Shown: positions 1 to 64,000 of the stretch, in pieces
How the letters are laid out: the number at the start of each line of letters is the position of its first letter
Position numbering within the stretch: position 1 is the first letter of the stretch
DNA from: Alphaproteobacteria bacterium
GTDB lineage: Bacteria; Pseudomonadota; Alphaproteobacteria; Bin95
Direction of reading: 5' to 3'
Assembly (NCBI GenBank): GCA_963665325.3
Contig: CAXXWS020000002.1
Location: forward strand, 1,184,001 to 1,248,000
DNA length: 64,000 bases
Made by a program: the position numbers and the translations under genes
Notes under the pieces: model-generated
The model's database searches: none
What the model saw: only the letters and a program-made list of their open reading frames with translations
What the model was told of the DNA's origin: nothing

Positions 1-1267
1 CTCCGGTGATATTGACCTGCCACAATCCGGGCGAGAAACCCACCCGGCGATCCTGGATGCTGTCCTGCTTGAAATAGGCCAACACCCGCCCGTTCGGCGA
101 CCAGGTCGGCCCTTCGGCGTGATAGGCTGAATCTAAGATCCTCGCTTCGGTGCCGTCGGGGCGCATGGTGCCGATATGGAATTGCCCGCCGAATATCTTC
201 GTGAAGGCGATGAGGTCGCCGCGCGGGGACCATACCGGCGTGGCGAACCTGCCCCTGCCGGTGGTGATCCGGCGCGGGTCCGAGCCGTCGGCATTCATGA
301 CATAGAGCTGTTGGGTGCCGCTTCGCTTGGACTCGAACACGACCCGGGAGCCGTCCGGGCTGTAGGAAGCCGCCGCATCGATGCCGGCAGTGTGTGTAAG
401 GCGCGTAAGCGCGCGCGTCCCGAGGTCCATCGAGAAGATGTCGGAATTGCCTTCCTCCTGGGTCATCGTGATCAGCACGTTGTTTCCGTCCGGGGAGAAG
501 CGCGGCGCATACTGCATTCCGGGGAACCGGCCGAGCGCTTCGCGCTGGCCGGAGTCGATGTTCAGGATGTGCACGCTCGGCGGCTGGTTCGGCCGGTCGT
601 AGGAGAGATAGATGATTTCCTGCTTCGTCGGCGAGAAGCGGGGCGTCAGCACGAGGTTGGCCCCGTCGGTGAGGTAGCGCGCGCGCGCCCCGTCCTGGTC
701 CATCAGCACGAGCCGTTTCCGGCGCTTGTCCGCCGGGCCCGTCTCCGAGACGAAGACGATGCGGCTGTCGAAATAGCCCTCCTCGCCGGTGACCTGCTTG
801 TAGATGGAGTCGGCGATCTTGTGGGCGAGACGGCGCCAATTCTCCGGCAGCGTGGTGTAGGTCACGCCGACAAGCTGCTGCTGGGTGAACACGTCCCAGA
901 GCCGGAACAGGGCGTGCAGGCGTCCGTCCGGCTGCATCGAGGTTTCGCCGACGACCAGCAGATGCGCGCCGATAACGCGCCAATTGTTGAAGTCCGGGCG
1001 AAGATCGGCGTCGTCGGGGCGGGAGAGGAATGCGTCCTCGGAGATTCCCCTGAAGAGCGCGGAGCGCTCCAGGTCGGCGCGAATGACATCGGCCATCTCG
1101 TCCCCGAATCGGGCAGCCTCCTTGTCCGCACTGGAGAACGGCGCAATCGCGACCGGCACCGGATCCGGAACGCCCTCGGTGATGTCGATGGTCACCTGCG
1201 CCGCAGCCGGCATGGCTGCCGCCAGCGGCACTAGGAGCGCGGCGAGACGGAGGAACGGGAGTGGCAT
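1..1267 (-). CDS. tolB: Tol-Pal system beta-propeller protein TolB (3' end runs off the window)
   Basis: Manual minus-strand translation from ATG at 1267: signal peptide MPLPFLRLAALLVPLAAAMPAAA, then QVTIDITEGVPDPVPVAIAPF; WD40/PD40-like motifs (TPRFSPT, WSPNG); lies downstream of tolQRA. Confidence 0.93.
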   Translation of the reverse strand, partial: MPLPFLRLAALLVPLAAAMPAAAQVTIDITEGVPDPVPVAIAPFSSADKEAARFGDEMADVIRADLERSALFRGISEDAFLSRPDDADLRPDFNNWRVIGAHLLVVGETSMQPDGRLHALFRLWDVFTQQQLVGVTYTTLPENWRRLAHKIADSIYKQVTGEEGYFDSRIVFVSETGPADKRRKRLVLMDQDGARARYLTDGANLVLTPRFSPTKQEIIYLSYDRPNQPPSVHILNIDSGQREALGRFPGMQYAPRFSPDGNNVLITMTQEEGNSDIFSMDLGTRALTRLTHTAGIDAAASYSPDGSRVVFESKRSGTQQLYVMNADGSDPRRITTGRGRFATPVWSPRGDLIAFTKIFGGQFHIGTMRPDGTEARILDSAYHAEGPTWSPNGRVLAYFKQDSIQDRRVGFSPGLWQVNITG

Positions 1268-1285
1268 GGTCTGCAGTCTCCTCGT

Positions 1286-2281
1286 CTATTGCATTCGGTG
1301 CGGGTCGAACCGCAGGGTCAGCGACTTCCAGAGTCCCATCTTGCCCGGAGGCACATCCAGTTGCTCGCAAAACGGATGGCGCAGCGCGCGTTCCGCGCGC
1401 TCCTGGGCGGCCCGGTAACTGCGGCTGCCCTTGCTGTCCACGGCCTTGATCGAGGTAACGCGCCGATCGGAACCGAGCGCGACCTGCAGCACGACGATAT
1501 GGCGCTCGGCTGGGGCGAGGCCAGGAATGGTTTGCCAGCAGCGTGAAAGCTGCCGAAACAACCGGTGCTTCTCGGATATGGTGAAGACCGGCTCCTCGGC
1601 TTCCTCGCGCGCAGGCGGCGTATCGTCCGATACGGCGCTTCGCAGGGTGTCGAGATCGTTCGGGAGCGCGGCCTGGCGAAGCGCCTTGAGTTCGTCGGGC
1701 GGGTCTGCCGGCGCGGCTTGCGGAAGCGGTGGAGGCTCCGGCGCCGCTTGCGGTTCGGGAGCTTTCGGGGCCGGTTTCGCCCGCGCCTGCTGCTGCGGGG
1801 GACGCTGCGGCAGGGGCGGTGGCTTCGGATCGGACGCCGGGGGCGCCTTCTCGGGCTCCCGCGGGCTCGGAGGGAGCGGCGCGACTGCGGGCGCCGGCTC
1901 AGGCTCCGGCAGCGGTTGGGGCTTCGGCGGCTCCGGGGCGAGTGCGGCGACCTGCACGGGCTCTTCCTGCGGTACCGGCTCGGCGGGCGGCGTCTCGACG
2001 GGCGGGGGCTCTGCTACCACCGGCTCCGGCTCGGAAGGCTTCTCGACAGGCGGGGGCTCTGCTACCGCCGGCTCCGGCTCGGATGCTGTGTCGGGAGGCG
2101 ATGGCTCCACCGGAGGCAGGGGTCCCTTCGCTTCCGTGCGCTCGCTCACCATCGTCACCGTGACCGGAATCGGCACTTCCAGAGGATCGGGCGCATCGTG
2201 CAGCGCCGGCAATCCCACGACGCTCAGGATCAGGAGGCCGATATGGGCAAGCGCCGAGATGAGCAGGCTTGAATGCGTCAC
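1286..2281 (-). CDS. tolA: TolA/TonB-like energy transducer
   Basis: N-terminal TM segment (SALAH), long Pro/Glu-rich linker, TonB-C-like end (LRFDP); positioned between tolR and tolB. Confidence 0.8.
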   Translation of the reverse strand: MTHSSLLISALAHIGLLILSVVGLPALHDAPDPLEVPIPVTVTMVSERTEAKGPLPPVEPSPPDTASEPEPAVAEPPPVEKPSEPEPVVAEPPPVETPPAEPVPQEEPVQVAALAPEPPKPQPLPEPEPAPAVAPLPPSPREPEKAPPASDPKPPPLPQRPPQQQARAKPAPKAPEPQAAPEPPPLPQAAPADPPDELKALRQAALPNDLDTLRSAVSDDTPPAREEAEEPVFTISEKHRLFRQLSRCWQTIPGLAPAERHIVVLQVALGSDRRVTSIKAVDSKGSRSYRAAQERAERALRHPFCEQLDVPPGKMGLWKSLTLRFDPHRMQ

Positions 2282-2718
2282 CGGGAAGTTCCCGCGGGCG
2301 GCAACTCCGCCATCAGCGACACCTTGTCGAAGCCTGCGGCCGCCAGCGCCCCCATGACCTCCATTACCCGACCGTAGTCGATGGCCCGGTCGCCGCGGAT
2401 ATAGACATAGGTGTCGCTGCGCGCGCCCATGATCGCACGCAGCTTCGCCGCGAGCCGGTCGAGGTCCACCTCGGTCTCCTGGATATGGACCCGGCCCTCG
2501 GCATCGACGGTGACGACCAGCGGCTCGTCGCGGTCTGTAAGCTGCGCGGCCTGCGTCTCCGGCAGGTCAACCGGCACCCCGACGGTGAGCAGCGGCGCGG
2601 TGATCATGAACACGACCAACAACACCAGCATGACATCGACCAGCGGCGTCACATTGATTTCGCTCATCGGGCTGTATCTACGCCCGCGCCGGCCCGGTCC
2701 TCCAAGGGGAGCGACCAC
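2278..2718 (-). CDS. tolR: TolR (ExbD family)
   Basis: EINVTPLVDVMLVLLVVFMITAP signature. Confidence 0.95.
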   Translation of the reverse strand: MVAPLGGPGRRGRRYSPMSEINVTPLVDVMLVLLVVFMITAPLLTVGVPVDLPETQAAQLTDRDEPLVVTVDAEGRVHIQETEVDLDRLAAKLRAIMGARSDTYVYIRGDRAIDYGRVMEVMGALAAAGFDKVSLMAELPPAGTSR

Positions 2719-2719
2719 C

Positions 2720-3451
2720 TCAGCCGGCCTCCGAGAGTTCGCGCGAGGTGACGGTGACTACATCGGCGACGAGCCCGTCCAGCCTCGCCCCGTAGCGGTT
2801 GATGTCGTTCGAGAACTTGTTGTAGGCGACGACCGCCGGGATTGCGGCGACCAGCCCGAGCGCGGTTGCGAACAGCGCTTCGGCGATGCCCGGCGCGACG
2901 ACGGCAAGGTTGGTCTGCTTGGACGCCGCGATGGCGGCAAAGCTGTTCATGATGCCCCACACCGTGCCGAACAGGCCGATGAACGGCGAGACCGACCCGA
3001 CCGACGCCAGGAAGATCATGTGTCGTTCGATACGGTCCATCCAGCGGCCGGCTTCGACCGTCATCACCCGCTCGACCCGCGCCTGTAGCGCCCCGCGGGC
3101 GGTCGCGTCCGCCAGCGTGCCGCTGCCCAACGAGCCTTGCAGTTCAAGCATCGCTTCGCCGAACACACAGCTCATCGGATCGCGGTCCTTGTGGCTGACC
3201 TCCGCATGCAGGTCTTCCAGGGAGGCGACCGACCAGAACAGTTCCTCGAAGCCGTTGGCGTCGCGATTGAGGCGGCGCAACCGGCGCCATTTGTCGAAAA
3301 TGATGGCCCAGGACATGACGGAGGCGAGCAGCAGCACCAGCATCACCGCCTTGACGACAATATCGGCCTGCAGAAACAGGCTGAACGGCGAAAGCGTGTC
3401 CGCCGCTGCAATCGAACCGGAGACCAGGCCCTGCACCAGTGCATCGTCCAT
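2720..3451 (-). CDS. tolQ: TolQ (MotA/TolQ/ExbB family)
   Basis: SPFIGLFGTVWGIMNSF and VVAPGIAEALFATALGL motifs. Confidence 0.96.
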   Translation of the reverse strand: MDDALVQGLVSGSIAAADTLSPFSLFLQADIVVKAVMLVLLLASVMSWAIIFDKWRRLRRLNRDANGFEELFWSVASLEDLHAEVSHKDRDPMSCVFGEAMLELQGSLGSGTLADATARGALQARVERVMTVEAGRWMDRIERHMIFLASVGSVSPFIGLFGTVWGIMNSFAAIAASKQTNLAVVAPGIAEALFATALGLVAAIPAVVAYNKFSNDINRYGARLDGLVADVVTVTSRELSEAG

Positions 3452-3458
3452 TGGCTGA

Positions 3459-3893
3459 CTAACCTTCTCTCAATTCATCCCGCAATTGGGCAAAAACATG
3501 GCGCAATCGCACCGGAAGCCGCTTGGGGCGGCCATTCTCGCCGAGCCTGGCGATGCGGATCCGAATCGTCACCAACAGTTCGCCAGCCCGCCATATACTC
3601 TGCGTCAGCGACATTGTCGCGCCGCTGACGCCCGTTGGCCTCGTGCGCACTTCCAACGCGTCGTCGAGCCGGGCCGGCCGATGGTAGCGAATGGTGCAAT
3701 CGACCACCGCGAACGCGATATGCCGGTTGGTGAAACCCAGTTGCCGCAGCAATTCGGTGCGGGCGCGCTCGGCGAAGCGAAGATAGGCGGCGTGATAGAC
3801 GATGCCGCCCGCGTCGGTGTCCTCATAGTAGATGCGGACCGGAAAGACATGGTCTTTCCGGCCGGGCTGCCCGCCTTCGGCGTCAGCCCCCAT
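3459..3893 (-). CDS. ybgC: YbgC/FadM acyl-CoA thioesterase
   Basis: [28 protein letters not shown] motif; start placed at ATG 3893; classic position between ruvB and tolQ. Confidence 0.93.
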
Positions 3894-4905
3894 CGAACAG
3901 GTCTCCCGCGCTCCGGGGCGGCGGAAGGCCGAGGCACTCCCATCCCTGCCGCGAGAGCGTGCGTCCGCGCGGCGTGCGCAGCACCAGCGCCTCCCGGATG
4001 AGGTAGGGTTCGACCACCTCCTCCAGCACGTCGCGCTGCTCTGCGAGCGTGGCGGCAAGCGCTTCGGCTCCGGCGGGGCCGCCGCCATAGACTTCCGCCA
4101 GGCAGCGCATGTAGCGCCGGTCCATGGCGTCGAGGCCGAGCCGGTCCACCTCCAGCTGCACGAGGGCGGCGTCGGCCGCCACCTGGTCGATCTCGCCGCG
4201 CCCTGCCACAGCGGCGAAGTCATGCACCCGGCGCAGCAGCCGGCCTGCGATTCGCGGCGTGCCCCGCGCCCGTCGCGCGATCTCGAGCGCGCCTGCATCG
4301 CTCGCCGGAATGCCCAGCAGACCGGCGGCGCGCGCCACAATGCTCGCGAGTTCCTCCGGTTCGTAGAAGTCGAGGCGCAGCGGGATGCCGAAGCGCTCAC
4401 GAAGCGGCGTCGTCAGCAGGCCGGCGCGTGTCGTGGCGCCCACCAGCGTGAAGGGCGGCAGGTCGATCCGCACCGAACGCGCGGACGGCCCCTCGCCGAT
4501 CATCAGGTCGAGCTGGCAATCCTCCAGCGCCGGGTAGAGGATTTCCTCGACCGCCGGGTTCAGGCGGTGGATTTCGTCGATGAACAGCACATCGCGCGGC
4601 TGGAGATTGGTGAGCAGCGCCGCGAGGTCGCCGGCACGCAGGATGATCGGCCCGGAAGTGGCGCGGAATCCGACGCCGAGTTCGCGGGCAACGATCTGCG
4701 CCAGTGTGGTCTTGCCAAGGCCCGGAGGGCCGACGAACAGCACATGGTCGAGCGCCTCGCCGCGCGCCCTGGCGGCGTCGATAAAGACCTTGAGGTTGCG
4801 CCGCAGCCGCTCCTGGCCCACGAATTCGTCCAGCGTCTCGGGGCGGAGCGCCACGTCGCGGTCTCCGGGCCGGTGTTCGGGCGCCACGTTTCGCTCCGCC
4901 GTCAC
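3883..4905 (-). CDS. ruvB: Holliday junction branch migration helicase RuvB
   Basis: [12 protein letters not shown], Walker [17 protein letters not shown]; GTG start at 4905 overlaps the ruvA stop. Confidence 0.97.
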
Positions 4906-5492
4906 CGCACAAGTTCCCTGAGGCTCGCCCGGACAAGGTCGTCGAAGGCGGCCGTCTCGCCGAGGCTGTGCCTTGCCGCTGCCGCCGCTGCATGGGCCTC
5001 GGAACGCCCGTAGCCGAGGTTGACCAGCGCCGAAAGCAGCTCGTCCCCTCCGCCCGCTCCGGCGGCGGCGGGCACGGCGAGCGCCGCGGCAGGCATGGCG
5101 GCCTTGCCCTTCACCTCGTTGACGATGCGCGTGGCCAGTCTTGGGCCGACGCCCTCGGCGCGGGTCAGCGCCTTGCGGTCCTCGGCGAGGACGGCGGTCA
5201 GCAGTTCCTCCGGTGCGAGCGCCGAAAGCAGCGCCAGTGCTACACGTCCGCCGACTCCCTGGACGCCGGTCAGATGGCGGAACCAGTCCCGCTCGGCGGC
5301 GTCGGCAAAGCCGTAAAGCGTGATCGAGTCCTCCCGGACCCTCGTCTCGACCAGCAGGGTGGCGTCCCGGCCGTTCTCCAGGCGTCCGGCCGTGCGGCCG
5401 GAAGTGTGGACCACATAACCGACACCGGCGACATCGACGACCAGCGCCTCGCCGTCGCCGAGATCGACGGTTCCGGTCAGGCGCCCGATCAT
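4902..5492 (-). CDS. ruvA: Holliday junction branch migration protein RuvA
   Basis: MIGRLTG...VVDVAGVGY...LYGF...GVGGRVAL...LVNLGY. Confidence 0.96.
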
Positions 5493-5986
5493 CCGGCCGC
5501 CGCCGCGAACGGCAGACGATGGGCATGGGCTATCGCTACCGCCAGCGCATCGGCCGCGTCCGCGCCCACGGGATTGCAGCCGGGCAACAGCAGGCGGACC
5601 ATGTATTGCACCTGCGCCTTGTCCGCCCCGCCTGCGCCGACCAGCGCCTTCTTGATGCTGCGCGGCGCATATTCCGCGACCGGCAGCCCGGCATTGGCCG
5701 AGACCACCAGCGCGGTTCCCCGCGCCATGCCGAGCTTCAGCGCGGCGCTCGCGCTGCGATGGACGAAAACCTCCTCCACCGCTGCCGTATCCGGCGCGAA
5801 TTGCTCGATGACACCGGTCAGGCCGGCGAAGAGTTCCGCCAGGCGGTCGGCGGTTTCGCCCGTTGGGTCGGGCTTCAGTTCGCCGTTGGCGACATGCGTA
5901 AGGCGTCCGCGGTGCGCATCGACGATCCCCCAGCCTGTCACCCTCAAGCCGGGGTCGAACCCGATGACCCGCTCGCCGCCGGTCAT
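5489..5986 (-). CDS. ruvC: Crossover junction endodeoxyribonuclease RuvC
   Basis: [18 protein letters not shown] and DAADALAVA catalytic motifs. Confidence 0.96.
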
Positions 5987-6732
5987 CCGGCGAGCCTGGC
6001 GAGCACCTCGTCCGACACGTCGTAGTTCGCCGAGACGTTCTGCACATCGTCATGGTCGTCGAGCGCCTCGAGCAGCTTGAATAGTACAGCGGCAGGCTCT
6101 TCCCCGACGGGAACCAGGGTTTGCGGCTTCCAGACCAGCTGTGCCGCCTGCGGCTCGCCGACGGACAGCTCCAGGGCCTCGCGCACGGCGTGCAGGTCTT
6201 CCGGCGCGGTCAGCACATCGTGGCCGTCACCGTCGGAGACCATGTCGTCCGCCCCGGCTTCGAGGGCGGCCTCGAAAATCTCGTCAGTGCTGGCCGCATC
6301 CTCGGCGAAGCGGATCAGACCCGCCCGGTCGAACAGGAAGCTCACCGAGCCGGTTTCGCCGAGCGATCCGCCGTTCTTCGAGAACGCGGCGCGGACATCC
6401 GCGGCCGTGCGGTTGCGGTTGTCGGTCAGCGCCTCGACGATCACCGCGACACCGGCCGGGCCGTATCCTTCGTAGCGCACCTCTTCATAGACCGCGCCTC
6501 CGTCGTCGCCGGCGGCACGCTTCATCGCGCGGTCGATACGGTCGCGTGGCATGTTGGCGGCGCGGGCGGCCTGGATTGCGGACCGCAGGCGAGGGTTCGA
6601 TTCGGGGTCCGGGGAACCGAGCTTAGCCGCCACCTCGATCTCGCGCCCGATCTTGGTGAACAGCCGCGCGCGCTTCGCGTCCTGCGCGCCCTTGCGGTAC
6701 ATGATGTTCTTGAATTGCGAATGTCCGGCCAT
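5983..6732 (-). CDS. yebC: YebC/PmpR family protein
   Basis: [35 protein letters not shown]. Confidence 0.96.
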
Positions 6733-6774
6733 CGGCCCGCCGCCCCCTTGCCGCCGCGAATTCGGGAACCGTGG

Positions 6775-7596
6775 CTATATAACGCAGGCGGGCAGGGTCT
6801 GCGAGAGCCGGCCCCCGACCCGCACCGGCTCGGCGCTGATTGCAAGGCCGGTCCGGTCGTCGGTTTCGACGAATAGCCCGCACACCGTCGCCGGGCCCGC
6901 CGCCGGCTCCAGCCGTCCGCCAGACATCTTGCGCACGAAGCGGCGCATCGGCTCGTCCTTGGCCATGCCGATAACGGAATCGTAGTCGCCGCACATGCCG
7001 GAGTCGGTCTGGTAGGCGGTGCCCTTCGGCAACACCGTCGCATCGGCTGTCGGGACATGGGTGTGGGTGCCGACCACGACCGACACGTCGCCGTCGAAGA
7101 AGTGCCCGAAGACCATCTTCTCGCTGCTCGCCTCGCCGTGAAAGTCGATCAGGATCGCCTGCGTCCCGCCGCCCAGCGGGTAGCGCTTGAGCGCGCGCAA
7201 CACCGCGGCGAACGGGTCGTCCAGCGGGTCCATGAACAGCCGCGCCATGGCGTTGACCACAATCGCCCGGCGCCCGTCTTCCAGCACAACCTCCGCGAGG
7301 CCGCGACCGGGCGTGCCGGCCGGGTAGTTGATCGGGCGGAGCAGCATCGGCTGCTTCTCCATGTAGGGGACGATTTCCTTGCGGTCCCAGACATGGTTGC
7401 CGGAAGTCACGACGTCAGCCCCGGCCTTGTACAGTTCATCGACCATGTCCGGCATCATGCCGACGCCGTGGGCCATGTTCTCGCCGTTGACCACGGCAAG
7501 GTCCACGGTGAGCCGCCGGCGCAGTTCCGGCAGCTGCGCCGCCACGGCATCGCGGCCGGCCCGGCCCACCACATCGCCCAGAAAGAGAATACGCAC
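6775..7596 (-). CDS. YmdB-like metallophosphoesterase
   Basis: GDVVG, NGEN, TSGNH, DFHGEASSEK, GTHTH motifs. Confidence 0.93.
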   Translation of the reverse strand: MRILFLGDVVGRAGRDAVAAQLPELRRRLTVDLAVVNGENMAHGVGMMPDMVDELYKAGADVVTSGNHVWDRKEIVPYMEKQPMLLRPINYPAGTPGRGLAEVVLEDGRRAIVVNAMARLFMDPLDDPFAAVLRALKRYPLGGGTQAILIDFHGEASSEKMVFGHFFDGDVSVVVGTHTHVPTADATVLPKGTAYQTDSGMCGDYDSVIGMAKDEPMRRFVRKMSGGRLEPAAGPATVCGLFVETDDRTGLAISAEPVRVGGRLSQTLPACVI

Positions 7597-7597
7597 C

Positions 7598-8140
7598 CTA
7601 TGGTCTCCGTTCGAAATATCTGAGTCCGGTTTCCGTCACGATGCCGGCCAGCGGCCGGTCATCCGGTCCGACCGGCACGGCCGCCACTTCCTGGTCAGCA
7701 TAGGCCGCGCCGATGGCCAGCGCACCGGTCGCCGCGATGGTCCGGTCGTAATAGCCGCCGCCGTAGCCGAGGCGGTTGCCGCGGGCGTCGAAGGCCAGCA
7801 GCGGCACGAGCAGCACATCCGGATCGGCGGGCGGGCCGGTAGGCTCCGAAAGCCCGAAAGGACCCGGCGCCAGAGAATCGTCCGGCTGCCAGAGGCGGAA
7901 GATGAGCGCCGTGCCTCGAGGGCCGGTCACCGGCAGGGCAATCGGCCGGCCGAGGGCCAGCAGCAGCGGGCGAGGGTCGATTTCTCCGCGGATCGGCCAG
8001 TAGCCGGCGATGCACCGGCCTTCGAGCGCCGCCGTCGAGGCGAGCGCAGCCGGCGGGAACCCGGCCCGCCGCCTGCGCATTTCACGGCGCATGGCCGCTT
8101 TGGCGGAAGCAAGCGAAGCCGCCCTGGCCGTTGGTCTCAA
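7598..8140 (-). CDS. ygfA: 5-formyltetrahydrofolate cyclo-ligase (start codon uncertain)
   Basis: VPLLAFDARGNRLGYGGGYYDRT motif; downstream of 6S RNA. Confidence 0.9.
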   Translation of the reverse strand: MRPTARAASLASAKAAMRREMRRRRAGFPPAALASTAALEGRCIAGYWPIRGEIDPRPLLLALGRPIALPVTGPRGTALIFRLWQPDDSLAPGPFGLSEPTGPPADPDVLLVPLLAFDARGNRLGYGGGYYDRTIAATGALAIGAAYADQEVAAVPVGPDDRPLAGIVTETGLRYFERRP

Positions 8141-8279
8141 ACCAATCCTCCGGGACCCTCGCTAACGAGGTGGGCGTCGTGTGCCGAAACCACGGCTCCG
8201 GCAGGGACAACTCCCTGGAGTTTCAGTATCGGCCCCGAGATATCGTTAGCCTGACGCACCGGGCAGCTTCACCGGGAAA
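8125..8279 (-). ncRNA. ssrS: 6S RNA (ends approximate)
   Basis: Sits between zapA and ygfA (conserved synteny); the minus strand contains GGGAGTTGTCCCTG...CCGTGG...CACACGACGCCCACCT, resembling alphaproteobacterial 6S cores. Confidence 0.85.
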
Positions 8280-8588
8280 CTAGGCGGGCGCCAGCCTGGA
8301 CGCAACCGTCTCGAGCTTGTCGGCCAGATACTCCAGTGCCATGGCCAGTTCTTCGAGATCCGGCGCTGTCTCCTGCTGCCGGGCCGATTGCTCCTGGATG
8401 AGGTCGTCGGCCAGCATCACGCTCGCCATGATGACGAGGTTGAGGTCGTTGACCCGGCCCATCTGGGTCGAAAGCCTGCTTACTCCGGCGCTCAGCAACG
8501 CGCCGGCGGTGCGGATTCGCTCCTGCTGGCCTTCATCGCATGCGAGGCTGTATTCCTTCCCGTTGATGGTGATGGCGACCTGGGCCAA
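8280..8588 (-). CDS. zapA: Cell division protein ZapA
   Basis: [22 protein letters not shown]...[11 protein letters not shown]; start codon is TTG. Confidence 0.9.
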
Positions 8589-8593
8589 GGCCG

Positions 8594-8800
8594 TTACTCC
8601 CCGCTTTCGACCGCCGCGTCGAGGCGGGCGATGGCGTCGTCCAGACGAGTCGCGACCCGGCTGTGCAGGGCCCGGAGCAGGGTGAGTTCGGCCTCCGCCT
8701 CGGCGCTGCCGGCCGGGGCCGCATCGAGACGCTCCAGGGCGGTGTCGATGCGCGAGAGCGCTGCTTCGATACGCGAAATGGCCGCTTCGCTTCCGGTCAT
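8594..8800 (-). CDS. Small coiled-coil protein (DUF4164-like) upstream of zapA
   Basis: 68-aa heptad-rich ORF ([12 protein letters not shown]) in the conserved tkt/zapA divergent arrangement. Confidence 0.7.
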
Positions 8801-8948
8801 GCGGTTTTCGATCCCCAGTCCGTCCTTATTTGATAGGCAGCGCGCGCCAGCGTCAACAAACCGCTGTCCTGCCGTGTTGACGGCGCGTGTCCGGGACGGG
8901 CATTTTGCCCCACCCGACGCCTCCGATCCTGGACCTCCTCAGATCCCC

Positions 8949-10925
8949 ATGTCCGCCAAACCCGATCTCGCCTCCATGGCGAATGCCTTGCGTGCGCTTG
9001 CGATGGACGCTGTCGAGCAAGCGAATTCCGGCCATCCGGGCATGCCGATGGGCATGGCGGACGTGGCGACGGTGCTGTTCACGCGCTACCTGCGCTACGA
9101 CGCCGCTGCTCCCGATTGGCCGGACCGGGACCGGTTCGTGCTCTCCGCCGGGCACGGTTCGATGCTGCTTTACGGCCTGCTGCACCTGGCCGGCTATCCC
9201 GGCATGGACATGCACGAGATCGAGCGCTTCCGCCAGCTGGGCAGCGCCACGCCCGGGCATCCCGAATACGGCCACAGCCCCGGCGTGGAGACCACGACAG
9301 GGCCGCTCGGGCAGGGCATTGCCACGGCGGTTGGCATGAGCATCGCCGAGCGCGCGATGAACGCCGCCTTCGGCGACGATCTGGTGGACCACCGCTGTTG
9401 GGTCGTCGCGAGCGACGGCGACATGATGGAAGGCGTGTCACACGAGGCTGCCGCGCTTGCAGGCCATCTGCGGCTCGGCCGGCTGATCGTCCTCTACGAC
9501 GACAACGGTATCTCAATCGACGGGCCGACGGCGCTCGCCATGACGGACGACCCGGCGCGGCGCTTCGAGGCCTGCGGCTGGCACACGACCGCCTGCGACG
9601 GCCACGATCCCGACGATGTCGCCCGCGCCATCGACGCGGCGCTTGCCGACCCGCGCCCCTCCCTCGTCTCCTGCCGCACGACCATTGCCCTGGGCGCGCC
9701 GACCAAGGCGGGGACGGCCGCCTCGCACGGTGCGCCGCTCGGCGCCGACGAGGTTGCGGCGGCGCGCGAGGCGCTCGGCTGGAGCTACGCTCCCTTCATC
9801 GTCCCGAACGACATCGCCTCAGCCTGGCGCGACGCAGGCGCGAAGGGCAGGGCGGCGCGGGAAGCCTGGCAGAAGCGGCTGGAGGCGCGCGCGGACCGGG
9901 CGGAATTCCAGCGCCGCGCGAGCGGCGCGCTGCCGGCCGGCTTCGAGGCCGCCATGTCGGAATACAAGGCGGGCCTGCTGGCGGACCCGCCGAAGCTTGC
10001 CACAAGGCAGTCCTCGCAGCGCGCGCTCGGCGCGGTAAATGCGGCCCTGCCGGAAACGATCGGCGGCTCCGCCGACCTCACCGGTTCCAACGGCACGCTG
10101 ACGCCCGGCCTCGAGCCCTGGAACGCGGACAATTACGGCGGCCGCTACCTGCATTACGGCGTGCGCGAGCACGGCATGGCGGCGGCGATGAACGGCATGG
10201 CGCTGCATGGCGGCGTCATCCCCTACGGCGCCACCTTCCTGACCTTCACCGACTATTGCCGCCCGTCTATCCGGCTCGCAGCGCTGATGGGTATCCGGTC
10301 GATCTTCGTCATGACGCACGATTCCATCGGCCTCGGCGAGGACGGGCCGACGCACCAGCCCATCGAACATCTGGCGAGCCTGCGCGCCATGCCGGGCCTC
10401 GTCACGATGCGCCCGGCGGACGCGATGGAAACCGCGGAATGCTGGGAGGTTGCGCTTTCGCTGAAGGGACCGTCCGTGCTTGCGCTGACGCGCCAGGGCG
10501 TGCCCGCTGTCCGCACCGAGCCGGCGGCAGAGAACCTCTCGGCGCGCGGGGCCTATGTGCTCGCCGATTGCGGGGACGAGCCGGCGGCGGTGCTGATCGC
10601 AACCGGCTCCGAGGTCGGCATCGCGATGGAGGCGAAGGCGGCGCTCGACGCATCGGGCGTGCCGGCGCGCGTCGTGTCGATGCCGTCCATGGAGCTGTTC
10701 GAGCGCCAGGACGCGGCTTACCGTGCCAACGTGCTGCCGGAAGGCCCGGTGCGGGTTGCAGTCGAGGCGGCCGCATCCTTCGGCTGGGACCGGCATGTGG
10801 GCCCAGGCGGGGCGGTGGTCGGGATCGACGGCTTCGGCGCTTCGGCCCCGGCGCCGGCGCTGTATGAGCATTTCGGCATCACCGCCGAGCGTGTGGTCGA
10901 GGAAGTGCGCGCCCGGCTCGGCTGA
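8949..10925 (+). CDS. tkt: Transketolase
   Basis: [39 protein letters not shown]; start placed at ATG 8949. Confidence 0.98.
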
Positions 10926-10963
10926 GGCCCGGGGCGCTTGAACGAGCAAGGGAGACGAGGGCC

Positions 10964-11968
10964 ATGACAGCCAGGGTCGCAATCAACGGTTTCGGGCGCA
11001 TCGGGCGCCTCGCATTGCGCGCGGCGCTGGAATCTGGGCGCAACGATCTCGAATTCGTCGCGGTCAACGACCTGGGGTCGGTCGAGGCGAACGCGCACCT
11101 GCTCAAATACGATTCGACCCACGGCACCTTGCCTATGGAGGTCAAGGCTTCCGGCAGCAGCATCGAGGTCGCGGGTCGGTCCATCCAGGTGCTGGCGGAG
11201 CGCAACCCGGCGGACCTGCCCTGGGGCGAGCTCGGCATCGACATCGTGCTCGAATGCACCGGCATTTTCGCCAGCAAGGCCAAGGCCGCGGCCCATCTGG
11301 AGGCCGGCGCGCGCAAGGTGCTGGTCTCCGCGCCTGCGGACAATGCGGACCTCACGGTCGTCTACGGCGTCAACCATGACGGGTTGGAGGCCGGCCACAC
11401 CGTCGTCTCCAACGCTTCCTGCACCACCAACTGCCTGGCCCCGGTGGCGCAGGTGCTGCATCGCGCCGTCGGCATCGAGCGCGGTTTCATGACCACGATT
11501 CACGCCTTTACCGGCGACCAGGCGATCCTCGACACGCTGCACGGAGACCTGCGCCGGGCGCGCGCCGCAGGGCAGTCGATGATCCCGACCTCGACGGGCG
11601 CGGCCCGCGCCGTCGGCCTCGTGCTGCCGGAGCTTGCGGGCAAGCTGGACGGCACGTCGGTGCGTGTGCCGACCGTGAATGTCTCGCTGATCGACTTCAA
11701 GTTCTCCGCCGGCCGCGCCACGACCGAGGACGAGGTGAACGGGGCCATCGCGGAGGCGGCCAGGGGCCGGCTGAAGGGCATTCTCGGCGTCAACGAGGCG
11801 CCGCTCGTTTCCAGCGACTTCAACCACGACCCGCGCAGCGCCGTGTTCGACGCGACCCAGACGAAGGTCATAGACGGCAGCTTCGTGCGCGTCATGGCCT
11901 GGTACGACAATGAATGGGGCTTCTCCAACCGCATGTCCGACACGGCAGCGGCGCTGGCGGCGGCTTGA
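10964..11968 (+). CDS. gap: Type I glyceraldehyde-3-phosphate dehydrogenase
   Basis: [26 protein letters not shown]. Confidence 0.98.
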
Positions 11969-11999
11969 AGGGGGCCGGTTTGCCATAGTCATAGCGGTT

Positions 12000-12072
12000 G
12001 GCGCTTACCCCCTTTCGTTGCCCGGGCTGGAGCGAGGCGGAGAGCTGTAGCCTCGCGACGCCGGGGTACAGC
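12000..12072 (+). repeat. Degenerate REP-like palindromic repeat copy
   Basis: GGCGCTTACCCC...CCCGGGCTGGAGCGAGGCGGAGAGC, similar to 13569-13620 and 59614-59652. Confidence 0.55.
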
Positions 12073-12369
12073 CTTTCGACACTGCCGCAAGCCGTCCAAG
12101 GCCCCCAGGCTGCCCCCGGCGCGTCGGCGAGGTTGAGCGGCGCCCCAAGCGCCTCCAGGCCGCACCCACGAGGACAGATAAGCGCCCCGGCTGCGTAGAA
12201 GAGGTGCGCCGATCTGCTCGGCAATGGGCTGGCGGCAGCCGCCAAACCGCACGAATTCTGATAGGCTAGACGTTGCCAAACCGGGGGTTATCCTTTCGCG
12301 CATCGGTTCTGCGGCATTCTGGTCGGTCTGGAGCTTCGCGGCCGGGCTCTGTTCACGAAGGGGCAAACA

Positions 12370-13518
12370 ATGACATTCCGCTCTGCCACCGTCGCCATCG
12401 CCGCAATCTGTACTGCCTTGATTGCCGGTACACCGGCAAATGCCGACAACCACTGCGACAGGCTCTCAAGTGAAATGAGCGCCCTTGCACTCAAAGCATA
12501 TGTACCCTGTGGCGCGCACGAATCTACAAGCGCATGCGGCGCCAGAATCATGGCAACATGGGACAAATGGAAAGTTGCAACAGAACGCTGGCAACGCTGT
12601 ATCGAAGAAGAAAGGGAAAGAGAAGATCGCGAGCGCGAACGACAAGCACAAGCCGAGCGCGAACGACAAGCACAAGTCGAGCGCGAACGACGAGTACGAG
12701 CCGAACGCGAACGACAAGCACAAGTCGAGCGCGAACGACGAGTACGAGCCGAACGCGAACGACAAGCAAAAGTCGAGCGCGAACGACGAGCACGAGCCGA
12801 GCGCGAACGACAAGCACAAGCCGAGCGCGAACGGCAACGAGCTGTCCGGGAAGCAACACGAACCGACCCGGACCCGGTCCGAAACATGGCGGCCGATCTC
12901 GAACGTCTCGAACGCAGCCTGTTTCTTTCCCACGACCAGCGCGCCAACATCCAGCGCGCATTGAATGCGCTGGGCCACAACGCCGGCAGCGCCGATGGCA
13001 TTTTCGGACCGCGCACCAGGAAGGCCATCAAGGCGCTACAGAAAGCCTTGGGCGTCGAGCCGACCGGATACCTTAATGTCGAGCTTTTGAGGCACTTGTC
13101 CGACATGGAACAGGCAACGCAACTCGCGGGCACACTTGCGCCGGCCAATACATGCATATCGGATAAAACTCTTGGAAAGACCGACTCAATAGGGGGCCAG
13201 CTCAGAGAAGATTACGACGACTATTCAGCCGCAGTCCAATTCACCAACAAATGCGCTCACGAAGCGGTAATTAGCTACCGATACCTAGTCGGCTTGAAAG
13301 CAAAACACGAGAGAGGGGAACCGATAAAGTGCAGCGGCAGTTTCGCAAGAGGCTTGGAGCCGGGAGTGTCTGAAACCATTCTCATGGGTCCCTTGCCGCG
13401 CGGCATAACGCAAACATATGCTTGGTGCGCGGACTATTTCGACAGCGACACACAGAAGCGCACCGGCTACCGCTCCTGCGGCGCCGCTGACCAGCCGCGC
13501 TGTCCGCCGGTCCCGTAA
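12370..13518 (+). CDS. Secreted protein with charged helical repeat, peptidoglycan-binding domain and Cys-rich C-terminal domain
   Basis: RBS GAAGGGG; signal peptide ending ANA; (ERERQAQA/ERERRVRA)n repeat; PG-binding motif IQRALNALGHNAGSADGIFGPRTRKAIKALQKALGVEPTG. Confidence 0.8.
   Translation: MTFRSATVAIAAICTALIAGTPANADNHCDRLSSEMSALALKAYVPCGAHESTSACGARIMATWDKWKVATERWQRCIEEEREREDRERERQAQAERERQAQVERERRVRAERERQAQVERERRVRAERERQAKVERERRARAERERQAQAERERQRAVREATRTDPDPVRNMAADLERLERSLFLSHDQRANIQRALNALGHNAGSADGIFGPRTRKAIKALQKALGVEPTGYLNVELLRHLSDMEQATQLAGTLAPANTCISDKTLGKTDSIGGQLREDYDDYSAAVQFTNKCAHEAVISYRYLVGLKAKHERGEPIKCSGSFARGLEPGVSETILMGPLPRGITQTYAWCADYFDSDTQKRTGYRSCGAADQPRCPPVP
12630..12840 (+). 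repeat. Intragenic 24-bp (48-bp higher-order) tandem repeat
   Basis: About 8-9 copies of GAGCGCGAACGACAAGCACAAGCC variants. Confidence 0.9.
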
Positions 13519-13568
13519 CGCGGCAATCACCTTCGGCTTGCGGCCCCGCGGCGGCGTGAAAGGGGGGC

Positions 13569-13690
13569 GGCGCTTACCCCTCGTCGTCACCCCGGCCGGA
13601 GCGAAGCAGAGAGCCGGGGTCCATCTCCCGGCCGTCCTGCCAGGTGCAAACGGTTGAGGCTGGGCCCCGGATCGCTGTTCGGGGCGATGC
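13569..13690 (+). repeat. REP-like palindromic element between convergent genes
   Basis: CGTCACCCCGGCCGGAGCGAAGCAGAGAGCCGGGGTCC...GGGCCCCGGATCGCTGTTCGGGGCGATG; nested inverted repeats. Confidence 0.7.
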
Positions 13691-13738
13691 GATGTGCATT
13701 CTCCGGACCGCCTGTCGCAGGCCGGCTCTCTGCCGCCC

Positions 13739-14638
13739 TCACACCGCCCGCGGCCGCTCGCCCTGTATCTGCGTCCGATGCAGGCGGCGGCGCGTTGAGG
13801 CGTCGAAGGGGTCGCGGCGATGCATGGTGCAGCGATTATCCCAGAGAACCAGGTCGCCGACCTGCCAGCGGTGACGGTAGGTGAAGCGCTCCTGTTCGAC
13901 ATGGGCCCACAGTTCGTCCAGCAGCGCCTCCGACTCGCCGACCTTCATGCCTTCGACATAGGAGTTGAGACGGCGGCCCAGATAGAGCACCGGGCGTCCG
14001 CTCTCAGGATGCACCGGCACGGCCGGGTGGCTGGCGCCGGGGGCCTCGCTCACGTCGACCACCTCGTCGAAGCCCGCGCGCAGGTAGCCACCGGAATTGA
14101 CACTCGAATCGTGGCGGACGCTGGCGGCCTCCAACCGGCGCCGCAGGTCCTCGGGGAGCGCCTCCAGCGCGGCATACATGTTGAGGAAGCAGGTGTCGCC
14201 GCCCTCCGGCGGAATCTCCAGCGCGTAGAGGGCGCTGGCTTTGGGCGGGCGCTCCTCATAGCTCATGTCGGTATGCCAGGACGCTTCGCCGGCGCCGAGC
14301 GAGCCGATCGGCTTGCCGTCCCTGACGATGTTGGAGATCACATAGAGCTCCGGCACGCCCTCCACCATCGTCTGGCCGTTCTCCATGATCGGCGCGTGGT
14401 CGAGCTTGCCGAAGCGCGACGAGAAGGCAACGAAATCGGCGTCCGTCAGCGTCTGCCCGCGAAACGCCAGCACCCCGTGCTCGATCCAGGCGGCATGAAT
14501 GGCGGCGAAAGTTTCGTCGTCGAGCGGCCGGGAAAGGTCCACACCCTCGATCACGGCTCCCAGCGCAGCGCCGGTCGGCACTGCTGCGACGATCTGCTCG
14601 ACACCTTCCGGCATGGCTTCGGCCTCCGCTTTCGGCAA
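13739..14638 (-). CDS. TauD/TfdA family Fe(II)/2-oxoglutarate dioxygenase (start uncertain)
   Basis: WHTDMSY, GGDTCF, WDNRCTMHRR. Confidence 0.93.
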   Translation of the reverse strand: MPKAEAEAMPEGVEQIVAAVPTGAALGAVIEGVDLSRPLDDETFAAIHAAWIEHGVLAFRGQTLTDADFVAFSSRFGKLDHAPIMENGQTMVEGVPELYVISNIVRDGKPIGSLGAGEASWHTDMSYEERPPKASALYALEIPPEGGDTCFLNMYAALEALPEDLRRRLEAASVRHDSSVNSGGYLRAGFDEVVDVSEAPGASHPAVPVHPESGRPVLYLGRRLNSYVEGMKVGESEALLDELWAHVEQERFTYRHRWQVGDLVLWDNRCTMHRRDPFDASTRRRLHRTQIQGERPRAV

Positions 14639-14778
14639 CGCCCGGCAATGTCACGGAAGAGAGGCGGCGGGTCAATGCGTTCATTGCCCTGCGCCGGTGT
14701 TTTCAACCGAGTGGAGGCGCGTCATTTGTTCGCGTATTTAGAAATAATTCCTGATTCGGGCTGATCCCGAAAAATAGG

Positions 14779-14787
14779 TGGTAAGAT
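14779..14787 (+). promoter_or_regulatory. Putative extended -10 element (TG-G-TAAGAT) in element copy A
   Basis: TGn-TAnnAT pattern in an AT-rich patch; equivalent motif at the same position in copy B. Confidence 0.45.
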
Positions 14788-15019
14788 TGAAACGGGAGGC
14801 AAGGAAACGGCATCCGCGCGGGGCCGCTCGCCTCCCGATGCGCGCCGGCGCGAAAAGACCCCGGAGAAACGGACGGGAGACGTGCGCCCTGCGCCTGGGT
14901 CTTTGCGCGCGCGGGCGCAATCAGGCGCGCGAACCGCGCCGGCGCGAATGCGCGCGGACAGGCGGGCGCGATACGCGCGAAGAAGGGTTCCGCTTGCCGG
15001 GCGGGCCGGTGGCGGCGGG

Positions 15020-15150
15020 AACGCCGCCATCTGCAATGTTCGCCGCGTTCGACGCGGCGGCGTCAACGCCGCCATCTGCAATGTTCGCCGCGTTCGGCGC
15101 GGCGGCGTCAACGCCGCCATCTGCAATGTTCGCCGCGTTCGGCGCGGCGG
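15020..15150 (+). repeat. Tandem repeat, about 3 x 45 bp, each unit containing a GC hairpin
   Basis: AACGCCGCCATCTGCAATGTTCGCCGCGTTCG(A/G)CGCGGCGG starting at 15020, 15065 and 15110. Confidence 0.95.
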
Positions 15151-15352
15151 GGCGAACGGAACGGAACGCGACGGAGGAACGGCATGCAGGATACGGACGG
15201 GCGGCACCGGGAGCGGAGGCGCGGCGGACCATGACAGAACATGACATTTCCGGCGGGCCGCATGACGAAACATGACAATTCATGACACTCGCGGCACGTC
15301 CCGGTCGCCGGCTGCAACAGGCGTCGGATTGCCCGCCCGGTCGGGTGCGCCT

Positions 15353-15946
15353 ATGTGGACCCGCATCATGCTGCGCCGCCTCTACGACGGAACCATGCGC
15401 CTTGCCGGGCATCCGCGCGCGGTGTGGATACTGGCGGCGGTCGCCTTCGCGGAGAGCGTCGTTTTCCCTGTGCCGGTGGATGTGCTGCTCATCCCGATGG
15501 TGCTGGCGGCGCCCGGGCGGGCATGGCGCTACGCGGCAGTCTGCACCTGCGCGTCCGTCGCGGGCGGCGTGGCGGGCTACGGCGCCGGGGCGTTCCTGTT
15601 CGACGCCGTGGGCGCGCCGCTGCTCGCGTTCTACGCATACGAAGAGGCGTTCGCAGAAGCACAGGCGCTCTACAACGCGCATGGAAGCCTCATCGTCTTC
15701 ACCGCGGCCTTTTCGCCGATCCCCTACAAGGTCTTCACCATCGCCAGCGGCTTTGCCGGCACCGACCTCGGCATCTTCATTCTGGCCTCGGCAGCGGGCA
15801 GGGGGCTGCGCTTCTTCATCGTCGCCGCGCTCCTCTGGCGATTCGGCGCGCCGCTTCGCGCGTTTATCGAACGCCGGCTCGCGCCCCTGACGCTCGCCTT
15901 CGTGGTCCTGCTCGTGGCAGGATTCGTCGTGTTGAGGGTGCTGTGA
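15353..15946 (+). CDS. YqaA/DedA family membrane protein
   Basis: AFAESVVFPVPVDVLLIPM, FSPIPYKVFTIASG, RGLRFF. Confidence 0.92.
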   Translation: MWTRIMLRRLYDGTMRLAGHPRAVWILAAVAFAESVVFPVPVDVLLIPMVLAAPGRAWRYAAVCTCASVAGGVAGYGAGAFLFDAVGAPLLAFYAYEEAFAEAQALYNAHGSLIVFTAAFSPIPYKVFTIASGFAGTDLGIFILASAAGRGLRFFIVAALLWRFGAPLRAFIERRLAPLTLAFVVLLVAGFVVLRVL

Positions 15947-16437
15947 TGCGGTTCCTGCTCCATCCGGCGGCGTTGATTACCGGCAGCCTGGGGGCGCTGG
16001 CCGCAGCTTTCGCCTTCCAGCATCTGGGGGGCCTGGAGCCGTGCCCGCTGTGCATCTGGCAACGCTGGCCGCATCTGGCGACCGCCTTGCTTGCGGTTGT
16101 TTCGTTGGGGTTCCGGGGAACGGCGGTAGCGGTTCCCGTCGGGCTTGCGGGCCTGGCTGCGCTCGCAGGCGCCGGCCTTGCCGGGTTCCATGTCGGGGTC
16201 GAGCAGCAATGGTGGGCGGGCCTTGAAGCCTGCGCGGGCGGCCCTCCGGCGGAAACGGTCGCCGAGCTGCGCGAGCGCCTGCTCAATGCGGCGCCGGCGC
16301 GTTGCGACGAGGCGGCATGGTCGTTCCTGGGCCTGTCCATGGCGGCCTGGAACGGGCTGCTTTCGCTGGGGCTGGCCGGCTTGGCGGCCGGTGCGCTTCG
16401 GCGCAAGGTTCCGATCATGAGGAGCAGAGCGGCATGA
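15946..16437 (+). CDS. dsbB: Disulfide bond formation protein B
   Basis: [38 protein letters not shown]; ATG overlaps the upstream stop. Confidence 0.9.
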
Positions 16438-16970
16438 AACGCCTCCCCGGAGACCCGACGCGGGAAGCGCGCGTCGAGGCGATGGTTCGCGTCAACCATG
16501 CGGGCGAATACGGCGCGCGGCGCATCTACGAAGGCCAGCTTGCCGTGCTCGGGCGCGGGCCCGCCGGGCCGACGCTGCGGCACATGGCGCGGCAGGAGGC
16601 CCGCCATCTCGCCTATTTCGAGGCCGAAATTGCCGGACGGCGCGTTCGGCCAACCGCCCTGCAACCGCTCTGGCATGTGCTCGGTTTCGCGCTCGGCGCG
16701 GCGACCGCGGCCATGGGCGAGCGTGCCGCCATGGCCTGCACCGTCGCCGTGGAGGAGGCCATCGACGAGCATTATGCCGGACAGCTCGCCGAGCTGGGGG
16801 GCGAAGAGCCGGAACTGGCGGCGGCCATCGAGGAGTTCCGGGCCGAGGAGCTGGAGCACCGCGACACAGCGCTCGATGCCGGAGCCGAGCGGGCGCCGGC
16901 CTACGGCCTGCTTTATCGGGCTGTAAACAACGCCTCGAAACTGGCGATCGCGCTCTCGACGCGCATCTGA
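16434..16970 (+). CDS. coq7: Demethoxyubiquinone hydroxylase (Coq7 family di-iron)
   Basis: [38 protein letters not shown]. Confidence 0.93.
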
Positions 16971-17041
16971 GCCGCCATTTACAGGGCCGGGGGGCGCTGG
17001 TAGGTTCCGCGCCGTCCGGGGGGAGAGGGGCGGCGGGACGA

Positions 17042-17974
17042 ATGAAGGTTATTGCAGGCAACAGCAATCGACCGCTCGCCCAGGCGATCAGCGACTATCT
17101 CGAAGTGCCGCTCACCGCTGCCAGCATGAGGAGTTTCTCCGACAAGGAAGTCTTCGTCGAGATCGAGGAGAACGTGCGCGGCGAGGACGTGTTCCTGATC
17201 CAGTCCACGTCCTACCCGGCGAACGACACGCTGATGGAATTGCTGGTGGCCATCGACGCCCTGAAGCGGGGCTCGGCGCGCCGCATCACCGCCGTCATCC
17301 CCTATTTCGGCTACGCCCGGCAGGACCGCAAGACGGGTCCGCGCACGCCGATCTCTGCGAAGCTGGTTGCCAATCTCATCACCACGGCAGGCGCCCACCG
17401 GGTGCTGACGATGGACCTCCATGCGGGCCAGATCCAGGGCTTCTTCGACATCCCGACCGACAACCTGTTCGCAACGCCCGTGTTCGCGGCCGACCTGAAG
17501 CAGGTGTACAACGACGAGGCGCTGGTTGTCGTCTCCCCCGACGTCGGCGGCGTGGTGCGCGCCCGCGCGCTTGCGCGCCGCCTTGACAGCGAGCTTGCAA
17601 TCATCGACAAGCGCCGCCCGCGCGCAGGCGTTTCCGAGGTGATGAACATTATCGGCGAGGTCGGCGGGCGGCGGTGCATCATATTCGATGACATCGTGGA
17701 CAGCGCGGGCACCTTGTGCAATGCGGCGGTGGCGTTGATGGAGGAAGGGGCGAGCGCCGTCTCGGCCTATGTCTCGCACGGCGTCCTGTCGGGCGGGGCG
17801 GTGGACCGGGTGACGGCCTCGCCGATAGACATGCTGGTGACGACGGACAGCATCGAGGCGACGCAGGCGATGCAGGATGCGGACAACATCCGGCAGATCA
17901 CCATCGGGCCGCTGCTGGGCGAGGCGGTGTTGCGGATTACCCAGAGCCGGTCGGTCTCGAGCCTGTTCAACTAG
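17042..17974 (+). CDS. prs: Ribose-phosphate pyrophosphokinase
   Basis: [32 protein letters not shown]. Confidence 0.98.
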
Positions 17975-18008
17975 GCCGGCCCGGAGAAGACAGGAAGAAC
18001 GAAAGATC

Positions 18009-18662
18009 ATGAGCGAAAACGCCATTCTCGCCGCATCGCCGCGGCAAGGCTCCGGCACGGGGCCGGCGCGGGCGCTGCGCCGCGAAGGCCGGGTGCCGGC
18101 GATCGTCTATGGCGGCAGCAAGGAGCCGGAAAAGGTGTCCGTGGAGGACCGGCGGCTGCGCTGGCTGATGGGCCAGGGCGGATTCACGGCGACGCTGCTC
18201 GACCTGGAGATAGAAGGCGCCGGACGGGAACGCGTCATTCCGAAGGAGGTCCAGCGCCATCCGGTTACGGACCGACCCCTGCATGTCGATTTCATGCGCG
18301 TGTCGGCGGCTTCCGAGCTTCAGGTCCGGGTGGCGGTCTCGCTGCTGGGCCAGGACGACTGCCTGGGCCTCAGGGCCGGGGGCACGCTCGCCGTCGCGCA
18401 ATACGATGTCGAGGTCGTCTGCCGTGCGGACAGCATTCCGGAATCGCTGGAGGTGGATATCGCGGCGCTGGAAATCGGCAGCGGTATCCGGCTGTCCGAC
18501 ATCGTGCTGCCGGAAGGCGTGCGGCCGGCCGGCGATGACGACCTGTTGATCGTGTCGGTCTCGGCGCCTGCCGGCGGCCTCGATGAGGACGAGGCCGGCG
18601 AAGGCGACGAAGAGGGGCAGGAAGGCGAAGAGGAAGGCGGCGAGGAGCCCGCCTCCGACTGA
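18009..18662 (+). CDS. rplY: 50S ribosomal protein L25/general stress protein Ctc
   Basis: ARALRREGRVPAIVYG, VQRHPV...HVDF, acidic tail. Confidence 0.95.
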   Translation: MSENAILAASPRQGSGTGPARALRREGRVPAIVYGGSKEPEKVSVEDRRLRWLMGQGGFTATLLDLEIEGAGRERVIPKEVQRHPVTDRPLHVDFMRVSAASELQVRVAVSLLGQDDCLGLRAGGTLAVAQYDVEVVCRADSIPESLEVDIAALEIGSGIRLSDIVLPEGVRPAGDDDLLIVSVSAPAGGLDEDEAGEGDEEGQEGEEEGGEEPASD

Positions 18663-18689
18663 TCGTCCGGGCAGAGGAGGCCGCCTGCC

Positions 18690-19286
18690 GTGCAACTCTT
18701 TGTCGGGCTCGGCAACCCCGGCCCCAAATACGCCCGCCACCGCCACAATATCGGTTTCATGGCGCTGGACGCCATCGCCGACCGGCACGGCTTTCCGACC
18801 TACCGCAAGCGTTTCCGCGGTCTGGTCAGCGAGGGCCGGCTGGGAGACGAGCGGGTGGCGCTGCTGAAACCGCAGACATTCATGAACGAGTCCGGCCGCG
18901 CGGTGGCGGCCGCGATGCAGTTCTACAAGGCCGGACTGGCAGAGGTGGTGGTGTTCCACGACGAGCTGGACCTTGAGGGGGGCAAGCTGCGCGTCAAGAC
19001 GGGAGGCGGCTCGGCCGGCCACAACGGACTGCGCAGCATCGACCGCCTTGTCGGGCCGGGTTTCCGCCGCGTGCGCCTCGGCATCGGCCATCCGGGCGAT
19101 TCCAGGCGCGTCACCGGCCATGTGCTGCATGCCTTCGATTCCGGAGACGCCGGCTGGCTGATGCGGATACTGGACGCGGTCGCGCGCTCGGCCGACCTGC
19201 TGGCGGAGAACGACGATGCGAATTTCATGAACCGGGTCGCGATCCTGACCCGTCCGCCCCCGGATCCGCCGGCCGCGGAGGCCTGA
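18690..19286 (+). CDS. pth: Peptidyl-tRNA hydrolase
   Basis: VGLGNPG...RHNIGF, KPQTFMNESG, HDELD, GHNGLRS. Confidence 0.97.
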   Translation: MQLFVGLGNPGPKYARHRHNIGFMALDAIADRHGFPTYRKRFRGLVSEGRLGDERVALLKPQTFMNESGRAVAAAMQFYKAGLAEVVVFHDELDLEGGKLRVKTGGGSAGHNGLRSIDRLVGPGFRRVRLGIGHPGDSRRVTGHVLHAFDSGDAGWLMRILDAVARSADLLAENDDANFMNRVAILTRPPPDPPAAEA

Positions 19287-19292
19287 CCGCTA

Positions 19293-20396
19293 ATGGGTTT
19301 CAAATGCGGCATTGTGGGGCTGCCGAATGTCGGCAAGTCCACGCTCTTCAACGCGCTGACGGCGACCGCCCAGGCCCAGGCGGCGAACTATCCTTTCTGC
19401 ACGGTGGAGCCGAATGTCGGGCGCGTCGCCGTGCCGGACCCCCGGTTGGAGAGCGTCGCCGGGCTTGCGGGCGCGGCGGCCGTGTTGCCGACCTTTCTTG
19501 AGTTCGTCGATATCGCCGGGCTGGTCCGCGGCGCCTCGCGCGGCGAGGGGCTCGGCAACCGCTTCCTCGCCAATATCCGCGAGGTGGACGCCATCGCCCA
19601 TGTGCTGCGCTGTTTCGAGGATGGCGGCGTCACGCATGTGGACGTCGGCATCGATCCTGTGCGGGATGCGGAGACGGTGGAAACCGAGCTCATGCTGGCG
19701 GACCTCGAAAGCCTGGAGCGGCGCTTCGACCAGGCGAAGAAGCGCGCGGCGGCCGGCGACGCGGAACAGAGGGTCCTCGCCCGCACGATAGAGCCCGTGC
19801 TGGCGGCACTGGAGGCGGGTCGCCCGGCGCGCAGCGTCTCCTTCGATCGGGAGGACGACCGGGCGGCCTTCAAAGGCCTCCAATTGCTGACCGCCAAGCC
19901 GGTGCTCTATGTGTGCAATGTCGGTGAGGCGGACGCAACCGCCGGCAATGATTGTTCACGACAGGCCGCGGCGCGCGCGGCCGACCGAGGCGCCGAATGC
20001 GTCACCGTGTCGGCCGCCGTCGAAGCCGAGATTGCGGTGCTCGCCGATGCCGGGGAACGCATGGCCTTTTTGGAGTCCCTGGGCCTTGAGGAGTCCGGCC
20101 TCGACCGGGTAATCCGCGCCGGCTACCGGCTGCTCGGCCTCATCACCTTCGTCACCGCCGGGCCGAAGGAAGCGCGCGCCTGGACCGTTGCTGCCGGCGC
20201 CACTGCGCTCGAGGCTGCCGGGCGCGTGCATACCGATTTCGAGCGCGGCTTCATCCGCGCCGAGACCATCGCCTTCGAGGACTATGTGGCATTCGGCGGG
20301 GAGCGCGGCGCGAAGGAAGCCGGGCGGATGCGCGTGGAAGGCCGCGACTATGTGGTGCAGGACGGCGACGTGATGCTCTTCCGGTTCAATCTTTAG
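19293..20396 (+). CDS. ychF: Redox-regulated ATPase YchF
   Basis: GIVGLPNVGKSTLFNALT, ANYPFCT, DIAGLV, DFERGFIRAE. Confidence 0.97.
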   Translation: MGFKCGIVGLPNVGKSTLFNALTATAQAQAANYPFCTVEPNVGRVAVPDPRLESVAGLAGAAAVLPTFLEFVDIAGLVRGASRGEGLGNRFLANIREVDAIAHVLRCFEDGGVTHVDVGIDPVRDAETVETELMLADLESLERRFDQAKKRAAAGDAEQRVLARTIEPVLAALEAGRPARSVSFDREDDRAAFKGLQLLTAKPVLYVCNVGEADATAGNDCSRQAAARAADRGAECVTVSAAVEAEIAVLADAGERMAFLESLGLEESGLDRVIRAGYRLLGLITFVTAGPKEARAWTVAAGATALEAAGRVHTDFERGFIRAETIAFEDYVAFGGERGAKEAGRMRVEGRDYVVQDGDVMLFRFNL

Positions 20397-20418
20397 GAAC
20401 CGGCCCGGTTCCTCGTCG

Positions 20419-21360
20419 CTATGCGGCCTTCTGCTGTCCCGTCATTGCCTCCGCAGCCGGAATGACTTCCTCTACCAGGCGGCGCGTCTGGTCCATGATC
20501 TCGTCGTCGTCGCGGCCCATCGGGCGCAGGACGAACTTGGAGATGCCTGCATCCACGAAGGCGGCGAGGCGGGCGAGGATGTCGTCCCTGCCGCCGACGG
20601 CCCATTGCCGGCGCGGGTCGCGCCCGGTGCGCTTCATCTGGGCATCGGCGGCCTTGGCCACCAGCGGCTCGTCCCAGGAGCCGAAGCGCGCATTCAGCCC
20701 CGAGCCGAAATGCTCGTGATCGAATGACCGGCCCTCAGCTTCCGCCGCGTCGCGAATCGCGGCCACAACCGGGCCCACTTCCTCCGGCGCCTCGCCGCCG
20801 GCCTGCCAGCCCGTGCCCCATTTCGCCGTCCGGCGGATCGCGGCCCGGCTTGACCCGCCGATCCAGAGCGGCAGCGGGTCCTGCACCGGCCGCGGCGAGA
20901 TCGTGGCGTCCTTCATGGCATAGAACTCGCCCTCGAAGCTGACCTTCTCTTCCGACCACAGCCGGGAGATGATCTCCAGCCCCTCATTGGTGCGGCGTGC
21001 GCCCTTGTCGAAGGCTTCGCCGCGCACCTGCCATTCCGGCCCGCGGGGACTGCCGACTCCGAAGGCCGGCAGCAGCCGTCCCTCGCTCAGCATGTCGATG
21101 GTCGCGCATTGCTTGGCGATCAGCAGCGGATCGCGCAGCCCGACCGATGCGACATTCATGCCGAACTTGATCCGCCTCGTGCGCCCGGCGATGGCCGCCA
21201 TGGCGCTCATGCACTCGAGGATCGGCTGGCGCGAGACGAGCCGGTCCGTCTGCCAGAGCGAATCCACACCGCCTTCTTCGCAGAGATCGACCCAGCGCCA
21301 GAAGGCGCGCGCATCCGAGAACGGAAAATCCGCCAGTCCCAATCCGACACCGATGCCCAT
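20419..21360 (-). CDS. LLM class flavin-dependent oxidoreductase
   Basis: DSLWQTDR, ATIDMLSEGR, PLWIGG. Confidence 0.9.
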   Translation of the reverse strand: MGIGVGLGLADFPFSDARAFWRWVDLCEEGGVDSLWQTDRLVSRQPILECMSAMAAIAGRTRRIKFGMNVASVGLRDPLLIAKQCATIDMLSEGRLLPAFGVGSPRGPEWQVRGEAFDKGARRTNEGLEIISRLWSEEKVSFEGEFYAMKDATISPRPVQDPLPLWIGGSSRAAIRRTAKWGTGWQAGGEAPEEVGPVVAAIRDAAEAEGRSFDHEHFGSGLNARFGSWDEPLVAKAADAQMKRTGRDPRRQWAVGGRDDILARLAAFVDAGISKFVLRPMGRDDDEIMDQTRRLVEEVIPAAEAMTGQQKAA

Positions 21361-21428
21361 TGCCCGCCGCTCCTGCTATATCCGGGGGTGACTATACCCG
21401 AGACATCCGACAGCCGGGAGCGGCACCC

Positions 21429-22385
21429 ATGGAATTCGGCCTGAGCATCCCCAATCGCGGCCCTATGGCCACCCCGGAAGCCATAAGGGCGCTGGCCGAA
21501 AAGGCCGAGGAGAGCGGCTTTGTCCGCCTCGCGATACCCGACCATATCGTCATCCCGAAGAACTATGGCTCGCGCTACCCGTACGACGTTTCCGGCAAGC
21601 TGACCGGCGACTGGGGCGACTGCATGGACCAGCTCATTTTGATGACCCATGTGGCGGCAGTCACGAAGAAGGCGCGCATCCTCTCGTCGGTCATGGTGGT
21701 GCCGCACCGGCCGGCCGTGTTCACGGCGAAAGCAGTCGCGACCATGGACGTGCTGTCCGGCGGGCGCATCGACCTCGGCGTCGGCGCAGGCTGGCTGCGC
21801 GAGGAATTCGAGGCCATCGGCGCCCCCGATTTCGACGCGCGCGGGCGCGTCACCGGCGAATATCTGGAAGCCTTCAAGACGCTCTGGACCGAGGAGAATC
21901 CGGCCATGGCGGGCGAGTTCGCCGCGTTCGACGGCATTATCTTCGACCCGAAGCCCGTGCAGCGTCCGCATCCGCCGATCTGGACCGGCGGCGAGAGCGG
22001 ACCGGCGCTGCGCCGCGCGGCGCGCCATGCCGATGTCTGGTTCCCCATCGGCGCCAATCCTCGCCATCCGCTCGATACGCCGAAGCGCTTCGCCGCCGGC
22101 GTGGCCCGCATGCGCGCCGAGGCGGAGAAGGCCGGCCGCGACCCGGCGGAGGTCGGGCTCGGCTTCTCGGCCAACTGGTACCGCGAGGACCTCACGCGGC
22201 AGAACGACGAGGGCGACCGCTTCATGCTGACCGGCTCGGACGAGCAGGTCGTCGAGGACGCGGCCGCGCTCCACGAGATCGGCGTGACGCGGCTCATGTT
22301 CAATTTCCTCCGCCCGAGCCCGGAGGAGACCTTCGATGCCATCGACCGCTTCCGTGAGAACGTGATGGCGCGGCTCCTGCCATGA
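21429..22385 (+). CDS. LLM class oxidoreductase, probably F420-dependent
   Basis: [43 protein letters not shown]. Confidence 0.88.
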
Positions 22386-22732
22386 CCGCGCCGCTCGAAC
22401 CGGCCGCTCTTGAGGACGTGCGCTTCAACGAGGCGGGACTCGTCCCCGCCGTTGCCCAGGCGCACGACACCGGCGAGGTGCTGATGATGGCGTGGATGAA
22501 CCGCGAGTCGCTGGCGGAGACGTTGCGCACCGGCCGGGCCTGCTACTGGTCGCGCTCGCGCCGGGCCTTCTGGCGCAAGGGCGATACCTCCGGCCACACA
22601 CAGGAGGTGCGCGAATGCCGTCTCGACTGCGACGGTGACACAATCCTGCTGCTGGTCGAGCAGACCGGCCCCGCGTGCCACACCGGCGCCAGAAGCTGCT
22701 TCTTCCGGCGGATGGAACAGGAGAGCGATTAA
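22382..22732 (+). CDS. hisI: Phosphoribosyl-AMP cyclohydrolase
   Basis: [14 protein letters not shown]...[22 protein letters not shown]. Confidence 0.96.
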
Positions 22733-22734
22733 CC

Positions 22735-23355
22735 ATGATCCGTGTCTTGCGCGGTCTCGCCGCCTGTCTCGCCCTGTTCGCCGCCGGGTGCTCGACCACG
22801 CCGCCTGACAACCAGGGCAATCTCTGCTCCGTGTTCGAGCAATATCCGGACTGGTACGACTATGCCCGCGCCAGCGAGAGCGAGTGGGGGACGCCCGTGC
22901 CCGTACAGATGGCGTTCGTCCACCGGGAATCGAGTTATCGCAGCCATGCGCGGCCGCCGAGAAAGTGGCTCTGGTTCATCCCGTGGGGCCGCCAGACGTC
23001 GGCTAAGGGCTATGCGCAGGCGCTGGACGGCACCTGGGAGGAATATGAAGACGAACGCGGCGGGCTGTTTCGCAGCCGCTCGGACATGGAGGACGCGCTC
23101 GACTTCATCGGGTGGTACAACCGCAAGAGCCACCGCCAGCTCGGCCTTGCCTACACCGACGCCTACAGCCTTTACCTCGCCTATCACGAGGGGCGCGGTG
23201 GCTATCGGAGCGGCAAGTGGAAGAACAAGCAGGGCGTCAAGGCCGCCGCCCGCAAGGTCGCCCGCATGGCCAAGCGCTACACCTCCCAGCTCGCCAAGTG
23301 CCAGTCCCAATTCCGATGCGACTCCTGGTACCAGATCTGGCCCTTCTGCAGCTGA
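22735..23355 (+). CDS. Transglycosylase SLT-like lipoprotein
   Basis: Lipobox AAGC; HRESSY, SAKGYAQALDGTW, YLAYHEG. Confidence 0.85.
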   Translation: MIRVLRGLAACLALFAAGCSTTPPDNQGNLCSVFEQYPDWYDYARASESEWGTPVPVQMAFVHRESSYRSHARPPRKWLWFIPWGRQTSAKGYAQALDGTWEEYEDERGGLFRSRSDMEDALDFIGWYNRKSHRQLGLAYTDAYSLYLAYHEGRGGYRSGKWKNKQGVKAAARKVARMAKRYTSQLAKCQSQFRCDSWYQIWPFCS

Positions 23356-23418
23356 CGGCGCCAGACAGGGTCATCGCCTGCTGACGGACTCCCCGTCCGC
23401 TCGGTGCCCGAAGTGTAC

Positions 23419-24336
23419 CTACAGCGCCGTGACCTCATACCCCAGGCGGGGGAAGTGGACGTGGATGGGGCCGGTTTTGGGGTCCTGGCGGCGGATTGTG
23501 ATTTCGGTCGGGGTCGCATGGACGACCTCGCCTTCCACGGGGTCGAGGGCGAAATCCTCTGTGGCCACGCGGACGCGCAGGCCGGGCGGGATGTCCCCGG
23601 GCGGGCCGGTTGAAGGCGCGGGCGCCGGCTCGGCTTCGGCCGCAATGCGGAGCGCCTCGGCCGGCGTCAGTTCCGAGCGCCGGCCGTGCCCGATGGCGGC
23701 GATCCGGGTCATCCAGTCTTCGATGCGGGGATAGCCGGCGAGAACAGGGGCGGCCCTGCCGTCAAGCGCCTTCAGCCACCAGAGGCGCTGGTAGAGGGCG
23801 AAGTCGGCGACGCGGGGCGTCCGGGTTGCAAGGTCCGGCCCTGGCTGGGCCAGCAGGTCTTCCACCCAGCCCAGCATGAGGCGAAGCTGGCCTTCCTGGT
23901 GGGGAAGGTCGGCCGCCACCCGCTCCATGCTCGGCGCCTCATGTCCCCTCATCGCCGAGCGGTCGCGGAAGAAGCCCTCCGACAGTGTCTCGCGGTTCAT
24001 GCCGGTGACATAGCGCGCGGTCGGCCACATCAGCGCGCGCTCCGCCCATGTCGCGAGCACGGCGTCGAACCCGTGCCCGTCTTCAGGCAGCAGCGGCGGG
24101 TCCGGGACGCGGCGGTCGAGCTCCATCGCGATGCACAGCGTGTCGCAATAGATGTCGGCGCCGACCTGCAGCACTGGCGTGCGACGGAACCCGCCGGTGA
24201 GCGGCATCAGGTCCGGCTTCGGCAGCACCATCGGCTGGATGACCGAGCGCCATGCCAGGCCCTTCAGCCCGAAGGCGAGGCGGATTTTCTCCGCATAGGG
24301 CGATATGTCGTAATGGTGCAGAATGAGGTCGGCCAT
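23419..24336 (-). CDS. Glutathione S-transferase family protein
   Basis: LHHYDISPYAEKIRL, PLTGGFRRTPVLQVGADIYCDT. Confidence 0.92.
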   Translation of the reverse strand: MADLILHHYDISPYAEKIRLAFGLKGLAWRSVIQPMVLPKPDLMPLTGGFRRTPVLQVGADIYCDTLCIAMELDRRVPDPPLLPEDGHGFDAVLATWAERALMWPTARYVTGMNRETLSEGFFRDRSAMRGHEAPSMERVAADLPHQEGQLRLMLGWVEDLLAQPGPDLATRTPRVADFALYQRLWWLKALDGRAAPVLAGYPRIEDWMTRIAAIGHGRRSELTPAEALRIAAEAEPAPAPSTGPPGDIPPGLRVRVATEDFALDPVEGEVVHATPTEITIRRQDPKTGPIHVHFPRLGYEVTAL

Positions 24337-24423
24337 ATCCGCAAACCCGGCGCTGTTGACAGGCGCAAGCAATATCGCCGACGAAACGGAGCGCAACCCC
24401 TTCGACAAGAAAGGCCTTCCGGC

Positions 24424-24615
24424 ATGAGCGAGACAGAGAGAGACGAACCCTTTCCGGGCTACCGCTTCGACCCTGCGGCGAGCGCCCGCGCGGACCGCGC
24501 CCAGGCCGTCCTCCGGAGCGCGGTCCTCGACCATGGCGACGGCTCGCTCTTCGACACGGAACCGCAGCATATCGAGACGGCCCTGGCGCGCCTCGCTCCG
24601 GAGTCGGGCGCATGA
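24424..24615 (+). CDS. Small hypothetical protein (63 aa) coupled to the amidase
   Basis: ATG at 24424; its stop overlaps the amidase ATG (ATGA); sequence MSETERDEPFPG...LFDTEPQHIETALARLAP. Confidence 0.6.
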   Translation: MSETERDEPFPGYRFDPAASARADRAQAVLRSAVLDHGDGSLFDTEPQHIETALARLAPESGA

Positions 24616-26021
24616 GCCTGACCGATCTCACTCTCGCCCAGGCCGCGGCCGGCGTCGCTGCGGGCGAATTCACGGCGATGGAGCTGACGGAAGCGGCGCT
24701 CGCGCGGATCGAGGCGGTGAACCCGAAGCTGAACGCCTTCGTTCGCGTCGAGGAGGAGACCGCCCGGGAGGGCGCGGCCGCCGTCGACGCGAAACGGGCC
24801 GCAGGCGAGCCGCTCGGGCCGCTGGCCGGCGTGCCACTCGCGCACAAGGACATGTACTACCGCGAAGGCGGGCTCACCACCTGCGGCAGCAAGATCCGCA
24901 GGGAGTTCCGCCCCGAGGTGACTTCAACCGCATTGGGGCGGCTTGCGGAGGCCGGCGCCACCTATCTCGGCGGGCTCAACATGGCCGAGTTCGCGATGGG
25001 CCCGACCGGCCATAACGAGCATTTCGGCCCGTGCCGTAATCCGTGGGACCCGACGCGGATCACCGGCGGGTCGTCTTCCGGTTCCGGTTCGGCGACGGGC
25101 GGGCGACTTTGCTATGGCGCGCTCGGCTCCGATACCGGCGGCTCGATCCGCCTGCCGGCCGGCTTCTGCAACCTTGCCGGCATGAAGCCCACCCAGACCC
25201 GGGTCAGCCGTTTCGGCGTGATGGGCCTTTCCTTCTCACTCGACAACGTGGGCCCGCTCACGCGCACGGTGCTCGACAATGCGCTGATGCTGGCGGCGAT
25301 TGCGGGGCACGATCCGCTGGACCCGACCTCGGCGCCGAACCCTGTCCCGGACTATGCCGCTGCCGCTCGTGCGCCCCGTGCTTCGGGGGTGCGCGTCGGC
25401 GTCGCGCGAGGCTTCTTCGAGGAGGACGCCGATGAGCTGGCGCTGGCCGCCCGCGACAGCGCGCTCGCTGCCCTGGTTTCCGCCGGCGCCCGGCTTGTCG
25501 AGGTCGATGTTGGCGACATGGCGCGTATCAACGCGCTGTCCGCGCCGCTCACCGCTTCGGAGGCGGCGACCCTGCACGCCCACTGGCTCAGGGAAAGGCG
25601 GGAGGACTACGGCGCCCAGATGCGCGCGCGCTGCGAGATGGGCTTCCGGTTCAGCGCGGTGGATTACCTGTCCGCCGTGCAGCTCCGCCCCCGGATCGTG
25701 ACCGCATTCGTCGAGCGCGTGTTCTCGGCCTGCGATGTGCTGCTCGCGCCGACCTTCAATGTCGCCACGCCGACGATCGAGGAAACGGATGTCGGGTCGT
25801 CGCAGGGGTTCGAGGAGGTCATCTCGCGCCTGTCGCGCTGCACGCGCCCCTTCAACTACCTGACGCTTCCGGGCCTGGCGCTGCCGACGCCGGAGGCCGT
25901 GCTCGGCATGCCGGGCTCGATCCAGCTTCTGGCGCGTCCCTTCGGCGAAGCGGCGCTCTACCGGCTGGGCGCGGCCTATGAGGTGGAGACGGGCTTTTCC
26001 AGCCGCAGTCCCGACCTCTGA
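24612..26021 (+). CDS. Amidase signature family protein
   Basis: HKDMY, GGSSSGS, GSDTGGSIRLPA. Confidence 0.95.
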   Translation: MSLTDLTLAQAAAGVAAGEFTAMELTEAALARIEAVNPKLNAFVRVEEETAREGAAAVDAKRAAGEPLGPLAGVPLAHKDMYYREGGLTTCGSKIRREFRPEVTSTALGRLAEAGATYLGGLNMAEFAMGPTGHNEHFGPCRNPWDPTRITGGSSSGSGSATGGRLCYGALGSDTGGSIRLPAGFCNLAGMKPTQTRVSRFGVMGLSFSLDNVGPLTRTVLDNALMLAAIAGHDPLDPTSAPNPVPDYAAAARAPRASGVRVGVARGFFEEDADELALAARDSALAALVSAGARLVEVDVGDMARINALSAPLTASEAATLHAHWLRERREDYGAQMRARCEMGFRFSAVDYLSAVQLRPRIVTAFVERVFSACDVLLAPTFNVATPTIEETDVGSSQGFEEVISRLSRCTRPFNYLTLPGLALPTPEAVLGMPGSIQLLARPFGEAALYRLGAAYEVETGFSSRSPDL

Positions 26022-26043
26022 GCCTGCAACTGCGCGGGCTTGC

Positions 26044-26077
26044 ATCGGGCGGGGACGGGGCATACCGTTCCCGCCCG
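26044..26077 (+). terminator. GC-rich hairpin after the amidase
   Basis: TCGGGCGGGGACGG...CCGTTCCCGCCCGA inverted repeat; no U-tract. Confidence 0.35.
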
Positions 26078-26197
26078 ACGGTCCGCTGCCGCGCGGGACG
26101 CGCTCCCACTCCGAACAGCTATCGCAAGGGACACTAGCCGTCGTTGCAGCGCGCCGGCGATCCGTCGGACGGCAGGGAACCTTCGGGGAGGCCGGCG

Positions 26198-27073
26198 ATG
26201 CAGGACTCAGCAATCCAGGGTAACGGCGCGGCGCCGGGCGGGGAGGCTCCCGAGGATTCCGTCGCCAGAGTGTTTCGCGAGGGCGTCTATCCCTATGCGG
26301 ACCGCATGAAGCGGGCTGAATACGAGCGGCTCAAGGCTGCGCTCCAGGTCGAACTGCTCAAGGCGCAGCACTGGGTCAAGGAATCGGGCGCGAAGGTGAT
26401 CCTGCTGTTCGAGGGGCGCGATGCGGCCGGCAAGGGCGGCACGATCAAGCGTTTCACGGAGCATCTGAACCCGCGCGGCGCGCGCATCGTGGCGCTGGAG
26501 AAGCCGAGCCAACGCGAACGCAGCCAATGGTTCTTCCAGCGCTATATCCGTCATTTTCCGGCGGCCGGCGAGATCGTGCTGTTCGACCGCTCCTGGTACA
26601 ACCGGGCCGGCGTCGAGCGCGTGATGGGCTTCTGCACCGGGTCGGAATATCTGGAGTTCATGCGCGAGTGCCCGGAACTGGAGCGGATGCTGGTGCGCAG
26701 CGGCATTAGGCTGTTCAAATACTGGTTCTCGGTCTCGCAGGACGAACAGGCGCAACGGTTCGACAGCCGGCTCACCGATCCCCTGAAACAGTGGAAGATC
26801 TCGCCCATCGACCTGGCCTCGCTCGACAAGTGGGACGCCTATACGCAGGCCAAGGAAGCGATGTTCTTCTACACCGACACGGCCGACGCGCCGTGGACCG
26901 TCATCAAGTCGGACGACAAGAAGCGCGCCCGCCTCGCCTGCCTGCAGCATTTCCTTTCCAGCCTTCCTTACCCGGATCGTGATATGGAAGTGGTCCAGGG
27001 CCCGGACCCGATGATCGCCGGCCCGGCCGAGCGCGTCGTGGACCGGAGCGAGCCGATGGGCTCGGGCGTCTGA
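26198..27073 (+). CDS. ppk2: Polyphosphate kinase 2
   Basis: FEGRDAAGKGG, FDRSWYNRAGVERVMGFC, DDKKRAR. Confidence 0.96.
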   Translation: MQDSAIQGNGAAPGGEAPEDSVARVFREGVYPYADRMKRAEYERLKAALQVELLKAQHWVKESGAKVILLFEGRDAAGKGGTIKRFTEHLNPRGARIVALEKPSQRERSQWFFQRYIRHFPAAGEIVLFDRSWYNRAGVERVMGFCTGSEYLEFMRECPELERMLVRSGIRLFKYWFSVSQDEQAQRFDSRLTDPLKQWKISPIDLASLDKWDAYTQAKEAMFFYTDTADAPWTVIKSDDKKRARLACLQHFLSSLPYPDRDMEVVQGPDPMIAGPAERVVDRSEPMGSGV

Positions 27074-27101
27074 CGGGCGGGTCCGCGCGCGAGCCAGCGC
27101 G

Positions 27102-27641
27102 ATGAGCCGCCGGGGGGCAGGGGTCTGGGACCCGGCCCGGCTGCGCCACTCGGCGCTTGCCTATCTCACGCGCTATGCCGCGCCCTCGGCGCATGTCCGG
27201 CGAATATTGCAGCGCCGGCTGGACCGCGCCGAAGCGCGCGGGGCGGAGATGCGCGCCGGGCCGGAGGATATCGAGATTCTGCTCACCGACCTCGTGTGCA
27301 TGGGGTTGATCGACGACCGTGCCTGGGCTGAGGCGCAGGCGCGGGGGCTTCGCCGGCGGGGCGCCTCGGCGCGCGCGGTCGCCGCGCGGCTCTCGTCTAG
27401 GGGCGCGCCGCGCGAGGAAATCGAGCGTCTGCTCGCCGGGGAAGGAGACGAGGCCGAACTGCGGGCGGCATGGGCGCTGGCGCGGCGCAGGCGGCTGGGG
27501 CCCTGGCGCGACCCGGCCCATCGCGCGGAACGGCGGCAGAAGGATCTGGCGGCGATGGCGCGGGCAGGCTTCCGCCTGGACCATGCCCGGCAAGTTATCG
27601 ACGCTGACGGGCCGCCGGAGGCCCGTGAAGCGGATCAGTAG
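27102..27641 (+). CDS. recX: RecX family regulatory protein
   Basis: ALAYLTRY, GLIDDRAWAE, RRRRLGPWR, MARAGF. Confidence 0.85.
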   Translation: MSRRGAGVWDPARLRHSALAYLTRYAAPSAHVRRILQRRLDRAEARGAEMRAGPEDIEILLTDLVCMGLIDDRAWAEAQARGLRRRGASARAVAARLSSRGAPREEIERLLAGEGDEAELRAAWALARRRRLGPWRDPAHRAERRQKDLAAMARAGFRLDHARQVIDADGPPEAREADQ

Positions 27642-28507
27642 GGGACGGAGCCCTTCACGACCGTGCGGTGCAGCACGCGCCGCTCGCTTTCCATGTCGAA
27701 ATTGGCGACCGCACGGTGCAGCAGGCAGCGATTGTCCCAGAGCACGAGGTCGCCCTTGCGCCACTTGTGCGTGTAGACGAACTCCTCCTTCGTCGCCCTG
27801 CGCAGCAGCCGGTTCAGGAAGGCGTGGCCCTCCTCCTTCGACTGCCCCTCGACGTGGCTCGTGTGGATGCCGAGATAGAGCGCCTTGCGCCCGGTGACGG
27901 GGTGGGAGCGCACGATCGGGTGCCTGACAGGGGGCCGCTCGCGCTTCTGGATATCGGTTGCCGGCGACTGTTTGGTGTTGCGCCGGTTGGCCTCCCAGCT
28001 GTGGATGGCGCAGAGGTCCGAGACTTCCTCCCGCGTCTCCCGGTCCAGGGAGTCCCAGGCCATGTGCATGTTCGCGAACTGGGTGTCGCCGCCCTCTGAC
28101 GGCGTTTCGACCGCGTGCAGCATGGTCAGCAGCGAGGGCACGGCGTGATAGGACTTGTCCGTGTGCCAGAAATAGTTGCCGCCCGAGATGCGGACCGGAT
28201 TGCCGTCCTCGTCGAGATTGTGGATCACGTGCAGCAGCGGATATTTCTCGCCGTTGGGCAAGCGCCCGACATGCTCCTCGATCTCGCCGAAACGGCGGGT
28301 GAAGGCGAGTTGCGCCTCCTTGGAGAGGGTCTGGTCGCGGAACGCCAGGATGTGGTGTTCCAGGAAGGCGTCCATGATGGCATCGAAAGTCTCGTCGTCG
28401 AACGGCGCCGCCAGGTCGATGCCGCGGATTTCGACGCCGCCCACCGGCGACAGCGGCTCCATCGTGAAAGGCGGCGGGGACGCGATTTCGCGGGCGGGCG
28501 CGGCCAT
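27635..28507 (-). CDS. TauD/TfdA family dioxygenase
   Basis: WHTDKSY, GGDTQFAN, WDNRCLLHR. Confidence 0.93.
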   Translation of the reverse strand: MAAPAREIASPPPFTMEPLSPVGGVEIRGIDLAAPFDDETFDAIMDAFLEHHILAFRDQTLSKEAQLAFTRRFGEIEEHVGRLPNGEKYPLLHVIHNLDEDGNPVRISGGNYFWHTDKSYHAVPSLLTMLHAVETPSEGGDTQFANMHMAWDSLDRETREEVSDLCAIHSWEANRRNTKQSPATDIQKRERPPVRHPIVRSHPVTGRKALYLGIHTSHVEGQSKEEGHAFLNRLLRRATKEEFVYTHKWRKGDLVLWDNRCLLHRAVANFDMESERRVLHRTVVKGSVPY

Positions 28508-28616
28508 GGGCTCCGGCTCCTGCTAGTGCTCGTATGCCGCCAAGCCTAGCCCGGAACTCTCGCCAATGTCACGGCCGAGGCGCTATGCTGGCCCCGCGCA
28601 AGCCTGCCCGGAAGGA

Positions 28617-29939
28617 ATGACCCGCATGAAATTCGGATTGCTTTACGAGCACCAGCTGCCGCGAAGCTGGGAAGAGAAGTCGGATTACGACCTGCTGCAC
28701 GAGGCCCTCGAACAGGTGGAACTCGCCGACCGGCTGGGTTTCGACTATGTCTGGGAGAACGAACACCACTTCTTGGAGGAGTATTCGCACTCTTCCGCGC
28801 CGGAAGTGTTTCTGGCCGCCTGTTCGCGCAACACGAAGCAGATCCGGCTCGGCCATGCGGTGGTGCTCTCCCCGCCGCCCTACAACCATCCCGCGCGCGT
28901 CGCCGAGCGGATTGCCACGCTCGATCTTATCAGCAACGGCCGGGTCGACTGGGGCACGGGCGAGAGCGGCTCGCGCGTCGAGATGGAAGGCTTCGGCGTG
29001 CCCATGGAGGACAAGAAGGCGATGTGGGCCGAGGCGACCGAGCAGTCGGCCAACATGATGACCATGGCGCCCTATCCGGGCTTCGAGGGGCAGTTTTTCT
29101 CCATGCCGACCCGCAATGTGCTGCCGAAACCGTACCAGCAGCCGCATCCGCCGCTCTGGGTGGCCTGCTCGCGCATGGAGACGATCCATGCTGCGGCCAG
29201 AGCCGGCATCGGCGCGCTGACCTTCGCCTTCGTCAACCCGGCGGTCGCGAAGCAGTGGGTGGACGAGTATTACGCCATCATCAAGTCCGACGAATGCGTG
29301 CCCATCGGCCATGCGGTCAACGCCAATATCGCCATGTGCACGGGCTTCTCGGTCCACCATGACGCGGAGGAGGCGAAGCGGCGCGGGGCGGACGGCTTCC
29401 GCTATTTCGGCTATTCGCTCGGCCACTACTATGTCTTCGGCGAGCACAAGCCCGGCGTGACCCCGGTCTGGGAGCGCTTCGAGGAGGCGCGCGAGCATAT
29501 GGACGATGTCGGCAAGGGCAGCGGCATCGGCACGCCGGACGAGGTGCGCGAGCATCTGCAGGAATTCGCCGATGCGGGCGTGGACCAGGTGATCTTCATC
29601 CAGCAGGGCGGCAAGAACGAACACCGTCATATCTGCGAGGCGATGGAGCTCTTCTCCGCCGAGGTCATGCCGCATTTCAAGGTGGGCGAGGAAGAGCGCG
29701 AGGCCAGGAAGGCCGAGGAGCTTGCGCCTTACATCGAGGCTGCGCTGGCCCGCAAGCCGCGCATGGAGCCGCTCGCCGAGGCGGACATCCCGGGGGTCAC
29801 CGCATACGGCCGCAATATCGTGCAGACGGACCAGGACGTGGACGCGAGGTCCACCCACCACGCCGCCGCCGACATCACCGTGCCCGCCGCCGACCCGATG
29901 GAGAGGGAGGAGGACGCGGCGGCAGCAGCGGAGGAGTGA
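28617..29939 (+). CDS. LLM class flavin-dependent oxidoreductase
   Basis: MKFGLLYEHQLPR, ENEHHFLEEYSHSSAPEVFL, PHPPLWVACS. Confidence 0.93.
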   Translation: MTRMKFGLLYEHQLPRSWEEKSDYDLLHEALEQVELADRLGFDYVWENEHHFLEEYSHSSAPEVFLAACSRNTKQIRLGHAVVLSPPPYNHPARVAERIATLDLISNGRVDWGTGESGSRVEMEGFGVPMEDKKAMWAEATEQSANMMTMAPYPGFEGQFFSMPTRNVLPKPYQQPHPPLWVACSRMETIHAAARAGIGALTFAFVNPAVAKQWVDEYYAIIKSDECVPIGHAVNANIAMCTGFSVHHDAEEAKRRGADGFRYFGYSLGHYYVFGEHKPGVTPVWERFEEAREHMDDVGKGSGIGTPDEVREHLQEFADAGVDQVIFIQQGGKNEHRHICEAMELFSAEVMPHFKVGEEEREARKAEELAPYIEAALARKPRMEPLAEADIPGVTAYGRNIVQTDQDVDARSTHHAAADITVPAADPMEREEDAAAAAEE

Positions 29940-30304
29940 TGCAGGGCAACGACCTGCTGCCTGCTGGCGGCGGCGCAGCCGAGAGCGGCGGAAACGCCAA
30001 GATCGTCTATGTCCTCTATCTCGGCGCCATCGTCATCGGCCTGCTGGCGCTGATCGGCATCATCGTCGCCTATGTGAGCCGGAGCGACAGCGGCGGGTGG
30101 GTCAACGACCACTACCGGTTCCAGATCAGGACCTTCTGGATCGGGCTGCTGTATTCGGCGGTCGGCGCCGTATCGACGATCTTCCTGGTCGGCTGGGTGA
30201 TGCTGGGGGCGGCCCTGGTCTGGTGGATCGTGCGCTGCGTCAAGGGCCTCCAGTGCGCGTCCCGCTCCGAGCCCTATCCGAATATAGAGACCTGGCTGTG
30301 GTGA
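29939..30304 (+). CDS. Small membrane protein (DUF4870-like)
   Basis: IVYVLYL...IIVAYV...HYRFQIRTFW...RCVKG. Confidence 0.8.
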   Translation: MQGNDLLPAGGGAAESGGNAKIVYVLYLGAIVIGLLALIGIIVAYVSRSDSGGWVNDHYRFQIRTFWIGLLYSAVGAVSTIFLVGWVMLGAALVWWIVRCVKGLQCASRSEPYPNIETWLW

Positions 30305-30358
30305 GGCGGCGCGCTGGCTGCTAGGGTCCCGCAAACAGAGGCAGGAGGGCGAAGACCC

Positions 30359-32056
30359 ATGGGCTACGATCTCGTCATCAGGAACGGCACCGTCGTGGAC
30401 GGCTCGGGCCTTGCGCGCTACCGCGCCGATGTGGGTGTCAAGGACGGGCGGATCGCGCGCATCGGGCGCATTACCGCCCCTGCGGACGAGACCGTCGATG
30501 CCGAGGGTCATGTCGTCGCGCCCGGCTTCGTCGATGGCCACACGCACATGGACGCGCAGCTGTTCTGGGACGAGCTCGGCTCCTGCTCCTGCTATCACGG
30601 CGTCACCACCGCGGTGATGGGCAATTGCGGCTTCACGCTCGCCCCCTGCCGGGAGGCCGAAGCCGACCTCGTGTTCCGCAACCTGGAGCGCGCGGAAGAC
30701 ATCGACCGCAATGCCATGCTCACCGGCATCGACTGGAACTGGGAGACCTTCCCGGAGTTCATGTCCGCCGTGGACGCTGCGCCCAAGGGCATCAATTATG
30801 CCGGCTATATCGGCCACGCCGCGCTCCGCACCTATGTGATGGGTGAGCGCGCCTTCGAGCAGGAGGCCGGCGAGGACGACCTGAAGGCGATGGAGGCGCA
30901 TGTCCGCGAGGCGGTGCGCGCGGGCGCGCTCGGCTTCTCGACCTCGCGCAGCCCGAGCCACCTCACTTCCGACGACCGCCCGGTTGCGAGCCGCGTGGCG
31001 ACCTTCTCCGAGGTCCAGCATCTCGTCCGCGCCATGGGCGATGAAGGCGCCGGCATCTTTCAGCTTGCGATGGAGCGCGGCGGCGACAACGAGATGATGG
31101 CCTTCTACCAGAGCCTCATCGAGCTTTCCGCCGAGACCGGCCGGCCGGTCACCTTCGGCTCCCTCAGCCGCAAGGAGAGGCCGGGTCAGTGGCGCGCCTT
31201 CTACGACCTGATCTCGGAAGGCAACCGCAACGGCGCCAATGTCTTCACCCAGGTCCATGCGCGCGAGATAAACACGGTGCTCTCCTTCGAGACGAGCACG
31301 CCCTTCGACAAGCGCGAGGTCTGGCGGGACATCCGCGCGCTGCCAATGGAAGCGCAGAGGCAGGCGTTCGCCGATCCCGAAATGCGCGCGCGCCTGATCG
31401 AGGTGGCGAGCCGCGAGCATGACGGCGAGGCCGTGGTCGGCGCCGAGGCCCGTCCGCCGGAATGGGACATCTTCTTCTGGATGGACCGCATCCGGCTGCC
31501 GCACCGCTCGCTCGCCGAGATCGCCGCAGAGCGGGGCGTCCATCCGGCCGAGGCCATGATCGACATCGCGGTGGAGCACGACCTCAAGGCGTTCTTCCGC
31601 CAGCCGATCGCGAACGAGAACCTCGACGATGCGCTGGAGCTGATGCGCCACCCCTATGCCTGCACGACCTTCTCGGACTCGGGCGCGCATGTCTCGCAGA
31701 TTGTGGACTGCTCGCTCCAGACGCACCTGCTAAGCCACTGGGTTCGGGACCGTGAGGAGTTCACGCTGGAAGAAGGCGTTCGCAAGATCACCTATGATAC
31801 GGCGACCCGCTGGGGTTTCCACGACCGCGGCCTGCTCCGCGAGGGCCTGAAGGCGGATATCGTTGTGTTCGATCCGGATCGGATCGCGCCGGCCATGCCG
31901 GAGGTGGTGCACGATCTGCCGGCCGGTGCCAAGCGCCTGAAACAGTATGCGGTGGGCATGAAGGCCACGGTGGTGAACGGCGTCCCGACCTTGATCGACA
32001 ACGAGCCGACAGGGCGCCTTGCCGGCCAGCTGCTGCGCGGCCCGCTCGCTGCCTGA
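30359..32056 (+). CDS. N-acyl-D-amino-acid deacylase family amidohydrolase
   Basis: DLVIRNGTVVDGSG, PGFVDGHTHMD, GVTTAVMGNCG, SDSGAH. Confidence 0.92.
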   Translation: MGYDLVIRNGTVVDGSGLARYRADVGVKDGRIARIGRITAPADETVDAEGHVVAPGFVDGHTHMDAQLFWDELGSCSCYHGVTTAVMGNCGFTLAPCREAEADLVFRNLERAEDIDRNAMLTGIDWNWETFPEFMSAVDAAPKGINYAGYIGHAALRTYVMGERAFEQEAGEDDLKAMEAHVREAVRAGALGFSTSRSPSHLTSDDRPVASRVATFSEVQHLVRAMGDEGAGIFQLAMERGGDNEMMAFYQSLIELSAETGRPVTFGSLSRKERPGQWRAFYDLISEGNRNGANVFTQVHAREINTVLSFETSTPFDKREVWRDIRALPMEAQRQAFADPEMRARLIEVASREHDGEAVVGAEARPPEWDIFFWMDRIRLPHRSLAEIAAERGVHPAEAMIDIAVEHDLKAFFRQPIANENLDDALELMRHPYACTTFSDSGAHVSQIVDCSLQTHLLSHWVRDREEFTLEEGVRKITYDTATRWGFHDRGLLREGLKADIVVFDPDRIAPAMPEVVHDLPAGAKRLKQYAVGMKATVVNGVPTLIDNEPTGRLAGQLLRGPLAA

Positions 32057-33165
32057 TGCGGATCGAGCCGTTTCGCGCGGCGGTCGATGAGGCGGCGCTC
32101 GACGACCTGAAGCGCCGCCTCGCCGCGACCCGCGAGCCGGTCTGGCCGGAGGGCGGCGGCTGGGAGTTCGGCATCGAGCGGGAAACGCTGGCCGAGACGC
32201 TTGCCTACTGGCAGGACGGCTTCGACTGGCGCGCGGTGGAAGCGCGTCTCAATGCATGGCCGCAATACCGCACCGAGATCGACGGCATCCCGGTGCATTT
32301 CATCCACACCCGCAATGCCGACCCGGCTGCGCCGGCGCTGATCCTCACCCACGGTTGGCCGGGCTCGGTGCTGGAGTTCCTCGACGCGCTGCCGGCGCTC
32401 TCGGCGCGCGCTCATGTGGTAGTGCCGCATCTGCCGGGCTACGGTTTCTCCTCGCCGACGGGCCGGCCGGTCTATTCGCGCGAGGTGGCGGGCCTCTGGC
32501 GCCGGCTGATGGCGGCACTCGGCTATGAGCGCTTCGTCGCGCAGGGCGGCGACTGGGGCTCGCTGGTGACCTGCTGGCTCGGCTACGACCACCCGGACGC
32601 GGTGCGCGCCATCCACCTCAACATGCTCATCGTGCGCCCGGACTTGGCCGGCCTCCAGGAGCCGCTCGACGAGGCGGAGCAGGCGTGGACCAAGGCCATG
32701 CGACGCACGGTCGATCTTGAGGGCGGCTATCTGCGCATCCAGGCGACCAAGCCGCAAAGCCTCGCGGTCGGCCTTTCGGACTCGCCGGCGGGGCTTGCCG
32801 CCTGGATTCTCGAGAAATTCTACGGCTGGCCGGACGCGGGCTCGCAACTCGACCGCGACCTCGTGCTCGGCAATATCGCGCTCTACTGGTTCACCAACAC
32901 GCTCGCCAGCTCCGCCTGGATGTATGCGACGGTTCTCGACCGCAAGCATTTCATGCTGCCGGCGGGCGAGCGCATTACCGTGCCGACGGGCGTGGCGCAT
33001 TTCCCCAACGATGCCTATCCGATGGCGCCCCGGCGCTGGTTCGAGCGCATTGCCCCGGTCGTCCGCTGGACCGACATGCCGCGCGGCGGCCACTTCGCCG
33101 CTATGGAGGAACCGGCGCTCTTCGCCGAAGAAGTGCTGGCCTTTCTGGACGAACTGGACGGCTGA
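32056..33165 (+). CDS. Epoxide hydrolase family alpha/beta hydrolase
   Basis: LTHGWPGS, QGGDWG, GGHFAAMEEP. Confidence 0.93.
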   Translation: MRIEPFRAAVDEAALDDLKRRLAATREPVWPEGGGWEFGIERETLAETLAYWQDGFDWRAVEARLNAWPQYRTEIDGIPVHFIHTRNADPAAPALILTHGWPGSVLEFLDALPALSARAHVVVPHLPGYGFSSPTGRPVYSREVAGLWRRLMAALGYERFVAQGGDWGSLVTCWLGYDHPDAVRAIHLNMLIVRPDLAGLQEPLDEAEQAWTKAMRRTVDLEGGYLRIQATKPQSLAVGLSDSPAGLAAWILEKFYGWPDAGSQLDRDLVLGNIALYWFTNTLASSAWMYATVLDRKHFMLPAGERITVPTGVAHFPNDAYPMAPRRWFERIAPVVRWTDMPRGGHFAAMEEPALFAEEVLAFLDELDG

Positions 33166-33313
33166 GGCGGAGCGAGACCTGGGGCGCCCGGCTCTGGAAG
33201 ACCGCCCGCCATCTCACCACATTCATGATATGCGCCGCTCTGTCCTGCCCGACGCGGCGGATGGCGTGGCGTGGTGGGATTCGAGAGCCTCACGCGTCAT
33301 GAAGGTCATTGCC

Positions 33314-34432
33314 ATGCTCATCGGGGTACCCAGCGAGACCAAGGATCACGAATACCGTGTGGGGCTCACGCCCGACAGTGTGAACGAAGCGGTCCTGCAC
33401 GGTCACCGCGTGATCGTGGAGCAGGGAGCCGGAGCGGGTATCGGGGCTGACGATGCCGACTACACCGGGGCAGGCGGCGAGATCGTTGACAGCGCGCAGG
33501 AAGTCTTCGATCGGGCGGAGATGATCGTGAAGGTCAAGGAGCCGCTGGCCGGAGAGCGCGCCATGCTGCGCGAGGGACAGGTCCTGTTCACCTACCTGCA
33601 TCTTGCTCCGGACGCCGAGCAGACCGAGGAGCTCGTCGAGAGCAAGGCGGTCTGCATCGCCTACGAGACGGTCACCTCTCCGGGCGGCGGCCTGCCCCTG
33701 CTCGCGCCGATGTCGGAGGTGGCGGGCCGGCTCTCCATCCAGGCCGCGGCGCACGCGCTTGAAAAGGTCAATGGCGGCAAGGGAATGCTGCTTGGCGGGG
33801 TTCCCGGAGTGCCGCGGGCCAAGGTGGTCATCATCGGCGGCGGGGTGGTGGGCACCCACGCCGCGCATATCGCGATGGGGATGGGCGCCGATACCTGGGC
33901 CATAGATCGCTCGGCGGAGGCTCTGAGGGCGCTGTGGCGCCAGTTCGGAGGCTCGCTCGACACCGCCTACTCCACCCGTACCGCGATCGACCGCCACGTC
34001 ACCGACGCGGATGTGGTGATCGGCGGCGTTCTCATCCCGGGCGCGACCGCCCCGAAACTCGTCACGGAGGGCATGATCCGCCGGATGAAGCCGGGCTCGG
34101 TGGTGGTCGACGTCGCCATCGATCAGGGGGGCTGCTTCGAGACTTCGCACCCCACCACACACAGCGACCCGACCTACATCGTCCACGACGTGGTCCACTA
34201 CTGCGTGGCCAACATGCCGGGCGCCGTCCCGCAAACATCGACACACGCGCTCAACAACGCAACGCTCCCGCACGTGCTTGCGCTGGCCGACAAGGGCTAC
34301 CGCCGCGCGCTGGCTGACGATCCCCACCTTCGCAACGGTCTCAACGTGCATGCCGGCGAGGTGACATGCAAGGAGGTCGCCGGCGCGCTCGGCTATCCGT
34401 ACCGCGAGCCCATGGAGGCGATGGCGGCGTAA
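33314..34432 (+). CDS. ald: Alanine dehydrogenase
   Basis: IGVPSETKDHEYRVGLTP, VKVKEP, DVAIDQGGCFETS, HYCVANMPG. Confidence 0.96.
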   Translation: MLIGVPSETKDHEYRVGLTPDSVNEAVLHGHRVIVEQGAGAGIGADDADYTGAGGEIVDSAQEVFDRAEMIVKVKEPLAGERAMLREGQVLFTYLHLAPDAEQTEELVESKAVCIAYETVTSPGGGLPLLAPMSEVAGRLSIQAAAHALEKVNGGKGMLLGGVPGVPRAKVVIIGGGVVGTHAAHIAMGMGADTWAIDRSAEALRALWRQFGGSLDTAYSTRTAIDRHVTDADVVIGGVLIPGATAPKLVTEGMIRRMKPGSVVVDVAIDQGGCFETSHPTTHSDPTYIVHDVVHYCVANMPGAVPQTSTHALNNATLPHVLALADKGYRRALADDPHLRNGLNVHAGEVTCKEVAGALGYPYREPMEAMAA

Positions 34433-34437
34433 AGAGG

Positions 34438-34460
34438 GGAAGGCGGGACCCCCGCCTTTC
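34438..34460 (+). terminator. Possible terminator hairpin after ald
   Basis: GAAGGCGGG-ACC-CCCGCCTTTC. Confidence 0.4.
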
Positions 34461-34536
34461 GCAATCGTGCGAAGGCGCTATCATCCGCCGCGAAACCGGA
34501 AAACCGAACGATCCCGAAACCCGAGGGGGGCTTTTC

Positions 34537-34947
34537 TTGTCCGACTATCAGAAATGGATTCCCGTCCCGACGCCGGAGACCCGGCACTTCTGGGACGGCT
34601 GCCGCGATGGCAAGCTCTTGCTGCAACGATGCGGCGATACGGGCAGGGCCTATTTCCCGCCGCGCCCGTTCAGTCCTTACACGGGCAGCCGGAATGTCTC
34701 GGTGTTCGAGGCGTCCGGAAAGGGCACGCTTTACAGCTATGTCATCAACCAGCGGCCGGCCAAGGGCTTCGATGCGCCCTACGCGATCGCCATCGTCCAG
34801 CTTCCCGAAGGCGTGCGAATGATGACCAATATCGTCGAGTGCGAGCAGACGCCGGAGGCGCTCGAGCTCGATATGCCGCTCGAGGTGTGCTTCGAGAAGA
34901 TCGACGATGACGTCTCGCTGCCGCTCTGGCGGCCGGCGCGCGGCTGA
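34537..34947 (+). CDS. Zn-ribbon/OB-fold (DUF35) thiolase partner protein
   Basis: TTG start after GAGGGGG; FWDGC..GKLLLQRC, ASGKGTLYSY, LPEGVRMMTNIV. Confidence 0.88.
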   Translation: MSDYQKWIPVPTPETRHFWDGCRDGKLLLQRCGDTGRAYFPPRPFSPYTGSRNVSVFEASGKGTLYSYVINQRPAKGFDAPYAIAIVQLPEGVRMMTNIVECEQTPEALELDMPLEVCFEKIDDDVSLPLWRPARG

Positions 34948-34960
34948 AGGAGGACCGGAC

Positions 34961-36121
34961 ATGACCTACAAGCCCGGCTCCGTCGCCATCGTAGGCGCCG
35001 CCGAATCCACCGATCTTGGCAAGCTGCCGGACATCTCGCAACTGCAACTCCATGCCGACGCGGCATTAAACGCAATGGCGGATTGCGGCCTCAGGCCCGC
35101 GGACATCGACGGTATCGCGACCGCGCGCGAGGTGCCGACCGAACTCGCCCACTATCTCGGCATCGTGCCGAAATGGGTGGACGGCACGTCCGTCGGTGGC
35201 TGCTCCTTCATGATCCATGTGCGCCATGCCTGCGCCGCCATCGAGGCGGGGCTCTGCAACACCGTGCTCATCACCCACGGCGAGAGCGGCCGCTCGCAGA
35301 TCGGCCGGCCCGTGCAGGGCGTCGGCCCCTCGACGCAGGAAGGCCAGTTCCAGATGCCCTACGGGCCGATGGGGCCGCCGACCATGTTCACCATCCCGGT
35401 GCTGCGTTACCTCAAGACCTACGGCATCGGCATCGAGAAGGTGGCGAATGTGGGCGTGGTGCAGCGCAAATGGGCGGGCTTCCACCCGCGCGCGAGCTTC
35501 CGCGACCCGATCACCATCGACGATGTGCTGAACTCGCGCATGATCGCCTGGCCGTTCCGGCTCTTGATGTGCTGCCTCGTGACCGACGGTGGCGGGGCGC
35601 TCATCCTGACCAAGGCGGACAGGGCGTCGAGCTTCCCGACGAAGCCCGTCTATATCCAGGGCATCGGCGAGAGCGTCGAGACGAGCCTCATCAGCCAGAT
35701 GGAGGACTTCACCTCCTCGCGCGCGTTCCGGGTCGCCGGGCGGACCGCGTTCGAGAATGCGGGCATCACGCACAAGGACGTGGACCACCTGATGATCTAC
35801 GACGCCTTCGCGCACCTGCCGATCTACGGCCTGGAGGACCTGGGCTTCTGCGGGCGTGGCGAAGCCGGCGACTTCATGTGGGAGGGCAACACCGCCCCCG
35901 GCGCGACCGGCTCGAACGCCCTGCCGCTCAACACGAATGGAGGCGGCCTCTCCTACATGCATTCCGGCATGTACGGCATGTATGCGCTGCAGGAGAGCGT
36001 GCGCCAGATGCGCGGCACCTCGCCCGCCCAGGTCGAGGGGGCGGAGCTGTCCGTCTGCCACGGGGTCGGCGGCATGTTCGCGGCTTCGGGCACGGTGGTG
36101 ATGTCGAATCAGGCGGCCTGA
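34961..36121 (+). CDS. Thiolase-like (SCP2/lipid-transfer type) protein
   Basis: AIVGAAES, CCLVTDGGGA, IYDAFAH, NTNGGGLSY; strong RBS. Confidence 0.92.
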   Translation: MTYKPGSVAIVGAAESTDLGKLPDISQLQLHADAALNAMADCGLRPADIDGIATAREVPTELAHYLGIVPKWVDGTSVGGCSFMIHVRHACAAIEAGLCNTVLITHGESGRSQIGRPVQGVGPSTQEGQFQMPYGPMGPPTMFTIPVLRYLKTYGIGIEKVANVGVVQRKWAGFHPRASFRDPITIDDVLNSRMIAWPFRLLMCCLVTDGGGALILTKADRASSFPTKPVYIQGIGESVETSLISQMEDFTSSRAFRVAGRTAFENAGITHKDVDHLMIYDAFAHLPIYGLEDLGFCGRGEAGDFMWEGNTAPGATGSNALPLNTNGGGLSYMHSGMYGMYALQESVRQMRGTSPAQVEGAELSVCHGVGGMFAASGTVVMSNQAA

Positions 36122-36143
36122 GGGCCGGCTGGGCGCGGCCGTC

Positions 36144-36812
36144 ATGGACCTTGCCGGCCGCGTCCTTTACCGCGACGGCCTGATCCTGGTCATCGACAAG
36201 CCCGCCGGGGTCCCGGTCCATGCCGGCCCCGGCGGCGGCCCCAATCTGGAACAGGGCTTCGACAGCCTCCGCTTCGGCTGGAAGCGTCCGCCGGCGCTCG
36301 CGCACCGGCTCGACCGGGAGACCAGCGGTTGTCTCGTGCTGGGCCGGCACCCGAAGGCGCTCCGGCGCCTGGGCAGGCTGTTCGCTTCGGGCCGGGTGCA
36401 AAAGACCTATTGGGCCTGGGTAGCGGGAACGCCGGCGGAAGAGGCCGGCCTGATCGACGCGCCGCTGCTGAAGCGCAGCACCCGCGCCGGCGGCTGGTCC
36501 ATGCGCGTGAGCGACGAAGGCAAGGCAGCCGCGACGCGCTACCGCGTGCTCGAACGACGGGAGGACGGCGCCGCCTGGATCGAATGCCGGCCGCTGACGG
36601 GGCGCACGCACCAGATCCGCGCTCATCTGGCGCACCTCGGCTGCCCGGTGGTGGGCGATACGCGCTATGGCGGCCCGCCGGCCCCGCGGACGCTCTTGCA
36701 TGCTCGCGCGATATCGCTGCCGCTCCATGAGGGCCGGGAGCCGGTCACCGCGGAAGCGCCACTGCCGGCGGATATCGAGGCGTTCCTCGCGGGGAGCGTC
36801 CGTCAGGTATAG
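36144..36812 (+). CDS. RluA family pseudouridine synthase
   Basis: DKPAG, HRLDRETSG, TGRTHQIRAH. Confidence 0.95.
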   Translation: MDLAGRVLYRDGLILVIDKPAGVPVHAGPGGGPNLEQGFDSLRFGWKRPPALAHRLDRETSGCLVLGRHPKALRRLGRLFASGRVQKTYWAWVAGTPAEEAGLIDAPLLKRSTRAGGWSMRVSDEGKAAATRYRVLERREDGAAWIECRPLTGRTHQIRAHLAHLGCPVVGDTRYGGPPAPRTLLHARAISLPLHEGREPVTAEAPLPADIEAFLAGSVRQV

Positions 36813-37771
36813 ACGAACTCCAGCGAGCGGTCAGGCTCGGCCAGCACCAGGTCGGCAATCGTCTCCATGGTGCTGCCGACGGGTTCCATTCCCGCGGCCT
36901 GCGCGGCGTCGGTCATCGCCTGCATGGCGCGAACGAAATTGCGGCAGACCCGGTCGTCCGGGTCGGTGTAGTCGTTGTCGTTATGCGTGATGGAATTGAT
37001 GACCGGGATCGTCGCCCCGCGCTGCCGGACCTGGCTGACTATGTTCGTTGCAATCCGCTCATAGTCGGCTTCCGGCCAGTCGGGCCGCATGTCCCAGTGG
37101 CCGGTGAGGATATTGGCGTCCGCGGACGCCGCTTCCAGATCGACCGCCTGCCATTTGGTGCCTGCGGTAACGAGGGTTCCGGAAAAATCGACAGAGACCG
37201 GCATGTTGGCGAAAGGCAGGCTGCCGACGAGCTGCCGGAAGGTCGGATGCGCCCGGTGCGGATCGGGCGCCGCGCTCGTCCAGATGGCGTTCATGCGCGG
37301 CCAGATCCGTCCCGGCATGGAGCATGAGCCGCCGCGAAAGCCCAGTTCGGCGAGGACCCGGTACATGAAGTCGTTCGCCGAGAAAGTCCCCGGGCGGAAG
37401 TAGAGCGGGCGGCGCCCCATGCCCGAATGCCACATCGAAATCGCTTCGGAGAGGGCCGCACGCATGTCCTGCTCCGAGAGCCCGCCGAAATGCGACTTGT
37501 ACTTGCCGTCGTGGAACTTCCAGGGATGAAGGTGCAGGCCCTCGACGCAGCAGCCCCGCTCCTTCAACTCCGCGAACAGCCCGGCCTGGCGGACGGCGAC
37601 CTCGGGATGGATAAAAAAGGAGACGGGAAAGCCGAACCCGGCGGCCCGCTCGACATAGCCGCGGATGAACTTCTCGCTGTCCGCCCAGCTTTCGGGCCCG
37701 GTCGCCGTCGGGTGGGTATCCGGCGTCGGCGGCTCGACATCCATGGTGATGACGACATGCAGCTTGTCCAT
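36803..37771 (-). CDS. Polysaccharide-deacetylase-like hypothetical protein
   Basis: ITMDVE, SFFIHP, LHLHP, FRPG motifs resembling the CE4/NodB fold. Confidence 0.6.
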   Translation of the reverse strand: MDKLHVVITMDVEPPTPDTHPTATGPESWADSEKFIRGYVERAAGFGFPVSFFIHPEVAVRQAGLFAELKERGCCVEGLHLHPWKFHDGKYKSHFGGLSEQDMRAALSEAISMWHSGMGRRPLYFRPGTFSANDFMYRVLAELGFRGGSCSMPGRIWPRMNAIWTSAAPDPHRAHPTFRQLVGSLPFANMPVSVDFSGTLVTAGTKWQAVDLEAASADANILTGHWDMRPDWPEADYERIATNIVSQVRQRGATIPVINSITHNDNDYTDPDDRVCRNFVRAMQAMTDAAQAAGMEPVGSTMETIADLVLAEPDRSLEFVYT

Positions 37772-37776
37772 GAGCG

Positions 37777-38955
37777 CTAGACGCGCTTCGGCAGCATGAA
37801 GGCGCCGCAGAGGATCGCCGTCGCCGCAACCGCCAGCACCATGAACAGCGCCTCGAAGCCCCAGGCCTTGTGCAGCCAGGCGATCAGGTTCAGCGCCGTC
37901 GCCGCGACCGCGAAGGTCACGATATAGCGGGCGGCGAAGGCGCGAGCGCGCCATTCGCTCTTCGTTATCCGTCCGATCAGCACATCGTTGATCGGTATCT
38001 GGCCGAACACCGCCAGCATGAAGCCGACGGCGATGAAGAAGGCGAGGAGCCCGTCGGCGTAGATCATGGCGGCGAACAGCAGCGCCTGGCATGTCGCGAC
38101 GCCGACGAATACCCAGCGGATCGAGTGGTTGTCCACGAGCCAGCCGACGAGGAGCTGTGCGAAGGCGGCCGCGGTGAAGGTGACGAAAGCGTAACCGCCG
38201 ACTTCCGTCGCCGATCCGGCGAAATCCGACAGGCGTTCGTCGAACACCTCGGGGAGCGCGAAGGTCGTGCTCTGGAAAACGAGACCACCGAGCGCCGTCG
38301 TGAAGAAGATGATGGCGAAGACATGGATCAGCACGGCGCGTGTCGGATCGCCTTCCGACCGGCCCGCCGGTCTGGCCTCCGCAACCGAGGCCGGCGCCAC
38401 GACGGGGCCGCCGCGCAGGAACAGGATCCAGGCGAGCCCGATGGCGATGGAGATGGCGCCGGGCACGAAGAAGGCGGCCCGCCAGCCGACGACGTCGATC
38501 AGGATACCGGTCACCAGCGCGGCCAAGGCCACGCCCATATTGCCGTAAATGCCGTTGACCGCGATGGGGATTCCCGTGCGCCCGCGCCCCTCGACCACCA
38601 TGGCGAGTCCGACGGGGTGGTAGATCGCGGCGAACATGCCGATCGCCAGTAGCCCTGCGCCGATCTGGAGCGGCGTGTCGGCGAACCCGGTGGCGATGGT
38701 GCTGGCCCCAATGCCGAGGAAGAAGACGGTCATCATCCCTTCCCGGCTCCACTTGTCGCCGAGCCATCCGGCCAGGAGCGCGAAGGCCCCGAAGGCGACG
38801 AGGCCGGCCGTTCCGTAGGGGATAAGGTCGTCATATGTCAGGTTCCAGGCCTCGGCCAGAAAGAGCGCCGCCACGGTGGCGAAGATCAGCATCGCGAGAT
38901 GGTCGAGCAGGTGCCCGATATTCAGGAACAGGAACTGCGTGGAGAAGCGGGTCAC
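37777..38955 (-). CDS. MFS transporter
   Basis: Multiple TM segments; GWLGDKWSR, FAAIYHPVG; GTG start at 38955. Confidence 0.92.
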   Translation of the reverse strand: MTRFSTQFLFLNIGHLLDHLAMLIFATVAALFLAEAWNLTYDDLIPYGTAGLVAFGAFALLAGWLGDKWSREGMMTVFFLGIGASTIATGFADTPLQIGAGLLAIGMFAAIYHPVGLAMVVEGRGRTGIPIAVNGIYGNMGVALAALVTGILIDVVGWRAAFFVPGAISIAIGLAWILFLRGGPVVAPASVAEARPAGRSEGDPTRAVLIHVFAIIFFTTALGGLVFQSTTFALPEVFDERLSDFAGSATEVGGYAFVTFTAAAFAQLLVGWLVDNHSIRWVFVGVATCQALLFAAMIYADGLLAFFIAVGFMLAVFGQIPINDVLIGRITKSEWRARAFAARYIVTFAVAATALNLIAWLHKAWGFEALFMVLAVAATAILCGAFMLPKRV

Positions 38956-38965
38956 GGGTGCGAGG

Positions 38966-40084
38966 TTACTCCAGTATCGCCATGTGGACGAAGTTGGAGA
39001 CCACGTCCAGACGTTCGCTGTGCCAGGGCTCGGGGTAGAGGCAGTTGGTGAGATAGGCGAAGGAGACGCCGGAAGCCGGGTCCGCCCAGCAATAGGACGA
39101 GCCGACGCCGCCGTGGCCGAACACGCTTTCATGGCCGAGCGAACCTAGGCCTCGGATCGTCTGCGTGCGGCCCCGGACATGCGGGCCGATGCCGCGATGC
39201 ATCGCCATCTCGAAGCGCTCGTCCACGCGATCGCCGGTCCAGTTGCTGGTGCAATAGGCGACGAGGCGCGGGGAGAAGAGCTGCACATCCTCCAGCCGCC
39301 CGCCCTGCACGAGCATCTGGTAGAAAGCGGCCATGCCCTTCGCGGTCGCGTATCCGCCGCCGCCGGGGATGCCGGCGCGGCGGATTTCGGGCGTATTGCG
39401 CTCCGCCAGCTGCTCGAACCCGCCGCCGTCGGCCGGCGCGTGCATATCGACCGCGCGCCCGTGCTCCGAATCCGGCAGGCCGACGAACACCTCATTCTCC
39501 AGCCCGAGCGGCGTGATGACCTCGTCGCGAATGAAGGCGCGGAAGTCCCGGCCGGAAACCGCCTCGATCAGCGCCGCAGCCGCCCAGTGCGCGGCTCCGG
39601 CGTGGTAGTGGACACGGCTTCCGGGCGTCCATTCGGCTTCGAAGCCAATGACGGCGCGCCGCCTTGCCTCGCGGTCCTCCCAGGCCTCCGGCGGCATGTC
39701 CGAGTTGGGGAAGCCGCCCTGGTGCGTCAGCAGTTCGAGCACGCTCTGCTGGCCTTTGCCGTGGACCTCGAAGCCCGGCAGGTTCATGGCGACCGGGTCG
39801 GTGAACCGCAGCCGCCCCTCGGCCACGAGCTTCCAGACTGCGGCCGCGGTAATCACCTTGGTGTTGGAGAACAGCAGCCAGAGCGTGCCGTCCGTCGCGT
39901 CCCTTGGCGGGTCGACCCGCGCCCGGCCGAAGCGCCGGTTGAGCGCCAGCCTTCCATGCCGGGCGACGGCGATCTCCGCGCCCGGATAGCGCCCTTCCGC
40001 GATATGGCCCTCGATAGTCTCGACCAGCCGTTCCAGCGGTCGCGGGTCGAGGCCGAGTGCCCGGGCGTCTTCCATGCCGGTCAT
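38966..40084 (-). CDS. Serine hydrolase (beta-lactamase-related)
   Basis: FSNTK (SxxK), LLTHQGG, FGHGG. Confidence 0.92.
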   Translation of the reverse strand: MTGMEDARALGLDPRPLERLVETIEGHIAEGRYPGAEIAVARHGRLALNRRFGRARVDPPRDATDGTLWLLFSNTKVITAAAVWKLVAEGRLRFTDPVAMNLPGFEVHGKGQQSVLELLTHQGGFPNSDMPPEAWEDREARRRAVIGFEAEWTPGSRVHYHAGAAHWAAAALIEAVSGRDFRAFIRDEVITPLGLENEVFVGLPDSEHGRAVDMHAPADGGGFEQLAERNTPEIRRAGIPGGGGYATAKGMAAFYQMLVQGGRLEDVQLFSPRLVAYCTSNWTGDRVDERFEMAMHRGIGPHVRGRTQTIRGLGSLGHESVFGHGGVGSSYCWADPASGVSFAYLTNCLYPEPWHSERLDVVSNFVHMAILE

Positions 40085-40094
40085 CCGAACGCGC

Positions 40095-40712
40095 CTAGAA
40101 TTGCGGGAAGGTCGAACTGAATGCCTCCATCGCCTCGCAGCGCTCCACCAGGCCTGCCAGAGCCGGGCAGGATTCTGCAGCCTTCATCGGCGGATGGGCG
40201 AGGCGCGCGAAGGTGAAGGCGCAGACGGCGGAAATATCCGCCTGGCTCAGCGAATCGCCGACCAGCCAGCCGTCGCCCGCCTCGGCGGCGAGGCCGTCCA
40301 GATACTGCAGGCCGCCGAGCGCGCGCTCGCGATTGTGGGCGATCCAGCTTTCCTCGACCTTCTCCTTAGGGCGGAAGCGAGGCTCGTAGACGGCCCAGAT
40401 CGTCCGGTCCATGGCGCCGACTGCCATGGCGGTCACGCGCATGATGTTGCGCCGTGCCTTGCCCGCAGCCGGAATCAGCCGCTTGTCGCCCGCCATTTCG
40501 TCGAGCGCGTCGAGGATCGCATAGCTCTCGACCAGCGCCTCGCCGTCGTCGAGCAGCAGGGTCGGGATGCGCAGCAGCGGGTTGTAGCGGCGGATCGACT
40601 CGGGATCGTCGAACACCGGGACCTGGTCGAGCTCCCAGTCGAGGCCCATCAGGTTCAGGGAGACGGCTACGCGGCGGACGTAGGGCGAACGGGTAGTGCC
40701 AAGCAGTTTCAT
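40095..40712 (-). CDS. Glutathione S-transferase family protein
   Basis: SPYVRRV, NPLLRIPTL, ESYAI, SQADI. Confidence 0.92.
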   Translation of the reverse strand: MKLLGTTRSPYVRRVAVSLNLMGLDWELDQVPVFDDPESIRRYNPLLRIPTLLLDDGEALVESYAILDALDEMAGDKRLIPAAGKARRNIMRVTAMAVGAMDRTIWAVYEPRFRPKEKVEESWIAHNRERALGGLQYLDGLAAEAGDGWLVGDSLSQADISAVCAFTFARLAHPPMKAAESCPALAGLVERCEAMEAFSSTFPQF

Positions 40713-40855
40713 GGGGCAGTTGGTTCCTGGATGCCGGAATCGGAGGCTGCACCATAGCCTCCCCAACACCCGGCCTCCAGACCTGCCATGGGTGACGACA
40801 GGCGGCCCGGCTGCTATGCAGAATGCCGCTGCCCCCGAACCCGGAGACCCCACAA

Positions 40856-42046
40856 ATGCCCGCGACGACCGGCATGGCGCTTTCGCGCTTCAGCGTCCTC
40901 GACCTTACCCGCGTGCGCGCCGGGCCGACCTGCGTGCGCCAGCTTGCCGACTGGGGCGCGGATGTCATCAAGATCGAGGCGCCGCCGGACCCGACCGCCG
41001 GTGAAGGCCTCGGCGGGCCGCGCGACGGCTTCGACTTCCAGAACCTGCACCGCAACAAGCGCTGCATGACGCTCGACCTCAAGTCCGACAAGGGCCGGGA
41101 GGCGTTCTTCCGCCTCGTCGAGCGCTCCGATGTTGTGGTCGAGAACTACCGCCCCGACGTGAAGCACCGGCTCGGCATCGACTATGAGGCACTCTCGAAG
41201 GTCAATCCGCGCATAATCCTCGGGTCCATCTCCGGTTTCGGGCAGGACGGCCCGACAGCGGCGCGCCCCGGTTTCGACCAGATCGCCCAGGGCATGGGCG
41301 GGGTCATGTGGATCACCGGCCACCGGGGCGGCGGGCCCGTGCGCGCTGGCATCCCGGTGGCCGATCTCTGCGCCGGCGTTTTCTGCGCCCAGGGCATCCT
41401 GGTGGCCCTGCTGGAGCGCGAGGTGTCCGGGCGTGGGCAGTGGGTCAAGACCTCGCTGCTGGAGGCGATGATCCAGATGCTGGACTTCCAGGCCGCCCGC
41501 TACCTCAAAGACGGCGAGGTCCCAAAGCAGGCCGGAAACGACCACCCGACCTCGATCCCGACCGGCGTGTTCGAGACAGCCGACGGCTATGTAAACATCG
41601 CCGCGGCCGGCGACCGGATCTGGCAGCGCTTCGCGGCGGCGCTGGATGCCGAACGCTGGCTGCAAAATCCCGACTACGCCACCGGCAAGGCGCGTTCCGA
41701 CAATCGCGCGGCCCTGCATGAAGAGATTGCCGTCATCACCCGGCAGAGGACCTCAGCCGAGTGGATGGAGGCGCTCAACGACGCCGGCGTGCCTTGCGGG
41801 CCGATTTACCGCATGGACGAGATGTTCGCCGACCCGCAGGTCCGCCATGTCGAAATGGCGGTGCCGGTGGATCATCCGCGTCTTGGAACCTTTGAAATCG
41901 TGGGGCAGGCGGCGAAGCTCTCGCGCACCCCGTCGGCGATCCGCACCGCCACGGCCGAGCTCGGCGAGCACAATGAGGAAATTCTGGCGGAACTCGGCTA
42001 TTCCGGCGCCGAGATCGCCGGGATGCGCGCCGCCGGCACGATCTGA
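40856..42046 (+). CDS. CaiB/BaiF CoA-transferase family III (start uncertain)
   Basis: VLDLTRVRAGP, GADVIKIE, NLHRNKR, VVENYRP. Confidence 0.94.
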   Translation: MPATTGMALSRFSVLDLTRVRAGPTCVRQLADWGADVIKIEAPPDPTAGEGLGGPRDGFDFQNLHRNKRCMTLDLKSDKGREAFFRLVERSDVVVENYRPDVKHRLGIDYEALSKVNPRIILGSISGFGQDGPTAARPGFDQIAQGMGGVMWITGHRGGGPVRAGIPVADLCAGVFCAQGILVALLEREVSGRGQWVKTSLLEAMIQMLDFQAARYLKDGEVPKQAGNDHPTSIPTGVFETADGYVNIAAAGDRIWQRFAAALDAERWLQNPDYATGKARSDNRAALHEEIAVITRQRTSAEWMEALNDAGVPCGPIYRMDEMFADPQVRHVEMAVPVDHPRLGTFEIVGQAAKLSRTPSAIRTATAELGEHNEEILAELGYSGAEIAGMRAAGTI

Positions 42047-42115
42047 GCGGGCTGCCGCATCGGCGCCCGTCTCGCTCTCAAACCGGCAAGGCCTCCCGGA
42101 TCGCCCGGCCAACCC

Positions 42116-42961
42116 TCAGACCGGGATGTCGCCCTTGATGGTGGTACGCCACAGGAGGCGGCGCTCGGGCAGGTCGTAGTCCTGGATGGCGCGGTGCTGC
42201 ACCGTGCAATTGTCCCAGACCACCACGTCGCCCACCTGCCAGCGATGCTGGTAGATGAACGCCGTGCGCACGATATGGTCGGCCAGTGCCTCGATCAGCC
42301 CCCGTGACGTCTCCTCGTCCTTGCCGACGATCCCGGTGCAGTCATCGCGCGCGATATAGAGACTCTTGCGTCCGGTGCGCGGATGGGTGCGCACGATGGG
42401 ATGCTCCACCGGCGGATATTGCGCGATGTCCTCCGCGCTCACGGGCGAGGAGCGCTTGCGCCCCCGGAAGTCGAAGATGCCCCGCAGGCCGTCGATTTCC
42501 TCCTGCATCGCGCAAGGCAGGGCGTCCCAGGCGGCTGCGGCATTGGCGAAGCAGGTGTCGCCCAGAGCGAGGCCGTGCAGGACCGGCACCTCGACCGAAT
42601 AGAGCATGGTCGCGCCGGCCGGGCGCTTGGCATAGCTCATGTCGGTATGCCAAGTCTCGCCCGCGCGCCGTGTACCGATGGGCGCGCCGTACTCCACGAT
42701 GTTGGAGATGAGGTAGATCTCGGGACTGCCGTCGATCCCGAAGCGGGCCGCGTTGAAATTGAACTCGGGTTCCCCGAGCCGGCGGGTGAAGGCAACCTGC
42801 GTCTCGGGCGTCAGCGTCTGGTTGCGCAGCACGATCACGCCATGCGTATCGAGCGCCGCCCGGATAGTTGTAAACTCGCCATCGTCCAGCTCCGCGCCGA
42901 TGTCGGCTCCCAGGATCTCCGCGCCGGTGGCCGGCGAAACGGGTCTCACCTCTATGCCCAT
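42116..42961 (-). CDS. TauD/TfdA family dioxygenase
   Basis: WHTDMSY, HPIVRTHP, WDNCTVQHRA. Confidence 0.93.
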   Translation of the reverse strand: MGIEVRPVSPATGAEILGADIGAELDDGEFTTIRAALDTHGVIVLRNQTLTPETQVAFTRRLGEPEFNFNAARFGIDGSPEIYLISNIVEYGAPIGTRRAGETWHTDMSYAKRPAGATMLYSVEVPVLHGLALGDTCFANAAAAWDALPCAMQEEIDGLRGIFDFRGRKRSSPVSAEDIAQYPPVEHPIVRTHPRTGRKSLYIARDDCTGIVGKDEETSRGLIEALADHIVRTAFIYQHRWQVGDVVVWDNCTVQHRAIQDYDLPERRLLWRTTIKGDIPV

Positions 42962-42983
42962 GATGGGTGCCTCCCGGTCAGTT

Positions 42984-43841
42984 TCAGTCGCCTGCGACGC
43001 GGGCGCCGGTGTCCGTCTCTTTGATCGACGTGCGCCAATGGATGCGGTCTTCCTCCGGCGGGTAGTCGCCGGCGGCCTTGTGGACCATGCAGCGATTGTC
43101 CCAGATGACGATATCGCCAACCTGCCAGCGGTGGTCGTAGCGCGCATCCGCCACCACCATGCGCTCTTCGAGTTCGTCGATGAGTGCGTTGCTTTCCGCC
43201 GATGGCAGGCCCTCGACATAGACGATCTTGCCGGGGTCGAAATAGAGCGACTTGCGCCCCGTTTCCGGATGTTTGCGGACCAGCGGGTGGAACACCGGAG
43301 CGTGGTCGCGGTCCTCCGGATTCAGCAGGGCGTCCGAGCCCCGTTTGCCGCCGCCATAGGTGAAGGCGCCCCTCCGGCCTTCGAGTTTCGACTTCAGCCG
43401 CTCGGGCAGGGCGTCCCAGGCGCGGTACATGGAGGAGAAGCCGGTATCGCCCCCCTGGCTGGGCACGGCGAGGGCATAGAGCTGCGTCGCCTTGAAAGGC
43501 ACCTCGTCATAGGCGCCGTCCGTGTGCCAGGAAGCCGCGCCGCGCCGGTAGATTTCTTCGTTCAGCCGGCCGTTAGTGTCGAACTTGCCGACGCCGAGCA
43601 CGGTGACCTCCGGATGGTCGGGGTGCCGCGTCGATCGGGAAGGATGCGGCACGACATGGCCGAAGCGGCGGCTATATGCGATGAAGTCCTCGATCTTGAG
43701 CGTCTGGTCGCGCACGACGGCGACGCCATAGTCGAGCCATGCGTCGTAGATCGACTGGAAGCCATCCTCGTCCAGCCGCCTGACATCGAGGCCGGTGATC
43801 TCCACGCCGGTATGCTCGGAAAGGGGCCGGATTTTGGTCAT
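42984..43841 (-). CDS. TauD/TfdA family dioxygenase
   Basis: WHTDGAY, GGDTGF, WDNRCMVHKA. Confidence 0.93.
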   Translation of the reverse strand: MTKIRPLSEHTGVEITGLDVRRLDEDGFQSIYDAWLDYGVAVVRDQTLKIEDFIAYSRRFGHVVPHPSRSTRHPDHPEVTVLGVGKFDTNGRLNEEIYRRGAASWHTDGAYDEVPFKATQLYALAVPSQGGDTGFSSMYRAWDALPERLKSKLEGRRGAFTYGGGKRGSDALLNPEDRDHAPVFHPLVRKHPETGRKSLYFDPGKIVYVEGLPSAESNALIDELEERMVVADARYDHRWQVGDIVIWDNRCMVHKAAGDYPPEEDRIHWRTSIKETDTGARVAGD

Positions 43842-43872
43842 GGGCGCGGGTCTCCCGTTCGCACCGGTACGT

Positions 43873-44871
43873 TCAGGGCAGGGTGTCGAGGTAGAGCCTG
43901 AGATCGACCTCGTTCACCAGCGCCTCGCCTGCAGCATAGCGGGGAAGATTGGTGATGAAGAGGTCTTCGGCGCGGGCAACCGTGCCGTTGCCGGCGTAGG
44001 AGCAGTGGCCGGTGAGCCGGACCGAGGGGTGCGCCCAGTAGGGGCTGCTCCGGGGCAAAGGCTCCGGCTCGAACACATCTAGCACCGCAGTCCCCACCCG
44101 GCCGCTGTCCAGCGCTGCCAGCAGCGCGGTATCGTCCACCACGCCGCCGCGCGCGACATTCACCAGCACAGCCCCTTGCTTCATGGCCGCAAGGAACCCG
44201 GCATCGACGAGCCGGTCGGTCTCCGAGGAATGAGGGCAGCACAGCACGACCACGTCGGCGTCCCCGAGGCGGTCCCCGAGTTCGCCCATCGTGCAGACCT
44301 CGCGGGCATAAGGAGCGGACGCTCCGCTGCGGCGCACGCCCACCACACGGGCGCCGAACGCGGCGGCGCGCTTGCCGATCTCGCGCCCGATATTGCCGTA
44401 TCCGACGATGAGCCAGACGGTGCCGGCGATCTCGCGAAATGGGAGCTTCTTCCATTCGCCCTTGGCCTGCGCCGCGCGCCGGTCCGCCAGCCCCTGGTAA
44501 ACGTCCAGCACCTGGGCGAAGACAAACTCCGAGATTGCCACCGCCTGGGCACTGGAAGCGCCGATACGAATGCCTTTCGCGGCGATGGTGCGGTAGCCCG
44601 GATGGTCGAGGCCGGCATTGAATGTCTGCACCCATTCGACCGTGCGCGAGGCGGCGATCGACTTCAGGCATTCGGCAAATGACCGGCCTGCCATATCGGA
44701 GGTAAGCCAGACCGCCTGCGCCGGGGCCTCGGCCAGCGGTTTCGGTTCGCCTTCCGCCATGCAGCGGCCGTCCTCCAGCAGCGGGAGCACGCAGACCGAC
44801 AGGTCCAGCGCCGCGAGCCGGTCGGCGACGCGCTCGCGGGCGGCCGGGTGCATGACGATATTCAGCGTCAT
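43873..44871 (-). CDS. D-2-hydroxyacid dehydrogenase family protein
   Basis: IVGYGNIG, VNVARG, LDVFEPEPL, TGHCS. Confidence 0.92.
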   Translation of the reverse strand: MTLNIVMHPAARERVADRLAALDLSVCVLPLLEDGRCMAEGEPKPLAEAPAQAVWLTSDMAGRSFAECLKSIAASRTVEWVQTFNAGLDHPGYRTIAAKGIRIGASSAQAVAISEFVFAQVLDVYQGLADRRAAQAKGEWKKLPFREIAGTVWLIVGYGNIGREIGKRAAAFGARVVGVRRSGASAPYAREVCTMGELGDRLGDADVVVLCCPHSSETDRLVDAGFLAAMKQGAVLVNVARGGVVDDTALLAALDSGRVGTAVLDVFEPEPLPRSSPYWAHPSVRLTGHCSYAGNGTVARAEDLFITNLPRYAAGEALVNEVDLRLYLDTLP

Positions 44872-44880
44872 CGCGCCGGC

Positions 44881-45282
44881 CTAGCCGGAATAGTCGTCAT
44901 CGTTCACCTTCTCGAACCAGTCGGTCCCGCCGCCGTCCTCTCCGGTCTCAGACATGGCGAGATGGGTGAAGATGCTGTCCGGCGCGGCGCCGTGCCAGTG
45001 GCGGGCGCCCGGCGGGATGACAGCAGTATCGCCGGGGTGAAGCTCCTCGATCGGGCCGCCCTCGACCTGAACGCGCCCGGCTCCGGAGACGGCCCAGAGC
45101 GTCTGGCCCACCGGATGGAGATGCCAGGCCGTCCGGGCGCCGGGATTGAAGGTTACATTCGTCGCTCGCATCCGCGAGGGAAAGGTGCCGACCCGCACTT
45201 CGTCCTGATATACATCGCCCGTGAACCGGTCGGCCGGCGCCTTCTTCGTCGCGCGGTCCCCGACCCTGTAAATCTTCAGCAT
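44881..45282 (-). CDS. Cupin domain protein
   Basis: FNPGARTAWHLHPVGQTL, HWHGA. Confidence 0.92.
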   Translation of the reverse strand: MLKIYRVGDRATKKAPADRFTGDVYQDEVRVGTFPSRMRATNVTFNPGARTAWHLHPVGQTLWAVSGAGRVQVEGGPIEELHPGDTAVIPPGARHWHGAAPDSIFTHLAMSETGEDGGGTDWFEKVNDDDYSG

Positions 45283-45996
45283 CCGCTTTCCTTCCCCGGC
45301 AAGCCGCATCGCAGGATTTGAGACTAACAGCGCGCACGAGCGGCTGTCGAGGCGACGGACGACGCCCTGCAAGGCAGCATCCTGGAAGCGTACAGAATTG
45401 CTCGTGACGCAGGACAGTTACAGGATCGTCGAAAAGGGCAGCCGAAACTTATGCAGCGGTCATTGCCAATCCCCGTCGTGCGGAAAAGAAACCATGCAAG
45501 ATGTGGCAGACCGGTTTGCAAGATGACGGAAACAAGACACAAGGCCCGTTTCAGAGCCCGTGCTTCATCGAAATGTCGAACAATCCCGCGGTCGATGCTC
45601 TGTCGAATATCTTTCGGTAGTCCGCGCTTCTCCAGCCCTAGGCGACGGAAGCCAACCGTGATCGATCCTTGCCACGTCCATCGGAGAGGAATCGCGAGCC
45701 ATTCGGTTTTCTGAGCGGCATTCTTATGCAGTAGTTTGGGTACTGCAAATCGGCCCAAGCATAAATTTCGTCAATGACCTCTGGAATGGTGGCAATACAA
45801 CGAAGGTCGTGCAATTACCCGAATGGGCACGAGTACGAAAACCCGCGCTCAAGCGGCATGTACGACGTTCGGGGGGATCGATGACAGTCGGCGGCGACCG
45901 CTCTTCAGCGCGCTCAACGACGACCCGGCTGACGGCCTTTCCTGCGGCGCCGATGTATGCATGCCGGCGCAAGTAGAGCCGGCATCCGAGTGGCAG

Positions 45997-46260
45997 TCAG
46001 TCGTCGCGGGCTTCGACGATCACACGCTTGCGCCCGCGTCGGACCAGATAGCCCCCTCGCCGGATTGTGAGCTTGCCTTCCTGAATCAAGGCCCACAACG
46101 CATTAGCGATGACTTCCGCACTCTCATCCGTATCCGGTGCGTCCGCGGCTTGTCCGAGCCATTTGGCAAATGCCTCGTCCGCTATGGAGTTGCCCACCGA
46201 CTTGCGCAGCGCATTGAGCTTGCGAAGCTGGCCCTTTGTCAGGGCGGTCTCATCGATCAT
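45997..46260 (-). CDS. Small hypothetical protein (87 aa)
   Basis: RBS GGAG upstream; protein-like composition (MIDETALTKGQLRKLNALRKS...RRGGYLVRRGRKRVIVE). Confidence 0.7.
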   Translation of the reverse strand: MIDETALTKGQLRKLNALRKSVGNSIADEAFAKWLGQAADAPDTDESAEVIANALWALIQEGKLTIRRGGYLVRRGRKRVIVEARDD

Positions 46261-46373
46261 GTTGAAGTCTCCGATCCGTTCGCGTCAAACGCGCATGTCA
46301 CAGGATAGCAAACATTGTCCGGAAAAGTAATACCCCTAAGATTTCTGTCTCCAGCTAATTTGTCGCGCAGGGC

Positions 46374-48248
46374 TTATTTGTTCTCGAGAAGCGGCACTTC
46401 CGGCACCCCGGGCGCTTCAAAACCGAGAATCCGGGCGAAGAAAGAAAGTTCGGCTTCCAAAGCCGCCACGATGTTTTCCGCCCTCCGGAAACCGTGTCCT
46501 TCGCCGTCGAACAACAACAGTGCGACAGGAATACTCCGGGCTCGCAGTGCCGCTGCCATCGCTTCGGTCTGATCGGGAGGCACAACCTTGTCATCGGTGC
46601 CTTGCAGGAAGATCACTGGACAGGAAATACCGTCGGCGTGAAGGAGCGGCGAGCGCGCGTCGTAAACTGCCTCCGCTTCCGGTAACGGGCCGATCAGGCG
46701 GTCGAGATAACGGCTCTCGAATTTGTGAGTATCCCTGGCAAGAGCCTTGAGGTCGCCTATGCCGTAAAGGCTGGCGCCCGCCTTGAAGACGTCCCGGAAC
46801 GCGAGCGCGGCGAGGGTCGTATATCCGCCAGCACTACCGCCGCGTACGACCAGCCGGGCGGCATCCACCTTCCCGCTTTCGGCCAGCCACGTCGCCGCCG
46901 CGCAACAATCGTCCACATCGACGATGCCCCATTGACCGTCCAACTGTTGGCGGAAAGCGCGACCGTAACCGCTGCTGCCGCCATAGTTCACATCCACAAC
47001 CGCAAAACCGCGCGTCGTCCAAAACTGGATGGAAGGCGAGTAGCCGTTGTCGGAGGCGCCCGTCGGCCCGCCGTGAGATCGCACGATGAGCGGCGGGCGT
47101 TCACCCTCGGGCGCGGCGAAACAGGGATTCCTTGGCGCATAGAACCAGGCATGCGCGGCCCTCCCGCCGCCGGTCGGGAAGGTGACCGGCTCGCCGCGCG
47201 ACACGAAGGCTGGATCGGGGTCGTCCGGGACGGAGCGGGCGAGCGTCTCGCGCTTCCCGTCTTCGTGCAGCAGGTCGAGGCGGGTCGGGCGGTCGGTATC
47301 GGCGCCGAGAACCGCCCAGCCTCCGTCGAAGGGCGCAGGGCAGGCCGGCCGCGAAAATCCGGTCTCAAACGGGCCGGCAAGGAGTCTCTCGACGAAGACG
47401 CTGCCGCTCTTCTCGTATCGGGCGATCACGTCGCCGTCGGCGAGGCAACGGTAGCTTTGGGCGCCGAGGCCCCAGAGAGGTCCGGCAAACTCCGCCGCCA
47501 TCGGCTTGAGCGGCCGTCCGCCCTCGTCGTCATGCGCGTAAAGGTTCCACCACCCGGAACGGTCCGAGATGTAGAGCAGCCGCCCGTCCGCCGTCCAGGC
47601 GGGCTGCAGAACGGATTCGCCGGGCCCGCCCGCGACCGGCTCGCCGTCCAGCAGGAGGTCCGTCTCATCCCAGGGCATGTTCGGGTGGTCCCAGGCGATG
47701 CAGGCAAGCCGGTCGCCGCCGGGGCTTGGCCTGGGCGCGGCGTAAAAGTCCCGGCCGGCGGCGACGAGCTCGCCTTCTGCGATCCGGCCGGGGTCTAGCA
47801 GCACCACGGCGTTGACCGGTTCGCCCGGCCCGCGATGGTCCTCGCGCACGGCCAGGATACCATCCGGGCAGAAGGTAAAATCGGCATAACGCAAGGCTCC
47901 CTCGGGAGTTATCTGCCTGGGATCGCCGTCTTCCTCCACAAGCCAGACGGTACCGTCGGGGAAATGGGAGAAGACAATTCTGCCGTCATGGGCGGCATAG
48001 GCGCCGCCGCCATATTCGTGGACCCGTGAGCGCACATCGAAATGCGTTGGCAGCGCTTCGCGGACACCTCCCTTCCGGTAGCGCATGAGCACGCTGCGAC
48101 CCCGTTCTCGCGGCCGGCCTTCCAACCAATAGAGGCTTTTGCCGTCCGCGCGGACAAACGAAAGACCGACCCCGGCTTCCGCGATCTGCCGTGCCGAGAG
48201 CGGCGAGACCCAGCTTCCGTATGGCTTTACGACTGGCGTGTCGGTCAT
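46374..48248 (-). CDS. S9 family peptidase (acylaminoacyl-peptidase-like)
   Basis: PYGSWVSP, HGGPT, GGSAGG, DKVVPP, GEGHGF. Confidence 0.95.
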   Translation of the reverse strand: MTDTPVVKPYGSWVSPLSARQIAEAGVGLSFVRADGKSLYWLEGRPRERGRSVLMRYRKGGVREALPTHFDVRSRVHEYGGGAYAAHDGRIVFSHFPDGTVWLVEEDGDPRQITPEGALRYADFTFCPDGILAVREDHRGPGEPVNAVVLLDPGRIAEGELVAAGRDFYAAPRPSPGGDRLACIAWDHPNMPWDETDLLLDGEPVAGGPGESVLQPAWTADGRLLYISDRSGWWNLYAHDDEGGRPLKPMAAEFAGPLWGLGAQSYRCLADGDVIARYEKSGSVFVERLLAGPFETGFSRPACPAPFDGGWAVLGADTDRPTRLDLLHEDGKRETLARSVPDDPDPAFVSRGEPVTFPTGGGRAAHAWFYAPRNPCFAAPEGERPPLIVRSHGGPTGASDNGYSPSIQFWTTRGFAVVDVNYGGSSGYGRAFRQQLDGQWGIVDVDDCCAAATWLAESGKVDAARLVVRGGSAGGYTTLAALAFRDVFKAGASLYGIGDLKALARDTHKFESRYLDRLIGPLPEAEAVYDARSPLLHADGISCPVIFLQGTDDKVVPPDQTEAMAAALRARSIPVALLLFDGEGHGFRRAENIVAALEAELSFFARILGFEAPGVPEVPLLENK

Positions 48249-48352
48249 GACGCGGCTTTCCTCATTGTCGGGTCGGCGGTTGAGGCCCCTATGAACCGGC
48301 GCCTCCGACGGCGCCATTGTCAACCGTCGCCGGCCCGGCTTCAATCGACGCG

Positions 48353-48829
48353 ATGGAGAGGGAAGTTCCCGATACGGAAGCCGTCCGCGCGCTCTGGGAT
48401 TACGCCGTCCGGCTTTATGGGGAGCCCGGTGTGAGCGAGGCCTGCCTTGCCCTGCAGGACAGGTTCGGCGTCGATATACCGCTGATGCTCTGGGCCGCAT
48501 GGCTCGGCGACGGCGCCGACCTGCTGGCGCTCCGGGCCGGCGACCGCGCGGTGGGGCCCTGGCGGGCGCGGGCGGTGCGGCCGCTGCGGGCACTCCGCCG
48601 TCATCTCCGCAATTCCGTCGCTGGGCTGGACGACTTGGCGCGCGAAGAGTGGCGCGGTTCTGTAAAGCGTCTGGAAATCGAGGCGGAGCGTCTGGCGCTC
48701 GGCATTCTGGCTGGAATCGGCCGGCGCAACGGACGTCCGAACCTCGCTCCTTTCGCGGCAGCCTTCGGCCTGGAACCCGGCTGTCCAGAACTGAAGCTGG
48801 TGGAAGAGGCTGCGCGCCGACTCGGGTGA
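48353..48829 (+). CDS. DUF2390-like conserved hypothetical protein
   Basis: LWDYAVRLYGEPGVSEACLALQDRFGVD...VRPLRALRR...EIEAER. Confidence 0.8.
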   Translation: MEREVPDTEAVRALWDYAVRLYGEPGVSEACLALQDRFGVDIPLMLWAAWLGDGADLLALRAGDRAVGPWRARAVRPLRALRRHLRNSVAGLDDLAREEWRGSVKRLEIEAERLALGILAGIGRRNGRPNLAPFAAAFGLEPGCPELKLVEEAARRLG

Positions 48830-48832
48830 GCG

Positions 48833-49618
48833 TCAGGCGTCCCAGCCGGGCGGGCGTTTTTCCAGGAACGAGGCGGCGCCCTCCCGGCCTTCCTCGCTGG
48901 CCCAGCTTTCGGCGAAGGAATAGAGGCCATCGATGCCGAGTGCGTCGGGTCCGCTGCGGTCGTAGAGGTCGAGCGCGCGCTTTGCCGCTGCGGCTGCGCC
49001 GGGCGCTGCGCCGAGACAGCCCGCAACAGCAGCCCTCACTGCCTCGTCGAGGCTTTCGTCGGGCACCGCGCGGTCGATCAGGCCGATGCGCTGCGCCTCC
49101 GCGGCATCGAAGGTCTCGCCTGTAAAGAGGTAGCGCTTATACGCCGCCGGGCCGATGCGCATCAGCAGCGCCTTGAGCGCGCCCGTCGGCACCACCCCCC
49201 GGCGGAGTTCCGTGAACGCGAAACGTGCGCCTACCCCGGCGATGGCCACATCGCTCGCCGCAATCAGGGTCGTGCCGCCCCCGAACGCGCCGCCCTGCAC
49301 CCGCGCTACGACAGGGCAGGGCAGGCTGGCGATGCGATGGCTCAGCATCGAGCCGCGCAGCGCTGCCTGCAGCCGTTCTTCGGCGGGCGCCGTTCCCATA
49401 TGGCGGAACATGGCGATGTCGCCGCCCGCCGTGAAATGCCGCCCTTCGGCCGCCAGCAGCAGCAGGCGCAGGTCCGTTCGACCGTGCAGCGCGTCGAGTG
49501 CCAGATGAACCTCGCGCATCGTCTCCGCGGTCAGGGCGTTCAGGCGGTCGGGCCGGGCGAATGTCAGCGTAACGACCCGCCGCGCGTCCTCCTCGACGCG
49601 TATGTTGTTCCACTTCAT
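48833..49618 (-). CDS. Enoyl-CoA hydratase/isomerase family protein
   Basis: RPDRLNAL, FTAGGDI, GAFGGG, EEGREG..SFLEKR. Confidence 0.92.
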   Translation of the reverse strand: MKWNNIRVEEDARRVVTLTFARPDRLNALTAETMREVHLALDALHGRTDLRLLLLAAEGRHFTAGGDIAMFRHMGTAPAEERLQAALRGSMLSHRIASLPCPVVARVQGGAFGGGTTLIAASDVAIAGVGARFAFTELRRGVVPTGALKALLMRIGPAAYKRYLFTGETFDAAEAQRIGLIDRAVPDESLDEAVRAAVAGCLGAAPGAAAAAKRALDLYDRSGPDALGIDGLYSFAESWASEEGREGAASFLEKRPPGWDA

Positions 49619-49788
49619 GCCTACCGCCTCCTCTTCGCCCGCGCCGTCCGCAGGGCCGATTGCCCGCCTCCCGGCCGAGCTATGACAATTGTAGAAGCCT
49701 GCTTGTGCGGAAAGCATGGCGGCAGGCCGGGAAATTGGCTATGGTCCCGGCCCCCGGGGAATTCTGGACTGACAGGCAGGGACGATTC

Positions 49789-50124
49789 ATGGATATCGGA
49801 GAGAGCAAGGAAGACGCCGTATTTGTGCTGGAGCCGAGAGGCCGCCTCGACAGCGCGAATGCGCGCAGCTTCGAGGAGCGGGTGCTGGCCGCGTTGGACC
49901 AGGGCGAATCGGCGCTGCTCATCGACTTCGCCGGTCTGGACTACATCAGTTCGGCCGGCCTGCGTGTGCTGTTGATGGGGGCGAAGCGGCTTCAGCAGTC
50001 CGGCGGCACGATCGCGCTTTGCGCCCTCAGTCCGAGTATCCACGAGGTTTTCGAGATCAGCGGTTTTCTCACCATCTTCACAGTACATAACGACAGGGCC
50101 ACGGCTCTGGCGACCATGGGCTGA
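49789..50124 (+). CDS. STAS domain anti-anti-sigma factor
   Basis: GRLDSANA, LDYISSAGLRVLL, EVFEISGF. Confidence 0.92.
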   Translation: MDIGESKEDAVFVLEPRGRLDSANARSFEERVLAALDQGESALLIDFAGLDYISSAGLRVLLMGAKRLQQSGGTIALCALSPSIHEVFEISGFLTIFTVHNDRATALATMG

Positions 50125-50129
50125 CCAAA

Positions 50130-50780
50130 ATGCTCAGCTTCGCCGAAGAGATGATGCTGCTCCTGCTCGACGATCAGGACGGCAGTTTTCTTCCTATCCC
50201 GGAATGGTCGATGCAGTGTGCCCTGGCGGGCGCAGTATTGATGGACTTGGCGTTGGCAGACCGGATCGACACCGACGTCGATTCGCTCATGCTGGTGGAC
50301 GAGAAGCCGACGGGAGACCCGCTGCTCGATCCTACGCTGGAACGCATCGCAGCATCCGGGGAAGTACACGGCGCGCGCTACTGGGTCGAGAACACGGCAG
50401 CCTATGCTGATGAAATCCGCGAGGGCGCGCTTGCCCGGCTCGTGGAGACCGGTGTTCTGAACCGGGAGGAGGACCGGTTCCTTTGGGTCTTCCGTTCGAG
50501 ACGTTACCCGACCATCGACGGCCGGGCGGAGCGGGAGGTCAAGCTCCGGATCATGGGCGTTCTACTGTCGGACGAGATTCCGGATCCCCGAGACATCGTC
50601 ATCATATGCCTCTGCGACTCCTGCGGTATTTTCAACGAATTGCTGTCGTCCCGGGAACTCGAGCGTGCCCGCGGCCGCATCGACCAGGTGCGCAAGTTGG
50701 ACCTGATCGGCCAGGCGGTCGCAAAATCCGTCTGGGAAATCCAGGCGTCGCTCGCGATGGCCGCGCACCCGGTCTACTAG
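50130..50780 (+). CDS. GPP34/GOLPH3 (Vps74-like) family protein
   Basis: LSFAEEMMLLLLDD, ALAGAVLMDLALADRI, TGDPLLD, FLWVF..RRYP. Confidence 0.85.
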   Translation: MLSFAEEMMLLLLDDQDGSFLPIPEWSMQCALAGAVLMDLALADRIDTDVDSLMLVDEKPTGDPLLDPTLERIAASGEVHGARYWVENTAAYADEIREGALARLVETGVLNREEDRFLWVFRSRRYPTIDGRAEREVKLRIMGVLLSDEIPDPRDIVIICLCDSCGIFNELLSSRELERARGRIDQVRKLDLIGQAVAKSVWEIQASLAMAAHPVY

Positions 50781-50865
50781 GCGGCGCTATCCTCCGGGGC
50801 GTCCCGGTCATGGCTTGGGACCAAGAGTCGCACCTACCCGGCCGGTCGGGACGGCGGGCGCGCGG

Positions 50866-51663
50866 ATGAAGATCGTCGTCATAAACCTCGAACATGCGGT
50901 GGAGCGGCGCGACCGGGTGACTGCTGCGCTGGACGGGTTCGGTCTCGCGTTTGAACTTTTCCCGGCGGTGGACGGGCGGCATCTCACTCCCGGTCAGGAG
51001 GCGCTCATCGACTACGCCGCGCTCGACCGGCAGGGTTGGTCGATGAGAGCGGGAGCGCTCGGCAATTGGATCAGCCACCGCACGATCCTTGCCGATATGA
51101 TCGACAACGGACCGGAGGCGATGGCGATCCTCGAGGACGATATCGAGCCTGCGCCCGAACTGCCGGCCGTTCTGGATACGCTGGAACGGTCCGCCGGGTT
51201 GTACGATATTGTTTTCCTGAACCGGGGCCGCGCCGTCCGGCGCTTCATTCCGCACCGACGGTTGGATACCGGCCATCGGCTAGGCTGGCTTCGCTGGTCG
51301 CATTTCGGCACCCAGGGCTATGTGATTACCCGCCCGGCGGCCCGGCGCTTTCTGAAGACATTCCCGCGCGTGCGCATGAATATCGACCGGTCGCTCGCTG
51401 CCTACTGGCGCACGGGTCTTGCGACCTATTGCGTACGCCCTCCGGTCGTCCGCCACCTGCTGTCCGACGACGGCAACGATTCCATGATCCAGGCGACGCG
51501 CGCCGTCGGCCCGACGGACGCCCTGTTCCGAATGCGCCGGCGGTGGTTCTTCCTCCGTGAGGGTCTGGCGAAGCGCGCGGCGCTTACCCGTCTGTCAATG
51601 AAAGCGCACGGGCCGGTACGTGGTCTCGGGATTCTCCTGGGGCCGGGCGGAAGCACCTCCTGA
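50866..51663 (+). CDS. Glycosyltransferase family 25 protein
   Basis: VINL...RR, AVDG, ISH, ILEDD, GTQGY. Confidence 0.88.
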   Translation: MKIVVINLEHAVERRDRVTAALDGFGLAFELFPAVDGRHLTPGQEALIDYAALDRQGWSMRAGALGNWISHRTILADMIDNGPEAMAILEDDIEPAPELPAVLDTLERSAGLYDIVFLNRGRAVRRFIPHRRLDTGHRLGWLRWSHFGTQGYVITRPAARRFLKTFPRVRMNIDRSLAAYWRTGLATYCVRPPVVRHLLSDDGNDSMIQATRAVGPTDALFRMRRRWFFLREGLAKRAALTRLSMKAHGPVRGLGILLGPGGSTS

Positions 51664-51725
51664 GAGCCGTTCGTCGGGGGCAAACGGTGTTACGATACGC
51701 CTGATTGTCCTGCAGGAGTTTCGCG

Positions 51726-53369
51726 ATGACGCGCAATCTGGACCCGATTACCGTCTCCGTGGTGAGCCACCGGCTGACCGCCATTGTCGAGGAGATGGGC
51801 GAGGCGATGCTGCGCACGGCCTATTCGCAGATTCTCAACTCCTCGCGCGACTTTTCGGCCGCAATCTGCGACCGCGACTGCCGCCTGGTCGCGCAGGCCG
51901 AGCACATTCCAGTCCATGTGGGCGCGATGCCCTGGGCGGCCAAGGCGGTTTCGGCCCGGTTCGGCGACGATGTGCATGAGGGCGACCTGTTCGTCGTCAA
52001 CGACCCCTATGCCGGCGGCGGCAGCCACCTGCCGGACGTGACCGTATTCGCGCCCGTGTTCATCGACGGGCGGCTCGCTTTCTGGACCATCAACCGTGCC
52101 CATCACAGCGATATCGGCGGCGCGACCCATGGTGCGTACAACCCGTCTGCCACCGAGATATTTCACGAAGGCCTCCGAATCCCGCCGCTAAGGCTCTGGG
52201 AGCGCGGCCGTCCGCGCGACGACCTGCTGGAGATGCTGGCGCTCAACGTTCGCCACCCGCGCGATTTCAAGGGCGACCTGGCCGCGCAGATCGGTTCGGT
52301 GCGCCTGGGCGAAGCCCGGCTCCAGGCGCTGGTCGATACCTTCGATGCGCAAACGGTGATGGCCGCGTGCGAGGCGGTGCTGGATGGCGCTGAGCGGCGG
52401 TCGCGGGCCGAGGTCGAGACATGGAAGGAGGGCGTGTTCCACGGCGAGGCGTTTCTCGACGATGACGGCCACGGCAGGCACGATATCGCCATCCGGGCCA
52501 CGGCTACGGTCCGCGCGGGCGAGGTCACGGTGGACCTCGGCGCGTCGGATCCGCAGAGCACCGCTTTCGTCAACTCCAGCCACGCCAATACGGTTTCGGC
52601 GGTCACGCAGTCCTTCGCATATCTGATCGACCCGGAGATCCCGAAGAACGAGGGCGCGTTCCGCCCGCTGACGGTCAAGCTGAAGGAAGGGACGATCGTG
52701 TGGGCCGAAGACGGCCTCCCGGTCACCATGTGCACCTCGCATTGCGGCAACGAGATCATCGAGGCCGTCATCACGGCGCTCGCCCAGTCCTGTCCGGCGC
52801 GCACCATGGCGGGCTGGGGCCGCCGGCTGCGCATTGCCATCAAGGGCCGGGACCCGCGCAACGGGCGCGGCTTCATCTGGCACATGTTCTACGCCCGGCC
52901 CGGCGGCGGCGGTTCGCCGGGCGGGGACGGCTGGCACTCGGTCGGCGAATGGCACTCCGCCGGCGGGCTGAAATTCGGCAGCGTCGAGGTGGCGGAGGTC
53001 CGTTTCCCGCTGCACATCGCGCGCCACGAATTCCGTCCGGGTTCCGGCGGCGTTGGGGAATACAGGGGCGGCTGCGGCGCGGAACTGGAGCTGCGCGTCG
53101 AAACGGAGGAGCCTGCCGTCGCCAACACCGCGGGCGACGGCGTGCGTTACGGCGCACGCGGCATACTGGGCGGCGCGGACGGGTTGCCGCACCGCTATAT
53201 CCACCACGGCTCCGGCGGCGGGCGCGTGCTGCCGAGCAAGCTGGTGGGCATCGAGGTGGCGCCGGGCGATGTGTTCGAGGTCCTGTCGGGCGGCGGCGGC
53301 GGCTGGGGCGATCCCGCGCGCCGCTCCGAAGCCGCAGCGGAGGAAGACCGGCTGGACGGGGTCGCCTGA
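51726..53369 (+). CDS. Hydantoinase B/oxoprolinase family protein
   Basis: LRTAYS...RDFS, HIPVH, NDPY..GSHLPD, HHSDIGG, GGGGWG. Confidence 0.93.
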   Translation: MTRNLDPITVSVVSHRLTAIVEEMGEAMLRTAYSQILNSSRDFSAAICDRDCRLVAQAEHIPVHVGAMPWAAKAVSARFGDDVHEGDLFVVNDPYAGGGSHLPDVTVFAPVFIDGRLAFWTINRAHHSDIGGATHGAYNPSATEIFHEGLRIPPLRLWERGRPRDDLLEMLALNVRHPRDFKGDLAAQIGSVRLGEARLQALVDTFDAQTVMAACEAVLDGAERRSRAEVETWKEGVFHGEAFLDDDGHGRHDIAIRATATVRAGEVTVDLGASDPQSTAFVNSSHANTVSAVTQSFAYLIDPEIPKNEGAFRPLTVKLKEGTIVWAEDGLPVTMCTSHCGNEIIEAVITALAQSCPARTMAGWGRRLRIAIKGRDPRNGRGFIWHMFYARPGGGGSPGGDGWHSVGEWHSAGGLKFGSVEVAEVRFPLHIARHEFRPGSGGVGEYRGGCGAELELRVETEEPAVANTAGDGVRYGARGILGGADGLPHRYIHHGSGGGRVLPSKLVGIEVAPGDVFEVLSGGGGGWGDPARRSEAAAEEDRLDGVA

Positions 53370-53384
53370 CCGGGAACGCGCCCG

Positions 53385-55766
53385 CTACATCCCGATACGC
53401 AGGCCGGCGAGGAATACGACCTCCGGGTTGCGGCCGGCATCGTGGCCGGGTTCGTGGCTCAATACAGCGCCCACGCGCCATACGGCATCGGGCCCGGCCG
53501 CCTCGGTCCAGTCGATGCCAAAATCGATCTCACGGCCCGATGGCGCCAGGCCGACAGGCACCTGCCGGCGCTGCACCGCGCCTTCCGGCGTCCGGCCTAC
53601 GGGAAAGGAGAGGCTGAGGCTCCCGCTCTCGACGCGGAGCGGCTGTTGCACGGAAAGCCTGAGCGTTCCGTTGTCGAACGCGTGCGCGGCCGCTGCGGAA
53701 AAGGCCGTGCTGAAAGCGCCCTTGCTTCCGTCGGCCAGCATCCCGCCGTCGGCCTCCGGTGTCGCGCGTCCGAATTCGGCAGCCGCGTCGAAGCGCCAGC
53801 CGCCGGCATCGAATGCGCCCGACGCGCCGACGAAATTGAGGCTCGAAGAGAGCCTGCCGAAGGCGCCTTCGGCGCTTGACCCGAATAGGGCGTCGGTTTC
53901 CCTGATCCAGCCCGCGTGAAGGCCGGCCGGCCCGTCCGCCGGCTGCCATGCGAGCGTGATCCCGTGCGTGTCGCCTTCCATCGTGCGGACGCCGGCCTCG
54001 CCGCCGGAGTCGGCCGAGGCGAAGGCGGCGAGCACCGTATTCCCGAGCCAGGCTTTCGCCGTTGCGGTGTGCGGCGCAAGGCTCATATGCCCGGCGCCGG
54101 GCGCGCCGAAGCCGAACTGCAGGCGACTCCCGGCCGGGCCGGCGCCTTCAGCCAGTGCGGTTTCGCCTTCGCGGGAAACGGTCGCTCCGGCGCCGTCCCC
54201 GTCCCGTTCGGCAAGCCATCGGGAGAGGCGCGTCGCCAGACCCGTTGGCGCCGGCTCGCGAACGAAATGCCCCGCATCCACCCAGAACGGCGCGTTGAGC
54301 GTGTCGAACAGGGCAATTTCGCTGCCCGCGAGGCTTCGCTCCATCCCGTCTCCCATGGCGTGGCCCGGCGAAAACCAGCTCGATTGCGCCGACGGACCGC
54401 TGCCGTCCGCCCGACTGCCCAACACGACGGACATCGTGCCGGCCGGTGCCGTGGCGGCATCGAGGTCCATAAGCCCGCGTCCCAATATCGAGGAGAGCTC
54501 GCAGTCGCGCAGGTCGCCGTCCAGATCGAGATGGGCCGGGCAGGCGCCGCCGGATGAGACGGTGTCGGGCGTCACCTGCGCCGTCTCGTAGAGCCGGGTC
54601 AGCAGTTCCTCGTTCGCCATTTGGCTGCGGAACCAGTGCTTGAGTACCGCCAGGCCGCCGGTGACGTAAGGCGCCGCGAATGATGTTCCGCGCCAACGGG
54701 CGTAGCCGCGCTCTTCATCCTGCGTCTGCTCGTCCCGTTGGTAATAGGCAACCGGCATTCGGTCGCCGGGCGCAGCGATACACCATTTCGCGGCGATCCC
54801 GCAGCGGTTGGAGAACGAGGCGATGTCCCCCTGGTCGTCCGTCGCCACGACGGCTACGACATGGCTGCGCAAGGTGTCCTCAAGCACGGGCAGCCCGGCG
54901 TAAAGTGTCGGCGAGGATGCGTCGAGCTCGCCCTCGACGCAGTTGGGCTCGGGGCTTGAGCATTTGTTGCCGTGGGCGTTGCCGGCCGCGATCACCAGGA
55001 CCGTCTTGCCGGTCGCCGTGCCCGGCTGTGCCAGGGTCCGGATCGCCGGCGCGTATAACGGACCGAAACTCGTGCTCAGATAATTCTCCACCAATCCCTT
55101 GATGGAAAAGCTCATATTCACGAAATCGGCCGGTCGTGTCAGCATTGAGAACTGCCGCGCGAGCCAGTCAACATTACTTTCCACATTCGTCGGCGTGGAT
55201 CCCCGGTAGTCCTCATCCGGATCGGCGCTGCCGAGGCGGACGGCGTACATTTCAAGATGGTCGATGCCCCAGGCAACGCCATGGAAGTCATGGTCCGAGA
55301 GCTCGGGCGGATCGTCGGGCACCGGCCCGTCGCGGGTCGCCGCGATAATGCTGGCCACCGCCGTGCCGTGATCCTTGTCCGGATCGGCCAGGCCGGACTC
55401 GGTGAGGCGGCTCGAGTCGAATTCCCAGTGCCCGCTGTCGATACCGTTGTCGATGACCGCGACGCGGGCGCCGGCGCCGGGCGCTGTTTCGGCGCCGTCC
55501 CGCAGGGCAATCCTCGCGTAAGCTGTTGCTGCGTTGATCTGTCGGAGCCCCCAAGCCGCCTCGTATTCGGCGTCGTTCTCATAACCCCCGATGGCGCCTT
55601 GCAGCGGTGAGGGGCGGGGTGCTGGAGAAGAAATCTGGCCGGAACCGGGTGCGCTCGGGCCACCGCCGGCGGAACGCGCGATACCCCCTCCTCCTCCTCC
55701 GCCACAGCCGGCCGCCATCGCCGTTAGCGCAATCGCCGCCGCCAATCTTGTCGTTGTCGTCGTCAT
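53385..55766 (-). CDS. S8 (subtilisin-like) serine peptidase lipoprotein with a beta-rich C-terminal domain
   Basis: Lipobox-like AAGCGGGG; catalytic triad VIDNG / HGTAVAS / GTSFAAP; AAGN oxyanion motif. Confidence 0.9.
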   Translation of the reverse strand: MTTTTTRLAAAIALTAMAAGCGGGGGGGIARSAGGGPSAPGSGQISSPAPRPSPLQGAIGGYENDAEYEAAWGLRQINAATAYARIALRDGAETAPGAGARVAVIDNGIDSGHWEFDSSRLTESGLADPDKDHGTAVASIIAATRDGPVPDDPPELSDHDFHGVAWGIDHLEMYAVRLGSADPDEDYRGSTPTNVESNVDWLARQFSMLTRPADFVNMSFSIKGLVENYLSTSFGPLYAPAIRTLAQPGTATGKTVLVIAAGNAHGNKCSSPEPNCVEGELDASSPTLYAGLPVLEDTLRSHVVAVVATDDQGDIASFSNRCGIAAKWCIAAPGDRMPVAYYQRDEQTQDEERGYARWRGTSFAAPYVTGGLAVLKHWFRSQMANEELLTRLYETAQVTPDTVSSGGACPAHLDLDGDLRDCELSSILGRGLMDLDAATAPAGTMSVVLGSRADGSGPSAQSSWFSPGHAMGDGMERSLAGSEIALFDTLNAPFWVDAGHFVREPAPTGLATRLSRWLAERDGDGAGATVSREGETALAEGAGPAGSRLQFGFGAPGAGHMSLAPHTATAKAWLGNTVLAAFASADSGGEAGVRTMEGDTHGITLAWQPADGPAGLHAGWIRETDALFGSSAEGAFGRLSSSLNFVGASGAFDAGGWRFDAAAEFGRATPEADGGMLADGSKGAFSTAFSAAAAHAFDNGTLRLSVQQPLRVESGSLSLSFPVGRTPEGAVQRRQVPVGLAPSGREIDFGIDWTEAAGPDAVWRVGAVLSHEPGHDAGRNPEVVFLAGLRIGM

Positions 55767-55970
55767 AGTTCTGCTTGCGATCTGCTCGTTGGGTGCAATG
55801 CCGCCGCCATCATCGACGCCGTTGAGATAAACAATCGTAAGAGTTGCAATAACTAAAAGGAATGGGGAAGCGCAATGCGGGCGGTCTGTGCTTGCACCCG
55901 AAAGCCGGCCGCGCCACGATGACCGGGATGGCCGGTCGATGCCGCGCCCGAGCATTCTATTGGGGGCCAC

Positions 55971-57020
55971 ATGCCGCTCGCATCCAGGCGCTACGAGGTT
56001 GCCGACATGATGGCGGCACAGGAATTCTATCACAGCCGAGGCTGGACCGACGGGCTGCCGGTGGTGCCGCCGACGGACGAGGCTGTCGAGGCCTGCCTGG
56101 AGTGGGCAGGCCTGCCGCCGGCCCATCTGGTGGGCGTCGAACCCGTGCGCGCCCGTGCGGTCACGGCTGAGAAGCTTGCGATCAACGCCGTCATGGCTGG
56201 CTGCCTGCCGATGCATTTCCCGGTGGTCGTCGCGGCGTTCACGGCGATGCTGCAGGAGCCTTTCCTGCTGCACGGCGCGACCGCCAGCACGGGCGGCTGC
56301 GCGGTGCTGGTCGTCGTCAACGGGCCGATTGCGGCCGAGATCGGCATGGACGCGACCTTCAACGCGCTCGCCTCCAGCGACCGCGCCTCTACAGTTGTCG
56401 GCCGGGCGCTGCGCCTCTGCCTCATCAACATGATGGATGTCCGGCCGGGCGCCATCGACCGCTCGGTGCTCGGCCACCCGGGCAAGATCAGCTATTGCGT
56501 GGCGGAGGACGAAGCCGGCTCACAATGGCTGCCGCTCGCCGAGGAGCGCGGCATGCCCGTCGGCGCCTCCTGCGTCACCGCAATGGCGGCCGGCGCGCCG
56601 CGCCAACTGATGAACGAGTGGACGACCGTTCCGGAGGAGATTCTGGACACCTTCGCCTCCGAGATACGCGCCAACATGCGCCACTATTCGATCTGGCCGG
56701 GCAACTACGCCATCGTCGTGCCGCCGCAATTGCGGGCCCACTTCCATGCCGCCGGCTGGTCCAAGGCGGATGTTCGCACCTATGTCTTCGAAAAGGCGCG
56801 TATCCTGCGCTCGGAATGGGCCGACTGCGGCAAGGGCGCGGTGGTGCGCGACCGCGGCGGTTGGGAATATACGGCGCTGTCGGCCCCGGAAGACCTGCTG
56901 GTGATCGCCGCGGGCGGCCCGGCGGGCGGCTTCGGCGCGGTCATTCCGCCCTGGCTCGGGCCCAAGAGCCGGGCGGTCACGGTCGCGATCGGCGCCTGCG
57001 TCGATTGCGAGATTCCATGA
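55971..57020 (+). CDS. Uncharacterised protein, partner of the UGSC selenoprotein
   Basis: GWTDGLPVVPPT, EKLAINAVMAGC, GHPGK and C-terminal CVDC; no function recognised. Confidence 0.85.
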   Translation: MPLASRRYEVADMMAAQEFYHSRGWTDGLPVVPPTDEAVEACLEWAGLPPAHLVGVEPVRARAVTAEKLAINAVMAGCLPMHFPVVVAAFTAMLQEPFLLHGATASTGGCAVLVVVNGPIAAEIGMDATFNALASSDRASTVVGRALRLCLINMMDVRPGAIDRSVLGHPGKISYCVAEDEAGSQWLPLAEERGMPVGASCVTAMAAGAPRQLMNEWTTVPEEILDTFASEIRANMRHYSIWPGNYAIVVPPQLRAHFHAAGWSKADVRTYVFEKARILRSEWADCGKGAVVRDRGGWEYTALSAPEDLLVIAAGGPAGGFGAVIPPWLGPKSRAVTVAIGACVDCEIP

Positions 57021-57049
57021 GGCGAACGATTTAGGAAGAGAGGTGAGGC

Positions 57050-57574
57050 ATGCGGATACTCGATCCGTCGCATGAAGAAGGGGCTGCGGGATTTGCGCCC
57101 GCGGTCCGGCTTGCGGCGCTGGAGGGCGCCACCGTCGGGGTGATCTCCAACGGCAAGGAAGGCACAAAGGGCTTCTTCGCCGCCTTCGAGCAGGCGCTCA
57201 GGGAACAATACGGCGTCGGCGAAGTCGTGCTGCGCACCAAGTCGAATTACAGCGCGCCGGCGGAAGCGGGCCTGCTGGAGGAAGCGAAGAACTGGGATGC
57301 GCTCGTCGCCGGCATTGGCGATTGAGGCAGCTGCTCGTCGTGCAGTTTGCATGACGCGGTTGCAGGAGAGCGCATCGGGGTGCCGTCAGCCGGCATCATG
57401 ACGGAAACTTTCGTGAGCGCGGCGGAGCTGATGGCGCGTGTGCTGGGTGCAGAGGACTATCCCTTTGCGGTGATCGAGCATCCGATCAGCAGCGCCGACC
57501 AGGCGGCGCTCGCGGCCCGCGCCGAGCGCGCTGCCGCGGACTGCGCCCGACTGCTTCTGGGCGCGGACGGGTAG
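57050..57574 (+). CDS. UGSC-family selenoprotein (174 aa; TGA at 57323-57325 decoded as Sec92)
   Basis: ORFs 57050-57325 and 57347-57574 are in the same frame and join as GIGD-TGA-GSCSSCSLHD; strong RBS only before 57050; SECIS-like hairpin follows. Confidence 0.88.
57327..57363 (+). promoter_or_regulatory. Bacterial SECIS-like stem-loop
   Basis: Lower stem GCAGCUG/CGGUUGC, CU bulge, upper stem CGUCGUGC/GCAUGACG, apical loop AGUUU starting 18 nt after the UGA. Confidence 0.75.
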
Positions 57575-57600
57575 GGCGCCGCCCTCCGAAGCCCGGTTCG

Positions 57601-57631
57601 GGCTCGCCGTCGTTTATCTTGGCGGCGAGCC
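57601..57631. terminator. Hairpin between the convergent selenoprotein and gluQRS genes
   Basis: GGCTCGCCGTC...GGCGGCGAGCC inverted repeat. Confidence 0.4.
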
Positions 57632-57673
57632 GGACTCCGCTCGAAATGTGTCCCACGTCGCGCGGGTTCCGTT

Positions 57674-58432
57674 CTAGAAGGTTCCGCTCATCTGCTCTAT
57701 GCGCGCCCGCACCTCCCCGGGAGACACGCCCGCCTGGCGCAGGCTTTGCAGCGTCAGCGCGCGGTCGCGCTTGGCGAGGCGGCGGCCGCTTGCATCGGTC
57801 AATACCGGATGGTGCTCATAGTCGGGCACCGGCAGGCCGAGCAGCCGTTGCAGGCGGTTCTGGATCGGCACGGCGAAGGCGAGATCCTCGCCGCGCGTCA
57901 CCAGGGTCACGCCCTGAAGCGCGTCATCGACGACCACGGCGAGGTGGTAGCTCGTGCGGATGTCCTTGCGCGCGACCACCGTGTCGTCCTCTGTCAACCG
58001 CAGCGCGTAAGCGTCGCCGCGCGCCATGCGGGCGTCGCGCTCGGCCTCGGTCAGCGCGCGGCATGTCCCGGCATAGGGCGCTCCTTCCGGGCCGTGCGGA
58101 GCCGTTGCCGCGGCCTCGATCTCCCTGCGGGTGCAGAAGCAGGGATAGAGCAACCCTTGAGCATCGAGCCGGGCGAGGGCGGCGGCATAGTCGTCCATGT
58201 GGTCGGACTGCCGGCGCACCGGCTCTTCCCATTCGAGGCCGAGCCAGGCGAGGTCTTCCAGGATGCCTGCCTCGAACTCGGGCCGGCAGCGACTCCGGTC
58301 GATATCCTCGATCCGGACGAGGAAGCGCCCGCCCGCGCGCGCCGCCCGGTCAGCAGCGAACAACGCCGAATAGGCGTGGCCCAGATGGAGCCTGCCGGTC
58401 GGGCTGGGGGCGAAGCGGGTGACTGTCTGCAT
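57674..58432 (-). CDS. gluQRS: tRNA glutamyl-Q(34) synthetase
   Basis: TRFAPSPTGRLHLGH, RIEDID, YPCFCTR, YHLAVVVDD, RLAKR; no anticodon-binding domain. Confidence 0.92.
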   Translation of the reverse strand: MQTVTRFAPSPTGRLHLGHAYSALFAADRAARAGGRFLVRIEDIDRSRCRPEFEAGILEDLAWLGLEWEEPVRRQSDHMDDYAAALARLDAQGLLYPCFCTRREIEAAATAPHGPEGAPYAGTCRALTEAERDARMARGDAYALRLTEDDTVVARKDIRTSYHLAVVVDDALQGVTLVTRGEDLAFAVPIQNRLQRLLGLPVPDYEHHPVLTDASGRRLAKRDRALTLQSLRQAGVSPGEVRARIEQMSGTF

Positions 58433-58475
58433 GGAGTGGTGACAAGACCCCGGCTTTGGGCTAGCCGTCAACGCC

Positions 58476-59126
58476 ATGCAACTCGACGGCCCCCGACATC
58501 CGCCCACCGCCGGCGCCACCCCGGCTCGCATCGTCCTGCTGCTGCACGGCTACGGCGCGGACGGCAACGACCTGATCGGCCTGGCGCCCGCCTGGGCGCC
58601 GGCCTTGCCGGACACGCTGTTCGTGTCGCCGCATGCGCCCTTCCCCTGCGAGGGCGCGCCCTTCGGCCGCCAGTGGTTCGGCATCGCCGGGCGCGACACC
58701 GAAATGCGCCTCGCCGGCCTGCGCGCGGCCTCGGCGATGGTGGACGGCTTCATCGACGACCTGCTGGAAGAAACCGGCCTGCCGCCAGGCGCGCTCACGC
58801 TCGCGGGCTTCAGCCAGGGCACGATGCTGGCACTGCATGCGGGCCCCCGGCGCGCGGAACCGCTTGCCGGCATACTCGGCTATTCGGGGCGGTTGCTGGC
58901 GCCGGAACTGCTGGACGGGGAAGTGCTGAGCCGGCCGCCGGTGGCCCTCATCCACGGCGAGATGGACGAGCTGGTGCCGTTCTCCTCCATGGCGGAGGCG
59001 GATGCGGCGTTGGAGCAGGCGGGTTTTGCGGTCGAGACGCATGGGCGGCCGGGCCTCGGCCACGGCATCGACCCCGACGGCATGCGTGCCGGGCTGGCGT
59101 TCATGACGCGGATCGCGGGGCAATAG
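58476..59126 (+). CDS. Phospholipase/carboxylesterase family alpha/beta hydrolase
   Basis: LLHGYGADG, GFSQG, HGEMD, GHGI. Confidence 0.92.
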   Translation: MQLDGPRHPPTAGATPARIVLLLHGYGADGNDLIGLAPAWAPALPDTLFVSPHAPFPCEGAPFGRQWFGIAGRDTEMRLAGLRAASAMVDGFIDDLLEETGLPPGALTLAGFSQGTMLALHAGPRRAEPLAGILGYSGRLLAPELLDGEVLSRPPVALIHGEMDELVPFSSMAEADAALEQAGFAVETHGRPGLGHGIDPDGMRAGLAFMTRIAGQ

Positions 59127-59219
59127 CCGCATTTTTCGACGCGCGGCATCTGCCGCTTACTCGGTTCGTTCGCTATTTTTGAAATAATTCCTGACATAGG
59201 CTTGATCTCAGAAAAACAG

Positions 59220-59228
59220 TGCTATTAT
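59220..59228 (+). promoter_or_regulatory. Putative extended -10 element (TG-C-TATTAT) in element copy B
   Basis: One mismatch from TGnTATAAT; TTGATC upstream at 59202. Confidence 0.5.
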
Positions 59229-59499
59229 AGACCAGGAGGAAGGAAGCGGCATCCGGCGGGGCCGCCTCGCCTTCCTGTTCGCGCCGGCGCGAAAAAAGCC
59301 CTGGGAAACGCATGGGACAAGTGCGCCCTGCGCCTCGCGCGCGCAATCAGCCGCGCGAACCGCGCCGGCGCTAACGCGCGCCGACAGGCGAGCGGGCGCG
59401 CACGCAGTACGCGCGAAACAGGGTCCCGCCCTGCCGGCAAGCCGGCGGCGGGGAGAACGGAACGAACGAGGAGAACCGATGAACGGCATGACCCCCATT

Positions 59500-59652
59500 C
59501 GTCGTCCCGGACGCTGCGCAGCACCGAGCCGGGACCTCAATGCGCAGGCTGCGCTCTCGCCACGCAAGGCCCCGGCTCGGGGGCCGGGGCGACGCCAAAA
59601 TTTGGGCCCCCAGCGTCATCCCGGCCGGAGCGACGCGGAGAGCCGGGACCTC
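59500..59652 (+). repeat. REP-like palindromic units inside element copy B
   Basis: CGTCGTCCCGG...CCGGGACCTC, GCCCCGGCTCGGGGGCCGGGGCGACG, CGTCATCCCGGCCGGAGCGACGCGGAGAGCCGGGACC. Confidence 0.7.
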
Positions 59653-59854
59653 GTGCGGCTTGGCCGGGCCCCTTTGCACCGCGCACGACAAAACATGACA
59701 TTTCCGGCGGGCCTCATGACGAAACATGACATTTCATGACATCCGGCACAGGGGTGTCCCGGCGGCCCGCGCCGTATCGCTTCTGTCGAAACCGGGTCAT
59801 GGGGACCGTCGGTTCCAAGCCTCGAACGGCGGCAGGGCGCGACGGCGAGCGGGC

Positions 59855-60733
59855 TTATTCGAAGGCCTGGTCCCAGCTTTCGGGCAGCAGGCGGTAGCCG
59901 CCGTTCTCGCGGACCAGGTGCGAGAAGCCGGGGAAGTGGAGGTGCATGCCGGCGATGAGCAGCCTGTCGCTGGCGGCCATGTCGAAAAGCCGCATGCGGG
60001 AGGCCGCCGCGCGCTCCGGGTCGGTGTCGAAGGCGATCGTCACTTCGGGATGCGCCACCTGGATATCGGGGACATGCACCGTGTCGCCCCAGATCAGCAG
60101 GCTGCGGTCTCCCGATGCGATCAGGTAGGCCGTGTGGCCGGGCGTGTGCCCGTGGGCGGGCAGCGCGGTGACGCCGGGGAACACCTCGCCCGACCCGAAG
60201 AGCCGCATGGCGCTGCTATAGGGCGCGATCTGGTCGCGGCCGGCCTGGAAATAGAGCAGCTTTTCGCGCTCGGTCGCCCGGCTCATCGCGGCGTCGTCGG
60301 CCCAGTGGCCGGGCTCGTTCTCGTGCATGACGAGCTCGGCATTGGGGAACAGGCGCGCGCCCGTCTCCCGGTCCGAGAGCCCGGCCGAATGGTCCGGGTG
60401 CATGTGGGTGAGCAGGATGGCGTCGATGGCGGAGGGCTCGATTCCCGCCGCCTTGAGGTTGCGGCCGAGCCATCCGGCGGTCGGACCCAGATAGGTGCCG
60501 GAGCCGGTGTCGATCAGCGCCGTGCGGCCGCCGGAGTGGACGACGAATGTGTTGACCGCGGTGCGCCGCGCCGGCTGGAAGACGGCCGCCATCTCGGCCT
60601 CGCCGACGGCCGGGTCGATGCCGTGAAGGACAGTGAGGTCGCCGTCCAGGTAACCGTCGCTGAGGGCGGTGACGGTGATGTCGCCGATGCGCCGGTGATA
60701 GACGCCGGGAATCTGGCCGGTCGGTGCGGGCAT
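59855..60733 (-). CDS. MBL-fold metallo-hydrolase
   Basis: LIDTG, THMHPDH, GHTPGH, WGD. Confidence 0.93.
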   Translation of the reverse strand: MPAPTGQIPGVYHRRIGDITVTALSDGYLDGDLTVLHGIDPAVGEAEMAAVFQPARRTAVNTFVVHSGGRTALIDTGSGTYLGPTAGWLGRNLKAAGIEPSAIDAILLTHMHPDHSAGLSDRETGARLFPNAELVMHENEPGHWADDAAMSRATEREKLLYFQAGRDQIAPYSSAMRLFGSGEVFPGVTALPAHGHTPGHTAYLIASGDRSLLIWGDTVHVPDIQVAHPEVTIAFDTDPERAAASRMRLFDMAASDRLLIAGMHLHFPGFSHLVRENGGYRLLPESWDQAFE

Positions 60734-60808
60734 GGGGCTGGGCCTCTTTCTCACTGCGGGCGGTCGGATACAATCATACCTCAAGCGAGCATGACGAGAG
60801 GAAACCCG

Positions 60809-61138
60809 ATGACCGCGCAGACACCGCCCGACCGCGACGCCGTTCGCGCCTTCGTTCCCAAGATGATCGAGATGACCGAGAAGGTCGTCTATGGCGATGT
60901 CTGGGAGCGCGAAGCCCTGTCGAAGCGCGACCGCAGCCTGATTACCGTGGCGACCCTGGTGGCGCTCGGCCGCGAGCGGCAGTTGAAGGGCCATGTTGGG
61001 CGGGCGCTCGACAATGGCGTGACGCCGGAGGAGCTTTCCGAGCTCATCACCCATCTGGCGCTCTATGCCGGTTGGCCCGCGGCGATGACGGCGGCGCTGG
61101 TCGCCAAGGACGTGGTCGCCGACCGCGAGTCCGCATGA
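60809..61138 (+). CDS. Carboxymuconolactone decarboxylase family protein
   Basis: YGDVWER..LSKRDRSLITV, HLALYAGWP. Confidence 0.9.
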   Translation: MTAQTPPDRDAVRAFVPKMIEMTEKVVYGDVWEREALSKRDRSLITVATLVALGRERQLKGHVGRALDNGVTPEELSELITHLALYAGWPAAMTAALVAKDVVADRESA

Positions 61139-62085
61139 AGCCTGCCGAAGGGCCGCATGTCTGGCGCGCGGCCGATCTTGCCGCCGACCGGTCATGGACC
61201 ATCGAGCTCACCCCGGCGGAAATCGCGTCGCTGGAAGCGGGACGCTTCGATCTGCCGCGCCTGGACGAGGTGCGGGCCGGGTTGGCGCGCAGACGCGGTC
61301 TCGCGCTTGTCCGCGGGCTGCCCGTCGCGCGCTATGGCGAAAAGACGGCGGCGGCGATTTTCTCCGGCATCGGCGATGCGCTCGGGATCGCCGTTTCGCA
61401 GAGCTACAAGGGCGACCGGATCGGCCATGTCCGCGATATCGGGGAAGCGGGGCGCTACTACACGGTGGGCGGCGCGCTCGAAATGCACATGGACCCGGTT
61501 GATGTCGTCGGGCTGCTCTGCCTGAAAAGAGCCGTCAGCGGCGGCGCGAGCCGGATTGCAAGCTCGGCTGCGGTGCATAACGCCGTCCTGGGAGAGCGGC
61601 CCGACCTCATGCCGTTTCTCCGCAGAGGCTTCCACTACACCAGCCGTCAGGAGGACAAGGCCGCCGCCGCGCCGCCGGTGACGCCCTGGCGTGTGCCGGT
61701 GTTCGGAGAAATAGACGGGCGGTTCGCCGCCTTCCTCCTGCCTATCGCCATCCGCAATGCTGAGCGGGAAGGGTCGGCGCTCTCCTCCCGGGAGCGCGAG
61801 GCGCTGGACGCCCTGGGCCGGACGGCAGCGCGCGACGAGCTTGCCTTCGAGATGGACCTTGAGCCGGGGGACATGCAGTTCCTGAACAACCGGCTGATCC
61901 TTCACGGCCGCGCGGACTATCGGGACTCTCCCGACCCTGCCCGAATGCGCCACATGTTGCGGCTCTGGCTGATGATGCCGGACTGGCCGCCGCGTCCCGC
62001 CAATATGAACATGCATGCCCGGCACGACCGCGCCGCCGGCGGCATCGCGCCGAAGACATCCGTTGAAACCGGGGACCGTCCATGA
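61135..62085 (+). CDS. TauD/TfdA-like dioxygenase (clavaminate-synthase-like type)
   Basis: MHMDPVDVVGLLC, GGAS, GDMQFLNNRLILHGR, RHMLRLWL. Confidence 0.88.
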   Translation: MKPAEGPHVWRAADLAADRSWTIELTPAEIASLEAGRFDLPRLDEVRAGLARRRGLALVRGLPVARYGEKTAAAIFSGIGDALGIAVSQSYKGDRIGHVRDIGEAGRYYTVGGALEMHMDPVDVVGLLCLKRAVSGGASRIASSAAVHNAVLGERPDLMPFLRRGFHYTSRQEDKAAAAPPVTPWRVPVFGEIDGRFAAFLLPIAIRNAEREGSALSSREREALDALGRTAARDELAFEMDLEPGDMQFLNNRLILHGRADYRDSPDPARMRHMLRLWLMMPDWPPRPANMNMHARHDRAAGGIAPKTSVETGDRP

Positions 62086-63260
62086 CCGAGCACCGTATTG
62101 CGCCGCTGTCCGTCGAGGAGGCCGTTGCGCGCGGCGGGCAAGTGCGCATCCATCCCGATCTCGCGCGGTTCGAGGTGATGCGGGCGCTGCTGCACCATCC
62201 GCCGCTCGCCAAGGCGATCCAAACTCTGCTCATCATGCTGCTCTTCAAGGGCCGCATTCTGGACGAGCGGCTGCGCGAGCTCGTCATCATGCGGATCGCC
62301 TGGCGGACGGCCTCGCTCTACGAGTGGACGCAACATTGGCGCGTTGCCCGCGACCTCGGCATGGAGGAAGGCGATATTCTGGGCGTCAGGGACTGGCAGG
62401 GTTTTGCCGGCTACGGAGCGCCGGAACGCGCCGTGCTCGCCGCCGTGGACGAAACGCTGGATACCGGCGCCGTTTCGCCCGGAACGATGGCTGCGTGCCT
62501 CGACATCCTTGGGAGTCCGGCTCAGGCGCTCGAACTGTTGGCGGCTATCGGCAATTGGCGGATGTTCTCGCAAGTGCTGCGGAGTCTGTGGATTCCGCTG
62601 GAGGAAGGCGTGGAGGCCTGGCCTCCCGACGGTGCGGCGCCGCCCAAGCCGGTGATCGGCGTTTCGGGCGGGATGGCGGGTCGGGAAGGTGTGGACGGCG
62701 CCCCGGTTCTGCCGCTGCTTTCGTCCGACGAGTCCGCCGGCCGCGGCAAGGAACTTGGCCTCGACGACGGGCAGTCCCGGCGCGCGCCCTACCGGTTGCT
62801 GCTGCAGCATCCGCCGCTTGCAAGGGCGCTGAACGGTTTGCTCTCGCGCCTTCTCTACAATGGCGTGCTGGATGCCCGCGTGCGCGAACTTGTCATCATG
62901 CGAACGGCATGGCGCACCGGCTCGGCGGTGGAATGGGCGCGCCATGTGCCGTTCTGCGGGCGGGTAGGGGTCTCCGACGCAGACCTGCTCGCGGTCCGGG
63001 GGCCTCTGGAGGACGCGGACTTCAACGCCGCCGAGCGTGCGGCGCTCATGGCGACCGACGATACGCTGGAGACCGGCGCGGTCGGGGACGATGCCTGGGC
63101 GGCCTGCGTGTCGGCGTTCGAAACCGTGCCGGAATTGCTGGAACTGGTGGCGGCGATTTCCCACTGGCGCATGTATTCCCAAATCCTGCGCAGCAGCGGC
63201 GCGCCGCATGAAGAAGGCGACACGGTCTGGGCGCCGGACGGCCGGTTCCCGGCAGGCTGA
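62082..63260 (+). CDS. Tandem two-domain CMD/AhpD-like protein
   Basis: Two copies of HPPLA...LD.R.RELVIMR.AWRT....EW..H. Confidence 0.85.
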   Translation: MTEHRIAPLSVEEAVARGGQVRIHPDLARFEVMRALLHHPPLAKAIQTLLIMLLFKGRILDERLRELVIMRIAWRTASLYEWTQHWRVARDLGMEEGDILGVRDWQGFAGYGAPERAVLAAVDETLDTGAVSPGTMAACLDILGSPAQALELLAAIGNWRMFSQVLRSLWIPLEEGVEAWPPDGAAPPKPVIGVSGGMAGREGVDGAPVLPLLSSDESAGRGKELGLDDGQSRRAPYRLLLQHPPLARALNGLLSRLLYNGVLDARVRELVIMRTAWRTGSAVEWARHVPFCGRVGVSDADLLAVRGPLEDADFNAAERAALMATDDTLETGAVGDDAWAACVSAFETVPELLELVAAISHWRMYSQILRSSGAPHEEGDTVWAPDGRFPAG

Positions 63261-63276
63261 GGCGGAAGGCGGGCCT

Positions 63277-63915
63277 ATGCATCCATCACCCCTGTTCCGG
63301 CAGGCCTCGCGGGAGGCCAATCTGGCCTTTGCGAGAGAGCGGGGGTTCGGCGTTCTCGCCGTGAGTGCGGGCGATGTCGGCGGGCCCCTGCTGAGTCACA
63401 TCCCGTTCCTGCTGGCGGAAGGCGGCGGCGCGGTCCACGCCCATCTCGCCCGGCCGAACCCGATCCTGAAATTCCTGGCGGAGGGCGAGCGGCCGGCCGT
63501 TCTGGCCGTCGGCGGCCCCGACAGCTACATCTCGCCCGACTGGTACGAGGCCGACCCCGGCCTGGTGCCGACATGGAATTATGTGGCGGTGCATCTGCGC
63601 GGTGTACTGCGGCTTCGTCCCGAAGAGACGCTCCCGGGCCATTTGGACGAGCTGGCGGCGCAATTCGAGGAACGGCTGTTACCCAAGCTGCCTTGGCGTA
63701 CGAGCAAGGTCCCGGAGCGGCAATTGGAGGCGCTGATGCGGGCGATCCTGCCGGTCGAACTCGAGGTAGAGGCGGTGGACGGCACCTGGAAGCTCAACCA
63801 GAACAGGCCGGACGAGGCGCGGCTCAATGCGGCCCGCCATGTCGAGGGCAGCGAGCTGGGCGTCGAAACGGCGGTGCTCGCCGGGCTGATGCGGAACCTG
63901 CCGGAGGCGGACTGA
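63277..63915 (+). CDS. FMN-binding negative transcriptional regulator (PaiB family)
   Basis: SHIPF, HLARPNP, YISPDWY, VPTWNYVAVH, KLNQN. Confidence 0.9.
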   Translation: MHPSPLFRQASREANLAFARERGFGVLAVSAGDVGGPLLSHIPFLLAEGGGAVHAHLARPNPILKFLAEGERPAVLAVGGPDSYISPDWYEADPGLVPTWNYVAVHLRGVLRLRPEETLPGHLDELAAQFEERLLPKLPWRTSKVPERQLEALMRAILPVELEVEAVDGTWKLNQNRPDEARLNAARHVEGSELGVETAVLAGLMRNLPEAD

Positions 63916-63919
63916 ACCC

Positions 63920-64000
63920 ATGCTGCGTTTCGATGACTACAGGATTTTGGTGACCGGCGGGTCGAGCGGCATCGGCAATGCCATGGCGACAGCGTTTCGC
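63920..64000 (+). CDS. SDR family oxidoreductase (5' end only)
   Basis: MLRFDDYRILVTGGSSGIG Rossmann motif. Confidence 0.8.
   Translation, partial: MLRFDDYRILVTGGSSGIGNAMATAFR

Follow-up and report, generated by a model that had tools for sequence, protein, structure and literature searches.

Positions 57050–57574 (+) of the window, the 64,000-nucleotide stretch of DNA analyzed here, very probably represent a single selenoprotein gene of the UGSC family, encoding 174 residues, for which our analysis predicts SelB- and SECIS-dependent insertion of selenocysteine (Sec). We regard it as a genuine selenoprotein gene because its frame is continuous except for one UGA, this codon is kept as UGA or Cys in homologues, a hairpin follows it, the genome encodes the Sec machinery, and the sequence beyond the UGA is under coding selection. 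The gene is a genuine and ordinary member of a described selenoprotein family, which is mis-split under translation table 11. Together with an unnamed partner gene directly upstream, which encodes 349 aa, it makes up a two-gene unit, and the two products probably work together.

The region consists of one frame of 174 codons followed by a TAG (57572–57574). From 57050 to this TAG the frame is free of stops, apart from a sole in-frame TGA at 57323–57325. Translation through the TGA, read as U, gives 174 residues with Sec at position 92, in the context ALVAGIGD-U-GSCSSCSLHDAVAGERIGVPS. The motif region reads GIGD-U-GSCSSCSLHD; U92 is therefore the first residue of U-G-S-C, and U92-x-x-C95 overlaps C95-x-x-C98. 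Under table 11 the same frame is listed as two ORFs, one of 91 aa with an ATG start (57050–57325, +) and one of 75 aa with a TTG start (57347–57574, +), and the seven codons between the TGA and this TTG are open. A purine-rich, Shine-Dalgarno-like stretch, GGAAGAGAGGTGAGG (57034–57048, +), lies just 5' of the ATG at 57050. No such run was seen in front of the TTG on reading the sequence, and the TTG itself sits at the loop of the downstream hairpin. Simple scans of positions 55600–57800 found no promoter or terminator. The sequence-only reading had proposed that the two ORFs share a frame and are split only by this TGA, that the TGA occupies the first position of a UxxC motif overlapped by a CxxC, and that the downstream half lacks a credible start or ribosome-binding site of its own. 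The ORF list, the translation and the sequence around the TTG bear out all three statements.

The read-through product matches the Pfam family PF24696 (UGSC) with an E value of 3.9e-47 and 161 bits, against a cut-off of 25. This match spans profile positions 2–171 of 172 and thus both halves of the frame. With C replacing U, the NCBIfam model NF041046 ("UGSC family (seleno)protein") scores 114.3 bits, which is under its 125-bit cut-off. G93 and C95 of the motif never vary across 41 aligned sequences, and conservation reaches at least 90% at D91, U/C92 and S94. As the earlier reading had acknowledged, the family is not new: it has been in print since 2007–2008. In the accessible parts of the two papers by Zhang and Gladyshev, the UGSC-containing protein is described as a selenoprotein of unknown function (PMC1976440, 2007), and 255 Sec forms versus 21 Cys forms are counted in Global Ocean Sampling data, together with a published fusion of UGSC to a domain called Unknown_1 (PMC2398784, 2008). 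The portion of PMC13188914 (2026) available to us still treats the function as uncharacterized. A literature search from 2009 on for UGSC or Unknown_1 returned only unrelated papers among the matches listed. Compared with the described family, the gene has the same full-length profile match, the U-G-S-C motif, the Sec/Cys column and a length of about 170 residues; nothing essential differs, except that it scores below NCBIfam's own cut-off. The copy number can also be set against the literature: there are six UGSC copies in this genome, versus 33 genes in 26 organisms in what could be consulted of the tabulation in PMC5029168.

The TGA is retained with great regularity. It is the codon before G-S-C in 30/30 orthologues and in all five paralogues of this genome, and these 35 TGA-keeping loci span three genera. 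Because the same position is found in all 35 related loci, the placement of the TGA is far beyond chance. At the level of the taxonomic family, homologues were found in 37/37 genomes, with one TGA in every match among the matches listed (32 further matches stand outside those listed). In a survey of the class, UGSC was detected in 33 of 301 sampled genomes, and among the 66 matches listed, 61 had one TGA and five had none. Sec forms therefore predominate here as they do in the accessible counts of PMC2398784. We also inspected the Sec column in 12 longer database homologues, where nine have Cys, and R, W and a gap occur once each; 11 of the 12 are full-length, which puts Cys at 9/11. A check of codon 92 in homologues, as the sequence-only reading had suggested, thus returned TGA at all 35 related loci and Cys in most full-length database homologues. 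The R and W occur in the full-length UGSC proteins P0123 and P0124 and could reflect CGA/TGG variants or a TGA that the source translated with a different code.

Variation among 16 same-genus orthologues follows the pattern of coding DNA on both sides of the TGA. Before it, 25, 18 and 67 of 88 columns vary at codon positions 1, 2 and 3, respectively; after it, the corresponding counts are 17, 19 and 55 of 78. Since third positions dominate the variation after the TGA, the second half of the gene is protein-coding.

The genome (5.58 Mb on five contigs) contains the genes needed for Sec incorporation. selB (442 bits) and selA (535 bits) are adjacent, selD scores 270 bits, and all three exceed their curated cut-offs. 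A tRNA-Sec was found with 72.6 bits, also over the cut-off, and ARAGORN calls it SeC with the anticodon TCA. Hence selA, selB, selC and selD, which the earlier reading had named as genes to look for, are all present. According to the established bacterial Sec pathway, a ribosome arriving at UGA-92 would receive Sec through SelB and Sec-tRNA(Sec), which would bind the hairpin just downstream. The selB and selA genes (C1:744702–747892) lie about 9 kb from a UGSC::partner fusion (C1:733785–735452) and a lone partner copy, perhaps by coincidence. SelD is encoded in locus L088 (C1:976000–984000) at 1951–4113 (+) as a 720-aa fusion of a Pyr_redox_2 domain to the AIRS/AIRS_C selenophosphate synthetase domains, and it resembles the Ndh-SelD fusion described in the accessible part of PMC2398784. 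A reassigned genetic code was also considered and was rejected because TGA terminates four of the eight window genes called with confidence, the partner gene among them.

A SECIS-like hairpin starts 1 nt 3' of the TGA (57327–57363, +; predicted folding energy -27.5 kcal/mol). It has a lower stem (57327–57334 with 57356–57363), an upper stem (57337–57344 with 57348–57355) and the apical loop GUU (57345–57347). Bacterial SECIS elements are recognized by an expected spacing from the UGA and a G in the loop. For DNA of 67.7% G+C the energy alone is unremarkable (z -1.76; 15 of 200 shuffled sequences fold as well). The same hairpin is formed in orthologues, with the upper stem and loop almost invariant over 34 sequences. 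In the hairpin alignment, which leaves out the sixth copy (L055), whose sequence after the TGA folds differently, 85.6% of the cells are paired, versus 16.6–54.9% for slid partners. Five pairs show changes on both sides, a number reached by 13 of 500 shuffles, and such changes in the upper stem occur in the paralogues L053 and L054. As many as 107 of 500 shuffles reached the covariation score of 0.126, and a slide of +3 gave the same value; with so little variation in the stem, the covariation signal is weak. The structure of the hairpin is conserved, though this is not proven by covariation.

The hairpin is supported independently by its nearly frozen synonymous sites. Among the 16 same-genus orthologues, the third position is variable in just 4 of the hairpin's 13 codons, versus 51 of 65 codons after it. 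Its codons include AGT, which accounts for 6 of 141 Ser codons in the window genes, and TTG, which accounts for 27 of 274 Leu codons. An Rfam scan of positions 56900–57700 (E ≤ 10) reported no SECIS family and returned three rows at chance level (E 4.2–6.3).

Assembled RNA-library contigs from two studies cover small shares of the stretch. One of them (X2, record 29) spans 57209–57388 and bridges the TGA. Another (X11, record 13) spans 56742–57531 with about 90% likeness and bridges both the TGA and the partner-UGSC junction. We take these contigs as weak support because they may include DNA and may stem from relatives. Three short X11 contigs (records 14–16) match only the 41 nt from 57317 to 57357, which comprise the Sec codon, the motif and part of the hairpin. 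DNA conservation within the family peaks in this segment, which is probably shared with relatives or paralogues in the X11 sample.

Two other readings of the UGA were weighed against insertion of Sec. If the TGA were a real stop, the product would be limited to the N-terminal 91 residues, and the region would hold either a broken gene or two separate small ORFs. Such a reading would agree with the two ORFs that table 11 yields, with the many database entries that are such halves, and with the normal use of TGA as a stop in this genome. But a nonsense mutation would not persist at one codon in all 35 loci, in three genera and in six paralogues. Furthermore, the dominance of third positions in the variation after the TGA (55 of 78, versus 17 and 19), a Pfam model that needs both halves and the presence of the Sec machinery all speak against a real stop, which we consider hardly credible. 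It would likewise be very surprising if the UGA were read by a near-cognate Trp or Cys tRNA rather than by Sec-tRNA, so that the product would be a sulfur or Trp protein. Cys forms of UGSC do exist, and one database homologue has W and another R at the Sec site. On the other hand, the genome retains a complete Sec system, the conserved hairpin with its frozen synonymous sites stands where a bacterial SECIS would be, and UGSC is treated as a selenoprotein family in the accessible text of PMC2398784. Sec insertion at codon 92 is therefore the reading that we adopt for the following sections.

Standard gene callers split the gene, as the earlier reading had anticipated, and the databases reflect this: entries often stop at about 52% of its length. 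Only 32 database proteins matched UGSC, versus 7,924 of 8,000 scored candidates for the partner gene. Of these 32, 14 are 95–131 aa long and cover 51–53% of the query, and we infer that they represent the N-terminal portion up to the TGA, as expected. In this genome, TGA hides at least nine selenoprotein genes from standard callers, namely six UGSC genes and three PrdB-like genes. The UGSC gene call as such matters only for annotation.

The partner gene (55971–57020, +) encodes 349 aa, and its stop codon, a TGA, lies 29 nt upstream of the UGSC start codon. Its product was matched by no Pfam or NCBIfam family (E ≤ 0.01), yet it belongs to a very large family. Its homologues, counted above at E ≤ 0.001, are called "hypothetical" wherever they are named; they fall into 4,754 clusters at 50% identity under the same threshold, or 883 clusters at E ≤ 1e-30. 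In the ESM Atlas the clusters are also named "hypothetical", except for one that carries the automatic name "Thioredoxin family protein" without Pfam support.

Association of the two families is constant in all the loci inspected. The partner was found by tblastn in 35/35 UGSC loci, and it lies directly upstream of UGSC in 30/30 orthologue loci (L048 is truncated at the end of its contig). A profile search that covered all six frames of the genome exhaustively gave a census of six UGSC domains, all with the TGA, and seven partner domains, arranged as four adjacent UGSC/partner pairs, two single-frame fusions and one lone partner. All six UGSC copies therefore adjoin the partner family or are fused to it. 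Besides the partner, no neighbour is common to the six UGSC loci, and a convergent gene for a pyridine-nucleotide-disulfide oxidoreductase is found at only one of them. We also examined 14 long partner homologues, which were chosen for their extra length and so do not sample the family at random. Four of them have a complete UGSC domain at the N-terminus, another four have the post-Sec half of UGSC, and three have a peroxiredoxin-like domain, AhpC/TSA or Redoxin, one of these together with the ferredoxin:thioredoxin-reductase domain FeThRed_B; the remaining three have no known domain.

Individual copies of this genome show some variation on the theme. The UGSC::partner fusion at L083 (C1:259964–261592, +) is one frame with a single Sec codon, and its partner domain has Ala in place of the near-invariant Cys78. 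The second fusion, at L085 (C1:733785–735452, -), is likewise one frame with a single Sec codon and has the motif GC-U-GSC. In the pair at L086 (C1:959000–970000), a 0.9-kb insert at about 5106–5991 separates the partner from UGSC. It contains a 98-aa VapB-like ORF (5595–5891, -) and then a PIN/VapC-like frame, both named by reading the translations, and on these grounds a toxin-antitoxin pair appears to have been inserted inside this two-gene unit.

We then turned to predicted structures. The UGSC model is confident (pLDDT 92.2, pTM 0.87) and has five beta-alpha units, with strands at residues 28–33, 58–63, 84–87, 113–118 and 140–142 alternating with helices. In this model U92 lies in the loop after strand 84–87, and C95 is at the start of helix 96–108. 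The Foldseek matches listed include flavodoxins, the EF-Tu G domain, lumazine synthase and WrbA, with TMq values of 0.37–0.50. A wide fold search gave a plateau from Z 10.6 (3qk7_A, rmsd 3.1, 121 aligned residues) to Z 8.9 at rank 50, and the matches listed there include subdomains of LacI/periplasmic-binding proteins, CheY-like domains and PurE. Among the matches listed by either search there was no thioredoxin-fold chain, and no family of the Pfam thioredoxin clan matched. The matches listed are flavodoxin-like and Rossmann-like domains, and the predicted fold of UGSC is a generic flavodoxin-like arrangement. This model differs from the Trx-like fold suggested in print, since the accessible part of PMC13188914 puts UGSC among proteins with such a fold. 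In common with thioredoxin-fold UxxC/CxxC selenoproteins (Trx-, Prx- and DsbA-like), UGSC has a redox-type UxxC at a helix start, and AhpC/TSA or Redoxin domains occur in some fusions of its partner; the predicted topology of five beta-alpha units would set it apart from them.

The partner is also modelled with confidence (pLDDT 94.3, pTM 0.93). Its conserved pocket comprises D27-G-L-P30, N72, C78, R138, R145, C176 and E179. Foldseek gave no match for it at E ≤ 0.001, the best being 7xky_A with a TMq of 0.27, and the wide fold search gave nothing at Z ≥ 8; its best match, 3a43_A (Z 7.5, rmsd 2.4, 79 aligned residues), is confined to residues 219–327. Sequence-profile searches of the PDB revealed no usable relative of either protein (best E 0.37 for UGSC and 1.2 for the partner).

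A parallel can be drawn with selenoprotein B of glycine/sarcosine/betaine reductase (GrdB) and with PrdB of D-proline reductase. These proteins and UGSC have the motif U-x-x-C(-x-x-C) in common, and in both cases a small Sec subunit is paired with a larger protein that lacks Sec. GrdB and PrdB work with the proprotein subunits GrdE and PrdA. The 349-aa partner is not a recognizable GrdE or PrdA because no Pfam family matches it (nor any NCBIfam family at E ≤ 0.01), and its best PDB hit by sequence is the E value of 1.2 given above. The UxxCxxC motif of GrdB is also mentioned in the accessible part of PMC13188914.

The Pfam family PF07355 (GRDB) did not match the UGSC read-through product (E ≤ 0.01), but it does detect the PrdB-like genes of this genome. 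When the UGSC profile was aligned with a PrdB-like profile of 29 sequences by hhalign, the probability was 38.9% (P 3.2e-4) over 96 columns, with Sec placed on Sec and the invariant E-x-x-G of one family on the E-x-x-G of the other. Against a single sequence the probability was 2.9%. These profile comparisons are suggestive of a distant relationship between the Sec domains of UGSC and GrdB/PrdB, which is not established. A PDB sequence-profile search with the PrdB-like family gave a best E value of 0.0081, to a de novo design, and found no GrdB or PrdB structure. The three PrdB/GrdB-like genes of this genome, L089 (C1:281484–282194, +), L090 (C4:88229–88879, +) and L091 (C4:442418–443080, +), each have an in-frame TGA, in the contexts LLVPV-U-PNC, VLAAN-U-PVC and LMVPV-U-PVC, respectively. 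These genes add to the selenoprotein genes of this genome and would likewise be split under table 11. In the class survey this family was found in 41/301 sampled genomes, mostly with the TGA.

On balance, the modelled fold and the pairing lead us to favour a two-part enzyme to which UGSC would contribute the selenol/thiol redox subunit and the 349-aa partner the other one. UGSC, modelled as a small alpha/beta domain of the flavodoxin-like type, would be redox-active, with U92 and the invariant C95 alternating between the selenol/thiol and the selenenylsulfide state. The partner would be the second subunit, probably binding the substrate, and electrons for UGSC would come from a thioredoxin-type system. 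The replacement of the near-invariant partner Cys78 by Ala in the fused copy counts against this function, as does the lack of any neighbour besides the partner that is common to the six loci. A broader proposal, which we make more tentatively, is that UGSC and the 349-aa family may be the subunits, sometimes fused, of a widespread class of selenoenzymes. UGSC would then be a flavodoxin-like Sec domain, a distant relative of the Sec domain of GrdB/PrdB, re-reduced by thioredoxin-type systems, and the six modules of this genome would be diversified in substrate beside different catabolic genes. The constant pairing provides a concrete pair of proteins to co-express and assay, and the fusions of the partner to thiol-redox domains do likewise.

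UGSC could also be a true selenoprotein that acts as a free-standing, thioredoxin-like thiol oxidoreductase, with no mechanistic meaning in its adjacency to the 349-aa gene. Its UxxC motif is typical of such proteins, and the accessible part of PMC13188914 lists it with proteins of Trx-like fold. We regard this as unlikely in view of the five beta-alpha units of the confident model, the listed matches to flavodoxin, the EF-Tu G domain, LacI/periplasmic-binding-protein subdomains and CheY-like domains, and the adjacency or fusion to the partner in 6/6 copies of this genome and 30/30 orthologue loci, with fusions in other lineages as well. Still less do we expect UGSC and its partner to be a selenium or sulfur carrier or delivery system, feeding for instance SelD or a cofactor pathway, instead of an enzyme that reduces a substrate. 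One fused copy does lie about 9 kb from selB and selA, and SelD is fused to a pyridine-nucleotide-disulfide oxidoreductase domain. However, nothing connects the UGSC copy at 57050–57574 to the sel genes, and the six copies are dispersed in the genome, next to catabolic genes of various kinds (amidohydrolase, Rieske oxygenase, short-chain dehydrogenase, luciferase-like monooxygenase). Given these neighbours, substrate-diversified enzymes fit better than one housekeeping carrier.

Two further ORFs of the window were noted in passing. The 216-aa ORF at 50130–50780 (+) matches Pfam PF05719 (GPP34, Golgi phosphoprotein 3; E 1.6e-45), a family named for a eukaryotic protein. On the strand opposite to the partner gene, table 11 yields a 1,030-aa ORF (53385–56477, -) for an S8 subtilase, with the Pfam match at residues 334–633. 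Its 5' part overlaps the partner gene and is probably spurious, and a lipoprotein-like start, MTTTTTRLAAAIALTAMAAGC, is found further inside this ORF.
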